DNA of 64,000 nt, taken from Paraspadella gotoi. Taxonomy: Eukaryota > Animalia > Chaetognatha. Each line of letters starts with the position of its first letter. The stretch's first letter is position 1. Where the stretch lies: positions 15,635,918-15,699,917 of the forward strand of contig CM119269.1 in NCBI GenBank assembly GCA_051294375.1, written 5' to 3'. Positions 1 through 64,000 of the stretch are shown here, piece by piece. Below the pieces are notes generated by a model. The model searched no databases. It saw nothing but the letters and a program-made list of their open reading frames with translations, and was not told where the DNA came from. The translations under genes and the position numbers were made by a program.

Positions 1-84
1 TTTTTAAAAAAATAATAAGAGAGGAGAGGAGAGAGAGAGAGAGAGAGAGAAAGAAAAGAAAAACCGAATTTCTTTCCAATTATA

Positions 85-1625
85 TCTCAGATATAAATTT
101 GGGATTTTGTATTGAAAAAAAAAGCGCGGAATAAATGGCGATAATAAAAGTTTTGAGAAGGAAAAAAATAATCAGAATTTTTCAAAAAACGAACGATCGT
201 ACAGAGTGAGAGAGACAGAAAGACAGAAAGAGAGAGAAAGAGAGACAGAAAGAGAAAAAGAGAGACAAAGAGACAGAAAGAAAGAGAAAGCTGGAAGCCA
301 GCTGAACAGTCACTGCAGAACCTGAACTCGTTTTTTAAGGGTTCAGAAAAAGCAGCAACTGCCAAATATAAGAATTTTTTTTTTTTTTTTTTAAAACAAA
401 GGAACTGAAGCCAAATATAAGAAAGAAAATCTATATATAATTTAAAGAAATAAAAGAAAGGCAAAAATATGTTACAATTGTTTACAATTGGAAATTTTTC
501 CAATTTTTTCCAATCGCAGCTTGTAAAAGATTTAATTTATATTTGTATTAAAATTAAGATATAGCTTCTCATTAAAAAAATCCTTTGAGTTCCCATTTTT
601 ATTAAAAATTTAAAACAAATTTTTTGAATTTCATCTTCAATATTATATACTGCAATATGTAAATTAGATTAAAGCATTTCTATATACTAATTTGGATATT
701 ATAAGGAGTACTTTAATCTCATTTGCATATTGCAGTAAATCATAATGAAGTGGAAATTCAAACAAAAAATACTTAAATCCAAATGTAATATGAAAATATC
801 ACAGCTATTTCAAGATGAAAAGCCATATCTAAATTTTCTAACTTACTATGATCGCACACTTTTGTAAAACTTTATCATAATTATCGAGCCATGACCGGCG
901 AAGCCGGTTCAGGCTCTATAATGTTTTAGGTTTGCTTCTTTGTGAGTAGTCGTCGTCGTCGTCGTCGTCGTCGGCGTCACGCTGTTTTTATATAAAAACT
1001 ACTACGCTTTTATAGGTTTGGCTGTAACTTACCGTTTTTTTTAAATAAAACTTATTATGAATTATGATAAAGTTTTACAAAAGTGTGCGATCAAAGTAAG
1101 TTAAAAATTTAGATATGGCTTTTCATCTTGAAATAGCTGTGATATTTTCATATTACATTTGGATTTAAGTATTTTTTGTTTGAATTTCCACTTCATTATG
1201 ATTTACTGCAATATGCAAATGAGATTAAAGTACTCATTATAACATCCAAATTAGTATATAGAAATGCTTTAATCTAATTTACATATTGCAGTATATAATA
1301 TTGAAGATGAAATTCAAAAAAATTTTTTAAAATATAATAAAAATGGGAACTCAAATTATCTTTTTAATGAGAAGCTATATCTTAATTTTAATACAAATAA
1401 AAATAAATCTTTTACAAGCTGCGATTGGAAAAAATTGGAAAAATTTCCAATTGTAAACAATTGTAACATATTTTTGCCTTTCTTTTATTTCTTTAAATTA
1501 CATATATAATTTTTCTTTTTTAGAGAAAACGAGTTCAGTCTCTGCAATGACTGTACAGCGGCCCTCCAGCAGCTGTCCAGCTTTGTTTCTCTCTGTCTGT
1601 CTCTCTCTGTGTCTCTCTCTGTGAC

Positions 1626-1656
<31 letters not shown>

Positions 1657-1762
1657 GTGTGTACGATTTTTGCGTGATCGTTCGTTTTTTGAAAAAATTC
1701 TGATTATTTTTTTCCTTCTAAAAACTTTTATTATCACCATTATCCCAAATTTACATCCGAGA
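85..1762. repeat. Large inverted duplication (arms ~85-882 and ~1060-1762; 177-bp spacer)
   Basis: Segment ~420-882 is a near-exact reverse complement of ~1060-1520; the outer parts match with indels. Further partial copies at ~2140-2250, 2390-2560, 2690-2770 and 3030-3140. Confidence 0.9.
881..985 (+). mobile_element. Helentron/HINE-like element head (family 3)
   Basis: TTATC-GAGCC ATGA CCGGC GAA GCCGG TTCA GGCTC hairpin, then TATAA and a (GTC)n microsatellite. Same layout as families 1 and 2. Confidence 0.55.
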
Positions 1763-2308
1763 TTTTCGTGGATTTATTTTAGAAAAAGTGAAGAATAACT
1801 CATACGTCAGAAATTTTACGCTTCTCTCCATTTCTCTCCGTCTCTAACATGATTGTTATTAAAGAAAAAAATATATAATAAGCAAATAGCATTTTAATAC
1901 AGATTTACATTGCCAGAGGAAATCTTTTCATACTCTGTCCAATGTTGTTGAGCGAAAAACCTTAAATTTTTTTCAACATTTGAATATGCCGGATTGTATG
2001 CTATATGCCGATCATTTTTTTACTGCCTATTTTTGCCGGTTTATGGTTTAAACTACCAAACAATGTATCTAGTTATCAAGTTCCATTAGTGAGGCAGTGA
2101 TGAATTTGAAATGTGTGTCCATTTTCTTTGTTTCATATCGATTCAAGTATTTTTTGTTTGAATTTCCACTTCATTATAATTTACTGCAATATGCTAATTA
2201 GATTATAGTACTTACTGCAATATCAAATTAATATATAGTAAACTATATTTTAATTTGGCGACGAGTAAACGAGTTCCGCCTATGCAGCGTCTGTTCAGCT
2301 TCTTCTCT

Positions 2309-2368
<60 letters not shown>

Positions 2369-2960
2369 TCTTCTTTTCTGTCTCTTTCTCTCTTTACGAT
2401 CTCTTGCGTGATCGTTCGTTTTTTTGAAAAATTCTGATTATTTTTTCCTTCTAAAAACTTTTATTATCGCCATTTATTCCGCGCTTTTTTTTTTTCAATA
2501 CAAAATCCCAAATTTATATCTGAGATTTTCGTGAATTTTTTTGAGAAAATGTGAAGAATAACTTACTTGACCGTTACGTGTATAATAGGATCAAACTTGA
2601 CCGAGATCACGCCGCCGTTGCGAGGCAACGGATAACCGATATAATTGGAAAGAAATACGGTTTTTCTTTTTATTTCTCTCTCTCTCTGTCTCTCTCTGAT
2701 TATTTTTTTCCTTCTAAAAACTTTATTATCACCATTTATTCCGCGCTTTTTTCTCTTTACCTGGATTTCGTGGCCGTTGCGGAAAGACGAGTAAACAATG
2801 TCAAGGAACATGACCTAATAACGCGATAACGCGATATTATTATTATTATTTGGAAGTCAAAAATATCATAGTCGTTAACTGAGTATTTTCAACTATATAT
2901 TTTGTTAATAGGGATTATAATTTTTCAATGTACAAAAAATTTCTTATATGGCTTCTTCTT

Positions 2961-2991
<31 letters not shown>

Positions 2992-2994
2992 TTC

Positions 2995-3042
<48 letters not shown>

Positions 3043-3207
3043 CCTTCTAAAAACTTTTATTATCGCCATTTATTCCGCGCTTTTTTCTCAATACAAATCC
3101 CAAATTTACATCCGAGATTTTCGTGGATGTTTTCCTAAAAATTCTGATTATTCTTTATATAAACGAAGAGACCTAAATAATGCGTTTCATTGGCGGGAAA
3201 ACTCCAG

Positions 3208-3243
<36 letters not shown>

Positions 3244-4674
3244 ATCGTTGTTAAAAATTCAAAATTCTTTGCTTTCTCAGATATTTTTTATAATATTGAT
3301 TAAATAATGTTTTAAATCTTTTCTTTAGATACAGGACAGTAAGAAACTACCTCATTTTTTTAGTTCCAGAGCTTTTATAATTCAGTAATCATTATTTTTA
3401 AAATTATCTACTCACCTAATTCATATTACTTTTTTAATTGATTTAATAATAATTTATTGAATAAATAGCAACCGTTTTGTTCTGGCTTAATGATTTAATC
3501 GCTCATAACTTCAAATAATAAAATTTAAATATCAAATTAATTCGCATATTTTTATTAATTTTTATTTATTTTTTAATATTTGTCTATTTATTTAAATTAA
3601 TACCTTTATTTTATATAAATTAAAATTTAAATAATTTATATCTATTTAAAATATTTTTTACATAATTTTTTAAAAAAAAATTTATTTTAAAATAAAAAAA
3701 ATTATCTAAAAATTAAAAAAGTGAGAAATGAAGACTCATTTAAATTGAATATTCTGCCAAGAAAAATTGATAAAAATTGAAATCGAAATATAGTATCATA
3801 AATGGTAAGAACTTATCTTTGACATTGTTATCTCAGAAATAAGATTTAATAATACAGTTCCGCACAATATGTAAAAGTTAACCGACAGTACCATTGGGAC
3901 ACACTGTACACTAGCCCGGAACAGGTTGATAAACTAGAAGTTCTCTCAAATAAATATGTAACAGTGACTGTTAGAGAAATATGAAATAAAATAATTTTAA
4001 AAAAATTATTTCATTAATAAGCGCACGAAGCCTTAAAGAATTATTTTTATTACTAACATAAGCGGTTAAAATTTTTTTTTAATTTTCATTTTTGTGATAG
4101 ACTTCTGAATAGAGCTTTAAAAGTTAGATAAGGTTATTAATCAGAATTTTTAAAAATTTTTTGATTTATTGATAAAAATTTTAACAAAACCATAAAATTC
4201 AGCCAATGATGATGATGATGACTCGAATTTTAACATTTTTTGGTTTTAACAATTCTTGTTCAAATTGTGTAAAAAAATTGTAGTACTACACTTTCCATTT
4301 AACTTTTAAGCTCTATAAGAACTCCGTTGCTTAAAAAATAATTGTTTTAAAAAAAATTTTTTGTCATTGTTATATATTAATAACATATTTAAAGCTTCAG
4401 TGTAAACAACCCAATGAACTTATTCCAGAAAAGTTGTCATTGAAAATCGATTAAGTAATAGAAGAAAAAGCCAATTTTTTTTGAGAGAATTAGAAGTTAT
4501 AAAAAGTGTTCAATTTTGGCCCGCCTTAACTGTACACAGTGTACAATAGGGTGAAGTGAAAGTTTGGAATCAAAATTTAGCAGTTATATCTTGAAAACTT
4601 ACATATTAGTAAATACTAATCTGTAGTTATTTTTTTTTTACAAATATAGTAGCCCATCAGCTTAATTTTATATA

Positions 4675-5377
4675 TGTAGTCGGGCATTGCCTAGGTTCAG
4701 CCCGCCTAGAAACATGACGCCTTTCAGTTGTGACCCTGGTTGGCTCATTGAGTAAAAGCCATCAGCTCAGGACTACTAGGTACGCGGGTTAATCCCAACA
4801 CGGTACCTACTCTGCGGGAAGCGAGCGACGGCCGTAAGCCGCCTTGGGGCATGGCAAACCCTCAAGCCTGGTTCAAGCCCAGGACCGTTCCATGGCTGCT
4901 AGAGGGGTTATAGAAGTTACGGGACAGTCATCTGTCCAGCCCACGAGCGCCTTATCCACACTGGTGAGCCCATACTGTCGAGCGTATCCAACCCTCTGAT
5001 TCCAGAGGCCCTTGGTCTAGCTGAAGATTGCTCACCTTGCCCCTACACTGGAAGCAGTGCTATGGGTGGGTTACTAATCTGGGGGGCATGTAGTCGGGCG
5101 ATGATAAGGCTATCACCCCGCCTTAGAAACATGACCTTTAGTTGTGCAACCTGGTGGCTCATTGAGTAAAGCCATCAGCTCAGGACCATTAGGTACCGGG
5201 TTCAATCCCAACACGGTACCTACTCTGCGGGAAGCGTGAGGACGGCCGTAAGCCGCCTTGGGGGCATGGCAAACCCTCAAGCCTGGTTCCAAGCCCAGGG
5301 ACCCGTTCCATGGCTGCTAGAGGGGGTTATAGAAGTTACGGACAGTCATCTTCAGCCCACGTAGCGCCTTATCCACA
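4675..5377 (+). mobile_element. Complete TRIM (non-autonomous mini LTR retrotransposon) with a tRNA-like sequence in its LTRs (Helenus-like)
   Basis: Direct repeats at 4675-4960 and 5089-5377 both run TGTAGT...CCACA. The 128-bp interior starts with a PBS-like TGGTGAGCCC (4962) and ends with a G-tract (5081-5086) before LTR2. TATA target duplication at 4671-4674 and 5378-5381. Confidence 0.88.
5149..5220 (+). other. tRNA-derived Pol III promoter cassette in TRIM LTR2 (second copy at ~4733-4807); not an intact tRNA gene
   Basis: A-box-like TGGCTCATTGAG, B-box GGGTTCAATCCC at tRNA spacing, anticodon-loop-like CTCAGGA and AGGT variable loop. Stems are imperfect. Confidence 0.75.
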
Positions 5378-6462
5378 TATATAGTACTACCTTTATATAA
5401 TGTCAAAATTTTAAAATGTTTTTTTTTAATTCTGAGAAAAGATTCAGATTCCTCGTTAAAAGTTGATAAAAGAAAATATAAATCTTTTTAAAAAAAAATT
5501 ATGTCATTAAGAAGGTTAAAATTATAAAAAATTATATTTTTAAACCGGAAATTAAAAATCGGTGTCTTAAATATAGTTTTTTACATTTTTAACCAACTTA
5601 ATGAAATAATTTTTAAAAAAGAATTATACTTTCTTATGTTAACTTTTCAAGGAATCCAAATCCGATCTTAAATTTTTAATATTTGCAATTTGAAATTTTA
5701 GCCTATTATATATTTAATACTATATATAAATATAGCTCACTGGTGCCCACCAATGTATAAAATTTAAAAATAAATTTACCAAAGTATTTTTATTAGTTTT
5801 TATTTTCATGTTTTTTATGCTAAATTTTAATTTTCTAAAATTTTATCATTTTCACATCACTCTACTGTACAATATACAATCTACCTTCTACAATTCTGCA
5901 ACTGCGAGACGTCGAGTCGTCCAGAGGTCATTACCTTCGGCCACACGCTAGCAAAAAGAAGGAAAAAAAAGAAGCCTGGTAATATGCAAATGAGTTTCGG
6001 AGTGGTGGTCTATAGATCCCACGGGATTGTTGAGCGGTCGACGCTGAGGCTATCGGAAGATGGATGGAGGTGCAGGGCGAGCGGGGGGTGGTGAGTGGGG
6101 GGGGAGACAGAGAGACGAAGGTTTAGGTGCTAAAAGTATGGCCTTGGCTTGAGCGAGGAACCTCAATGAAAAAAAAAATATTAATGACATTAGGATAATG
6201 GGGGATTAAGTCTCTCGAAAATGTTTTGATTAGGTCTGTAGTTAGTATAATGTTAAAATGAAAATGAAAAACAGTTAGAGCTTAACATTCTTATTTGGTT
6301 GAGCGATTCGTTGACTTCCGATATACGCGACCGAGCCTTAAATAGGGAACGACTGAAATACCGACGTCAAGTCACCAAATCTTCGTTCGCTTGGTCTCCA
6401 TCCAGCCACGACGACACGCCCATCCTCCCACCGTGACATCCGCGTCCACAGATGATTTCTCG

Positions 6463-6530
6463 ATTCTGTCACGATTCTGTCACGATTCTGTCACGATTCT
6501 GTCACGATTCTGTCACGATTCTGTCACGAT
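6463..6530. repeat. 11-bp minisatellite (GATTCTGTCAC) x ~6
   Basis: Directly visible tandem repeat. Confidence 0.9.
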
Positions 6531-6802
6531 CCTCAGCGATGAAGCGACCGACTTTTTTTGATAAGAAATCGATCGGATTTTCGCGGAATCGAACGCGCAA
6601 AGTCCTGATGAGCGAAACGGCCGTCGGTGGTCGAGTTTTGTGGTCGTCGTTGTGGTCAGCGTCGTCGTCGTTATCGTCGTCGTCGGCATCTTGTCTTTGG
6701 TTTTATATTCGAAGATTTACGTATATTTAATTTAGTTTCTCATTATTGTTATTATTTATCAGAAGAATAACGATTAGAATGTGGAGACTAAAGACTAAAG
6801 AC

Positions 6803-6888
<86 letters not shown>

Positions 6889-7759
6889 TGAATTTGAATT
6901 TATTCAATGGGGCTTTAGGCACAAAATAAAACAATAGGCCATAAAAAGCTACTTCATTACATTTAAGTCTACGAATTTAGGCATTCATCATGAAATCTTT
7001 CCAATTTACAATTTATGCATGTAGAGAGAGAGAGAGAGAGAGAGAAAAAGAAGGAGAGATAGAATCAAAATTAGAATAAGAGTTATACAAAAACAAATTA
7101 AAAATTGCTGAAGTTTTAGACAACAATCTCGGGCCTTCAAAACTTACTTCACTAAGGACAGACGCATATTTCTCTTCCCTTCAACCGAAAAGTTAAGACG
7201 AATTTCCAGTATCTCAAACAGATCATGAAAAAAATCCAAACAAACAAAATAACTTAATTGAATAACGTTAAAAAGAGTGTAAATTATATGAACCGAAAAA
7301 AAAATGTTCTTATCAAAACAGCGAATGAAAGACGTGAATGGTTCAACTTTGTCTCTCTAATCGGAAACGGAAGTCGGAAATTAAGTCGCGATTTTGTGGA
7401 AAAATCGAATTCGGAAGCGGAAACGAGCGAAATCGGTCGAGAAGAAGGAGGGGGGAGGAGGAGGGGGGGAAAAGCAAAAAGGGGTTGATTCAGGAAGGGC
7501 GGGGGGGGTTCTAATACAACCAGCGACTTGTAGAGAAATGGAAAGGCCCCACAATTTCGGGTGAAAGTTCAACCCCTAATGCGGAATACTTTACAAGTCT
7601 ACATTACATTCCTTGTGAACGTTGTGATCCTTGTCGTGATCATCATGACCATCATGTTCACCATCGTCATCGTAATTGACATTCGCTCAAGGTTTTTCGA
7701 TCATCTTCATTATCAAGTGTTTCGATCTTTAAGATCGTTCAGCGTGATTCCTCTCTCTC

Positions 7760-7870
<111 letters not shown>

Positions 7871-10107
7871 CTCTCCTTCTCTTCTCTCTCTCTCTCTCGT
7901 CTCTCTCTCTGTCTCTTCCTCTCTCTCTTTCTTGTCGCTCTAGGACTCTACCGCCACGAAAGCGTGACCAGAATTATCCGGAAACAAAAAAAAATATTTT
8001 GAGAAACTCATCAGAGGCGGAGAGTCACCTCGCTGCTGCTGTCACCAAAATGGGAAAAAGTAGTGAAAACTCCTTTTCGAGATTCTATGCAGTAGAAACA
8101 TTGACTATTTTAAAAAAAATAAAAATAAAGCTAAATTTGAGAGAGAAAAGTGGAGAAATAGGGAGGTAGATCCAGAGAGGCCCGAACAGTAACAGAAGTT
8201 TTTTGAGGAAAAATAAACTAAAAAAAACAGTGTCTTTTCAGTAAAAAAGCTGTCTTTTCCGTTTTTTTTCGTCTAAAACGCAAAATTCAGTGTAGGGAAA
8301 GTCACTAACACCTGATCCCAACAAAAGAGCAGGTGCAGAGAGAATGTTCGGCGGGGCTGGAGGGCGGGGTCCGTCCATGGAAAGCATTTTTTCTCTTCAA
8401 CTTCGTCGCTGTTTTCTTCGCTTAAAGAATTCATCTCGTGGAAACAAAAATAGAAAAACCGTAAAAACTAGGAAAACGATTTTTTTAGGCGTAAACTTCC
8501 GAATATAAAAACTACCGTTCACTTCGGGAAGGAATTAATTTTTATTACCAAACGTATTACCAGTATACTACCAGAAACAGAAGACATTTTAGCTGAAAGT
8601 GTGTTAAATTTTTTATATTATATTTATACGCATAAATGATATTAACTTTACCATGTTGGAAACTAAAAACTTTTATTATTTTAGAGGTACAGGAATAATG
8701 TTGCCAATAATGTCAATATCTCAACAAAGGAAACTAATAAGTGTAAAAATGTGAATTTCGTATTACGGCAACACGCAAAGAACATTAAACGTTGGCAAGT
8801 TAAGAAACGCTTTCCAAGCCCTTCAAGTGGCTTACACTCTCGCACACATGTCGCGCTTCATATTTTTAAATTACCTTTTGTTTTTTCGGAACTCAAGACG
8901 AGAATCACCGTGCCCCGGGGAACGCGATGACCCCAGCGGGCCTCCTTTCGAGAACCCTCTCAAGGGGCCCAGGCAAGGAGCCCCCAAAGGCCCCTGGGAA
9001 CGGACCCCCGGGGCGGTGGACGCCGGAGCGAGGGGACGGCGATGAAACGCCCCCCTCCGTATCGAGATCGAGACTTCTTCGAATCTCAGTCGTCCTCTGC
9101 CGGCGAAGAACTGAGAAAAGGAAAGTAACAGTTTTAAAGAAAAGAGCATTTTATTTAAACATATTTCGAGTGATAGTAATTATTGAGCATTGTCCGATTT
9201 ACTGTTTTCTAAAATGCATTGTGTAAAATCACTCTGGCTCATGGTATTCCGACCCGCTTTATGAATAAATACAATAGGGAATTACAGAAACAGCGTATGA
9301 GTTCATGAAACGTAAATGATAAATTAAACAAATTTGCATATGAATAATAATAATAATAATAATAGATATAAAGCCATTTTATTTTGTGTTACAGGGGAAA
9401 AAGCATGAACGACGTTCTTACAGAGCTAATCGATAGAGTGGATCTCTCTTTCAGCTCTATTCCTCAGACAAATAGAGACGGACAGACGGACACTTTAGGC
9501 AGCCCGAGAGACTTATTTAAACAGGACGATTTCAGTTATTCCGGACGAATTCGAATTGAAAGGAGGTAAAGTGCCGGTAAAGTTAAATTTACACTTTTTT
9601 TAATAGCTATGCATGTATTTGACCTACTTCGATCTTCGTTATTGTATCATTGTAAGAAAGACGAAAATTCTCTTTGTGAAAAAAAAACTATTTATCATTT
9701 CATTATTTCTTTAAACTCACCAAGTCGCTTTAATGTCAAGCAAAAAAAAAATTTATAAAATGAAAAAAGTTTGCGTGGTTCGTATTTCCGTGAAATAAGA
9801 ATTCATTGATGGGGTGAAAAATATGGGTTAATTAAAATCAAACATAGGTTGGGCCGATATGGAAGGCGACCGACTGAGAAGAATGGCGATTGAGTGAATG
9901 AGGGATGGCTTTATGGGAGAAGAGAGAGAGAGAGGACGAAAGAGAGAGGAGAGAGAGAGAGAGAGAGAGAGGAGTTGATATTATTTAAGGATACTTGTAT
10001 GTTTGCTTAACGTAATTCAATAGAAAGAGAGAGAAAAAAGATGAGAGAGACGAGAGAAGACAGGAGAAAAGAAGGAGAGGAGAAGAAGAGAAGAGAGAGA
10101 GAAAGAG

Positions 10108-10141
<34 letters not shown>

Positions 10142-10225
10142 AGCGAAAAGGAAGATAGAGAAAGGAAATCGGGACAGGGTTTGGATTTGAGCAAATACTA
10201 AGGATTCTCTCTCTCCTCCTCTCTC

Positions 10226-10297
<72 letters not shown>

Positions 10298-10949
10298 CGC
10301 AAATCCAACGCCTGAGGAGAAAAGAAATATTATCCGTTGAGAAAAAAAAATGGTAGAATTTATAAAAAAAAAGTTCTTTATCGTTCAATTTCTTTAAAAA
10401 AAAATAGTCGCATTCGATGACGAAACATAAAAACAAAATGGAGGAAAGAAAAATGGAGGAAATAAAAAAGAGAAAAGAAATGAAAAAGAAAAGAAAAGAA
10501 GTGAAGATAAAAAAAAAAGAGGAAAAATATTCTCACCTGGTTCCACGTCGGATCGTGGGCCCTTGAATGAGCGGTTACCCCTTCTCAGCGTGGGAGGACG
10601 ACGATGAAGACGACGACGACGACGACGACGACGAAGAAGAAAAAACCGGAAGCAGAGACTCGAATTAAGCGGCGTCCGCGAACGTTCAGACGACGAAGGA
10701 AGATTTTCTAACGATAACCTTATACAACTTTATTAATCTGTCTTCTGGATCTGGGTGAGAGAGAGATGTAAAGAATGATGTGACAGATGGGGGGGGGCGC
10801 TATTTCGTGGTGGGAGTGGGGGAATTTTTCTTTTTCGAATTCCAAAGAAAAGTGAAAAGGAATCAGCAATTTTTCTCTCCCGCTCCTGAAACGACATTAA
10901 TTGGCCATGGCTCAGGTTCAGAAAGGGAATAAGATAGAAAGAAAAGAAG

Positions 10950-10994
<45 letters not shown>

Positions 10995-11577
10995 AGAGAA
11001 GAAGAGAGGAGAGAGAGAGAGAGAGAGAGACAATGAGACGCTAATTTGACCGCCTAGCCGTCGGTCATAAGTGAGGAAACTGGGTCTTGGAAGGAGACGA
11101 AAAAAAAAGCTGACTGAAGAGGGAAGCACGAAGGAGTAGGGTGATCGAGGTGAATGGTCGGAGTGTTAGGGTGTTTCAAAAACCCTTTATTTAAAATGCA
11201 TGTAATGTTTAAAATGATTATAAATCGTAATACGTGGATTCGAACTCAATCTTCGCGCGGCCAATATAAAATTGTCGAAATTAGTATGTATAATAAAACT
11301 TATTTTACTAGAATGATTTGAATTAAAATCAAAAGGAGAAAAAAAGGAGACGTGAACGAGAAAAACGGAAATTGGAAAAAAAAAAAGTGAATGAGGTGTG
11401 AAAATGAATTTGAGAGAAATAAAATCGCGACGACGAATGAGAGAGAAAAAAGAGAAAAGAAAAATGAATGGCATTAATTATAGAAGCGATGAGAGAATTC
11501 AGGGACAGGAATGAGATTATGAGATCTAATAAGATCTAATAAGATCTTTTTAGTCTCGTGATAATTTCCCTTTTCGT

Positions 11578-12466
11578 ATATCTGTAAAAGTTGTTAAAAG
11601 GACCAGTAGTCTGTTAAATACCTGTAGAAATATCTGTTAAAAATATCTAGTAAAAGTTTAAAAGGGATCAGTTAGTTCTTTAAATAACCTGTAAAAAGTC
11701 TGTAAAATATCTGTAAAAAGTTTTAAAAGGATCAGTAGTCTGTAAATACCCTGCTAAAATATCTGTAAAATATCTGTAAAAGTTTTAAAAGGGATCAGTA
11801 GGTCTGTAAAATACCTGTAAAATATCTGTTAAAATATCTGTAAAAGTTTTAAAAGGGATCAGTAGTCTGTAAATACCTGTAAAATAATCTGTAAAAGTTT
11901 TAAAAGGGATCAGTAGTCTGTAAATACCTGTAAAATATCTGTAAAATATCTGTAAAAGTTTTAAAAGGGATCAGTAGTCTGTAATATCTTAATCTGTAAA
12001 ATATCTGTAAAAGTTTTAAAAGGATCAGTAGTCTGTAAATACCTGTAAAATATCTGTAAAATATCTGTAAAAGTTTTAAAAGGGATCAGTAGTCTGTAAA
12101 TACCTGTAAAATATCTGTAAATATCTGTAAAATTTAAAAGGGATCAGTTGTCTGTAAATACTGTAAAAATATCTGTAAAATATCTGTAAAAGTTTTAAAA
12201 GGGATCAGTGTCTGTAAATACCTGTAAAATATCTGTAAAATATCTGTAAAAGTTTTAAAAGGGATCAGTAGTCTGTAATACCTGTAAAATATCTGTAAAA
12301 TATCTGTAAAAGTTTTAAAAGGGATCAGTGTCTGTAAATACCTGTAAAAATCTGTAAAATATCTGTAAAAGTTTTTTTAAAGGGATCAGTAGTCTGTAAA
12401 TACCTGTAAAATATCTGTTAAAATATCTGTTAAAAGTTTTAAAAGGATCAGTAGTCTGTGAATACC
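11578..12466. repeat. Tandem array, ~61-bp unit x ~14-15, built from 11-bp TATCTGTAAAA subunits
   Basis: Consensus TATCTGTAAAAGTTTTAAAAGGGATCAGTAGTCTGTAAATACCTGTAAAATATCTGTAAAA. No unique spacers. Confidence 0.95.
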
Positions 12467-12875
12467 TTGGAGTCCTTTTCTGCCTTTTAATACAGCGTTT
12501 TGTGCATTTGTGATTGTAAACTCGATAATTCCGATGGTTGTGAGAACGCTCGATAGCATTTTTGTATTTTTTTAAACTTTTTTAACTTCAGTTTTACGTA
12601 AACGTTTTTAAAATTTGAATGAGGAAAAAAAAACGACTACGACTCTGTGAAAAAATCAAAATTAGCGTTTCACTGCTGCTCTCAGTTCAGTTCACCTCAG
12701 TTCAGTTCAGTTAAATTCAGTTAAATTCAGTTCAGTTCATTCAGTTCAGTTCAGCCATCTTATGTTTTCTCAAAAATCAATTACAAAAACTTTAGACATA
12801 CTCATCTTTTAAAAAAAACAAAAACAGAAATTACCACTCGATCACTCTGAGTCAGAGAACTAATTTAGTAATGCA

Positions 12876-12940
<65 letters not shown>

Positions 12941-14429
12941 TTCTCCCTCGCCCTAGCGCAAAGAAAAGCCACTTAATATGATTTATTACGCAGGCGGACG
13001 GGAACAAGCCAAGAGAGAGAGAGAGGAAGCTGAGTGTAGAGAGGAAGCTAGTAGAGAAGAAGATAGAGAGGAAGCTGAGTGAAAGAGAGAAAGGAAAGGG
13101 AAAAGAGAGGAAGAAACGGAAAAAGAAATAAGGGACAATTAGGCAAGAGTTAAGTGAAGAAGGTAGGCGAGGAAAAATTAAAAAGGAGATACGAAAATTG
13201 AAGAAGAGAATTGAAGAAGAAAGAAGTAAGAAAAGAAGATATGAAAAGGAAGGAGAAAAAGAGAGAAGTAACCAGAAGTACATAAAAGAAAAGTAAAGAT
13301 AAAAAAAAAAGAAGAGTAGAAATGAAAAAAAAAGAAGACAGAAAAAAAAACGAAGGAAAGAAAGAAAATTAGAGCCAGAGAAGAGAGGCATTATTTCTAA
13401 GCGTTTCTATGGCCGAAGCCCGAGGCGTCTCCCACTCAATCATTAGTTAAAGGTCGCTTTAGCTCGACAAGTTTCTTTCATAAACAAAAAACAAATACTC
13501 TTCCGCCTATCGCCGATGTAAATAAACGTAGAAAATTGATAAAGTTGCTACATTTTTTCGATATTTTTGTTTATTATTTTGTTTGATATTATACATTCCG
13601 CCAATAATTTTCGCCCAACGGAAGAAGAGCGGATACGACATTTAGAACAGACAGTTTTTAAGTATCATCTGTTTATCTAACAATTATTACATTTTATTAA
13701 GCAAATTAATCTTTTTAATGTGATACCTTTTTCTTCGATTTTTTCATAAAATAATATTGATATCTGTTGACTCGAGTTGACATTGGTCATAATAAAGAAA
13801 ATTGTAAAACGCATTTGGCGGGAGCTGAACCCTTCATATTTGCGCAGCCTCTATTGACTCTCTGCCTCGTCGCATGGAAACGGTGCAAATGGTGGTTCGA
13901 CCAAGTACTAATTATCTGAGTCGTAAAAAGTGTAATTTTCCTTCAAATAGCGAAATAAAATGATTTTATCACTACTTTTTCTTGAGCAGATCTGTATACA
14001 GTCAGATCCGAAGTTCTGAAACTAGCAAATAACAGGCGGTAATTTGTCCTGTCCTGTGGCACTAAATGACGACGACGACGACGACGACGACGACTGAGGC
14101 TTCACCGGAATTCGGTGAAAGGATTCTTTGTGACTGAGGTTATCTCGAAGACCAATGTCAACTAGAGTCGCCAGATTTACAACTAATAAAAAATTATCTA
14201 TTCATTAAGTAAATGATCTATCTTGCCCCTGATTAAATAAATGAGAATTTGTATCATTAATAGGCTGTCGTAAATTCCTTCTTTCTCTCGTACTCAAATA
14301 AAATCGGTTTGATTTCGAATGACTGGCTCTGTGACTATGATCTTGCTCGACCTAATTTAACTTTACGGTCTGCACAAAAAAAAAAAAGATGAATTAATTT
14401 TCGATAATTCTATTAAAACAATTATTATA

Positions 14430-14638
14430 CAGGGACGTCCCACTTTTCGTAAGATATTAAAAAAAAATATGAGGACAATATGATAAAAAAACCACAAATT
14501 AAGACAATTACCGGACGATTTTTGAGTCAAATTGGTTATCAATCGAAAGAGAAAAGTGCCCAGTTTCCAGATATAGTCTTAAACCGCACTCGAGCTGTAA
14601 GTACTCAAACTTTTTTCGAAAAGAGCTGGACTTCCCTG
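14430..14638. mobile_element. Tc1/mariner-type MITE (~209 bp)
   Basis: TA|CAGGGACGTCCCACTTTTCG ... CGAAAAGAGCTGGACTTCCCTG|TA: imperfect TIRs with TA duplication. Confidence 0.7.
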
Positions 14639-14937
14639 TAAGAAATAAAGGGTTACTGGCCTTAATTATTTTCATCAAAATGGGTTAAATAAACATTCAA
14701 AACTACTATTCGCAAATGAACACTGAAATTAATTATCTTTAAATTTAATATTCGTACTAATGTGAAAACTAAGATTTTCATTCTGGATGCACGCGGCCAT
14801 TTTTTTTTTAAATAAGAAAATTTATCAAATAGTTTTATAAATTAGTTTTAACATCAAAATTTGATTAAATATATTTTTAAAAAAATCCAGAAAACTGTGG
14901 CCTCTTTAAAAGCGCGAAATTCGCTCCAATTATGCGA

Positions 14938-15392
14938 TCACTCAAGATCGTTGTGAGAATTTTCACGACTACCACGGCGACCCCGTTCACCACGATGGTG
15001 ACGGCGGTGGCCGTGATGACCTCCATGTCCGCCGTGATGACGACCATGTCCGCCATGATGACGACCATGTCCGCCGTGATGACGACCATGTCCGCCATGA
15101 TGCCATTTTCCAGCCTTCTCCTTTTTCATTTCCCTCCACTTCTTGATGGCCTCGGCGGAGTCTTCCATGTCGATCTCCGTCTGATGGTAGAGAGGATGCC
15201 AGGCCATTGGGTCGTTGACCTCGTTCGTTCTCAGCATCTCGCAATCGTCATCCTCGGGCGTTTGATCGAAGCGACAGACTGTGGTGCAATCGCTCTCTTT
15301 CTTCCAGAAGCAAATTCTCTTGGCGCAGTCGTCGCTGACCTCGTTGCTTTTTCCTCTTTTCTTTTTGAAGCAGACTTTTTCGCAATTGTCGC
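14938..15392 (-). CDS. Gene 1 last exon (type B repeat plus (HHGGHGR)n tail, stop TGA)
   Basis: Acceptor tttcccAG at 15393-15394. Closely similar to exon 4 (WHPLYHxTEIDMED). A 21-bp tandem repeat encodes HHGGHGR. Overlaps ORF 14938..15237. Confidence 0.9.
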
Positions 15393-18300
15393 CTGGGAAA
15401 CGAAAGTGGGGCGGAGGTGAGGTGGTGGGGGCAGAGGTGAGGTAGTGGGGCGGAGGTGAGGTGGTGGGGTAGAGGTGAGGTGATGGGGGTAGAGGTGAGA
15501 CTTCGAGGTGGTGGGGGTAGAGGTGAGACTTCGACCGAGAACTAAAATGATGGAGAAAAACAACACCGATTTCAAAAACAGTTTCCGTTGCGGATTAGGA
15601 TTTTCTCTAGAGAACGAATAAGAATTTTTTTTCATTTTCTGGTTTGCTTACGTGTACGTAATTTTTTAACAAATTTCTAATTTAAACCACATTTAAACCA
15701 CTTTACGGCTGCGCCCGAAAACGCTATCAAAAACTCTTACATTCTCTCTTACTACAGTATGATCTTTCTCGTTTGTAACATTTCTTGGGGAGATATCTCA
15801 GAATTAAATTAAATTGTGGCTCTTTTTGTAGCCCGCCGTCTAGCATTTTTGAATATTTCAATTTTTACATAATTCTAATATGTCTTGCATATTAACTTAT
15901 GACGCGATGTACAGTCTCGTAGAATAAACTATGCAGTTAAAAAAAAAATTTCATTATTGATTTTTTCATTTTTTACTGTTTCTTATCCTAGGTCATTACT
16001 CCGTGAATGTTATGTATAAAAATTAATGCAAAATCTTTTAATGCTCTCAAGGTACAGTTAAATACATAAATGCCGTCAGAATTCAAACTAAAAAGAAGAT
16101 TGGTTTATTCTATAATGTGTGAATAACATATCTCTTAAAAAAACATGCAGTCAGAATCTCCTCTGTTTAAGCTGTCATTTGATATCAAAAACTTTAAATA
16201 TTTGTCTGTCCATCTGTCTGTCTGTCCATCTTTTCTCTCGTACCTTTAAAGTCTTAATACTTATTTTTGGATAAATCAATTGAGTTGAAATTTTGTCCGT
16301 GATTAAAAAACTAGTTCATTGAGCTGGAATTCAAGTTTCAACGGAATCAGGCTAGTGGAAGTAGGTTTAATTAAAAAAAGTAAAGATCAATTTTAGTTTA
16401 TTAATTTAATTTATATTTTTATCGCTCTGCGTTTGCAATGATTTTGCTGTAGTTTCGCACATAAATGGCGTCGTATTTATACAGCTTCTCATCATCGAGG
16501 TCCTTGAAATTGGGTCAAATTAATTATTTGACTAATTAATTAAATAATTAACTTGAATAAATTAATTATTAATTAATTAAATAATTAATTAACCTGAATT
16601 AATTATTAATTAATTAATTATTAATTATTATTATTATATAATTATATTAATTATTAATTACCGAAAATGATTGTAGGCAGATCCAACTTGAAATACAAGA
16701 TGTATTAATTAATTAAATAACTAATCAGTTAATTAATCAATTAATTAATCAATAATTAATTAATCAGTCAATTATTTAATTTATTGTTCAATGAATAAAT
16801 TATTATCTATTAATTAATTATTTAATCAATCAATCAAGTCACATTCAATATCTTTCTTATCTGATGTCTCCTGGTTACAAAAAAAAATATTTGTGGAAGC
16901 CTCGAACGTGCAACCTTCGCATCTTAAACAACAATCTGAATTCTCTCTCTTACTTTTGCTTTGCCTCTTTAGCTCTCACTCTTTGCCTCACTCTCTTTCT
17001 GTTGCTTTTTCTTTGTTCTGCATCAATTTCATAACTTTTATGTCATAAACATGTCCAAATTCACCTTTCCATTTCTTTGTTAATATTGACAATAATTATC
17101 ATTTCTATAATTATAGTATTTGATACATTAAAAAATAATTCCTATCAATGTTATAAGGAGGAAGAAAACTTATTAATTTTTTTAATATAAAAACATTACA
17201 GTATTATTATTATTAAAGTAATGATTCATAAAAATTAATAGCAAATGATCACAATAACATAAAATAAAAAAAACTGTCCTCCATATCCCTCTTGAATACT
17301 TATGGAAACATAAAAGAATAAAATTAAAAATTAAAAAAAAACTTTTTCAGACCATGCTCACGAAGAATTATAATTTTGCATAAAAAATAAATAAATCAAA
17401 AAAATAAAAACATCAGATTGTGACAAAATCGATTGGGAAAAATCTGATTTTTTTAAAATGCAAAATTATTTCTCAAGTTCCTTATTTATAATTCTCTATG
17501 AGAAAAATGTTTTTTTCAAAAATTTAAATATTCAACTTTTTAATTAATTAAAATCATTTTAGTATACTAAACTTTAAAATATCTTTATAAAAATTTATAC
17601 CTAAAGTTCTAAGAAGATGCTTTTCCCAAAAATGTCTCTTAGATCTTTCTTAAAACGCCAAACAAGTCACAGCCACAAAATGAATACAAAAACTAGAAAA
17701 AAAGCAAAATTGTTTTGTCATTCTGATTTAGAGATATTTGGTTGATTGTTATGCCTTAAATTTCCTTTAAATGAAAAAATAATAGGTTTAAAAGATAGCT
17801 CTTGATCTCTAGTAGTAAATTGAGTTTGAATATAATTTTTTTTAATGAACAAGTTTAACCCAGATCAATTACAATAACGATGGTAAAAAATTTTGTCACT
17901 GTTTTAAGCTACTTTTAGCCTGATTTTTTACATATTTTGATTATTTTTGCGATCTTACTGATAAAAAACAGTCATGGTAAAAAGAGCCTATGTTCGTTCG
18001 AATATAAGGCATATGTTAGTAATCAGACAGAGTAAAAATTTTGGTCACAAGGTAAAAAATTTTGCATGAGAATAGCGTGAATAAGTTTTTCCACGAGACT
18101 GTGCACCGCGACTTATCGGCTTTAATGAAGTCTTAGAATTGGTCGATCATTACCTTTTATTGTTTGACAAAGTCACAATTAATTAAAACGTTGTTAAATT
18201 CACAAAGTATATTATGCAAAATGTAGCATTATGTCTGCTCTACAGAATTGTATAGATTTCATATTTGTTTAATGCTTAGGTGCTTGTAACTATTAGAAAT

Positions 18301-19347
18301 AATAAATAGATTTTTTTTATTTTTACTTTAAAAATTCAAAATCAATATCAAATTTAAAGAATTTTAATAAATGGGCAACACAAAATTTACTATTTTTATG
18401 CTTTAAATCTTGGTACAGGTTTTCTTTTAAGGTATTAAGACTAATGCTTAAATACTTTTTAATAATCTTGATTAATATTTTTTGGCTGTCAACGGTATTT
18501 TAAACTTTAATTAAATTGACTTTAATTTAATTTTAAAGAGGAGAAAACCTACTACATGTTCATTACCTAAAAATAATTTTTTCTCAAATTTTAAGTACTT
18601 TTTAATCATTAGAAAGAAAGTGGAAAATCAAATCGATTAATTTTGAAATGCGACCTCCTCTTAATAATCAATCACTAAATGAAGAAGACTCATTACAAAT
18701 ATTCTACATCATACATTATAGAAGACCTTCAAAACCGACTATTTAGAGTTTACGGTTTCAAAGATACGCTGTCACGAAATGTTACAAACGAAAAAAAAAA
18801 AAAAAATCATACTGTAGATCGTTAATCCCCTCCGGGCCTCCCCGCCTCCCCGCCTCCCTCATTTCCCGCTCACCTGATCCGACGCAAGCCTTGACAGCGC
18901 AACCATCTTCCTCCCAGTTCTCTCCATCCTCGCAGAACCGGATCCTGCAGGCCTCGTCCATTGGGGAGACTCCCTCCCCGCAGAGGGTGACGTTCCTCTG
19001 AAAGGCTCTCGCCTTCTCCCAATCTTTCCAATCCTTCCTCCACTTTCTCATCTTCTCCGTGACGGTGAGTTGAAACAAGGGATGCATCCTGACCCACCTG
19101 TTCTTCGGCTTGTCCTCCGATCTCAGCATCTCGCATCCGTCCTGCAACGGGTTCTGGTCGAACTTGCAGACCTTGACGCAGTTCTCGCTGTTGTGCCAGG
19201 TGCAGATCTTTTCGCAGTCCTCGCCATGGAAGCAGACGTGGCGGCAATCGCCGTCTGAAGGAAGGGGAAGGAAGATGAAAATAGGAAAAAATACAAATAC
19301 AAAATTGAAAAAGAAAATGTTTTCTTCTATCTATCTCTCTCTATCTA

Positions 19348-19381
<34 letters not shown>

Positions 19382-19561
19382 TCTCTATCTATCTATCTCT
19401 CTCTCTCTCTCTATCTATCTCTCTCTATCTATCTATCTCTATCTATCTATCTCTATCTATCTATCTCTCTCTATCTATCTATATATCTCTCTCTATCTAT
19501 CTATCTGTATATCTCTCTCTATATCTCTCTCTCTCTATCTCTCTCTCTCTCTCTCTCTCCC

Positions 19562-19604
<43 letters not shown>

Positions 19605-22573
19605 TGGTACCATTAATGTCTCATTCTACATATTACGTTGTTTTGTTTTTTTTACATTTTACGTTTACTGGCCGTCCACGTAACTTTTCGTTGTCTTTGG
19701 GGTTCGGAGTCAAAAAGTTCAAATGTTTTAAAGGAACATAACCAAATACGTACGATTTTAAATTTTGTTTTTACGTCCAACGTATGTTTTTAATGAAAAA
19801 CCCGATAAGTCGTTTAATCGCGAGCTTAGGTCCGTTGTTGTATCATTTATCATTTATCTCTGATAAAGATGTCACGCCTCGACTCTCTTTTTAAGGTCGT
19901 TTGGCCAATTCTAAGGTCTGTTTTTGGGTCCTTCATATTTTCTATAGGCCACTTAAACTTAAAACGTTGGCATAGAAAATATTAAAAGATTTTCTACAAT
20001 CTCTCACTCTATCACTTTCCTTCTTTCTCTCACTCTCTCTTATTTTCTAGTATCTTTCATAATTATTTTCTCCCAAATCTTCGCCAACAAACTGTACCGA
20101 TACAGGTGTTAAGTTATCATTAATTTTCCCTCATCTTCTGTAAAATTCCTCTCGAGATTAACGAAGAGACCCATCGACAACAAAAACCAAACCCCTTTCC
20201 TCCAAAACAAAGGATTCGATGTCAATCCACGAAGGCCCGATCGTCTTTCAACTCACCCTCTTTCATGCACGCCCTCTCCACGCATTTCTCGACCTCCCAC
20301 GTCTCTCCCTCCTCGCAAAATCGCGCCGTGCAATTTTGTTCTTCCGGCGAAACTCCTACGGGACATTCCGGCAGCCGGATCTCGGCCGTTTTGGTCCAGC
20401 CCCATTTGCCGCCTCGTCCGCCGCGCCCGCCGCTTCCGCCGCTTCCGCCGCTTCCGCCGCTTCCGCCACGGCTTTTAAGCCACTTCTTGCGCTTTCCCTC
20501 CCATTTCTCCTTCTTCGCCCGGCGATGCTCCGACCACTTCTTGGTTGCCTCGTCGGCGTCTTCCATGTCGATCTCGGTCATGTGGTACAAGGGATGCCAG
20601 GATCCCCAGTCGGGGACTTCGTCGGAGCGGAGCATCTCGCAGTCGTCGTCTTCGGGCGTCTCGTCGAAGCGGCAGACTTTGGTGCAGCCGTCGTCTTGGT
20701 CGCGTTTGTAGCAGAGCCTCTTGCAGTCCTCGCCCTTGAAGCAGACCCGTTCGCAGTTCTCGCCTTTGGATGGGATTTTTTGGTATATTTTTAAAATTAT
20801 TTTAAGTATATTTTTGGTAATAAATTATTATTTTTCTTTGTAGAAACATCAACTTTTTCACGTTAACTTTAAACACTTGTACTGGTCGTATGTTATTCTT
20901 CTATATTTAATCAAATGTGTCTTAAATTTTTTTTAAATTTAATAATTTTTTTGGTAAAAATAACAAATTTTGAAAATATAAAAAAATTAAACATTACATA
21001 AAAATATTTGAGAAGAAATCTCGAGGATATTAGGTTGATAAACAACAAAAAGAATAGTTGTAATTGAATGAATAACTCGATAACCAAACGATAAATCAGT
21101 CAGACCTCACAGCATTTTATATTTTTTTGTAGACATTGTTGTGATTCTTTCTTTTTCGCTGTGTTTGTGTTTAAGGAATAACAGATTTTTAATGTGTAAC
21201 AACGAATTTTTATTTCATAGGGACATGTTTCGACTCTGTGGTTGAGAGTCTTCATCAGCATTTGATTTTTTTGTATTAACTAACTATTTTTTTAGCTATT
21301 TTAGTTTCAGCAAAACTATTTTGATTTCAAATTTGACCTTTAAGCAACAACAAACCCTTTACCGTCTTTCATGCAAGCCTTGGTCGCACATCCGTCTTCA
21401 TCCCAGGTTTCCTCCGCCTCGCAAAACCTGACCCTGCAATGCTCCTCCATGGGCGAGACTCCCGCCTCGCAAAGGGTCATGTTGCGTTGAAAGGCCCTGG
21501 CCTTTCTCCACTTTTCCTTTATTGCTTTCCACTTCCTCATCTTCTCGGTGATGACGAGCCGATGGATGGGATGCCACGACCAGCACTTCCTTCGCGGTTC
21601 CTCCTTCGTCCTCCACATCTCGCAATCGTCATCCTCGGGGTTTTGGTCGAAGCGACAGATTTTGGTGCAGTCGTCGTCTTCTTTCCATTTGCAAATCTTG
21701 GTGCAATCTTCGTCTTCTTCTTCTTCTCCCTCGACGCAAATGCGTTCGCAATTTTCGCCTGGAAATTTAAAAAAAAAAAACGTCGATGAGGTCAGATTTT
21801 TAAATTAGAAAACATAAAAAAGGTAGGGCAGAGAGGATATTGATAGAATCAAAAAAGTGCCATCTCTGTAACCAATAAAATCTTGAAGCACACGCCTACG
21901 ACAGTTACGGTGATTGGTCAGCATAATCCGATCTAAGCAGTTTTTTTTCTAAATTCTAAATTTGATATCTTTTATAATGAGATTTTTTTAGTAGTTTTGA
22001 TATCTATTGATGTCTATTTGATGTAAATTTGTAAAAATGTCAGTCACAAATCACAAAGCAATACAATACATTTTTCATGTATAAAAATATTTAATTTTTA
22101 TTTCAATATAAGTTATATTTTAATACAATATAATGTTCTAACGGATGCCTAAATTACCTCCATCGAAGCAGGCCTCTTTGACGCATTTGTCTTCTTCCCA
22201 ATTTTCGTCCTCTTCACAAAATCTGACTTTGCAGACTTTCGCCGTCGGCGTCACGCCCTTCTCACATTCCTCCACGCCGGTGGTCGCGTTTTTCCAATGC
22301 TCCTTCCACTTGCTGTGTCTTCCGTGATGGTGGCTGGTGAAAGGTCATGGTGATAAGTAGGTTTTAAACCGAGAAGTTGTGCTTTAGATTAGGAATCGAG
22401 AAAGAAAATATAATATAAAAAATATAAAAAATGTTCTAGGATATAATAAGGATTTTGATAATTGTTTAACTTTTTAAAATTCAATTCTGAAAAAAAAAAA
22501 TATTAAAAAATAAGTGTCACCTTGCCGCCAAACAAAAGAGCGCCAGCAAAACCGTCGCTCGGTACAGCGCCAT
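14938..22573 (-). CDS. Spliced gene (6 coding exons, 1968 nt, ~655 aa) for a secreted Cys-rich tandem-module protein with a His/Gly-rich tail; family not recognised
   Basis: Exons 22573-22521, 22333-22158, 21758-21363, 20763-20257, 19254-18874 and 15392-14938 all have GT-AG borders and join in frame (phases 2,1,1,1,1) from ATG to TGA. The exons are GC-rich islands in AT-rich DNA, prefer G/C at third codon positions and are mutually homologous. Confidence 0.9.
15404..15535. repeat. G-rich minisatellite (GAGGTGAGGTGGTGGGGGTA-like) beside the last acceptor of gene 1
   Basis: About six imperfect ~20-bp units visible directly. Confidence 0.8.
15912..18101. mobile_element. Degenerate non-autonomous Tc1-like element filling most of the last intron of gene 1, with a nested HINE fragment (~16200-16380)
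   Basis: TA|CAGTCTCGTAGAATAAACT ... AAGTTTTTCCACGAGACTG|TG imperfect TIRs. No transposase ORF inside. Confidence 0.45.
18874..19254 (-). CDS. Gene 1 coding exon 5 (type A repeat, 381 nt, phase 1-1)
   Basis: Acceptor ccttccttcAG, donor CAG|GTGAGC. Closely similar to exon 3 (TEKMRKW, KARAFQRNxTLCxxGVSPM). Overlaps ORF 18782..19147. Confidence 0.9.
19328..19600. repeat. Compound (CTAT)n/(CT)n microsatellite in an intron of gene 1; (GA/CT)n tracts occur throughout, e.g. 6806-6885, 29198-29460, 33743-33840, 36935-37030
   Basis: Directly visible. Confidence 0.95.
20257..20763 (-). CDS. Gene 1 coding exon 4 (type B repeat, 507 nt, phase 1-1) with a GGS/GGR linker
   Basis: Acceptor cccatccaaAG, donor G|GTGAGT. 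GENCERVC...CRFDETPEDDDCEMLRSDEV...WHPLYHMTEIDMED...(GGS)n...ACMKE. Overlaps ORF 20222..20635. Confidence 0.9.
21219..21262 (-). ncRNA. Minimal type I hammerhead ribozyme motif (Penelope pLTR type), stem I weakened
   Basis: Minus strand reads TG-CTGATGA-A-GACTC-TCAACCACA-GAGTC-GAAAC-AT-GTC-CC, then TATGAAATAAAAATTCGTTGTTA as in the 56.6 kb copy. Confidence 0.65.
21363..21758 (-). CDS. Gene 1 coding exon 3 (type A repeat, 396 nt, phase 1-1)
   Basis: Acceptor tttccAG, donor G|GTAAAG. GENCERIC...CTKIC...CTKICRFDQNPEDDDCEM...WHPIH...ARAFQRNMTLCEAGVSP...ACMKDG. Overlaps ORF 21340..21618. Confidence 0.9.
22158..22333 (-). CDS. Gene 1 coding exon 2: SHHHGRHSKWKEHW...ECEKGVTPTAKVCKVRFCEEDENWEEDKCVKEACFDG
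   Basis: Acceptor ctttcaccAG, donor GAG|GTAATT. Encodes the 5-Cys half-module also found at the ends of exons 3-5. Confidence 0.88.
22521..22573 (-). CDS. Gene 1 coding exon 1: signal peptide MALYRATVLLALFCLAA(S)
   Basis: ATG at 22573 in gagATGg context. Basic residue then hydrophobic core and small-residue cleavage region. Donor AG|GTGACA; upstream acceptor ttctttccAG at 22607-22608. Confidence 0.85.
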
Positions 22574-22807
22574 CTCGAAAAGGATTTGCGCTCCGAAGCG
22601 GGCAGACTGGAAAGAAACAATATTAGTGTTTATAAAAAATTATGAACAATTTTAAAATAAATTTAAAAAGTTAATATATTTCACCATATATAAAATTTAA
22701 TTATATACTTTACATAAATTATATTCTATTCTATTATATAATTGTTCTAATTATTAATTGAAATTGGTACAACCAATATAAAAATTATCCATTCATTTAA
22801 TGAATAA

Positions 22808-22839
<32 letters not shown>

Positions 22840-22991
22840 TAATATAATAAATAAATATTTTTCACTCGTCAAGAATAAAATATATATATATATGTATAAC
22901 TCCAATTAAGCCTTTATTAACAAATTTTAATTAATTAATCTATGTTGACCTATCATTAATTAAAATTTCACAGTAAATAATGTTCACTTAC

Positions 22992-23100
22992 CAAGCGTTT
23001 ATTGCAGTGAAATTTTTAAAAAGTTATATGTTGAAGAAGCTAACCGTTATATTATTTTTGCGCGATATCCGCAGATTGATGGTGCAAACCTTTTTATAAC
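22992..23100 (-). promoter_or_regulatory. Putative TATA box and non-coding first exon of gene 1
   Basis: On the minus strand, TATAAAAAGG lies at ~23098-23089. About 100 nt downstream is a consensus donor TTG|GTAAGT (22992/22991) that could splice to the acceptor at 22607. Inference only. Confidence 0.5.
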
Positions 23101-25174
23101 TTTTGGCCAAAGCACTAGCGGAGAACTTTACGATACGTATTATACGAAATAAATGGTTAGTACTTTTTGATGTTTAATATACATCTGAGATATAGGTATT
23201 TATTTGACTATTTAAAGTTCTTATAAATATTATCACCAAGATTCATAATATATTTTAATAGTTAACTATCGCTTTCCGATATACTTTTTCGTCCGTTGTC
23301 ACTGGCCCTTCAGTGGCTCTATACGTATTTGGCTATCTCATGTTCTATGTTATATAATATACAGGGATTTTCTAATTAGTCAGGACTAAAGTTTTCGTTT
23401 ATTTAAACATGGATTCAATTCAAATTTAAACAGTAAATTAGTAGTAAATTACATACATAGTTTTATACATACAAAGTATATAATTAATACTATAATACTA
23501 TACTATACATTATACAATACTATAATTTGGGTAATTAAATTTTTTTTATATTCCTATACACTATATGTCGATAACAATATCACAGAAAAGTTTTCCCTGT
23601 AGGAAATCGTATATTTACTAAAAATCATGATTTGAATCCAAGCAGCGAATCTAAGGTCACATCAGACCACATAAAAAACGGATGTTGTCCTTTGTTCTCG
23701 CCACAAAACCCACACGTACGTCCCGATTGTGGTCACGGGTTTAGGTTCATTGTTAACCTTTGCATGTACAACCCAGAAGAATCGTAAGCAGGGAAAGAAA
23801 CACGGCCCTAATCTACAACCAATTCGTTCTAAAAAGGATCTTTATCTAAATTTTAATTAAAAAATCTCTTTTTAAATACATATTAGAAGAGTTTGAAATT
23901 AATTTTCAACAACGGTTTATTTTATTAATAACGGAATATAACTCTTCTAATTGTTACACAACGAAACGAAAGGATTATACCACAATGTCTAATAAATACA
24001 TATTAAAGAATTTTATCCAGTATTTAATCAATCATTGGGCAATTGGTCATTTGTATTCATTTAATTGCGCAAGAAACCGGTCCGAGCACAGTTACACCAT
24101 TAATGTTTGCTTTTCTCGTTCTTCTTGAAAAATTATTTTTATCTATTCCTAATAATGACATAGAATTAATTTTTAAATCTGCTAATAAAATAGAAGAAAA
24201 TTTATTTTACCTAAAAGACCCGACCAAAAAGCGGAAAAAAAATCCCTTTATTTTGCGGAAAATCCTATATTGCTGAAACAGTAAGATTATGGTCATTATG
24301 GTCCATAATGGTTACAATTACATTACAAAAATTTAACATAATAAATAACACAATCACAGACTCAGTTTAACTTTAACTAATCAACCTTTTAAAATTTATG
24401 GTAAAAGATATGTAACTTGAACTCAATGCCTCGGATCTTTTGTTTTGCCAAAAAATTTGAGCATGAGGTTACATTCACTTTAGAGGTCTGCACTTGTTCG
24501 ATAAATATATTTTTGTGATTGAAGAAAACAAAAGGTCACAACGTTTTTAACTTGTCCCGTAGTTTACCAAGCATACTTAGTACTTATATTACTAATTTCG
24601 TATCCTTCTATTGTAAAATTGATCCCTAAGCTCAACTTCCCAACTGTGTTTTTCTTGTTTCATATTATAGATCAACGTTTAATATACTTATTTTTCCTTT
24701 TTGAGTTGGGGGATTTCTTTTTTCCTCATTTCTTCTTCCCTGCTTTTTTTTTTCCTTTTTCAAAAGATAGACGTACATGTATGAGTGACTATAAAAGTTT
24801 TATTCCTATGCTTACAAAGAAGGTATGCCGTGAATGGTAGAAACACCTTTATGTGGTATTGTAAATTAAATTTTGGAAAGTAAAACCTTCGAAAAGTAAA
24901 CAAAAACATATTCGATCACAGAAAACATTGTTTTTTTATGAGGCAGGTTTTAACCAGTGCATTCAAATCGTTATCTTGCTCAGAAGGTGCAACCTGTGTC
25001 ACTATGAAAACCGTTTTGCGTTTCCGAATTACCATGACGACGCGACCTCGAGAATCATCGAATAACGACGCCGCATCAAAACCGCAATGGAATCCGAGGT
25101 TGAGGAACCCAGAGGGATTTTCTTAAGAATCCAACGCAAAACGACAATGAATCAAGCGGAAGAAGACCTTGCCA

Positions 25175-25235
<61 letters not shown>

Positions 25236-26242
25236 TAGCCTTATGTCTGAGAGCTTCTTGATTGTCTCATTCCTGGAAAAGTTTTATGTGGCTCTCCCCC
25301 GAATAAATTACAGTCTCGAGCCAGAAACCAAAAAAGACTTACTCGTTTATTCCCTTGGAATTGTTCAGATGCGTCACTGCATCTATATTATTTGGCATTG
25401 CGGGCGACGCATCTTTGTTTTAAAACTGAAGTCAATTTTTTACAGAAATTAGCCAGGCTCATACGAATGAGCTTAAATCTTAATTAAGTTTAAAAAAAAA
25501 TATAATAAATTAGCAAATCTTTAATTCTTGTGAACTCAGTAAATTACATATGAAATAGGTTCAACTAATATAAAAATTATATTATATTATATATGAGCTT
25601 TGCCCCTAGTCTGTGGACACTGGAAAGGCTATCTTAGGGTAAGTAAGCTCTTGCTCGGCTGAGTATTGGGTAAGCAATAATGGTAATTTTACCAAAATGT
25701 TATTTAAATAGATTAAAGCTCTCCGCAATCGTATCAATCTTAGAGAATTCATTAAGTTCCGATTTACTATTTTTAGAATCATCAACTCCTCACAACCCGG
25801 AGTCGTCAACTTAGATTTAATATATGGGCTTCGATCCTCGACCAAAGAAAATTAGGTCGACTTCTCGCGACGCCTTTTCATGGAATTTTTCTTAAATTTA
25901 TCGATGATATCCTAAACTTGGCAAAACGGAGACGACGTCAACAATGATGACAACATTATTTATCTGTTTTCCTTTTGCACATGAACCCATTTTATTGACG
26001 GTGCATTTCGGCGAACTCGATCACCCCTTATACAGGAAAATAATAACGGAAGGAAGAAAATCATCCTAGTTTTAAATCTTAATTCGTTCTCTCTCTCTCT
26101 CTCTCTCTCTCATTCTTTTTTTTTCTTGGGAAACGAGAGATGCAAATCGCATCCCCGCGTTTTTTCTCGCCCCGAAGACCTTGAGAAGCCATCCGGACGA
26201 GTCCCGTTACATTTTCTTTCTCTCGCTAACTTTTATTGAAAC

Positions 26243-26329
<87 letters not shown>

Positions 26330-27080
26330 GAGAAGAAGGAAAATAAAAAAAAGCGAGATAGAGAGAGAAAGGAAAAAAAAAACCCTGAAATTCCGAGCAT
26401 AGAGGAAAAAAAATAGGGAGGGAAGCCTTAAAAGTATTCTCCCCTTAAAAGTCCCCGCGAGATTAAGATTCTCAGTCGAGATGAGGCTTAAAAGGGAGGA
26501 AGAGGGTGTGTGAGGGAGAGATAGAGGGATGGGGGTAAGTTTAAAATATCGGGGGAGATTGTTTAGAGGAAAGAAAATAAGATGTGGGGGTGATAAAAGG
26601 GAGAAAGAGTGGATCGGGCGATTCTGAATAAAAATAACAAAAACCGCGTCCGGGGAAAAGCGTAAAGTTTGGGGATGGGGGGGTGAGAGAAAGATGAGTA
26701 AGGAGGTTTGTTTTGAAAAGGAAATCGAAGCGCGACGACGGAGAAAGGACCGAAAGGTTCCAAGGGACAAAGTTAAACCGAGGCTTTTTTAAGGTAAGGG
26801 ACGTAGAAGTCTAAAATCTACAGCAGAGTCGAATGGCCTCTGTCGTTGGGTACAGAGGATTACTTTGAAGAACTTAGAGAGTTTAATTCTTTGAATAAAG
26901 ATTAAAATCTACGAAGACGACGACGACGACGACGACGAAAACCGACTTTGGAAAAAGTTTAATTGTCCCCGAATTCATTTCCAAGTGCTTCCTCTTGTGT
27001 TTCGATTTCCCTTTACGGCTCAGCTGAACTTCTATTGACTTCCAATTCTCTCTCTCTCTCTCTCTTCTTCTCTCTCCCTC

Positions 27081-27143
<63 letters not shown>

Positions 27144-27348
27144 TCTCTCTCTGTCTCGTCTCTCCTCTCTCTCTGTGTCTCTCTCTCTTTCAACTTCATC
27201 CCCCATGGCCGGTTTTCAAACTCAATTAGGCTAAAAAGCAGCGGATTTAACTTTCTCGCTCTCTAAACAGGGGACTGTCTTTGAAAAACGATTTTCCAAG
27301 AATCGGAAAGAGTGAAACGAGGAAAGAGAGAGAAGAGAGAGAGAAGAG

Positions 27349-27386
<38 letters not shown>

Positions 27387-28169
27387 ATATATAAGCTTCA
27401 AAACGACCTGAAGAGAGGGAGTGCTTCCTCTTTTTTTCCCTTCGATTCTCACAAATTTCTATAAGAAAATGAAAAAAAAAGATCGAAAATCGAGATCGGG
27501 TTTCTGTCGGTCGCATTGTCCGCCTCGCGCCGAACGTGACAAGGAGCGGAATTGCCTTGGCACTGCAGGCTTTGAGAGAAGCAAGGCGTTAAAAATATGG
27601 GTTGTGATGATTCAAATCTGGGAAACTTGAACTAAATGTGTAAGAACGTCTTGCAGGAATGCACGATTCGATTGACTTAATCTAAAACTTAATATATCTA
27701 TAGTAAATTTACAATTTACTAAATTTACGTCGCGCCCTCTCGAAATGAAAAATAATTTTGTTTCACGACTTCTTTCGAGAAAAGCGAAAGCATCAATGGA
27801 TCAACCGAATTTTTTTAATCCACCCAAACGTTCCTAAAGCGGGATGTGCGAAGGGAGAACCGGGACGCGGCTGCATGAAATATTGCGCGGCTCCATTGAT
27901 GGGGAGATCGCGTAAGGTCGTCTTCGAACGGCGTCGTCGTCGTCGTCGTCGGCGCGGGACCAATTTAATTTCTTCCCTTCCTCCACCCCGTCTCCCTTTT
28001 CTGGTTAACCTTATCTTTTTACTCACCCTTTAATGTCTTTTCCTTCTTACACACATTTTCTCTCTTTTACCTCTTTCCACAAATTCATCTCTTGTTTGTC
28101 ACTATTCTAGGTTTGACTTATTTTCTTGTCTCATTCTTCCTTCCATTTATTTTACTCTCGAATTTTACT

Positions 28170-29010
28170 CGCGAGTACTCGCGGAGAAACTCTATAAGTA
28201 GGGACCAACTCCAGAAATAATATAAAATTTCGACTATTAGCAAAGTATTTTTAGTTGTTCTGACTAAATATTTAAGCAATCATTTTCAAAAAAAATTTAC
28301 ATATACGTCTTGATTAATACATTAAATATTACTTGTCTTTTTTTACATTATAAAAATTTTTTTTTGAAATCTTAAAATTTTTTGATGGATTCTGATAGAG
28401 CATAAAAAGTTAAACAAGAAATATAATTACCGCTTTTAAAAATTCTTACGTTTTCTATGTGAAAATAAAAAAAACTGATAAAATTATCGGAAAGATGATG
28501 ATGATGATGATTTTTTAAGGTTTTTCTTATTTTTGACTCACTTAACATGAAATATTTAAAAAGAATTATACTTTGTGTAGACAACTTTTATGAGCTATCT
28601 GAATCTGGTCTTAAAATTTAAAAATTCTGAAAAAAAATTTTGGCCTTTCCTATTTATAAATAAATATTAAAAAATTAATTATTTGGGTATAGAGCCACAT
28701 AAGAAATGTTTTGTCCATTGAAAGTATACTTCAAAATGTATAAATTTTCGTTTGAGCATGTAATAATTCTAAATTTTTAACTCACCCACATGAATGGGCT
28801 ACCCCTACTATAAGTCACTTTTTCGTCGGTCTGTCGGTCGGTCCGTCGGTCTGTCCCACTTAAAATACATATAATTTTCCTATAGTTGGTTGCTCTTTTG
28901 TTAAGACAGAAAAAACCTCAAATCTATGGAACTGGTAGCGCCGGCTTTCGGAATTTCTAAAACTATAGGAAATAAAAGAGGGAAATTTGATGCAGTGCAA
29001 CACATTTGAA
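28170..29010 (+). mobile_element. HINE-like family 1 copy split by the MITE (head 28170-28196, body 28811-29010)
   Basis: CGCGAGTACTCGCGGAGAAACTCTATA and TAAGTCACTTTT(GTCG)n rejoin to match the copies at 34893 and 36915. Confidence 0.75.
28196..28810. mobile_element. Tc1/mariner-type MITE (~610 bp) inserted into a HINE-like element; related to the 4544-5867 MITE
   Basis: Ends AGTAGGG...CCCTACT at a duplicated TA. Internal GAATTATACTTT...AACTTTT...GAATCTGGTCTTAAA (28562-28620) resembles 5621-5675. Confidence 0.65.
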
Positions 29011-29201
29011 TTAGTGTTCTTGATAAAACATTTTGCGCCATCAGATTTTCTTCTGTCTTTCTTCTTTTATTGTATTCTATTGTATTCTATTGTATTCTAT
29101 TCTATTGTATTGCTTTTTTTTCCATCTGTCAATTCAGTTTCTTTTCGAATCAAACATCGAAATCAACTCTGACGCCCCACACCCAACTTGTCAGTTTAGA
29201 G

Positions 29202-29272
<71 letters not shown>

Positions 29273-29275
29273 AGG

Positions 29276-29315
<40 letters not shown>

Positions 29316-29348
29316 TCTCTCTCTCTCTCTCTCTTTTCTCTCTCTCTT

Positions 29349-29437
<89 letters not shown>

Positions 29438-29708
29438 TCTCTCTTCTCTCTCTCTCTTCCGTCTCTCGGGATTGTTTACCGTTTTTTTTTCATTCACTTT
29501 TCCTTCTATTTTTTTTTAATAAATATTTTCGCCCGCTTTCCCTTTCAAGTATTGAATTTTTTTTTTGCGACTGCAAATGTTGCCAATTAAATTTCCCGAA
29601 CGAAACAGAAAAAAAAGATCAATTTTTTCGATGACTTTTTTTTTCGTTTCCAGGAATTTTCTTTTTTTTAATGAAAAATGGTGTCTTTGACTTTGCTATC
29701 GATCTGTT

Positions 29709-29749
<41 letters not shown>

Positions 29750-29909
29750 TTTCAATGTCGACACCAGCGACAGTACTACATTTAAGTATTGAAAATTTTT
29801 AATATTTTAAATGAAATCATTGTTTTTAAGTAATATTTTTTTGTTTTTCTTTAATTATCAAAAAAACTAATTTCTAAATATTATTCTAAAACTTCATCGT
29901 TGTCGCCAT

Positions 29910-29978
29910 TATTATCATCATCATCATTATCATCATCATCACCATCATCATCAATCGTCCTCTTCATCATCTTCAATC

Positions 29979-30044
<66 letters not shown>

Positions 30045-30145
30045 TTCATCATCATCATCATCATCATCATCATTGTAATCATTATCATAATCATCATCAA
30101 TCATCATCATCATTATCATCATCATCAACAACAACAACAACAACA
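29910..30145. repeat. (CAT)n/(CAA)n microsatellite; similar tracts at ~57725-57800 and ~58232-58360
   Basis: Directly visible. Confidence 0.95.
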
Positions 30146-31646
30146 AAATCAGGTCGTCGAACAAACTCTTTTCTTTCGTTGGATCGAAATCGAAACATAA
30201 ATTTTTTTTAAAAATATTTTTTTTTCTTCTTTCACCGACAAACGAAACAGCTTCGAATTCAAAGCAAAACAACTCTCACATTTCGTCTTTACTTCGATCA
30301 AAAAAAATAAAATGGCAAAAATAAAAGTTGGACCGAAAACGATTTTTTTTCTCGAATGTCAAAGAAGCAAAAGAAAAAAAAAATCAATGGGGGAAAAATG
30401 TTAATGTCAAAAATCCGAATTTCATCCGCGCGATGCGAGACACAACAACGACAACAACAACAACGACAACAACGACAAAGACAAAAGAATGAAAAAAGAA
30501 GGAAAGAATCTAGTATAAAGAAATTCCTAACCCTATTCCTTTCGCCCGTGAGCATCGAATTCTTTTAAGCTTATTTCAAATTCGACATTTCAATCGGTCG
30601 AGATTTCACGGCGGCGGAAGATATCTGACTTCCTCTGGCGATGTCGTCTCCAAAAAAAAAGGGAAAAAAATCACATAGCGAAATTTATAGAATAAAAAAA
30701 AAAAATCATTTTTAAAATAATTCCTGTCAATTTACATCGCTACATCGTTACATTCCCAGCTTCCTTTGATAACCATTCATTAAGAAACTCCGCTTATACT
30801 TCTTTATCAGTGTATAGTGAATAAATCAGAAGACAATAGCGCCACTAGTCCCGCCGCATTGAGAGTAAAGTGGTTCTACTTTAATACAGTAATTGTTTTC
30901 GCTTTGAATTTCTTTCGAATTTATTGCGATGGTGGGTGGACGGAAAAAAGCGAGACATAAACGTTACGATAGATTTGTCGTACATTTATACTGTCATACT
31001 GTCATAACGTCATACTGTCTTCCGTGACTGAATTTATATTTCTAAAAAGGTCGAAAAAATAGGTTTTTTTTTCGAATCAAGGCAAAAAAAAAAGTTGAAT
31101 AATAGAAAAGAGTGAATTTAGTTTTCTGAAATTCTCGGTAGGGAGGGTGACCCAGGGGAGGTGGGGCGTGGGGGGGGGAAGAGGGAGAGCGAGACGTTCA
31201 ATTTCACGCGCGGGCCGATTTTTGAGTGACGCTTGGTTAATGCGGATGCGAGTCGATTCATTTTTTTTTACAAAAGTGGGGGGGGGGGAAGAGGGAAGAG
31301 TAAGGGGGGGTGGACCGTGTGGTCGTCTTGTAAGGAACGAAGGAAGAGCGTCGAAGCGAAGAGGAATGATCTTGGCGACATCTTTCAATAAATCAATCAA
31401 TCAATCAATAAATCATTCAATCAATCAATCAATAAATCAATAAATCATTAAATCATTAAATCATTAAATCATTAAATCATTAAATCATTAAATCATTAAA
31501 TAAATCAATCAGATCAAAGATAAAAACAATTTATAGCAGAAAAAAAGAAGCTATTTGCTTTGCTATTCTTATCTATTTTTTAATTCTCTCTCTCTTACAC
31601 TCTCCCTTCTTCTGCACATTTTTGTAAACTTATTTCAAAACTGTTA

Positions 31647-31690
31647 ACGCTGATGAAGACTCGCAACCAAAAGAGTCGAAACATGTCCGT
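31647..31690 (+). ncRNA. Minimal type I hammerhead ribozyme motif (Penelope pLTR type)
   Basis: ACG-CTGATGA-A-GACTC-GCAACCAAAA-GAGTC-GAAAC-AT-GTC-CGT: intact CUGANGA/GAAA/GUC core, stem II GACTC/GAGTC, stem I ACG/CGT. Confidence 0.8.
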
Positions 31691-32373
31691 ATATATAAAT
31701 AGATTCGTTGATGAAACAAAATTTCCAACTTTTTCTAAACTCTTGAAAAATAAACAATAAACTTTAAAAAAGTATAATTTTCTCATAAATAAACTCGTTG
31801 ACAAACAATAACCCCCTGAGCTTTCATCTTCGACCCGTTCCCCAAACTTTTTCACAGATGGAAAAATTGAGTCTAGTTTTTCCCGCGACCAAATTCATCG
31901 CATGTATATAATCAAAAAGCAAATCATTTCCGTGACCCACTGACCCAGGTCTTACTTCATCTTAACTCGTTTAGCCCTCTCCTTCCGCCCCGCCCAACAC
32001 TCCCTCCGTTTAACCCAGCGAAAAAATTCTCCCTCCCCCTAGGGGTGGGGGGTCTTTCCTGTCGCCCAATTTCGTCCTCAGCCCTCCGCTTGACCTCCTC
32101 TGCCGTCAAGGCCCGCGAAGGGGATTCGAGCCCCAAAAAGCTGCCTTCTCAACGGGTTTTTTTATTTAAAAAAAAAAGAAAATTATTTCGCTCTTTCTAT
32201 TTATAATTTGATTCTTCTTTATGTCTGTCTATATGTCTGTCTGTCCGTCGGTTTGTTTATCCGTTGGTCTCTCTCTAAGAAGTTGGCAAAACCTTTTTAA
32301 CCTTTCTGAGAGGAAATCCTCTTTCTTGTGCAGTTTCCTGTTTCTCCTTGTAATCCTTTTCTATCTCATTACA

Positions 32374-32465
<92 letters not shown>

Positions 32466-33739
32466 TCTCCCCTCTCTCTCTGACGTCATTGATGTCGAAT
32501 CAGCGTCAAAAAAAAGTTCTTTACGTCCGAACCGATCTTCGACTTTTTGGGGCAAAAAGCAAAAGGTAAAACGAGGGAAAAGAATGCGGGGTGATTGGTG
32601 AAGATGGGTTGGTGATTGTGAAGATGGGTTCGTGATTGATGGTGATGGAATGGGGATTGATGGAGATGGGTTGGGGATTGATGGAGACGAGTTGATGATT
32701 GCTAGAGCTGGGTTAGTGATTGAGAGAGATAGAAGAGACAGAGAGAAGAAAGAGAGAAAGAGAGAGAGAGAGAGAGAGAGGAGAGAAGAGAGAGAGAGAG
32801 AGAGAGAGAAGAGAGAGAAGAGATAGAGAGAGAGAGAGAGATTGCGTATTCGGCGATGAGGTTTGAGACGAGAAAAAGAGGGCGTGGCCTCCGCTCATCA
32901 TTTTCTAGTCTTGAGTGAACCGAGGATTAAAGGCTGAAGACTTCTTGGCCTTGGCCGTCGAGTCTGCGACGGAACAGATTCCAATCCCGAGGTTCGTGTC
33001 AAGGATGACGACGACTGAAGGGTTGAACGTTAAACATGAAGCGATATCAACACCGTTATTATTAAAGGTTATTATGAAAGGTAATTTAGTAGCGAATGTA
33101 GGAAATGGTAATCGAAGCCTTGTTAATTGAAGTGTTTCTGTTGTGTCACCACGTGTAAAGGGGACACCGACATCAATGGTTTAGGTTCAATCTGCCAAGT
33201 TGGGGATACATTTTGTCTCATGAATATTTTTAGACCCTGAGATATTTAAAACTGCTTTCTATTTAGTATATTATTTCGCCTCTCTACTTAATCACATCTT
33301 AACTTTCTAAAAATCTTTTTCTCTACTCCGGTTCGTCTGTTTACCCAAGATTACCACACCGAACCTTTGTTCTCTGACTCTTCTCTAACATCTTCCCGCC
33401 CCAGCCCCATCGCTCCATCGCCTGCTCCGTCGCCCGATCCATTGCCCGCCCCACAGCCCGTCCCATCGCCCTTCCACCCCTTGCGGCTCTGCGTCTTCCG
33501 CAGACGTCCTTCGACGTAGAAAGAAAGAAAAATCAAAAAAAGAAAGAAAAATTAAAAAAAAAAGAAAGAAAGAAAAATCTCTTTCCAAAAAATTGAAGGG
33601 AAGACTTTCGTTTAACGAGTTTTTCTCCTCTTGTGCTCATGTGACAAGTCGCGATTATTTTTTTTTGAGAGAGAGATTCGAATCATTTCTCTCTCTGACT
33701 CTGTCTGTCTCTGTCTGTTTCTGTTTCTGTCTGTCTCCA

Positions 33740-33849
<110 letters not shown>

Positions 33850-34134
33850 ATAGTCGGTAATTAACACGACTCACAAACTTTGATTTTTTTGATAATTCAA
33901 AACCTATTTAAGATCTATGGTTATCTATTTAATCATCTCTGTCATTTTATTTGGCTTTCCCCTCTCTATATCGCTCTCTATCTAACTCTCTCTCTCTTTT
34001 TCTTGGGTATTCTTAAGAATATAAATGTTTATTGTTTATTCCTCTCCGCTTTTCAGTTCATCATTGACAAACAGTCAAACTTTAAACAAATGAAATAGGA
34101 ATCCAGGAATCCTAAACTGCTAAACATTTAGAAA

Positions 34135-34863
34135 AACAAGTTGAGCAAACAAAGTCGGATCTGCCTACGAAAATTAAGCGGTAATAAGCTAATACGACGA
34201 TAAATCATGGTAATTTTTCTGACTCTCAATTTGTGATTATAACAAATCATAACAGACTTCTTAATAAATCTATGAAAAAATCTATAAATCAATTAATCTA
34301 TCAATCATTATCAGTAGCTGTGAAATACAAACTTGCATAATTTGGTCAACTTTCATAATTTAATCAACTTGCATAATTAAATCAACTGGCATAATTTGGT
34401 CAATTGACAAAATTAGGTCAACTGGCTTAATCACACACTTTCCTACCCACATACAATTATATAATTTCAAGTTAATCATCACATCCCCTCATGAGTAATT
34501 GCGTTCAAATAGTAAAATATATTTTTTTGTTTTTTCCATTTAAACTCTTTTCCACTCACACGATTCCATCGAAACTTCATATCTAGCTCAATCACACACT
34601 TCCCTACGCACACACAAAATTTCATTCCAATCCATCCATCCAATCACGAGTAATTGGAGTTTTTTTTTCTAAGGTGGGACGGACGGACAAGACAGACAGA
34701 CAGACTGACGGACGGACATCGTTTTTTTTTTGCATAATTTATCATAATTCGATATTCTGACATGATATATGTGGTTGCCCGACAATATTGAGGGGGCGGA
34801 CCGACGAACCAACAAAGTGAATTATAGAGTCGGGATCTGCTTATAAGCAGATCCGACTAAAAA
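34135..34863 (-). mobile_element. Helentron/HINE-like family 2, near full length
   Basis: Head TTTTAGTCGGATCTGCTTATAAGCAGATCCCGACTCTATAA (palindromic hairpin 34828-34858), (GTCC/GTCT)n tract, internal ~18-bp tandem repeats (34330-34430), 3' subTIR GTCGGATCTGC at 34154. Partial copies at ~16200-16380, 42190-42460 and 44140-44232. Confidence 0.7.
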
Positions 34864-34892
34864 TTATTAATTTAATTCAATTTATCTGTCAG

Positions 34893-35130
34893 TTTTTAGT
34901 TGCGCCACGAAAACTTGCGGAGCAACTCTATAAGTCACTTTTCCCTCGGTCGGTCGGTCTGTCGATCCTTCGCTTATTTTAGTTGGATGCTCATTTTTTA
35001 AGACAGGAATAGAACCTAAAATCAAAGCGACTGCTAGTACTAACTTTTGTTTTTAAACAAATCTAAAAAAGTAAAAAAGGGGTAAAAAAAGTCACTGCGG
35101 CACGACACACATTGAAATTTCCCCTTCTTG
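34893..35130 (+). mobile_element. Helentron/HINE-like family 1 copy
   Basis: TTTTTAGTTGCGCC...GGAGCAACTCTATAAGTCACTTTT-(GTCG)n, 3' GCGGCACGAC subTIR remnant, ends in CTTG before a T-run. Confidence 0.75.
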
Positions 35131-35623
35131 TTTTTTTCACCTCACCTTTTCCTTTTTTTTTCATTTCAGGCGGTTTAACTCCTAATCTAAAAATAGAATT
35201 TCATCGCCGTGACGTCGACGTGTCATCGGCGTGACAAATGTCAGGACGTCACCAGCCAACATGAAAGAAAAACCGTGACGAACTCGCAAGGTTGCGTTAG
35301 CAATTCTCTGACGTCACCGTCGACCTCGAAAGCGACATCTGAGCCTCGGTGTGATTGAGACGAAACGGAAAGAGGGCGCGCCGGACGCGGCGAAGCCAGA
35401 ACGAAGCGAATAGTGGGCGCGGCGTCGCCTCTTTATCTTTCAATTTAGTCGCTGGTAAAATCTGCTTAAAACTCAGGAAACCATGAAAACGCGCGTCTAA
35501 ACGAAGAGTGAACGACCGAACATCGAGGATCCTCCAACTACTTTTCTTTCCAACCTACCGCCCTACTGTTCTACCACCCTACCGTCACCATCTCGACCCC
35601 TTCTCCCCCCACCTTCCTCCGTC

Positions 35624-35881
35624 ATGCCCGCTCATCTCCGCCCGGGTCTTAGAGACTTTAACTCTTCAGCGGATCGAGATTCCTTCTTCACCGCCGATGC
35701 CGCCGACGCCGACGCCGCAGCGTCCGTCGACGGCGCCGCCGCCTTCTCCGAGGATCCTTTCGGCGTCGTCAGCGTCGTCGTCGTCGTCGCCGTCGTCGTA
35801 GGTTTCGTCGTCGCCGTCGGCTTCGGACTATTGTGGGTGAAGAGGGAAAATCTTTACCTGGTGATGCCGTGGAGTCGGTGA
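35624..35881 (+). CDS. Possible small single-pass membrane protein (85 aa), or first exon of a signal-anchor protein
   Basis: True ATG, C-ending codon bias, NSS sequon, acidic N-terminus, ~22-aa hydrophobic stretch followed by KR. The Val run derives from a (GTC)n repeat, so it may be an artefact. Confidence 0.3.
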   Translation: MPAHLRPGLRDFNSSADRDSFFTADAADADAAASVDGAAAFSEDPFGVVSVVVVVAVVVGFVVAVGFGLLWVKRENLYLVMPWSR

Positions 35882-35883
35882 CC

Positions 35884-35945
<62 letters not shown>

Positions 35946-36560
35946 GTAGAGAGACCTTGATTCATAAAGGTGGCGTCTGGGTGGCGTGGCTAACGACATC
36001 GCTGCGTTGGCATAGGAGTTAACCGCCGCGTTACGTACGTCAGCGCTGCGTAGCGAACGACTTAACATCAGCGCAGCGAACGATTCCGTTACGTAAACTA
36101 GGCGTCGGACGTCTGAGCGGCGTGCCTCTAGCGGACCGCAAGACGTCACCGCGACTTGGCGCACGATAAGGCGTGTCGTAAGTCACCCGAGCGAAGCTCA
36201 GCACGTCACCGACACAAACGTAGATTTTCATCGTTGTGACTTTTTCATCGCTTGACCCGGATTCGTTCTCTGGTTCAACAACAACAACAACGACAACAAC
36301 CAAGATGCACTACCTCGGTGTTGCCTTCACTGAATAAACTTTTTCTCATTCAACCTCCACCAACTCACTCATTTTGTCTAGTTTTATTGTTAACCTTGTT
36401 TTAGATTAATAATCGTCGGTCTCTCCTTAATTATCTAGAAAAAATACCTAAAACTCATTGAAAGGAGAAATTTTTAAATCCGTCTTTGGCAATGCCTTAT
36501 ATTTCTAAGAAGAAACGTCGCGGCTGGGATTTCCTTCTGTGACTAATGAATGTTATAAAA

Positions 36561-36915
36561 AGAACGGTGATCCCAATGTGTTGCGCCGCAGTGAGTTCTT
36601 TCCGTATGTATGTATGTATGTAAGTATGTATGTATATATGTATATATGTATGTATGTAAGTATGTATTGTATGCACTGAATCGAAGTTCCGTCTTTCATT
36701 TCTTATAGTTTTAGGATTTCCTAAAGGCGGAGCTAGCAGTCACTTAGATTTGAGTTATTTTTGTCTTAACAAATGAGCAACCAACTTTAACAACTATAAC
36801 AGACCGATGGACAGACATACCGACCGACATACCGACAGACAGACCGTCCGATCGACAGACTGAACGAAAAGTGTCTTATAGAGTTGCTCCGCGAGTACTC
36901 GCGGCGCAACTAAAA
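36561..36915 (-). mobile_element. Helentron/HINE-like family 1 copy (best preserved)
   Basis: 5' TTTTAGTTGCGCCGCGAGTACTCGCGGAGCAACTCTATAAG hairpin head, GTCG/GTCT tract, 3' subTIR GCGGCGCAAC complementary to the 5' GTTGCGCCGC. Confidence 0.8.
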
Positions 36916-36931
36916 AGATTATTTGTTACGA

Positions 36932-37032
<101 letters not shown>

Positions 37033-39256
37033 TCCCATTGAGTCATTGCCCGATGTTAAATTTTCACAAACGATATTTGTGTACGTGAACTTTTCCAGTT
37101 TTTAAAGGACTATTATTCTTAAAAGCGACCGATAACGAAAAAAAAAAGTGAAACGTAAAACTTTCTTGAATTATTTATTGTTCGAAAGTACTTCTGCACT
37201 GTACTTCTGTACTTTTGCAGTAAGTTTATAAAATTTATTTTGATATTGGATTTTTTAGCGAATAAAAGAAAATTATACAAATAACCGTCCTTTTCAGTTT
37301 TTTAAAAAATTCAATATATGAGCGTCAAGATTGTTAAAAAAAGCTAAAATGACGTATTAAATTCTCTTCAGAATATTATTACACTCAGCGAAGACCTGAC
37401 AATGAGGGAAGGCGTTCGATAAGAGCGATAATAGATCAGATTACCCTGAAAAGGGGAGTGAGAAGGAACGGGGGGAATAGGAAAGAGGAATAGTACGATA
37501 CATAGGCACAATAATATTATCCAAAAGAACTTAGTATTTGATAAATTATATCGGCGCAACTAAAAAAAAAGATAAAAGCAAACAAAATTGTAAAGAGAGG
37601 ATGTGAAAATGTTCACAACGAATTCGGATCCGATGTCACAATTCGAGGTTCCAGTTCGATTTTTCGCTTCTCAAATCTCCGTTTTTTCCAACTTTTCGCT
37701 TCTCCGCCTCTCAATTTAACGCTTATCAACTTTTCAACGTTTTTTCAATCTTCCGCTTCTGAACCTTCCGCTTTTATTATTAACCGCTTCAACTCTCTTT
37801 CTTTCTTTTAAATGCGACTTAACATATTATTCACGAAATTCCCATTATCCTATTATCGATCGTTTTATTTGCCTGACTAGAAATTGAAATATTCAATAAG
37901 TTATATACGTTTTAGGAAAACTATGTCCTCGTGTGATTCGTTCAGAAAACGAATGGAAAAGCGATTCGACATTAATTGAAATTTATTGAATCATTTAGAG
38001 GCTGACTTTTGTGACTTTTCGACTTTTTGTGTTTTTTTTTTTCAGAATATTACTTAGTTATTGATAGTTTTTGGTTTTCCGATTACGGCTCAGCAGTTAA
38101 ATAGTCCTTGTCTTCTTCTTAATGAGAGTCTTTCTTCTCATTTTCTGTTACAACTTTTTCATATCATTCTTTTTTATATGAATTATCATCTTCCTGGATA
38201 TTATACTTGTCATCCTTCTCATCGATATCTTTTAAATCCTTTAAACATTTTTTTAGCATAACAGTATAGTAAATTCAATTATTTAAGATTTGGATTCGAC
38301 GTAAAAAACTCAGAAACTTTTACAAAATATTTTTTATGACCGAAAAAAATGACTAAAACGTTTTCACATATATAAGTTTCTACTATAGTTTGGGAGCTCA
38401 AATGATTCGAACAAAGACGACAACGACGACGACGAATATAACAACGAAGACAACGACGAAGTCTTTGAATAAAAAAGTTATGATTTTTCACCTTTTTCCC
38501 CGTTTTTAATTCTGAAAACGACTGAATTTTTGATAATATGCTTTTTAATTTTGATTTAACTTTTTATGAATCTTTATTAAGTTTTAAAAAAATTATTTTT
38601 AAAATTTACTATTTTATAAGAATATTACTACAAATATATTGTATTTTACTATTCTGTTCCCGAGACAATATGAAAAAATTTTTTTTTGTACTATCATACT
38701 ATCATACTATCTCACGTCTAAATATCCTTGTTTGATCACCTAAATATTTTTTTGTTCTTGAGAGCTGAACTCTAGTATACAATAAAAAATCGGACTTAGT
38801 TTTATTTAAAATATTTCTTATAAGATAAGCAATTACATTCCGATGTTGGATTAAAATTTGTTCGCTTTAATTAAGATAAATTAAAAGAACAAGAACGATA
38901 ATGTATACTAAGCGACGCCTAGTAAGCGTTGAACAATAATCTCATTAAAAAATTGCAAAACATATCCAGTAATAAAAAATTTTTAATTAAAGTGACAGAG
39001 GTTGACGACATTGATTTGAAACTAAAGATAATGAAAGAACACATTCGAATACAACAAGGTTGATTCAGTATAATTATAATCGACAAACTATAATACTACA
39101 CTAGATTTTTAAGCCAGAAATTTGAATAATGTTACCACCAGTGGTTTAAATTTATCATGGTGTTTGAGTTAAATTTGACTACGTTTATAAGAATAATTTT
39201 TTATAAGTAGCATAAGCAAAGACATCCTGTTCCAGTGAGAGCGAAATTTGTAAACT

Positions 39257-41029
39257 TTAATTGATATAAATTAATAGAACAGGAACGATGACGAAAATTA
39301 AGCGTAGTAAAACAATGTTAGGTTCGTCATGGCCGGTGATTAGTTTTATATTTTCTCTTACTTTTTCAGTAAAATTTTCCAACCTTGCGAGGTCGTACCA
39401 ACTGAAATCCACTTCTCCGATCTGATTCCTATAACAAGAGCCCAAAACTGAACTAAAATCTTCGATGGGGTAAAATTCTGTAGAGTGAAGTTGATAACTA
39501 TACTTATACATTAATATTATAGCAGGACCCGGCAACCTGTAGGGAGAGAAAGCACCCATCGACAATTTAAACACTTTTGTTGAATAATCACTCGAAAAAA
39601 AACTTTGTAAAATATATAAAGAAAAATAGAGAAATGAAACTGAAAAAATATAAACTATTTTGATCTTTAGCCTTGATTCCTTCTTTTCTAAATGGTGCAA
39701 CAATATTGCTAAGGGAGAAAAAATCAAGATGACAGAAAAAAAAACCAAGTTGTCCGAAATCAGTTTATAGTCAAAAAGTTTGCGGTGAATCATTTTGTAA
39801 TTATTAGCACTATTATCTGTACTTAGATTTGAAAAACATAGTTCATAGGATAGGTCAAATATATATTTTTTAAAATAAAATTTTATTTTTATTATTTTTA
39901 CTAATAGGAAAGAGTACGATAATAACATTAATGTGATATAAATAAATCTGTTGATAAATTTTTTACACTTTCCACGATTGATCAAAATCAAAGAAACAAC
40001 CATGAGAAAAATATTAGTAATCAAATAACTATGTTTGAAAACCATCAATTGTATTTCACGGCATGGTTTATGTAAACTATGGGACCAAAAAAAAGAAAAT
40101 CTATTTTTTTTTGAAAAGACGATACTTCTCGAAACAGTTGAAAGTTTCAAGCATACTAAAAAAAGCAGTATTAGGCTTACTGTCGAATAAATTTCTAGAA
40201 AATAAGTCAAAAATGATTTAGTTAAAATTATGAGATAAATAATATTGATTAAACCCATTATTTGATCAAAAAAAATCAAAGCAAGTAGTGTTGAATATTC
40301 AGGTAGAAAGAGCTTGTAGTTACCAAGATTTATTATCATTGTTGGATTTCGCTTTCTTAATTTTTTATCCACAGGATTCTGACATCCAACAAAGTCAATG
40401 TTTTTATAACGTGGTAAAATAATTCGATCCCATTTTGATCCTTTAGATTTACCCTTTAATTTTACACAATCAAAATAGCTTTGATTATTCCAGCAATCGT
40501 GGTAGATCAATAGCTGTGCATGAGTAGTAGGCTTTATGTTGCTTAGACCCCAATCAGTTTTCACTCCGGCAAATATCCCAATATGTGACGTCATTGTTTC
40601 ATGCGTTTCAATAAAAAAAAACAATGACAGAAAAAAAGCCGAGATGAAGAGTGATCTTACGAGGCCCAAAATTTTAGGTTTTCGGGCACTACAAGAAAGC
40701 TTAACATCTTCAACTACGGGAGCCATGTTCAATATTTTTTGAGAATCTTTTATTAATATTTTGCAATCAGAGAAATTTAAAACTCGAAAAAAAATTATCG
40801 GTAAAAGCGCGATAAAATATTCCGAAAGTCTAACAGAGTAAACCAAAATTATAAATGTGCATACGCTTAAACCCACCATAGATTGGGCAATGTCGAAAAG
40901 TTTTGAAATGCTAGAGATGAATTTTGGACCGATGTTTAATTTTGAATACAAAGTTCTTGAACGAAAGAGAGCAGCTGTGTTTGCGATGCTCATAGTTGAC
41001 AAAAATAGGGAAACATATTGTAATGGTTC
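39257..41029 (-). CDS. XK-related gene exon 3 (long terminal exon, many TM segments)
   Basis: Acceptor ttttttcaAG at 41030-41031; 1773 nt open to TAA despite very AT-rich sequence. Confidence 0.85.
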   Translation of the reverse strand, partial: EPLQYVSLFLSTMSIANTAALFRSRTLYSKLNIGPKFISSISKLFDIAQSMVGLSVCTFIILVYSVRLSEYFIALLPIIFFRVLNFSDCKILIKDSQKILNMAPVVEDVKLSCSARKPKILGLVRSLFISAFFLSLFFFIETHETMTSHIGIFAGVKTDWGLSNIKPTTHAQLLIYHDCWNNQSYFDCVKLKGKSKGSKWDRIILPRYKNIDFVGCQNPVDKKLRKRNPTMIINLGNYKLFLPEYSTLLALIFFDQIMGLINIIYLIILTKSFLTYFLEIYSTVSLILLFLVCLKLSTVSRSIVFSKKNRFSFFWSHSLHKPCREIQLMVFKHSYLITNIFLMVVSLILINRGKCKKFINRFIYITLMLLSYSFLLVKIIKIKFYFKKYIFDLSYELCFSNLSTDNSANNYKMIHRKLFDYKLISDNLVFFSVILIFSPLAILLHHLEKKESRLKIKIVYIFSVSFLYFSLYILQSFFSSDYSTKVFKLSMGAFSPYRLPGPAIILMYKYSYQLHSTEFYPIEDFSSVLGSCYRNQIGEVDFSWYDLARLENFTEKVRENIKLITGHDEPNIVLLRLIFVIVPVLLIYIN

Positions 41030-43172
41030 CTTGAAAAAAATTGATTCAAAATAATTGCTTAAAAATGACAAGAAGCGAATAAAGTAGTTTAATAATTAAT
41101 TGATAATGTAGTCTCAAGCGTACTGTCACTATACAAGAGAAATCAAGTTCAAAGTTACCAACAGAGAAAGGAATAGTGGTTGAGGTTTCAGGAATTCTTA
41201 CAGTTTTATATGATGTCTTTATTTTAAAAATCAAACAATTATATCAAATTTTATCAGCACTGGAATCAAAAGTCAATTTTAAAATTTTTAAATCTTTCTA
41301 ACTGCCAACCGGATAGTTTTTCAGCGACTTAAAAAAACTTATTGTATACGGAAAAAACTTTTGATTTATGTTTTTAGCTGCGACTCGAGCAGTCGGTCAG
41401 TCGGTCCGTCATTATGTCTGTCCGTCGGTCTGTCCCACTTACGTTAAAAACGCTTATAACTTGCCTATAGATTGTTGCTCCTTTGTTGAAAATCAAATCT
41501 AAGCGACTACTGGCGCCGCCCTTTGTTTTTAATGATAAGTAAAAAGAAAAGTAATGCGGCGAAACACCTTGGAATAACCTTTCCTTGTTATTTAAGTTTT
41601 TATGATTAAGGTTTCGAATTTTGTGAAAGAGAAAAGAAGTTCGGTCAGATTATTGAGATACTGTGAAGTACATTTAGCAACACATAAAATTGTTGTCCAT
41701 TTATTTTCTTTCCAGAAAAAAAATTTAGCAATGTAAATAAATAAAAAACATTCAAAATGTTAAAATGTGAAAAATAAAAATTAACGTAGAGTGATTTTTT
41801 AAGTATATTAAATGAAATTGGGTAACTTCGTAAAAAATTTCATTTAATGCACTTAAAAAAAGACTCTTATTTATTTTTTTTCATAGTTTAACATTTTAAT
41901 GTTTTGTTTATTTATTTACATTGCTAAACGTACTATATTCAATAATCTGACAGAATTTTTTTCTCTATCACTCTCCCTAATTCTATTTGTTCTCAGCCTT
42001 CCACTGTCCTTTTCTCAATTCTTTGTTGGAAATCTTTATTTCTCTCTCTCTCTCTCTCTTTCTCAATTTTTAAACTGTGTGAAAATTTATTTCACTAACC
42101 AAGAAGTCTCTCATTGGAGCCGAATCAAGTTTGAGAAAACAATGCTGGATATGCTTAATAAATTAAATATTAATTAAGTAGCATAATCAAATAGTGAAAT
42201 ATATTTTTTTTATTTTTTTCCATTTTAACTCATTTCCACTTGGACGATTCCATCGAAACTTGATTTCCTGCTCAATCACGCACTTTCATACCCACATACA
42301 AAAGTTAATCGTTCCATCTAGTCATGATTAATTGGCGTTCAAAGCTAACGGGGGACGGACGGACGGACAGACGGACAGACGGACGATGTTCTTATATGAT
42401 AGAAATGACTTTGGGGTGGGACAGACGGACCTACAAAGTGGATTATAGATCCGGCTAAAAAATGAAAAAAATTACCAACCTGAATGCTCCATTTACAATA
42501 ATAAATATTTTCTCTGTTGATCCAACAATCGCAAGGAATATTTTCGTTCGGTTCAGTAGAGCCATTTTCGAAAACCCTAACTAAGTACCAATTAGGTTTT
42601 TTTTTTAAACATAAATAAGTTGTACCACTAGTCCACAGAGTCAGTAATGCGTAATACTGGATAAAAAGTTGAGGAAATGCCTCCAAAATACAATGTAGCA
42701 TAGAGTAAACCAAGATTAAATTTTCTTTTACTTCTAAATGAAGTTTTCTAAAAAGAAAAAAAAAATTTATAACGTAAATCCATTTCATCCTTCTATAATC
42801 TATATCCTCATATTATTAAACTTAATTAAATTACCTTAATTCCTTGTTGGTAAGATCGTTTAAAAAATATTCTATAGTTAATGAACACATTCCCAAACCA
42901 AAAAAATGCAGAAGTATAGTTAGCCAATATATCCATTTTTTTTGATAAACAATTGCGTATACTTGTCGATTAATCCTCAGAGCAGCCACTCCAAAAATAG
43001 TTGTTATAAAACAAATAATAAAAAGAATAGCAAGGCTAACCCATCCAATAATTTTGAGTTTAAAATAAGGATTATTTATATAATATACTGCTGTTGATAA
43101 ATCTGTTACCATATCTGTTACTTCCAATATATTTCTTCCTATCAAAAGCAAAACCTTGAGAAACGACTTCAT
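39257..43172 (-). CDS. Spliced gene (3 exons, ~792 aa): XK-related (Xkr/CED-8 family) multi-pass membrane protein
   Basis: Exons 43172-42835, 42747-42480 and 41029-39257 join in frame via GT-AG introns. TM1 carries DMVTD, exon 2 carries LEAFPQLFIQYY (XK ExxPQxxxQ signature), followed by SLFLSTMSIA. Many hydrophobic segments; the last exon lies within the 604-aa ORF. Confidence 0.8.
41371..41590 (+). mobile_element. Degenerate HINE-like family 1 copy in intron 2 of the XK-related gene
   Basis: TTTTTAGCTGCG..(GTCG/GTCC)n..AAATCTAAGCGACTACTGGCGCC..TGCGGCGAAACAC matches family 1. Confidence 0.7.
42190..42460 (-). mobile_element. HINE-like family 2 partial copy in intron 2 of the XK-related gene
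   Basis: CGATTCCATCGAAACTT..GCTCAATCAC and (GGAC)n match 34520-34860. Confidence 0.7.
42480..42747 (-). CDS. XK-related gene exon 2
   Basis: Acceptor tttttAG; contains LEAFPQLFIQYY. Donor CAG|GTTGGT (phase 0) matches the phase-0 acceptor of exon 3. Confidence 0.8.
42835..43172 (-). CDS. XK-related gene exon 1
   Basis: ATG at 43172, MKSFLKVLL...DMVTDLSTAVYY..., donor AAG|GTAATT (phase 2), 87-nt intron. An upstream exon cannot be excluded. Confidence 0.8.
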
Positions 43173-43637
43173 AATATGTAAAGAAATTAGGAAAAAAAAG
43201 ATTTAAATTTTTGGCCGGCTACTTTGCAAACCTTCCGTGGATCGTCACTAGTAACAAGTAACTAGTTGCATTCGCTCTGTTTTAATCAATTCTTTTGAAA
43301 CTGCTGTGTTCGTTTACTAATCAAAAATTTTTTTTCAAAAATTTGTTTGGAAGAGAATAAGAAACTAATTCAAAAATCAGAAATTAACAAAAACTAAAAC
43401 AAAAAACAAGAAAACAGAAAAAAAGTTTTGTATATTCAATGGAGTTTAGTTGGTTCACTATTTTTTGTTTTCTCTTCCTTTTTTCCTTTTTCTTTTTAGC
43501 CTCTTTCTCTTTAAAGCCCGAAAAATCCATCACATTTACAAGATAATAACAAAGCAAAACCTTGCAAGACTTCAATCATGACTCTGTCATTTTATTAACC
43601 CCCAGAGTACCTGGCTTCCCTATGAAGGGGTATAATA

Positions 43638-43850
43638 CAGAGTGTCTCAAGCGTACTGTCATCTTATAAATGAATACAGTGAATTAGTACAGTTCTAAAA
43701 AATGCATTTACTGTACTCTCTCAAGAAGTTCTTACAGTTTTATATGATGTCTTTATTTTTAAAATCAAACGATTATATCACATGTTATCAGCACAAGTAA
43801 ATTTTTTATCAATATTGAACAATTCAAATCTTTCTAAATACCTAAAATAT
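43638..43850. repeat. Dispersed repeat fragment (Tc1-like end TA|CAGAGTGTCTCAAG); second copy at ~41110-41305
   Basis: Both copies share GTCTCAAGCGTACTGTCA and TTCTTACAGTTTTATATGATGTCTTTATTTT.AAAATCAAAC.ATTATATCA. Confidence 0.65.
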
Positions 43851-44960
43851 TTTTTTAGCTACTTTGTTACACAATAATATGTCGCCACGGTATAATGATG
43901 GTCACAGGCCTTTCCTGACAGATTTTCACCATAGTCCTTCCGGATTCAAGAGTATTTGATTGGTTTTAATCTACATGAACAATGAACATTTTTTTTCACT
44001 CAAAGAAGGACAACTTAAAAAAAATTATATCATCTAAATTTTTTGATCAATTGTTAAACCAAAAATCCCCCCTAATTTGAACTTTGCATTGTGTCAACAA
44101 AAATACAAATAAACCTGACAATGGAGATACCATAAACATTAAACAAGTTTGAAGAAACAACGACGGATCTGCCTACGATAATTAAGCGGTAATAAGCTAA
44201 TCCGATGATAAATCTGACTTTCAATTTGTGATCGAGTTTTCTTCGCAACATCTTCGATTCCTGGAGGCGACGGAGAAATCGTCGATTTAGTCTTCGCCAT
44301 CGTCGTCGTCGTCGACGTCGTCGTCTTTGTCTTTGCGCTAGAAATTTGCTTCGACCGGGGGTCAATCCTTTGGGATAATGTCTTCACAGTCAAGGTCACT
44401 ATCACGTACTGGCTTGTGCCATTGCGCCAGTGTTCAAGAGTCGAGGCATCTATCAAGTCTGGTCCAACATAGAAACCTCACTAGCTTACTATTAGTATTC
44501 TAATCATTATCGTCAATCAACCGTGATCCACATTGCTTGAAGTCAATCAATCCTGTTGGGCCATTTTCGTTACTTTTCTTTCTATAGATTCCTTTGCCAG
44601 CCCTCACTTTATGAACCCATTCTCTTACCCTTAAAAATGAAATACGCACAAAGGACCGTAGTTAGTCAATAACGAATGATCAGTTAAAGCCTACCTTCCC
44701 TTCATTTTCCTTTAAAAGCATTGGTTTCAGCAAGATCACGCAATGGGATCGTCATTCTGATCGCTTCTTCCGTCGCCGTCCGCAACAGACGGTAGGTTAG
44801 AGAGCGGCGTCCATAAAACAAGCACCGGCGTCCAGTCAAGGCGCAATTGCTTGTGCGCCAATGGGATTGGCGACTTCCGCCGAACGCGAGCACGAGACGA
44901 GTGGAAGACGAAAACGGATCTCTCGCTCTCTATCGCTTTTTCTCTTTCCTTTTTAAAGTG

Positions 44961-45025
<65 letters not shown>

Positions 45026-46720
45026 TCTCTCTCTTCTCTCTCTCTCTCTCTCGCGCGCGCTCTCTCTCTCTCTCTTTCCAAAATTGGACGTCAGAGTGGG
45101 GAGGAGAAAAAATGGAGGAGGCAATCAACGAGGTGTGAAAAAGATAATGATGCAGCACATTTGCAGCACATTTTCTGCACATTTGCTGCTACGTTTATTC
45201 AGTTAATCTCGGGAGAGAGGCGTGGAATGGGCGGAGGGACTCGATGGATTCCAATCGTTGAATCGATTCGAAAGAAAAGAAAAGAGAAAGTTGAAAAGAA
45301 AAGAGAAGAAGTAAAGAAAAGTGGAGAGAAAGGAGAGAAAAAAGAGAAGAAGAAAATAAAAGTGGAGAAAAGGGAGAAAGGAAAAGAGAATAAGAAAAGA
45401 AAAGTGCAGAGAAAGGAAAGAGGAAAAGAGAAGAAGAAAAGAAAAGTGGAGAGAAAGGAAATAGGAAAAGACATACGGATTAGACTGTGCAAATATACAT
45501 ACAAAAATTTAAAAAAGAAAGGTTGAATAGACAAGTATAATAATTAATAAGGAAAGAAGAAAGAGAGGATAAATACGAATTTAAAAAAATATGTTATTAT
45601 TCAACAAACTGATTTTTTTTATGTTCAGTCCCGCCTCATCTTTTACCGCTGTTACTAAACAGAAAAAAAAATCTTAACTCCAAAGGCTCTTTAATTCTGT
45701 GACTATTGTTTTTATTCCCTCGAATTTTCCCACTTTGCAGAGTAAAGTGAATTGTAACAAGATAAGAAAGAAGAAGAAAAAAAAAAAGAAAACAGAAACC
45801 GTAGCCACTGAAGGCAGGACGGTGGAAAAAAGAGAAGAAATAAAAACCGGAGAGTCTGGACGCGAACCAACGACTTCGGTAAAAGGGCGAAGCGTTAAGA
45901 AAAAATAAAAAGAAAAAAAAAGAAAGAAAACGCGAAACAAATCTCCTTTTTATGGTCGCTGTACGTCAGCAAACGTGAGCTGACCAGATCAGCGCGCCTG
46001 CGCAAACTCGCGCCACCAAACCTTTCCATTGTTTTTCTTTATCCTTTCCCATTTTCCTCTTTGACTCTCCCTTCTTATCCTTCTTTTCCCTTTTCCACGG
46101 TTTCATCTTCTCTCTTTATTCTTCTCTTTCTCTTTCTTCCTATCTATCCTTCCCCCAATTTCTTCTTCTCTCTTTATCCTTCTCTTTCTCTTTCTCCCTT
46201 TCTCTCCTTCCCCCAATTTCTCCTTCTCTCTTCATCCTTCTCTTTCTCTTTCTCCCTTTCTCTCTTTCCCCCAATTTCTCATTTTATATTTAACCTTCTC
46301 TTTCTCCCTTTCTCTCCTTCCCCAATTTCTCTTTCTTCTTCCTTCCCTTTCTCTTTCTCCCTATCTCTCCTTCACCCAATTTATCTTTCTCTCTTTATCC
46401 TTCTCTTTCTCTTTCTCCCTTTCTCTCCTTCCCCCAATTTCTCTTTCTCTCTTTATCCTTCCCTTTCTCTTTCTCTCTTTTTCTCCTTCTTCCTCCCTTT
46501 TTTTCTCCTTCTCATTTCCAGTAGAATCTCGTGTTTTGCCACGAGGTTTTTCCCCCCGCTCCGCCTTCCCCGTTGAGGCCCTAGCCTTTCGCAGGTTTAT
46601 GCCAGCGGAGAGAGAACGCACTATGAATTGTAAATCCCCTTTTTTTGTCCTTCTTATCGGATTCTGGAGACGAGAGAGAAAAGGAAAGGGAGAGAAAGAG
46701 AGAGAGAGAGAGAGAGAGAT

Positions 46721-46756
<36 letters not shown>

Positions 46757-46912
46757 ATCATAGGTCATCCAATACTTTTCATTTCTTATTGTTTTCGTGG
46801 GCCAAATATCGTAATAGGTAAAAAGACGGATTTTTTTCCGAATTTTCAGTCAAAGTTTATTTATTCATGATTTTCTATATTTCTGTTTCAGTTTGTGTAT
46901 CTTTCTGTCACA

Positions 46913-46914
46913 TT

Positions 46915-47004
<90 letters not shown>
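46913..47004. repeat. (TTTC)n microsatellite
   Basis: Directly visible. Confidence 0.95.
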
Positions 47005-47007
<3 letters not shown>

Positions 47008-48968
47008 TTTGTTTTTTTCTTTCTTTTTTCTATCATTATCCTCACCCTGGTTTCCCCTCGACTTTTATCTCAAGGTTATAGAGTTTCCGTTTGAATTTTT
47101 TCTCCCCTTTTTTCTTTCAAATAAAAATCCCTTGCCAATTCCTTTGCGAGAACGGAGGCGTGACTGCGACGCGAGAGGCGCTCCGCGTCGTAGATCACAA
47201 ACAAAACAAAAGAACCCTATGCAAACAAAAAAATTTAATTGTTAATTCATTTCTGGTTTAGAAAGAAAAAACTGGTCGTTTTTTAATCAAAACATTTTTT
47301 TATTTAAAAAACTCATAAGAAAATTCTTTAGAAGAACAATATTTTTTTTGGAAAAAGATAAAAAATAGTTTGAAAAATTGGGTTTTCTTCCGAGGTTTAA
47401 TGTCTCAAAAAATACTACCAGATCAACGGACTGCAGTCCCAAAGGATTCTACCCATTACGTTGAAAAGCTTTTTCCGCATTAGCAACGTTATTAACGTGA
47501 TGCTTTTCGGAGAACTTTCTCACTTCTCAGCCTCTATTCACAATCCCGTGAGAAAAAAAAATGATAAACAAAATTTATCTCTATTCCCTGACCCCCTATT
47601 GTTGTTGTTGTTTTGTTTTCAGGTTGTCGTTGTTGTTGTTGACTGGAAGTGCCACTTGGATGAACTTCAGTTTACTTATGGAAAGATATATGCGAAATAT
47701 GTTTTACGAAGTGAACGTTTATAGAAGCAAAGTAGAAGCTAGCCCGGGAAAACTCAATTTCTATTGTGAAGTTTCTTTTATCTTCACAACTCTAAAGTTT
47801 GAAGCGTCGCCCGTTTAAATATTTCAACGTGAGAGTAACGAAGTAAAACGAATAATTATAAGTTTATAGACTTTATTTGTACTTTATTAAAGGCGAAACA
47901 TACTTCTTAAAACTCGAAAAAATTGAGTTTTCCCGAGTAAGCGTTGTTTCTTTGTTTCTATAAACTAATGTTTAAAATGTTTAAATTCAAGTCAATCGCT
48001 ATGCGAAAAAACTAAAGGTTGTTTAAAAGTCTATCATTATTTTATATTATTTTAAACAATTTGTGAAGAGAAAAACATTTTTTTTCCCCGAGCGTCGTCT
48101 TTCAATTCCCGTCCGATGACTGAATCCGATTCTTTTACGAATCTCGAGATTTTCTTTTTATTTCCTCTCATATTTCTCCTTGTTCTCGAAGACAAAAAAT
48201 AAATAAAAAGTTTTATTATAAAATGAAAAAAAAAAAAGAAGAAAAAAAAGAAATTGGCTATTTATGTCTTTTGGTATGAAAAAAAAGCGGACATGGTCTG
48301 GACAAGAAAAGATATAAAAAAAATAATTTGGCCAAGGCAAGGTCGGGAGTTCATGCTCGTCATAACAGTTTGGAAGTAAGTGGGGTATATGCAGGGTGAT
48401 AGGTCACCACAAACAGGAAGGTGAGTAAATTATTTTAGCAAAAAGACCAATGCGATAAAAACAAAAGGACATAAAACTGAAAAAAAAACAACTGTTTTAT
48501 AGATCATAGCGCGGCAAAAAATCTGAGATGTGAGATCTATAAATCTGTAAATTTTAAGTTTGATCGTTTGCGAAATTGCTAGATTTATTTATTGATCTAT
48601 GACTATTCGTAGGATTTATTAATTGTCTTATTTATTTCCTCCTTACGTATTGATTACTCATTTACGAATTTGTGTATGATAGACACTGTTTTCCCGAATT
48701 CATTATTTATGTATAAATTTAATCTTAAACTCCATCTTATCTTTCGTCTTCCATCAAATCTAAGAAAAAAGATAAAGACTCAACAATAACGGTCAAGTTG
48801 ACATTATTGAAAGCCGCTAGGAAATAACCTTTATAAATAAAAGCATTTAAAGGCTATTTTTAAAAGAAAAACCTAATAAATATGGCGGCGGGAAAAAATA
48901 ATCGATAACAAGTGAACAAACTCCGATAGAAAAAGAGAATAAAAGAGACCTTTCTCGCGACTCCTCAA

Positions 48969-49031
<63 letters not shown>

Positions 49032-49509
49032 CCGGAAGAACAGCTCGTGCTTCTCTTTGATTAATGCCGAGGGGCTGCGGGTTTTTTTTCTCCTCTTTTG
49101 AGTGTTTGGCCCCATGACGCTTTGGTTTGAGAGTCACGTCCAGTGACGTCGCTTTCGGCCCGAGCCTTTCCTCCAATTGGCTGGATTTCGAAACTAAAAA
49201 AGACTTTCGTTCGCGTCGGTGGAAGCGGAAGTGGCCTGGTGACGCTTGATGGACGACGTCGATGAACTCCGGGCAGAGCCTGATTGAAGCGCCTGATTGC
49301 GAGGCGTCGTGACTGCCGCTCTTGCTGTAGTTGATGGCTTTAGCTCTGATGTGGTAAACTAAACTGTTTTCTTTATGGAAAAGTGACGTGCTATCTTTCT
49401 TACTTAATTTAATCCATATAGAGACGAAACCTTTTATCCAAAAAATCTCCCCCGATCCGGTAAAGAGTTTTCGGCTCTTACCTTCCCCGGGCACCAAATT
49501 TTCGCCCGG

Positions 49510-49544
<35 letters not shown>

Positions 49545-50585
49545 GCTCTCATCTCATCTTTCTTTCTCCATCGTCTCTTTCTCCTCCGATTTACCCGTTG
49601 CTGAGCGACTTTCCGGCTCCAAATTTTCGGCGCCCAATTTCCGAGAAATGCTTAGGCGCGTCATTTGCCAAATTTGTTGGTGGAGATTAATGGAGGCGTT
49701 GAAGGAGGATGAGATCGACGACGGACGACGGACGACGACGACGACGACGACTGACGACGACGACGACGACTGACGACGACGACGACGACGACTGACGACG
49801 ACCAAGATAATGATGAGCGATTAAATGGAAAGCACCTGTTCCTCCTTAATTTGAGGGGATAATTTATCGCCGAGGAAAAAGAGTCGGCAGCTGGCGATGG
49901 CTTATGAAGTCGATAAGCGAATTTATCAGAGATTATCGGCGGAGGAGAAAGAAAGGGGTCGGGCTGACCCTCCCCCCCCCGGATGTAGTAGGCGTCGAGG
50001 GATGTAGTTCTTGGTATTGTTGCCGTTAACGTCGTCGCCGCCGTCGGCTCCCAACGTCGATGAACCTTCGAATTTCTCTCTTCTCAACTTGAAAGCTCGT
50101 GACTCATTTAAGTCAGCCACATCTGGATTGGGAGAGCGGGTCAACGTTCGATCCTTTCCGGTCTGAACCATCTTTAGACGGTTGCCAAGCAACGATCAAC
50201 AATTTCTCCTTTTTTTTTTACACTTTTTATTAACTTTTTACGGTTTTGAGTGTCCGACTTGTTTGAAGTCGACTTGAAAACCTCCGGTAGATGTAGTATT
50301 TGTAAAATGAGGGCGATTTGTTTTTTTTTTTCAAAAACCGGTCCACATAAAACCTAAAACCTATTGGCTCCTTCCCCTTTTGGAAATAAAAAGTACGAAC
50401 GCTGTTGGAATCGCTATATCTTTTACAAGACCGAAGCGAGGAAGCGAGTCTCTCGGCCGAGAGCAGTGAGGACTGAGGATCATTCGCTTCCATTTCTCAA
50501 ATAAAACGTCGAGTGGAATTGGAATTCCTCCGGGAGGGATGAAACCAGGGATGGAGAAATGATTTGAGGGATGGAGAGATGGAAG

Positions 50586-51301
50586 NNNNNNNNNNNNNNN
50601 NNNNNNNNNNNNNNNNNNNNNNNNNNNNNNNNNNNNNNNNNNNNNNNNNNNNNNNNNNNNNNNNNNNNNNNNNNNNNNNNNNNNNNNNNNNNNNNNNNNN
50701 NNNNNNNNNNNNNNNNNNNNNNNNNNNNNNNNNNNNNNNNNNNNNNNNNNNNNNNNNNNNNNNNNNNNNNNNNNNNNNNNNNNNNNNNNNNNNNNNNNNN
50801 NNNNNNNNNNNNNNNNNNNNNNNNNNNNNNNNNNNNNNNNNNNNNNNNNNNNNNNNNNNNNNNNNNNNNNNNNNNNNNNNNNNNNNNNNNNNNNNNNNNN
50901 NNNNNNNNNNNNNNNNNNNNNNNNNNNNNNNNNNNNNNNNNNNNNNNNNNNNNNNNNNNNNNNNNNNNNNNNNNNNNNNNNNNNNNNNNNNNNNNNNNNN
51001 NNNNNNNNNNNNNNNNNNNNNNNNNNNNNNNNNNNNNNNNNNNNNNNNNNNNNNNNNNNNNNNNNNNNNNNNNNNNNNNNNNNNNNNNNNNNNNNNNNNN
51101 NNNNNNNNNNNNNNNNNNNNNNNNNNNNNNNNNNNNNNNNNNNNNNNNNNNNNNNNNNNNNNNNNNNNNNNNNNNNNNNNNNNNNNNNNNNNNNNNNNNN
51201 NNNNNNNNNNNNNNNNNNNNNNNNNNNNNNNNNNNNNNNNNNNNNNNNNNNNNNNNNNNNNNNNNNNNNNNNNNNNNNNNNNNNNNNNNNNNNNNNNNNN
51301 N
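50586..51301. other. Assembly gap, probably an unresolved ~40-bp tandem repeat or a false gap at a contig overlap
   Basis: The N-run is flanked on both sides by GATTTGAGGGATGGAGAGATGGAAG and CAGGGATGGAGAAAT. Confidence 0.9.
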
Positions 51302-51729
51302 GATTTGAGGGATGGAGAGATGGAAGCAGGGATGGAGAAATAAACTGAAGAATGGAAAGAAGATAGGAGAGATAGAGAAATGAACTTGGCGATGAAAAAG
51401 AAAGTTGAAATTAAGATGGAGATCAAAAAGATAGAAGGACAAAGAGAGACAGGGATAGAAAAATAGATCATCGAAGAAAAGTAAAAAAAAAAGAAAGACT
51501 AGAGAAAAAAAATTGCTAAATTCGTTTTGGAGGAAAGAAAAGAAAATTGACGGTGTTTCCACGATTGAAGGAAATGGAAATTGTATGGGTTGAAGATAAG
51601 AAAATGGATATATTCTCAGTGAGTGGCTTCTTCTAAAAAAACTCAATGGTCTTCGATCAACCTGTTAACTTTTTTTTTTTATTAAATTTCACCTCAATTT
51701 TTGAACATTTTTTCAACTTAATTCTTTCT

Positions 51730-52370
51730 TTATTTTTTTACTTTCAAGTTTCAACTCCATTTTAATTTATCCTCTCTTCATTTTCCCCTTATTTAAACTC
51801 ATCCTTTCTTCATTTTTTACTTTTCAACTTCGTTTTAATTTATCCCTCTTCATTTTCCCTTATTTAACTTCACTCTCTTTTACATTCTATTCCTTTTCTT
51901 ATTCTTCTACTTCATTTTTTTTTATTTCACTCCATTTATCTACCTCTCTTATTTCCCTTATTTAACTTCATCCTTTCTTCATCTTTTTACTTTCAACTCC
52001 ATTTTAATTTATCCTCTCTTCATTTTTCCCCTATATTTAAACTTCTCCTTTTCTTCATCTTTTTACTTTCACCTTCGTTTTAATTTATCTCTCTTCATTT
52101 TCCCCTTATTTAACTTCATCCTTTCTTCATTTTTTACTTTCAACCTCATTTTAATTAATCCTCTCTTCATTTTCCCCTTATTTAACTTCATCCTTTCTTC
52201 ATCTTTTTACTTTCAACTCCATTTTAATCTATCCTCTCTTCATTTTCCCCTTATTTAACTTCATCCTTTCTTCATCTTTCTACTTTCAACTCCATTTTAA
52301 TTTATCCTCTCTTCATTTTCCCCATATTTAACTTCATCCTTTCTTCATCTTTTTACCTTCAACTTCATAT
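51730..52370. repeat. Pyrimidine-rich tandem array, ~73-bp unit x ~9
   Basis: Unit ATCTTTTTACTTTCAACTCCATTTTAATTTATCCTCTCTTCATTTTCCCCTTATTTAACTTCATCCTTTCTTC; starts at 52201 and 52274 are 73 apart. Confidence 0.92.
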
Positions 52371-53349
52371 TTTTTTCTCGTTTCGTTTCACTTCCTAACT
52401 TCAGCTTCGGACGTTCACGATTCACGGATTTATTCTCAAGGTTTTTTTCTCACCATTGGGAGGTCGATTCCATTCTGCCAGTCACCGTTAGGGAGGTCGA
52501 TGCCATTCTGCCAGTCACCGGTTAAATCGTTAAGAGGCAGCCATTCTGTGATTGCCAGTTTTACACCGTTGCGAGAGTATAATTTGTTTATAAATGGTAA
52601 TAATAATAAACTAAATTCTGGTGGCCGAATAATTAAATTTTATACCGACCATGATGGAAAAAAAAATATACCGCGGTTAGGAAAAATTAGTTAATATCAT
52701 TGTCAAATGTTTTAGATGGAGTAAACAACTCACGTTATTATTAATATTCTATCTTTAACATAATATATTTGATTAGATTTGTGGTGAGAAAAAGAGATTG
52801 ATCCCATACTATTACTAAGCTTTTTTCAATATGATTATGAACTATCTTTCATAGTTTACAAAATGTTTTATATTTTAACAAGGGATTGAACCCAGGATTA
52901 TTTAGCCTGCTCAGCCATTGGGATGAGGCTGGGGACAGATAACAGTGAAGCAGCTTTAAGTCGTGCTGCCACATTACTAGGATTTCGGTGCACTAAAAAA
53001 GAAGAAATCCAGACAGAAAGATTGTCGTCTCCGCGCAATTTAAAAAAAAACAAAAAAAACTAAAGTCACCAATTCCCATAATCAGACGATTAGATAAACT
53101 GCTTGAGAACGAAGAGAGAAATTCCCTTTAATTAATTTCACGTTGAGATAGGGAAAAGAAAAACGTTGGACATTGGTGATTTCACGGTTTAATCAGTTTT
53201 AATCAGTTTTAATCAGTTTTAATCAGTTTTAATCATTTCGAACGACCGAGTTGAAAGACTTCGTTTCGCGTGTACTCGGTTTTTTTTTTTAATTCGGGCT
53301 GCAGCTGGACGGGGGGAGGACATCACGGCCGCGCTCATCGCAGTGGACG

Positions 53350-53385
<36 letters not shown>

Positions 53386-56155
53386 CTCCATAGCTATTAT
53401 CCAATTCCGAATAAAAGAGGTTTTCATATTCACGCTTCAAAGGGGAGGAAGTCGACAATGGTTTTCCGCTGAAACTGAGAAAAGAACAACAAACCACAAC
53501 AACAACGACGTCGAGTGAAACGCGCCATCTCTCGGCTGAATTTTTTTTTTTTTTTTGAGCGCCGGCGTTACGACGCGTACGTATAGTGCTGTACTGGATA
53601 CTGGGAACGCTGAACAACATTTATGAAAATACGGGAAATTTAGTTCTTTTGCTTCGTAATATTGTAAAGTCGCTCCTTATTTTGGTTTCACTGATTTTCA
53701 AATATTAGAAAAGAAATATAAGGTTTAGGTTTAGTTCAATTTCATGCATTCTAGAATCAACCTTCTAAAAATTCTCATTCTTAAAAAAAAAAAAAAAACT
53801 CAAATGAAAAAGACAATGTCATTCCCAACCCTCCAAAGAAAAAAAAGAAAGAAAAACACCCTTTCACATCGGAAACAGGGAATTCTGCCCTCATCGAGGT
53901 AAAATAAAGAGAAAACGATCCGAGAACATTTTTACCCCTTTAGGATCCATCAAACTCCACCCCCCCCCCCCTCTTACCCCCAACTTCGACTCCCCCCTCG
54001 TACCCCAACTCCACCCCTCCCCCCTCGTACCCCAACCCCTTCAAAAAAAAAAGAAAAGGCGTTAAGTCTCCATCGAGAAGACGTTCGCCTTCGCCGAATT
54101 GGGGCGTCGAAATTCTTTCGTCGTCGCCTTAAGCGCCAGTTTTTTTTTTCATTGTTCTCGATTCGTTTCAACACCACCACTCCTGATAACAGCCCCGATA
54201 TCGTCCGTTTCATTGTCACCACAGATTTAACCCTGGCTTTAATCCTGGCGACCACCGACTTTCTTGGTCAAGGGTGTCGATGATAGTATAATCACTATTA
54301 ACCACTATCTAAGAGGTGGTCACTTCGGGGTGGGCAGTTATGATGAAACCCAAGCGAAGCCCATTTTTTGGCCAAAATTGGTGGTTTTTGCCAAAAGATT
54401 TGTGACAATGACAAAAACTTTCCAGGATTGGCGTTGAAAGCCAAAAACGAAAGATCAGCAACCAAAGACCACGACGATTCAAACTGCTGTCAATTGCAAT
54501 CCTTGCTGGCTTCAATCAACTGACCTGACCTGACCTGACCTGAGATGACCTGACCTTACCTGACCGTACCATCGTTGATATACTACCAAGAAGCCACTTT
54601 TCTCGTCCACCTTTTTACCCGACACCAATGACACAATCTCCCGATCCACAGACTTACCTTTTTTTTCCCTCTCCACCCTAAGGTTTTCGCCATCAGTCTT
54701 TTTCCTTTATTTCTTTCCCGATACAAATCTCCTTCCCCTGACGCGCGGATCCGATCGACCACACCCACACTCGTACCCACACCGTCGCCCACACCGTCCC
54801 CCACACCTTCTTCAAATCCAGACGTCTTAATTAAAACACCTTCCAGACCACCTTTACCACCTCTCTTAACGCCACCAACCCCAAGCCTCTCTTTTTTTTT
54901 ATCTTTCTCTCTCTCTCTCTCGAATCGAAGCCCTTTCCCCTTAATTACCATCATGAATCATTTCTTATGAGAAGCCACTTTGCGAAATTGCCTTCCAATT
55001 CTCCGGCTTCCACGCGAAACTTCCGCTTTTCTCCTTCGGCCTTTTATTCTTTTAAAAACCTCCTTTGGCCGATTCGAACCTCCTTCTCCCCTTCCCGAAC
55101 CTCTCCCCTTGCACCGACTCTCGTATTTCCTTCTGATCCCAGCATCGCTTAGCTCTGACTATGTCCGTCCAGCACTTCCCAGCACCGTCTCGCACCGCCC
55201 GTCCCCGTTCTATTTAAACCGTTGACAAACTTTCCCGGCCCTGCACTCTCTGCTTGTTTCTTTTTCAATCTCCTTCCTTCAACCAGTAAAAAAAATTTAT
55301 TATTCAATAAACAAGAGAGCTTAGTCTTCTGACTTTCGACAAGTTATGGTCGGTTAAAGCCTCCAACCCACATAAACAATGTGTTCCCTAACGTATTTTT
55401 TGTCCAAACTATCGCTGTACCTTTGTACAGCCCCCCCCCTACTCCCATTTTGACATTTTCCTTCTTCTTTGTTGGAGCCTATCGCGCCATTTTGTCTTTT
55501 CCCCCGTCGCGTCCATTGAATCTCCCAATCATCGTCACGAGAAGAATTCTATTTCCTCAAACTTACTCCGAATAACCATCTCCCAATAACTCCTGCAATG
55601 TATCGCGGTACAAATCCTCTTTTTAAAGAAATTTTCAGCGGCGGCTGCGGTTGCCGTCTGCGCGGCGGCTGCTGTCGGCGGCAGAGGCTGCTCGGGCGCA
55701 ATCTTCTCGGAAAAAAAATTTTTTTCCTGAATTTTTACTTCTTCCATTTCGCGCTGCCAGTGACTGCCTCGTTCCTCGAAAGATGGCGTCGTCGACGGTG
55801 ATGACGACGATGACGACGAGGAAAAAAACAGATGGTGACGACGATGACGACGAGGAAAAAAACAGATGGTGACGACGATGTCCATAAGACAATGACAAAC
55901 AAATTCATAGATAAACTAAACTAAAGATGGTAACGATTACGAGAACGATCCTCGTCCCAATTTTGAGGCTGGCAATGAGGCCAGTCGACAGCAATGACCA
56001 ATGACTAATAGACCATAAAGCCTCAATCACAAGGCGACACTGATCTGTGGTCACAACGACGGAAGGTGACAAAAACGGACAGCCACTGCGGAGCCGACGG
56101 ACGAAAAGACCATGAGAAAGCCCACCATCGCCCCCCCCACGAAATCGACTACCAC

Positions 56156-56200
<45 letters not shown>

Positions 56201-56616
56201 TCCTCTCTCTCTCTCTCTCTCTCTCTTTGAAGCGCAGACGATTTCCCCTCCATCTTCTCAATTTGCGACGCGACACAAAAAAATGAAATCCACGGGTTTT
56301 CTTCGCAATTTCTTTCGTTAAATTGTCTTCGCAGATGGCGCTCCTCGCACGCGGCAAAATTCGAAGAGTAAAATCGATAAACGCGAATTTTTTTTTCTTT
56401 GTCAGAAATGTGGTCGCTTCTCGCTTCTGAATATACTATCTAGGAAAAAAGTATATGACATTTTTAATAACTTTAGGATATCTACTCGAAAACTTGTTTG
56501 ATTTTAAAAAAATCAAAATGTTTCTAAATCTACATTGTGTTTTTTTTCTTTTTGTTTCGTTGTGATTTGGTTTAGAACAAAGTTTGAAGAGAGATTTAAC
56601 AACTTGTGATTGAATT

Positions 56617-56658
56617 GGCGCTGAAGAAGACTCGTATGTGAGTCGAAACATGTCCGTT
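56617..56658 (+). ncRNA. Minimal type I hammerhead ribozyme motif (Penelope pLTR type)
   Basis: GGCG-CTGAAGA-A-GACTC-GTATGT-GAGTC-GAAAC-AT-GTC-CGTT, with AATAAA ~10 nt downstream. Enclosed by a 33-bp inverted repeat (56571-56603 / 56678-56710). Confidence 0.8.
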
Positions 56659-57267
56659 TCACTATGAAATAAAAATCGTTGTTAAATCTTTCTTCAAACT
56701 TTGTTCTAAATCTACATTAAATTTTCTTTCAGTAGCTCCCTTTTTTTTTTTGTAGGTGAAATCGTTTAAAAGTTAGAGGCAAAAAAATATTGTTACTTCG
56801 AATAAAAAATGTCAAAAAAAATTATAGTTTTCTACCATTTTTGGTATATAATAATTTGTTTTTATTTTGAATAGTTATTTTTTTAAAAAAAATTTAATTT
56901 GGTAATGCTAAATGCCTTGCACCTTTTTTTGGGTTAAAGTGTTATTATAGCTCTCAGAAAAGAGTAAAAGATGTGCAACATCAATATTGGGGCTAAAAAT
57001 AATTGCCCTAAAGATGGGGAAAAATATTTTACTGTCATACCTCAATTTGCTGTATGAGAGCATGCCCAGATGAATGCAGGCAGTAGTCAATGCCAAGGAA
57101 GGGCATACCAAATATTGAGAATGTTTTACCCATGTTTTGTTTACTTTTTATTGAATAAATGAATTATGTTATATACTTTTTTCCTAGATAGTATTAGGGT
57201 TAGGAAATTAAAATTAGCTTTGGCATTAATTGTGGAAAGAAGGACTTGTCCAATACATTTCTGCATT

Positions 57268-57313
<46 letters not shown>

Positions 57314-57590
57314 ATTTTTTCTTCGTTTTCGTCTCATCTTCAAAATTTTTTAAATTTCAATTCATAAAATGTTTCCCGCTATTTTCAATCTTATTCCTCG
57401 AATTTAGTAATAAAAAAAAGAATAGAAATGATAAATAAAAACAAAATAGGAAAAAAAAATTTCTATTTGTCTTATTGTGGCAGTCTTTCTATCATTCTTT
57501 TTGTAAGTATATCTAAGAGAAGCTCAAATAAAGTTTAAATGGTTTCCGTCGGGTTTATAAAAATGGCGGTGTCAACGCGACGCCCGAGGT

Positions 57591-57640
<50 letters not shown>

Positions 57641-58236
57641 AGAGAGAGAGGAGGAGAGAGAGAGAGAGAGCGCCACGTCATAGTCAACTAGTTCATCTTA
57701 AATATCATTATTCCTCGTATTCGCCATCATCATCTTCGTCATCATCATCATCATCATCATCATCATCTATCTCATCATCATCATCATCATCATCTCATCA
57801 CATCTCGTCCTGGTCTTTCTTGCGCGACTCGCGTTGAAAGAAAAGAGGATTCGTTGAGGGGCGAAGGTCGACCGACCTTTTTCTTTCACGCGAATCACGG
57901 AAATCATTTCCTTTCGTTGAGAGCAAGAGCGATAGCGAGAGCGAGAGGCTTCCCTTTTATCGTCATTGCCAACAATAATCTGTTTTATAATATTAATAAT
58001 ATATTTTAAATCTAAAAAATAAAAAAAAAAGATAGTGAAACAAGTAATTTTGCAACTTTCATGTATTATCATCATTATCATCACAGATGAATAAAAACTC
58101 GGAATCAGAGAAAAGGATTAAGGAAGAAGATTCTGAAATGATTTCCAACAGAATTCTGGAAGCCAAATCCCGAAGAGGAAAAGAAGGTTCCAGAAGAGGA
58201 AGAGGAGGATTCCGGAAAAGGAAACTGACTTCGTCG

Positions 58237-58295
<59 letters not shown>

Positions 58296-58888
58296 TCAGC
58301 AATCATCATCGTCATCAAAATTTTCATCGTCATCATCATAGTCATCAATCATCATCATCGCCAAAACCATAGACAATGACAACGACATCATTGCCATTTT
58401 TTCTCGCCCACAGATGTCTCAACAATTCCCGCATAAATAATGTAAATACATCGCGTCTGACGTCGAAAGAGGAGATCACCGCTTATCTATTTTCCTCAGG
58501 CGTCGAAATTGATTGACTCTTCCCCGTCGTCGTCGTCGTCGTCTTCCTCGTCGTCGTCGTCGTCGTCGTCCTCCCCGTCGTCGTTGTCGTCGTCGTCATC
58601 GTCTGTCGTTTGTCTCCCGTAAACAAAATTGGGTCAAGGATGGTTGGGTGCTATTGGAAATTTTAAACAGGCGCTATTTTACGAAAGCGACCCTTTTCTG
58701 TTCCTACGTATATCTACCAAATCTTTAAACCAACTAAACATAATTCTTAACACTTACCCTTATCCCGAAACTCTGATTCGTAATAAAATCCAAACCTAAC
58801 CCAAATCTTTTAACCTAATTGTTTGGCTTAAAAAATAAAAGGTAATTCTGAACCTGAGCAGAAATGGAAAGGTTTAAAAGGAGATATA

Positions 58889-59061
58889 CCGTCGCTCAAA
58901 AAGCCTTCCCCCTGGGGCGATTGAAACGCTAAAAAAAACTATCCCCCCTAAGGGTATACCTAGGTGAATAGTTTTTGTATACCTCCAGAGACTATCCCGA
59001 GGAAAGACCCCCTGACGTCGCCCCTCGCCACACGCCAGGGGAAAGGCTTTTATTCTGACGG
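58889..59061. mobile_element. Small foldback MITE-like element (~173 bp)
   Basis: TA|CCGTC..AAAAGCCTTCCCCCTGG ... CCAGGGGAAAGGCTTTT..GACGG|TA: interrupted ~30-bp TIRs with TA flanks. Confidence 0.55.
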
Positions 59062-59635
59062 TATAATTGTTTAAAATGCCCACTCTTTTAAACACAAATT
59101 TTACATTTTCAAGGTCTTTCTGTGCAATTGCATCGACACGAATGTTAATTTCGAAAGAAGAAAAAGAAAAATTTTAGGTGAAAACTGAAGACCATCGGCG
59201 TCTGGTCAAATCGAAGATGTGAAGTCGGAACTTTGACGTTTGAACCTAACGACGAAAAAGAAAGATCTAATTGGTATATTAAAAATTTCCCGTTAAGTTA
59301 TATTTTGTATTATTTATGGGAATATTGAAAGTGATAAAGGATTCCATTAGTCATGCATAACAATAATCAAGTAAAATATTGGCTATTATTGGCGACAAAA
59401 ATTTGAAAATTCATTAAAAATATACATAATGATAATAAAGTATCAAGAAATCTCTTTTTTTCTTCCTGATTATGGAATCCGACCCAAATGTGAAAAGCAA
59501 AATTGCGATAAAATTATCATCAAGGTACAATGGGAACGTTAATCTTAGTCGTTGCGAAGCCGAGGCGCAATAACAAAAACAATTAAAACGGGAATTTGTT
59601 TTCTGTTATTCTCGTTAAAAGTTTTTGTATCGTCT

Positions 59636-59668
<33 letters not shown>

Positions 59669-60253
59669 TCGTCTTCGTCTTTACGCACGGCATGCTTTTG
59701 ATTTTGTCAACATCGAAATTTGGCTTCGTTCACGGAGCGAGAAAGAAAAAAAAAGATGGGATTAAAATTTTGAAATCTTTTTTTAAACGAAGAAAAAAAA
59801 TAGGGGAGGGGCTAAAAGGAGGAAGAGGAGGGGTAGGAGGAGGAGGAGGAAGAGGTGAAGGAGGTGGACGCGAAGAAGGCGGAGGAGGCGTCTTGTCCGA
59901 AAATTCGGGCGGATTTAAAAAAAGAGGAAAAATCATTAAATTTGGAAAAGGGAGGAAATTGTTATGGGTGTTTGACAATGACGTTGACGACGACGACGAC
60001 GACGACGACGACGAAAACATTCTTCTCAAACGCCTCCGTTCCCTTTTTTGAATTCATTTCCTTTTCTCGTGTCATCTTCTTCCTTCCTTCGCTTAAATTT
60101 CTTCCTCTCCTTCTTCATCGACTCATCTTCTTCCCTCTATTTTTAATTCTACTTCTCATTCTCCTTCTCTCGCCTTCACCCTACTTCTTCGAGCGTGATT
60201 GCCCTAATTTCCATACTATAACCGCCTTCAAATTAAGTGATTTAAATTCGGAC

Positions 60254-60299
<46 letters not shown>

Positions 60300-63200
60300 A
60301 GAAGACACGAAGAGAGAAGAGCAGAGAAAAGAGAGAGAGAGAAAGCCGGTCAGAAGAAATGGATTAAAAAAGATTGGATTTTGGTATGAGAAAGAAAAAT
60401 AAATGGCAGATGTCTAAAATATGAGGAGAGACGCAACGTGAGATATCAATTACATATACATTGTATAATGTAAATACATAGTAAATACAATAATGGAATA
60501 TAAATCTAATATATAATATACAAATATTAAGAATTTGCAGTCCAGTATCCTCTCTCTCTCTCTCCGTAACTCGTCTTCAATCTACTCTCTCTCTCTTCTA
60601 TATTCTCCTTATTTATACCTTGATTTCAAATCTCATACAATCTGTCTCCTCTCTCAATCTTTCTCTTTCCTCTCTTCCTTTCGAAACTAGTTCATATCAT
60701 TCCAGTGATTTTTCTTTATGGTAATTTTTGCGAGCGATACTCAAGGTGAATGAAGAAGAATAGCAAATGCACCAAAACTGATTGAATAATTAACTAATGA
60801 TGAATTAATGAGTAGATTGTGTAGTTTCTTAAATTTCCCGGTTCTTGTGTCTAATGAGTTTTCCTCCCACACCCAAAAAAGTAAGCGAAAATTTTTTAAG
60901 AATAATTGTAATAATAGAAATTCATAACTAACATAATGTTAATTTTTTAAGGATAACTATAATAAATTAAAGAGATATTAAAATGATTGGACATCTTAAG
61001 GTACATCATAATCCAAAAAAATCGATATCATACATTGTCAGAATGATAGGAGTAAAGCAAATAAATAAATTACTACTACTCAATTTTTTAATATTTATTA
61101 AAATAAAATGCCATTCAAGGAAGTTACCAATTGAAATTGATTGTGATTTTATGTCACAGATAAAGAGTTTATTCAATCGTCGAAGATTACAACCAGATAT
61201 TTGTCAAAAAACCTGTCCAACCAATATCCCATTCTAAACTTAATTTATTTTCAATATTTTGGCCAATCCCAGCCGCTCAAAATAAAAAATGAAACTCATA
61301 AAAAGTGTATGATAAGAGATAATATAACCAAAAACCTGATAAAAAAGCACTTTATGATATGTACGAATGAAACGGAATTTCCCCAAAAAATGTGTTTGAT
61401 TTGATGTTAGTTGTCCCTCCCCGACGAACAAACTGAAATACGAGAAGGTCTAGTGCTTGTTTTGACCGCTACCAATGTTCAAACAAATAGAACTTAACCG
61501 AAATAAGCACAAACTATTTCGCCTGACACCCTTTATTGGCAAAATTACTATTGCTAAATTAAAATGTAATTTTAATGTTTTACCCTAATAATACGGTAAA
61601 AATAGAGAACAAAACCGTAAAAATGAATTGTCTTTGCCGTGGTTAAAAGATAAATGGAAAGTCATGTTTATTTTTTTTTAAATATACACATGTTTAACGT
61701 TTCCGTTTGCACAATCGAAAAAACGCATTATCAAATAGGTCATGTTTTTCTCGACAATTGATTTACTGAAATAGAGTAAAAAAAAATAAAAATAATAAAG
61801 TAAAATTTTTCAAAAAAAAACGAAAACAATCACGCAATGGTAGATCGTACAAAGAGTAAGAGTAGTAAAGTATATAAAGATTGATTAAAGAAAAAAGGAG
61901 AAATTAACCTAAATTAACAATAGAAAATGAGCAAGAAAGAAATTAAGCATGGAAACAACATGACCCAACTTTACGTGCAACCGGATAGACTTAATATTCT
62001 CCTTTTCGATCTCTATCATCGATGAGTCAAGATAATTGCGATACATATACGTTTCGCATGCGTCTTAAAACCAGACGATCCTCCTTGATAAAGAAGACGA
62101 GGAGAGAAGAGATGCGGTTTGTCGGTCATTTTTGCGGACAGTCAGTCGTTCTATATCCGCTCGTTTTGACGTCGTCTTCGATTTGTGACGTCAAGAGAAG
62201 AGAGGAGAAATATAGAGGATTGCAGAGAGAGAAGAGAGAGAGAGAGTGAGAGAAGTATCAAAGTCCCTGGTTTTTTAAATTCCCTCCCTTTTGCTTTTTT
62301 GTTAACCGGTACTTTCTATCGCAGCGAGGTTGGAGTGAGTCAAATTCTTCGTCGTCAGTTTATTGTTCTTCCTCAAATTCATTCGTAAACATTTTAAGAA
62401 TATGGGATCTTCGTCAGCTCGGGTGCATTATCGTCGACGTCGGTTAAGTTTGTCGTCTTAACGTTTTAGTGCGGTCTTCGTGTCCTGTCTCAAATATTTT
62501 CTAAAGAGAACGAATTAGAAGGGAAAGGTCTAACGACGTTCCAATCATACGTAACGAAATACCTCTTACAGTAGTTCTTATCTCTTCCCTCCGTTTCTCC
62601 ATTATGAAACTATCGATCGATTTAAATTTGAGACTCGGTGTGATCCTCCTTTGTTGTGTTGTTCGTCTCCGTTTTTCCTGAATTGAAATATCATAACCAA
62701 ACCAAGGACATTTCATTATCAAATATCAGTCAAGGAACCGTGCCTACGTACAGTCCCGAAAGGGGCCCCCATCTGCTGGTTCTCTGCAATTGCAGAACAA
62801 AACATACCCACCTCCTATCTCCTGTACCACCGCGCTCAACTTCGACTACGTACTCCGATCTCCTCTCCATTTCTAATCTGGCCTACCCCCAACCCCGCTC
62901 TAAAAACCACAAAATTGACGATGAACAATCGGTAACCCCATCTTGCTAAGATTTCCCGTAAACGTCTTAGTCTGCCATTCTTTTCATAAAAATGATATCC
63001 CCGAGGGTTCGTGGCGCGAGAAGAAGAAATAAACGGCCTACCGAGTCGGATTGAAAAAACCTAAAGTTTCTGAACTGAATTTTCTAACGCTGACTCCTCA
63101 ACTAAAACTAAACTTAGTAAAAGACTGAGCCATTCAAATCTCCAGTTGTCTGCGATTCCCGTTTGGTTTAGTCTCCTTAATTAGTGTTTATATTCGGAAG

Positions 63201-64000
63201 CGCTCCCGTTGTTCTAGCACGCGATACCTAGAATAGCGGATCAATGCGCAGTCCATATAATATATCATAGAAACTCATTGTCCGTGTCGATGATTTCTGA
63301 AGATACTGACAGTGGAATTGGACTCCCCCAATTTCCATATCGCCCGCGTTGCTAACGAAAGTAATAAGTCCAATAAAAGGTCTTGACTAAAAAATATAAC
63401 TGCAGATAACAAACCACAGCCCGCTCTGGCTGTCTGAATAGCTTGATTATTTAGAACTACCCACTCCTTATGCTCTTAGTTCTAGATTTTTCTTTTGCAA
63501 GGGTACCTTATTTCTACCCGTTGTGCTATATTGTAATTAAGTGTTGCCCAAATAAAAATATACAAGCGATCATGCCACTGGATTAATTCGCGATTCTGTT
63601 AGGGTTAGAACCTATCTTTTTAAGCAAAGCATTCGTGAACTTCAGATGCACAGATTAAAAATTGGAGAGAGACAGAAGGATACACGGAAAATAGAGAACG
63701 GAGTGACCACAAATGTGACTGCCACTTAACCGAAGACGGATTAACCCGTCCAACCCGAATTTTTAAGAATCGTCCCAATGAAATTCCCGAGAGAAATAGT
63801 AGAAAAGTGCGCGGAAGCACAAGAAAAGAACGAAAAGGAAAGAAAAAGACGAGGAGCCTGAAAGACAAATAAAATACTCAAAATATAAATATAATTAGAA
63901 AGAAACTGATTTAACAAAGAAAGAGATGAGGGGGAAGGGGGCAAAACGCCAAGTGGAAACCCGAACAGGGGGTTAAAAGAGAGCCGTGTTCCGGGAGTAT

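Follow-up and report, generated by a model that had tools for sequence, protein, structure and literature searches.

The window analysed here, a stretch of 64,000 nucleotides, contained at positions 4675-5377 an element that was, with hardly any doubt, a TRIM. Its parts were arranged as follows.

4671-4674, no strand: left target-site duplication (TSD) TATA, its 4-bp length taken from one empty-site contig
4675-4960, plus strand: LTR1, TG...CA, 286 nt
4734-4806, plus strand: tRNA-like cassette of LTR1, A-box core at 4741, B box at 4787-4796
4961-5088, plus strand: non-coding internal region, 128 nt
4962-4977, plus strand: PBS-like motif, with TGG 1 nt after LTR1
5081-5086, plus strand: polypurine tract (PPT), G6, 2 nt before LTR2
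5089-5377, plus strand: LTR2, TG...CA, 289 nt
5148-5219, plus strand: tRNA-like cassette of LTR2, A box at 5155-5166, anticodon-like loop at 5179-5185, B box at 5199-5209
5378-5381, no strand: right target-site duplication TATA

The element was 703 nt long and non-coding, and no ORF of at least 120 aa overlapped positions 4675-5377. A sequence-only reading of this DNA had described TG...CA LTRs of about 287 bp, a PBS-like TGG 1 nt behind the first of them, a G-tract before the second and a TATA duplication. All four were borne out by the measured borders, including the G6 at 5081-5086 and the PBS start at 4962. TATA flanked the element on both sides, and locally duplications of 2, 4 and 6 bp all matched; an empty-site contig that joined 4636 to 5377 without the element fitted a 4-bp TSD and not one of 2 or 6 bp, this test being one contig at a single locus in a TA run. 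The LTRs had a GC content of 55-56% versus 36% in the window, so that the element formed a GC-rich island. Its flanks (4500-4674 and 5378-5520) belonged to a high-depth AT-rich repeat enclosing it, of which contigs showed empty versions. No second copy of the element was present within the 64-kb window.

None of the 91 ORFs of the window matched a Pfam family at E<=0.001. Positions 418-882 and 1060-1522 formed a long inverted repeat of 96% identity, MITE- or foldback-like, with partial copies up to 3130. On the minus strand, four related Cys-rich ORFs were located at 14938-21804; no Pfam family was found in the three that were scanned and no homologue for the one that was searched, and these ORFs possibly represented a lineage-specific protein family. 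Positions 39257-43202 contained three further minus-strand ORFs, a hydrophobic one of 612 aa and two shorter ones, and one ORF of this group carried what we take to be a motif of XK-related membrane proteins, without Pfam support.

Copies of the element and accuracy of the assembled one

The family data were contigs of five public sequencing runs, while parts of the element were contained in ten runs from four studies. None of the runs containing it was listed as RNA, though X9 may be one, and run X12 contributed no contigs. In the deepest run, positions 5200-5320 were covered by 2,384 contigs, which indicated a multi-copy element; the summed depth on this stretch was about 2 million versus 87-317 for the listed single contigs, a sum that is not equal to a copy number. 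Past position 5377, 51 contigs of run X1 and 16 of run X9 entered unrelated flanks (agreement 0.39 and 0.46). Since the contigs diverged beyond this point, the 3' end at 5377 was fixed across copies. The multi-copy status was thus upheld by thousands of contigs on the LTR2 stretch and by the diverse flanks. The junction between the internal region and LTR2 was spanned by further contigs, and an LTR start other than TG was seen in one loose end, with two contigs. Organism B yielded one contig, of 161 nt and hardly different from the majority of the family, and was not counted as a second host.

A comparison of LTR1 with LTR2 gave 268 matches, 5 substitutions and 23 indel events. The same skew was found in the tandem array of the window (5 substitutions versus 27 indels), and it was missing from the inverted-repeat pair (13 versus 5) and from old paralogues (76 versus 19). 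The tandem array occupied 11578-12468 and consisted of units of about 60 nt; indels made up most of the differences between its copies, which again pointed to uncorrected long reads. Because the LTR differences were dominated by indels, as in the tandem array, the breaks in LTR1 were probably uncorrected long-read errors inside repeats. If so, single-letter defects of the assembled copy, above all those of LTR1, would be unreliable.

The tRNA-like segment and the twister-type motif

According to the sequence-only reading, each LTR carried an A-box/B-box cassette about 60 nt from its start. The location and the boxes held, while a strict A box did not and the B box of LTR1 was incomplete. Namely, the A-box core TRGCY was present at 4741 and 5155, and the strict A-box pattern, with one mismatch, matched neither LTR. 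The B box, of the GGTTC type, matched its pattern at 5199-5209 in LTR2, and the LTR1 copy was one letter short. The two boxes were spaced by 44 nt, as in class I tRNA. Covariance-model likeness to tRNA was not found in this copy, since Rfam gave no tRNA match in the cassette at E<=10; likewise, ARAGORN at -ps80 did not call it as a tRNA. Therefore, the tRNA likeness lay in the boxes and their spacing. The contig majorities deviated from this copy at 5152, 5183, 5189, 5213 and 5224, and by eye the family register had five of seven acceptor pairs versus three of seven in this copy. In the loose-end subfamily, the B box was altered, again by eye, at degenerate positions only. Judged by its sequence, the tRNA-like segment was likely a promoter. 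A hairpin register of 9 pairs with two palindromic hexamers surrounded the B box at 5192-5220 (and at 4780-4807), and 8 of the 9 pairs were present here.

No TTTT occurred within the element, and the first one downstream was at 5409. This had been taken as a fit to Pol III read-through; the absence itself was correct, and its significance did not hold, since TTTT was likewise absent from 747 of 2000 shuffles, which placed the absence within chance. Among the PBS sets in Fig. S2 of Kojima, the PBS-like motif was by eye closest to tRNA-Trp, agreeing at 11 of 16 positions with the bee tRNA-Trp PBS.

Behind the tRNA-like cassette, the 3' half of the LTR contained a twister motif, for which the following parts were assigned.

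5234-5299, plus strand: twister motif of LTR2 in P5-type order, from the best Rfam match, hand mapping and a descriptor
5234, 5236 and 5237, plus strand: P2'
5238-5242, plus strand: L1' (GAGGA)
5243-5248, plus strand: palindromic P1
5249 to 5250, plus strand: predicted cut between U5249 and A5250
5252-5254, plus strand: P2
5255-5256 with 5293-5294, plus strand: pseudoknot T2
5257-5264 with 5274-5281, plus strand: P3
5282-5286 with 5295-5299, plus strand: P4
5287-5294, plus strand: L4, 8 nt
5240-5242 with 5288-5290, plus strand: pseudoknot T1
4821-4883, plus strand: twister motif of LTR1, broken as assembled (3' strand of L1 disturbed, L4 of 7 nt)
4829-4834, plus strand: palindrome of LTR1, with the predicted cut between 4835 and 4836
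4836-5249, plus strand: predicted unit-length RNA between the cut sites, 414 nt

In LTR2, the core pairs outside the bulged P2 were all formed (T1 3/3 and T2 2/2, both Watson-Crick, P3 8/8 and P4 5/5), and the catalytic G, the UAA site with its cut after U and the consensus letters of L1 and L4 followed each other in twister order, an arrangement at which LTR1 as assembled failed. P2 consisted of two contiguous pairs and one across a bulge at 5235, and its pairing probability was 0 in nested folds. P1 was a six-base palindrome without a loop, which could form at most one pair within one LTR. Twister-P5 (RF02684) was the top Rfam match in the element (5235-5298, 17.3 bits, E 0.1-0.85) and missed the Rfam threshold of 37.6 bits; P3 is absent from this model, which calls for a hairpin in P1. 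A twister descriptor, composed after the element had been seen, gave one match in the window and none in 400,000 Markov null sequences. The A-U third pair of T1 was also found in three environmental loci above the Rfam Twister-P5 threshold (3 of the 6 scanned). In a screen of natural twisters, imperfections in P1, P2 and P4 were tolerated and changes in pseudoknots or catalytic residues were not (PMC11662667). These data agreed with the motif, which was weak in the tolerant helices and intact in its pseudoknots and catalytic residues. We consider it quite likely, given these sequence features, that the motif acts as a working ribozyme in intact copies.

Other ribozyme assignments were also considered. 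Rfam gave no hammerhead match in the element, and a hammerhead reading of the motif was rejected by eye for lack of a GAAA partner. A twister of the P1 or P3 type, built with the purine tract 5320-5326, was rejected as well: there was no NAA in place and the tract varied in the family. The exact family motif had 0 matches in metagenomes, while a general twister pattern was found at 80 loci in metagenomes, 28 in prokaryote genomes and none in viral contigs. As parsed, none of 109 pattern matches jointly had P2 of at least 3 pairs, P4 of at least 3 and T2; the parse took the first UAA, which in canonical P5 twisters lies inside the P1 hairpin, and thus missed these, and LTR2 itself would fail the P2 filter. 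Canonical P5 twisters were present in the metagenome contigs L015:297-350, L030:999-1054 and L049:997-1052 (52-57 bits), and the metagenome loci L051 and L059 also looked like canonical P5 twisters by their sequence.

Variation within the family was unevenly spread over the motif. Alleles of at least 3% were seen at 5 of 9 P3-loop positions versus 4 of 51 others (Fisher p=0.002), and in run X1 alone at 3/9 versus 3/51 (p=0.04); the testable span for these counts, 5231-5290, was estimated, and sites near the ends of the covered stretch were censored. The four variable positions outside the loop comprised one bulge, one CpG, one change keeping the first P2 pair and one breaking a P3 pair. At 5252, an 11% allele converted a G.U pair of P2 to A-U, a one-sided change, and no double (compensatory) change was seen among the family contigs. 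The catalytic and pseudoknot positions were without an allele of at least 3% in about 2,400 contigs. The 8-nt L4 was kept in the family: no indel of at least 3% was listed in the contigs, and the loose-end consensus agreed. A plain hairpin would likewise produce this contrast between the P3 loop and the rest.

Predicted pairing between the LTRs and competing readings

The palindrome was placed exactly between L1' and UAA. Four palindromic hexamers occurred in LTR2, so that a palindrome alone was ordinary; a Watson-Crick palindrome at the L1'/UAA position was found in 1 of 109 unrelated pattern matches. When the natural precursor was folded, the palindromes of the two LTRs paired with each other at a probability of 0.7-1.0 over six settings. 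In the precursor 4734-5412 this pairing reached at least 0.93, and P3 and P4 of LTR2 at least 0.88, while in the shortest transcript (to 5300) the values were about 0.75 for the palindromes and 0.01 for P4. Some of the length of the inter-LTR helix in the precursor fold came from possibly erroneous letters in LTR1, and in the assembled copy broken parts of LTR1 entered both swapped sites. The twister frame in one LTR cost 10-11.5 kcal/mol in nested calculations, with pseudoknots not counted. For two LTR2 segments paired via the palindrome, the cost was 2-3 kcal/mol per site in comparison with two monomers, and the best two-strand fold beat the twister frame by 8-9 kcal/mol per site. LTR folding was no better than that of shuffles (z -0.26 and +0.90). 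Since P1 has been reported as dispensable (PMC11662667), pairing between the LTRs may not be needed. Cutting by paired LTRs is what the folding models would suggest, and we place it slightly below the even mark.

The motif could also be a real twister that forms the end of a linear RNA, with the LTR2 cut replacing a Pol III terminator. The resulting RNA would span about 4734 to 5249, have a terminal redundancy of about 100 nt and go through ordinary LTR strand transfer without a circle, and the LTR1 site would usually be skipped. The element indeed had no TTTT before the one at 5409, and by eye many Helenus LTRs in the covered part of Kojima 2024 (PMC10886601) had a T-run right behind the tRNA segment. 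In Schistosoma, twisters are also described as processing linear RNAs of non-LTR retroelements at their 5' ends (PMC8501958), and the precursor fold built the site that would cut LTR2. However, the shuffles deprived the missing TTTT of significance, and the lopsided precursor fold hinged on doubtful LTR1 letters. Moreover, an intact element has the same motif in both LTRs, and the site cutting LTR1 could presumably still form in the product. We regard this explanation as unlikely.

An ordinary Helenus-type TRIM without self-cleavage would be obtained if the twister-like stretch were a decayed second tRNA/SINE module, with P4 and L4 derived from a T-arm and P3 from a long variable arm. ARAGORN called 5213-5310 as tRNA-Tyr and the corresponding stretch of LTR1 as a pseudogene; in LTR1 the loop was a 7-nt T-loop matching the B-box pattern, and the Rfam twister score stayed below its threshold. 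However, the 8-nt loop retained by the family fails the B-box pattern, no A-box core was present between 5156 and 5310, and in the ARAGORN model of LTR2 the acceptor was mismatched, the T-loop had 3 nt and position 33 was not a U. A T-arm origin would also leave unexplained the complements for T1 and T2, as well as the twister order of GAGGA and UAA. We judge this reading as distinctly improbable. It is very improbable that the twister was functional only in an ancestor and is now vestigial in a conventional TRIM, with a shrunken P1 and a bulged P2, since the short P2, the loop-less P1 and the 10 kcal/mol cost of the monomer frame, which fit such decay, stand against catalytic and pseudoknot positions that stayed free of common alleles while loop positions varied.

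Relatives of the element and a proposed life cycle

The closest frame was that of the Helenus TRIMs (TRIMp3; Kojima 2024, PMC10886601), which are likewise short and non-coding, with two LTRs, a PBS (here a PBS-like motif) and a PPT, and whose LTRs contain a tRNA-like segment bearing the A and B boxes. The animal families share the 4-bp TSD, and the element was within the Helenus size range of 311-1263 bp. Most Helenus segments are described as non-functional tRNAs conserved around the boxes, Pol III transcription of Helenus as unvalidated, and the animal families as linked to Gypsy (PMC10886601). A motif search found no LTR sequence shared with the Helenus elements in the covered part of that source and no twister L4/P4 motif in the covered part of its supplement, where line breaks every 70 letters can hide matches. 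In the covered text, no ribozyme was named in Helenus: 'ribozyme' occurred once, in a reference title, and 'twister' not at all. The sequence-only reading had proposed a Helenus-type TRIM mobilised in trans, which fitted the anatomy and Kojima 2024 and was incomplete in that it missed the twister motif.

Two Helenus elements of Synergus wasps, Helenus-2_SyJa and Helenus-2_SyUm, also had a tRNA segment near +60 followed by a ribozyme-like motif, and were comparable in their 277-nt LTR, tRNA-Trp PBS and 4-bp TSD. By eye their motif was a type III hammerhead rather than a twister, and the covered part of PMC10886601 is silent on it. In Helenus-2_SyJa-LTR and Helenus-2_SyUm-LTR (Data S1) this hammerhead was, by eye, complete: its stem I had 7 bp, and its loops I and II were complementary. 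On their sequences, both elements are candidate insect LTR retrozymes.

Plant LTR retrozymes (PMC4918200, PMC7761336) share with the present element the non-coding LTR frame, the PBS, the PPT, the 4-bp TSD and a self-cleaving motif in each LTR with cuts one unit apart; here this motif is predicted, and the LTR1 copy is broken as assembled. They differ in having type III hammerheads, a tRNA-Met PBS and units of 600-1000 nt, and a tRNA-type promoter is not described for them in the covered parts of these sources. Cleavage and circles have been demonstrated for the plant elements, whereas both are predicted here. Metazoan non-LTR retrozymes (PMC7229834) likewise have an animal host and a unit of a few hundred nt, but they differ in being tandem repeats linked to Penelope-like elements, with hammerheads of type I and with no LTR, PBS or PPT. 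Among them, axolotl HHR_Amex1 resembled the present motif: a stem of one pair carries a palindromic tetraloop, and the dimer cleaves better than the monomer. The type-P5 twisters (RF02684), including the T-variants of Perere-3 in Schistosoma (PMC8501958), have the same core letters in the same order, the pseudoknots and the cut between U and A. The T-variants are also associated with a retroelement, at the 5' end of a LINE rather than in an LTR. In contrast to a type-P5 twister, the present motif had a loop-less P1, a three-pair bulged P2, where about 4 bp are usual in twisters, and an inserted P3.

A twister-bearing LTR element was not found in the literature covered, which included 10.1101/2022.07.19.500677, part of the Kojima supplement and 6 of 13 matches of one short motif. 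In its covered part, a July 2026 preprint (10.64898/2026.07.22.740005) places LTR retrozymes mainly in plants and mentions no twister, TRIM or Helenus. A 2020 review (PMC7761336) refers to type III hammerheads in unpublished elements of insects and to truncated twisters in RTE elements. With respect to these systems, the element had the frame of a Helenus-type TRIM and likely a function like that of an LTR retrozyme, but not the hammerhead that is the criterion of that family.

Thus, we hypothesized that the element is an animal LTR retrozyme built on the Helenus plan, in which the LTR combines a tRNA-like segment with a twister-type motif. We find this reading rather probable. Pol III would start near +60 of LTR1 and read through across LTR2. 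The loop-less P1 palindromes of both LTRs would then pair, so that each active site would combine the 5' half of an LTR with the 3' half of its partner LTR, and such pairing would favour cleavage in two-LTR transcripts over solo LTRs. Cuts between 4835 and 4836 and between 5249 and 5250 would release a 414-nt RNA without terminal redundancy, which a host ligase of the RtcB type could close into a circle. With a host tRNA at the PBS as primer, a reverse transcriptase of the Gypsy type would go more than once round the circle and rebuild both LTRs, and the integrase of a Gypsy-type helper would leave the 4-bp duplication. Circularisation and rolling reverse transcription were proposed here on the basis of the retrozyme work (PMC4918200, PMC7761336, PMC7229834), and a Gypsy-type helper because Kojima links animal Helenus to Gypsy. 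By this analogy, a circle pathway, in which the excised RNA circularises and is then copied, appears marginally favoured. Only tentatively do we propose the full version: a Pol III-driven animal LTR retrozyme with the twister as an obligate swapped dimer, in which full-length elements and not solo LTRs circularise.

If this is true, LTR retrozymes are not confined to plants. In an animal, and with another class of ribozyme, the element would unite tRNA-promoter TRIMs with LTR retrozymes driven by ribozymes, two designs that have been described apart from each other. It would assign a concrete job to twister ribozymes, about whose natural roles little is known. It would also be a small system in which a naturally dimeric twister and a circular RNA made by Pol III could be tested directly. 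Moreover, together with the hammerhead-bearing Helenus-2 elements of wasps, it would mean that Helenus LTRs captured different ribozymes independently.
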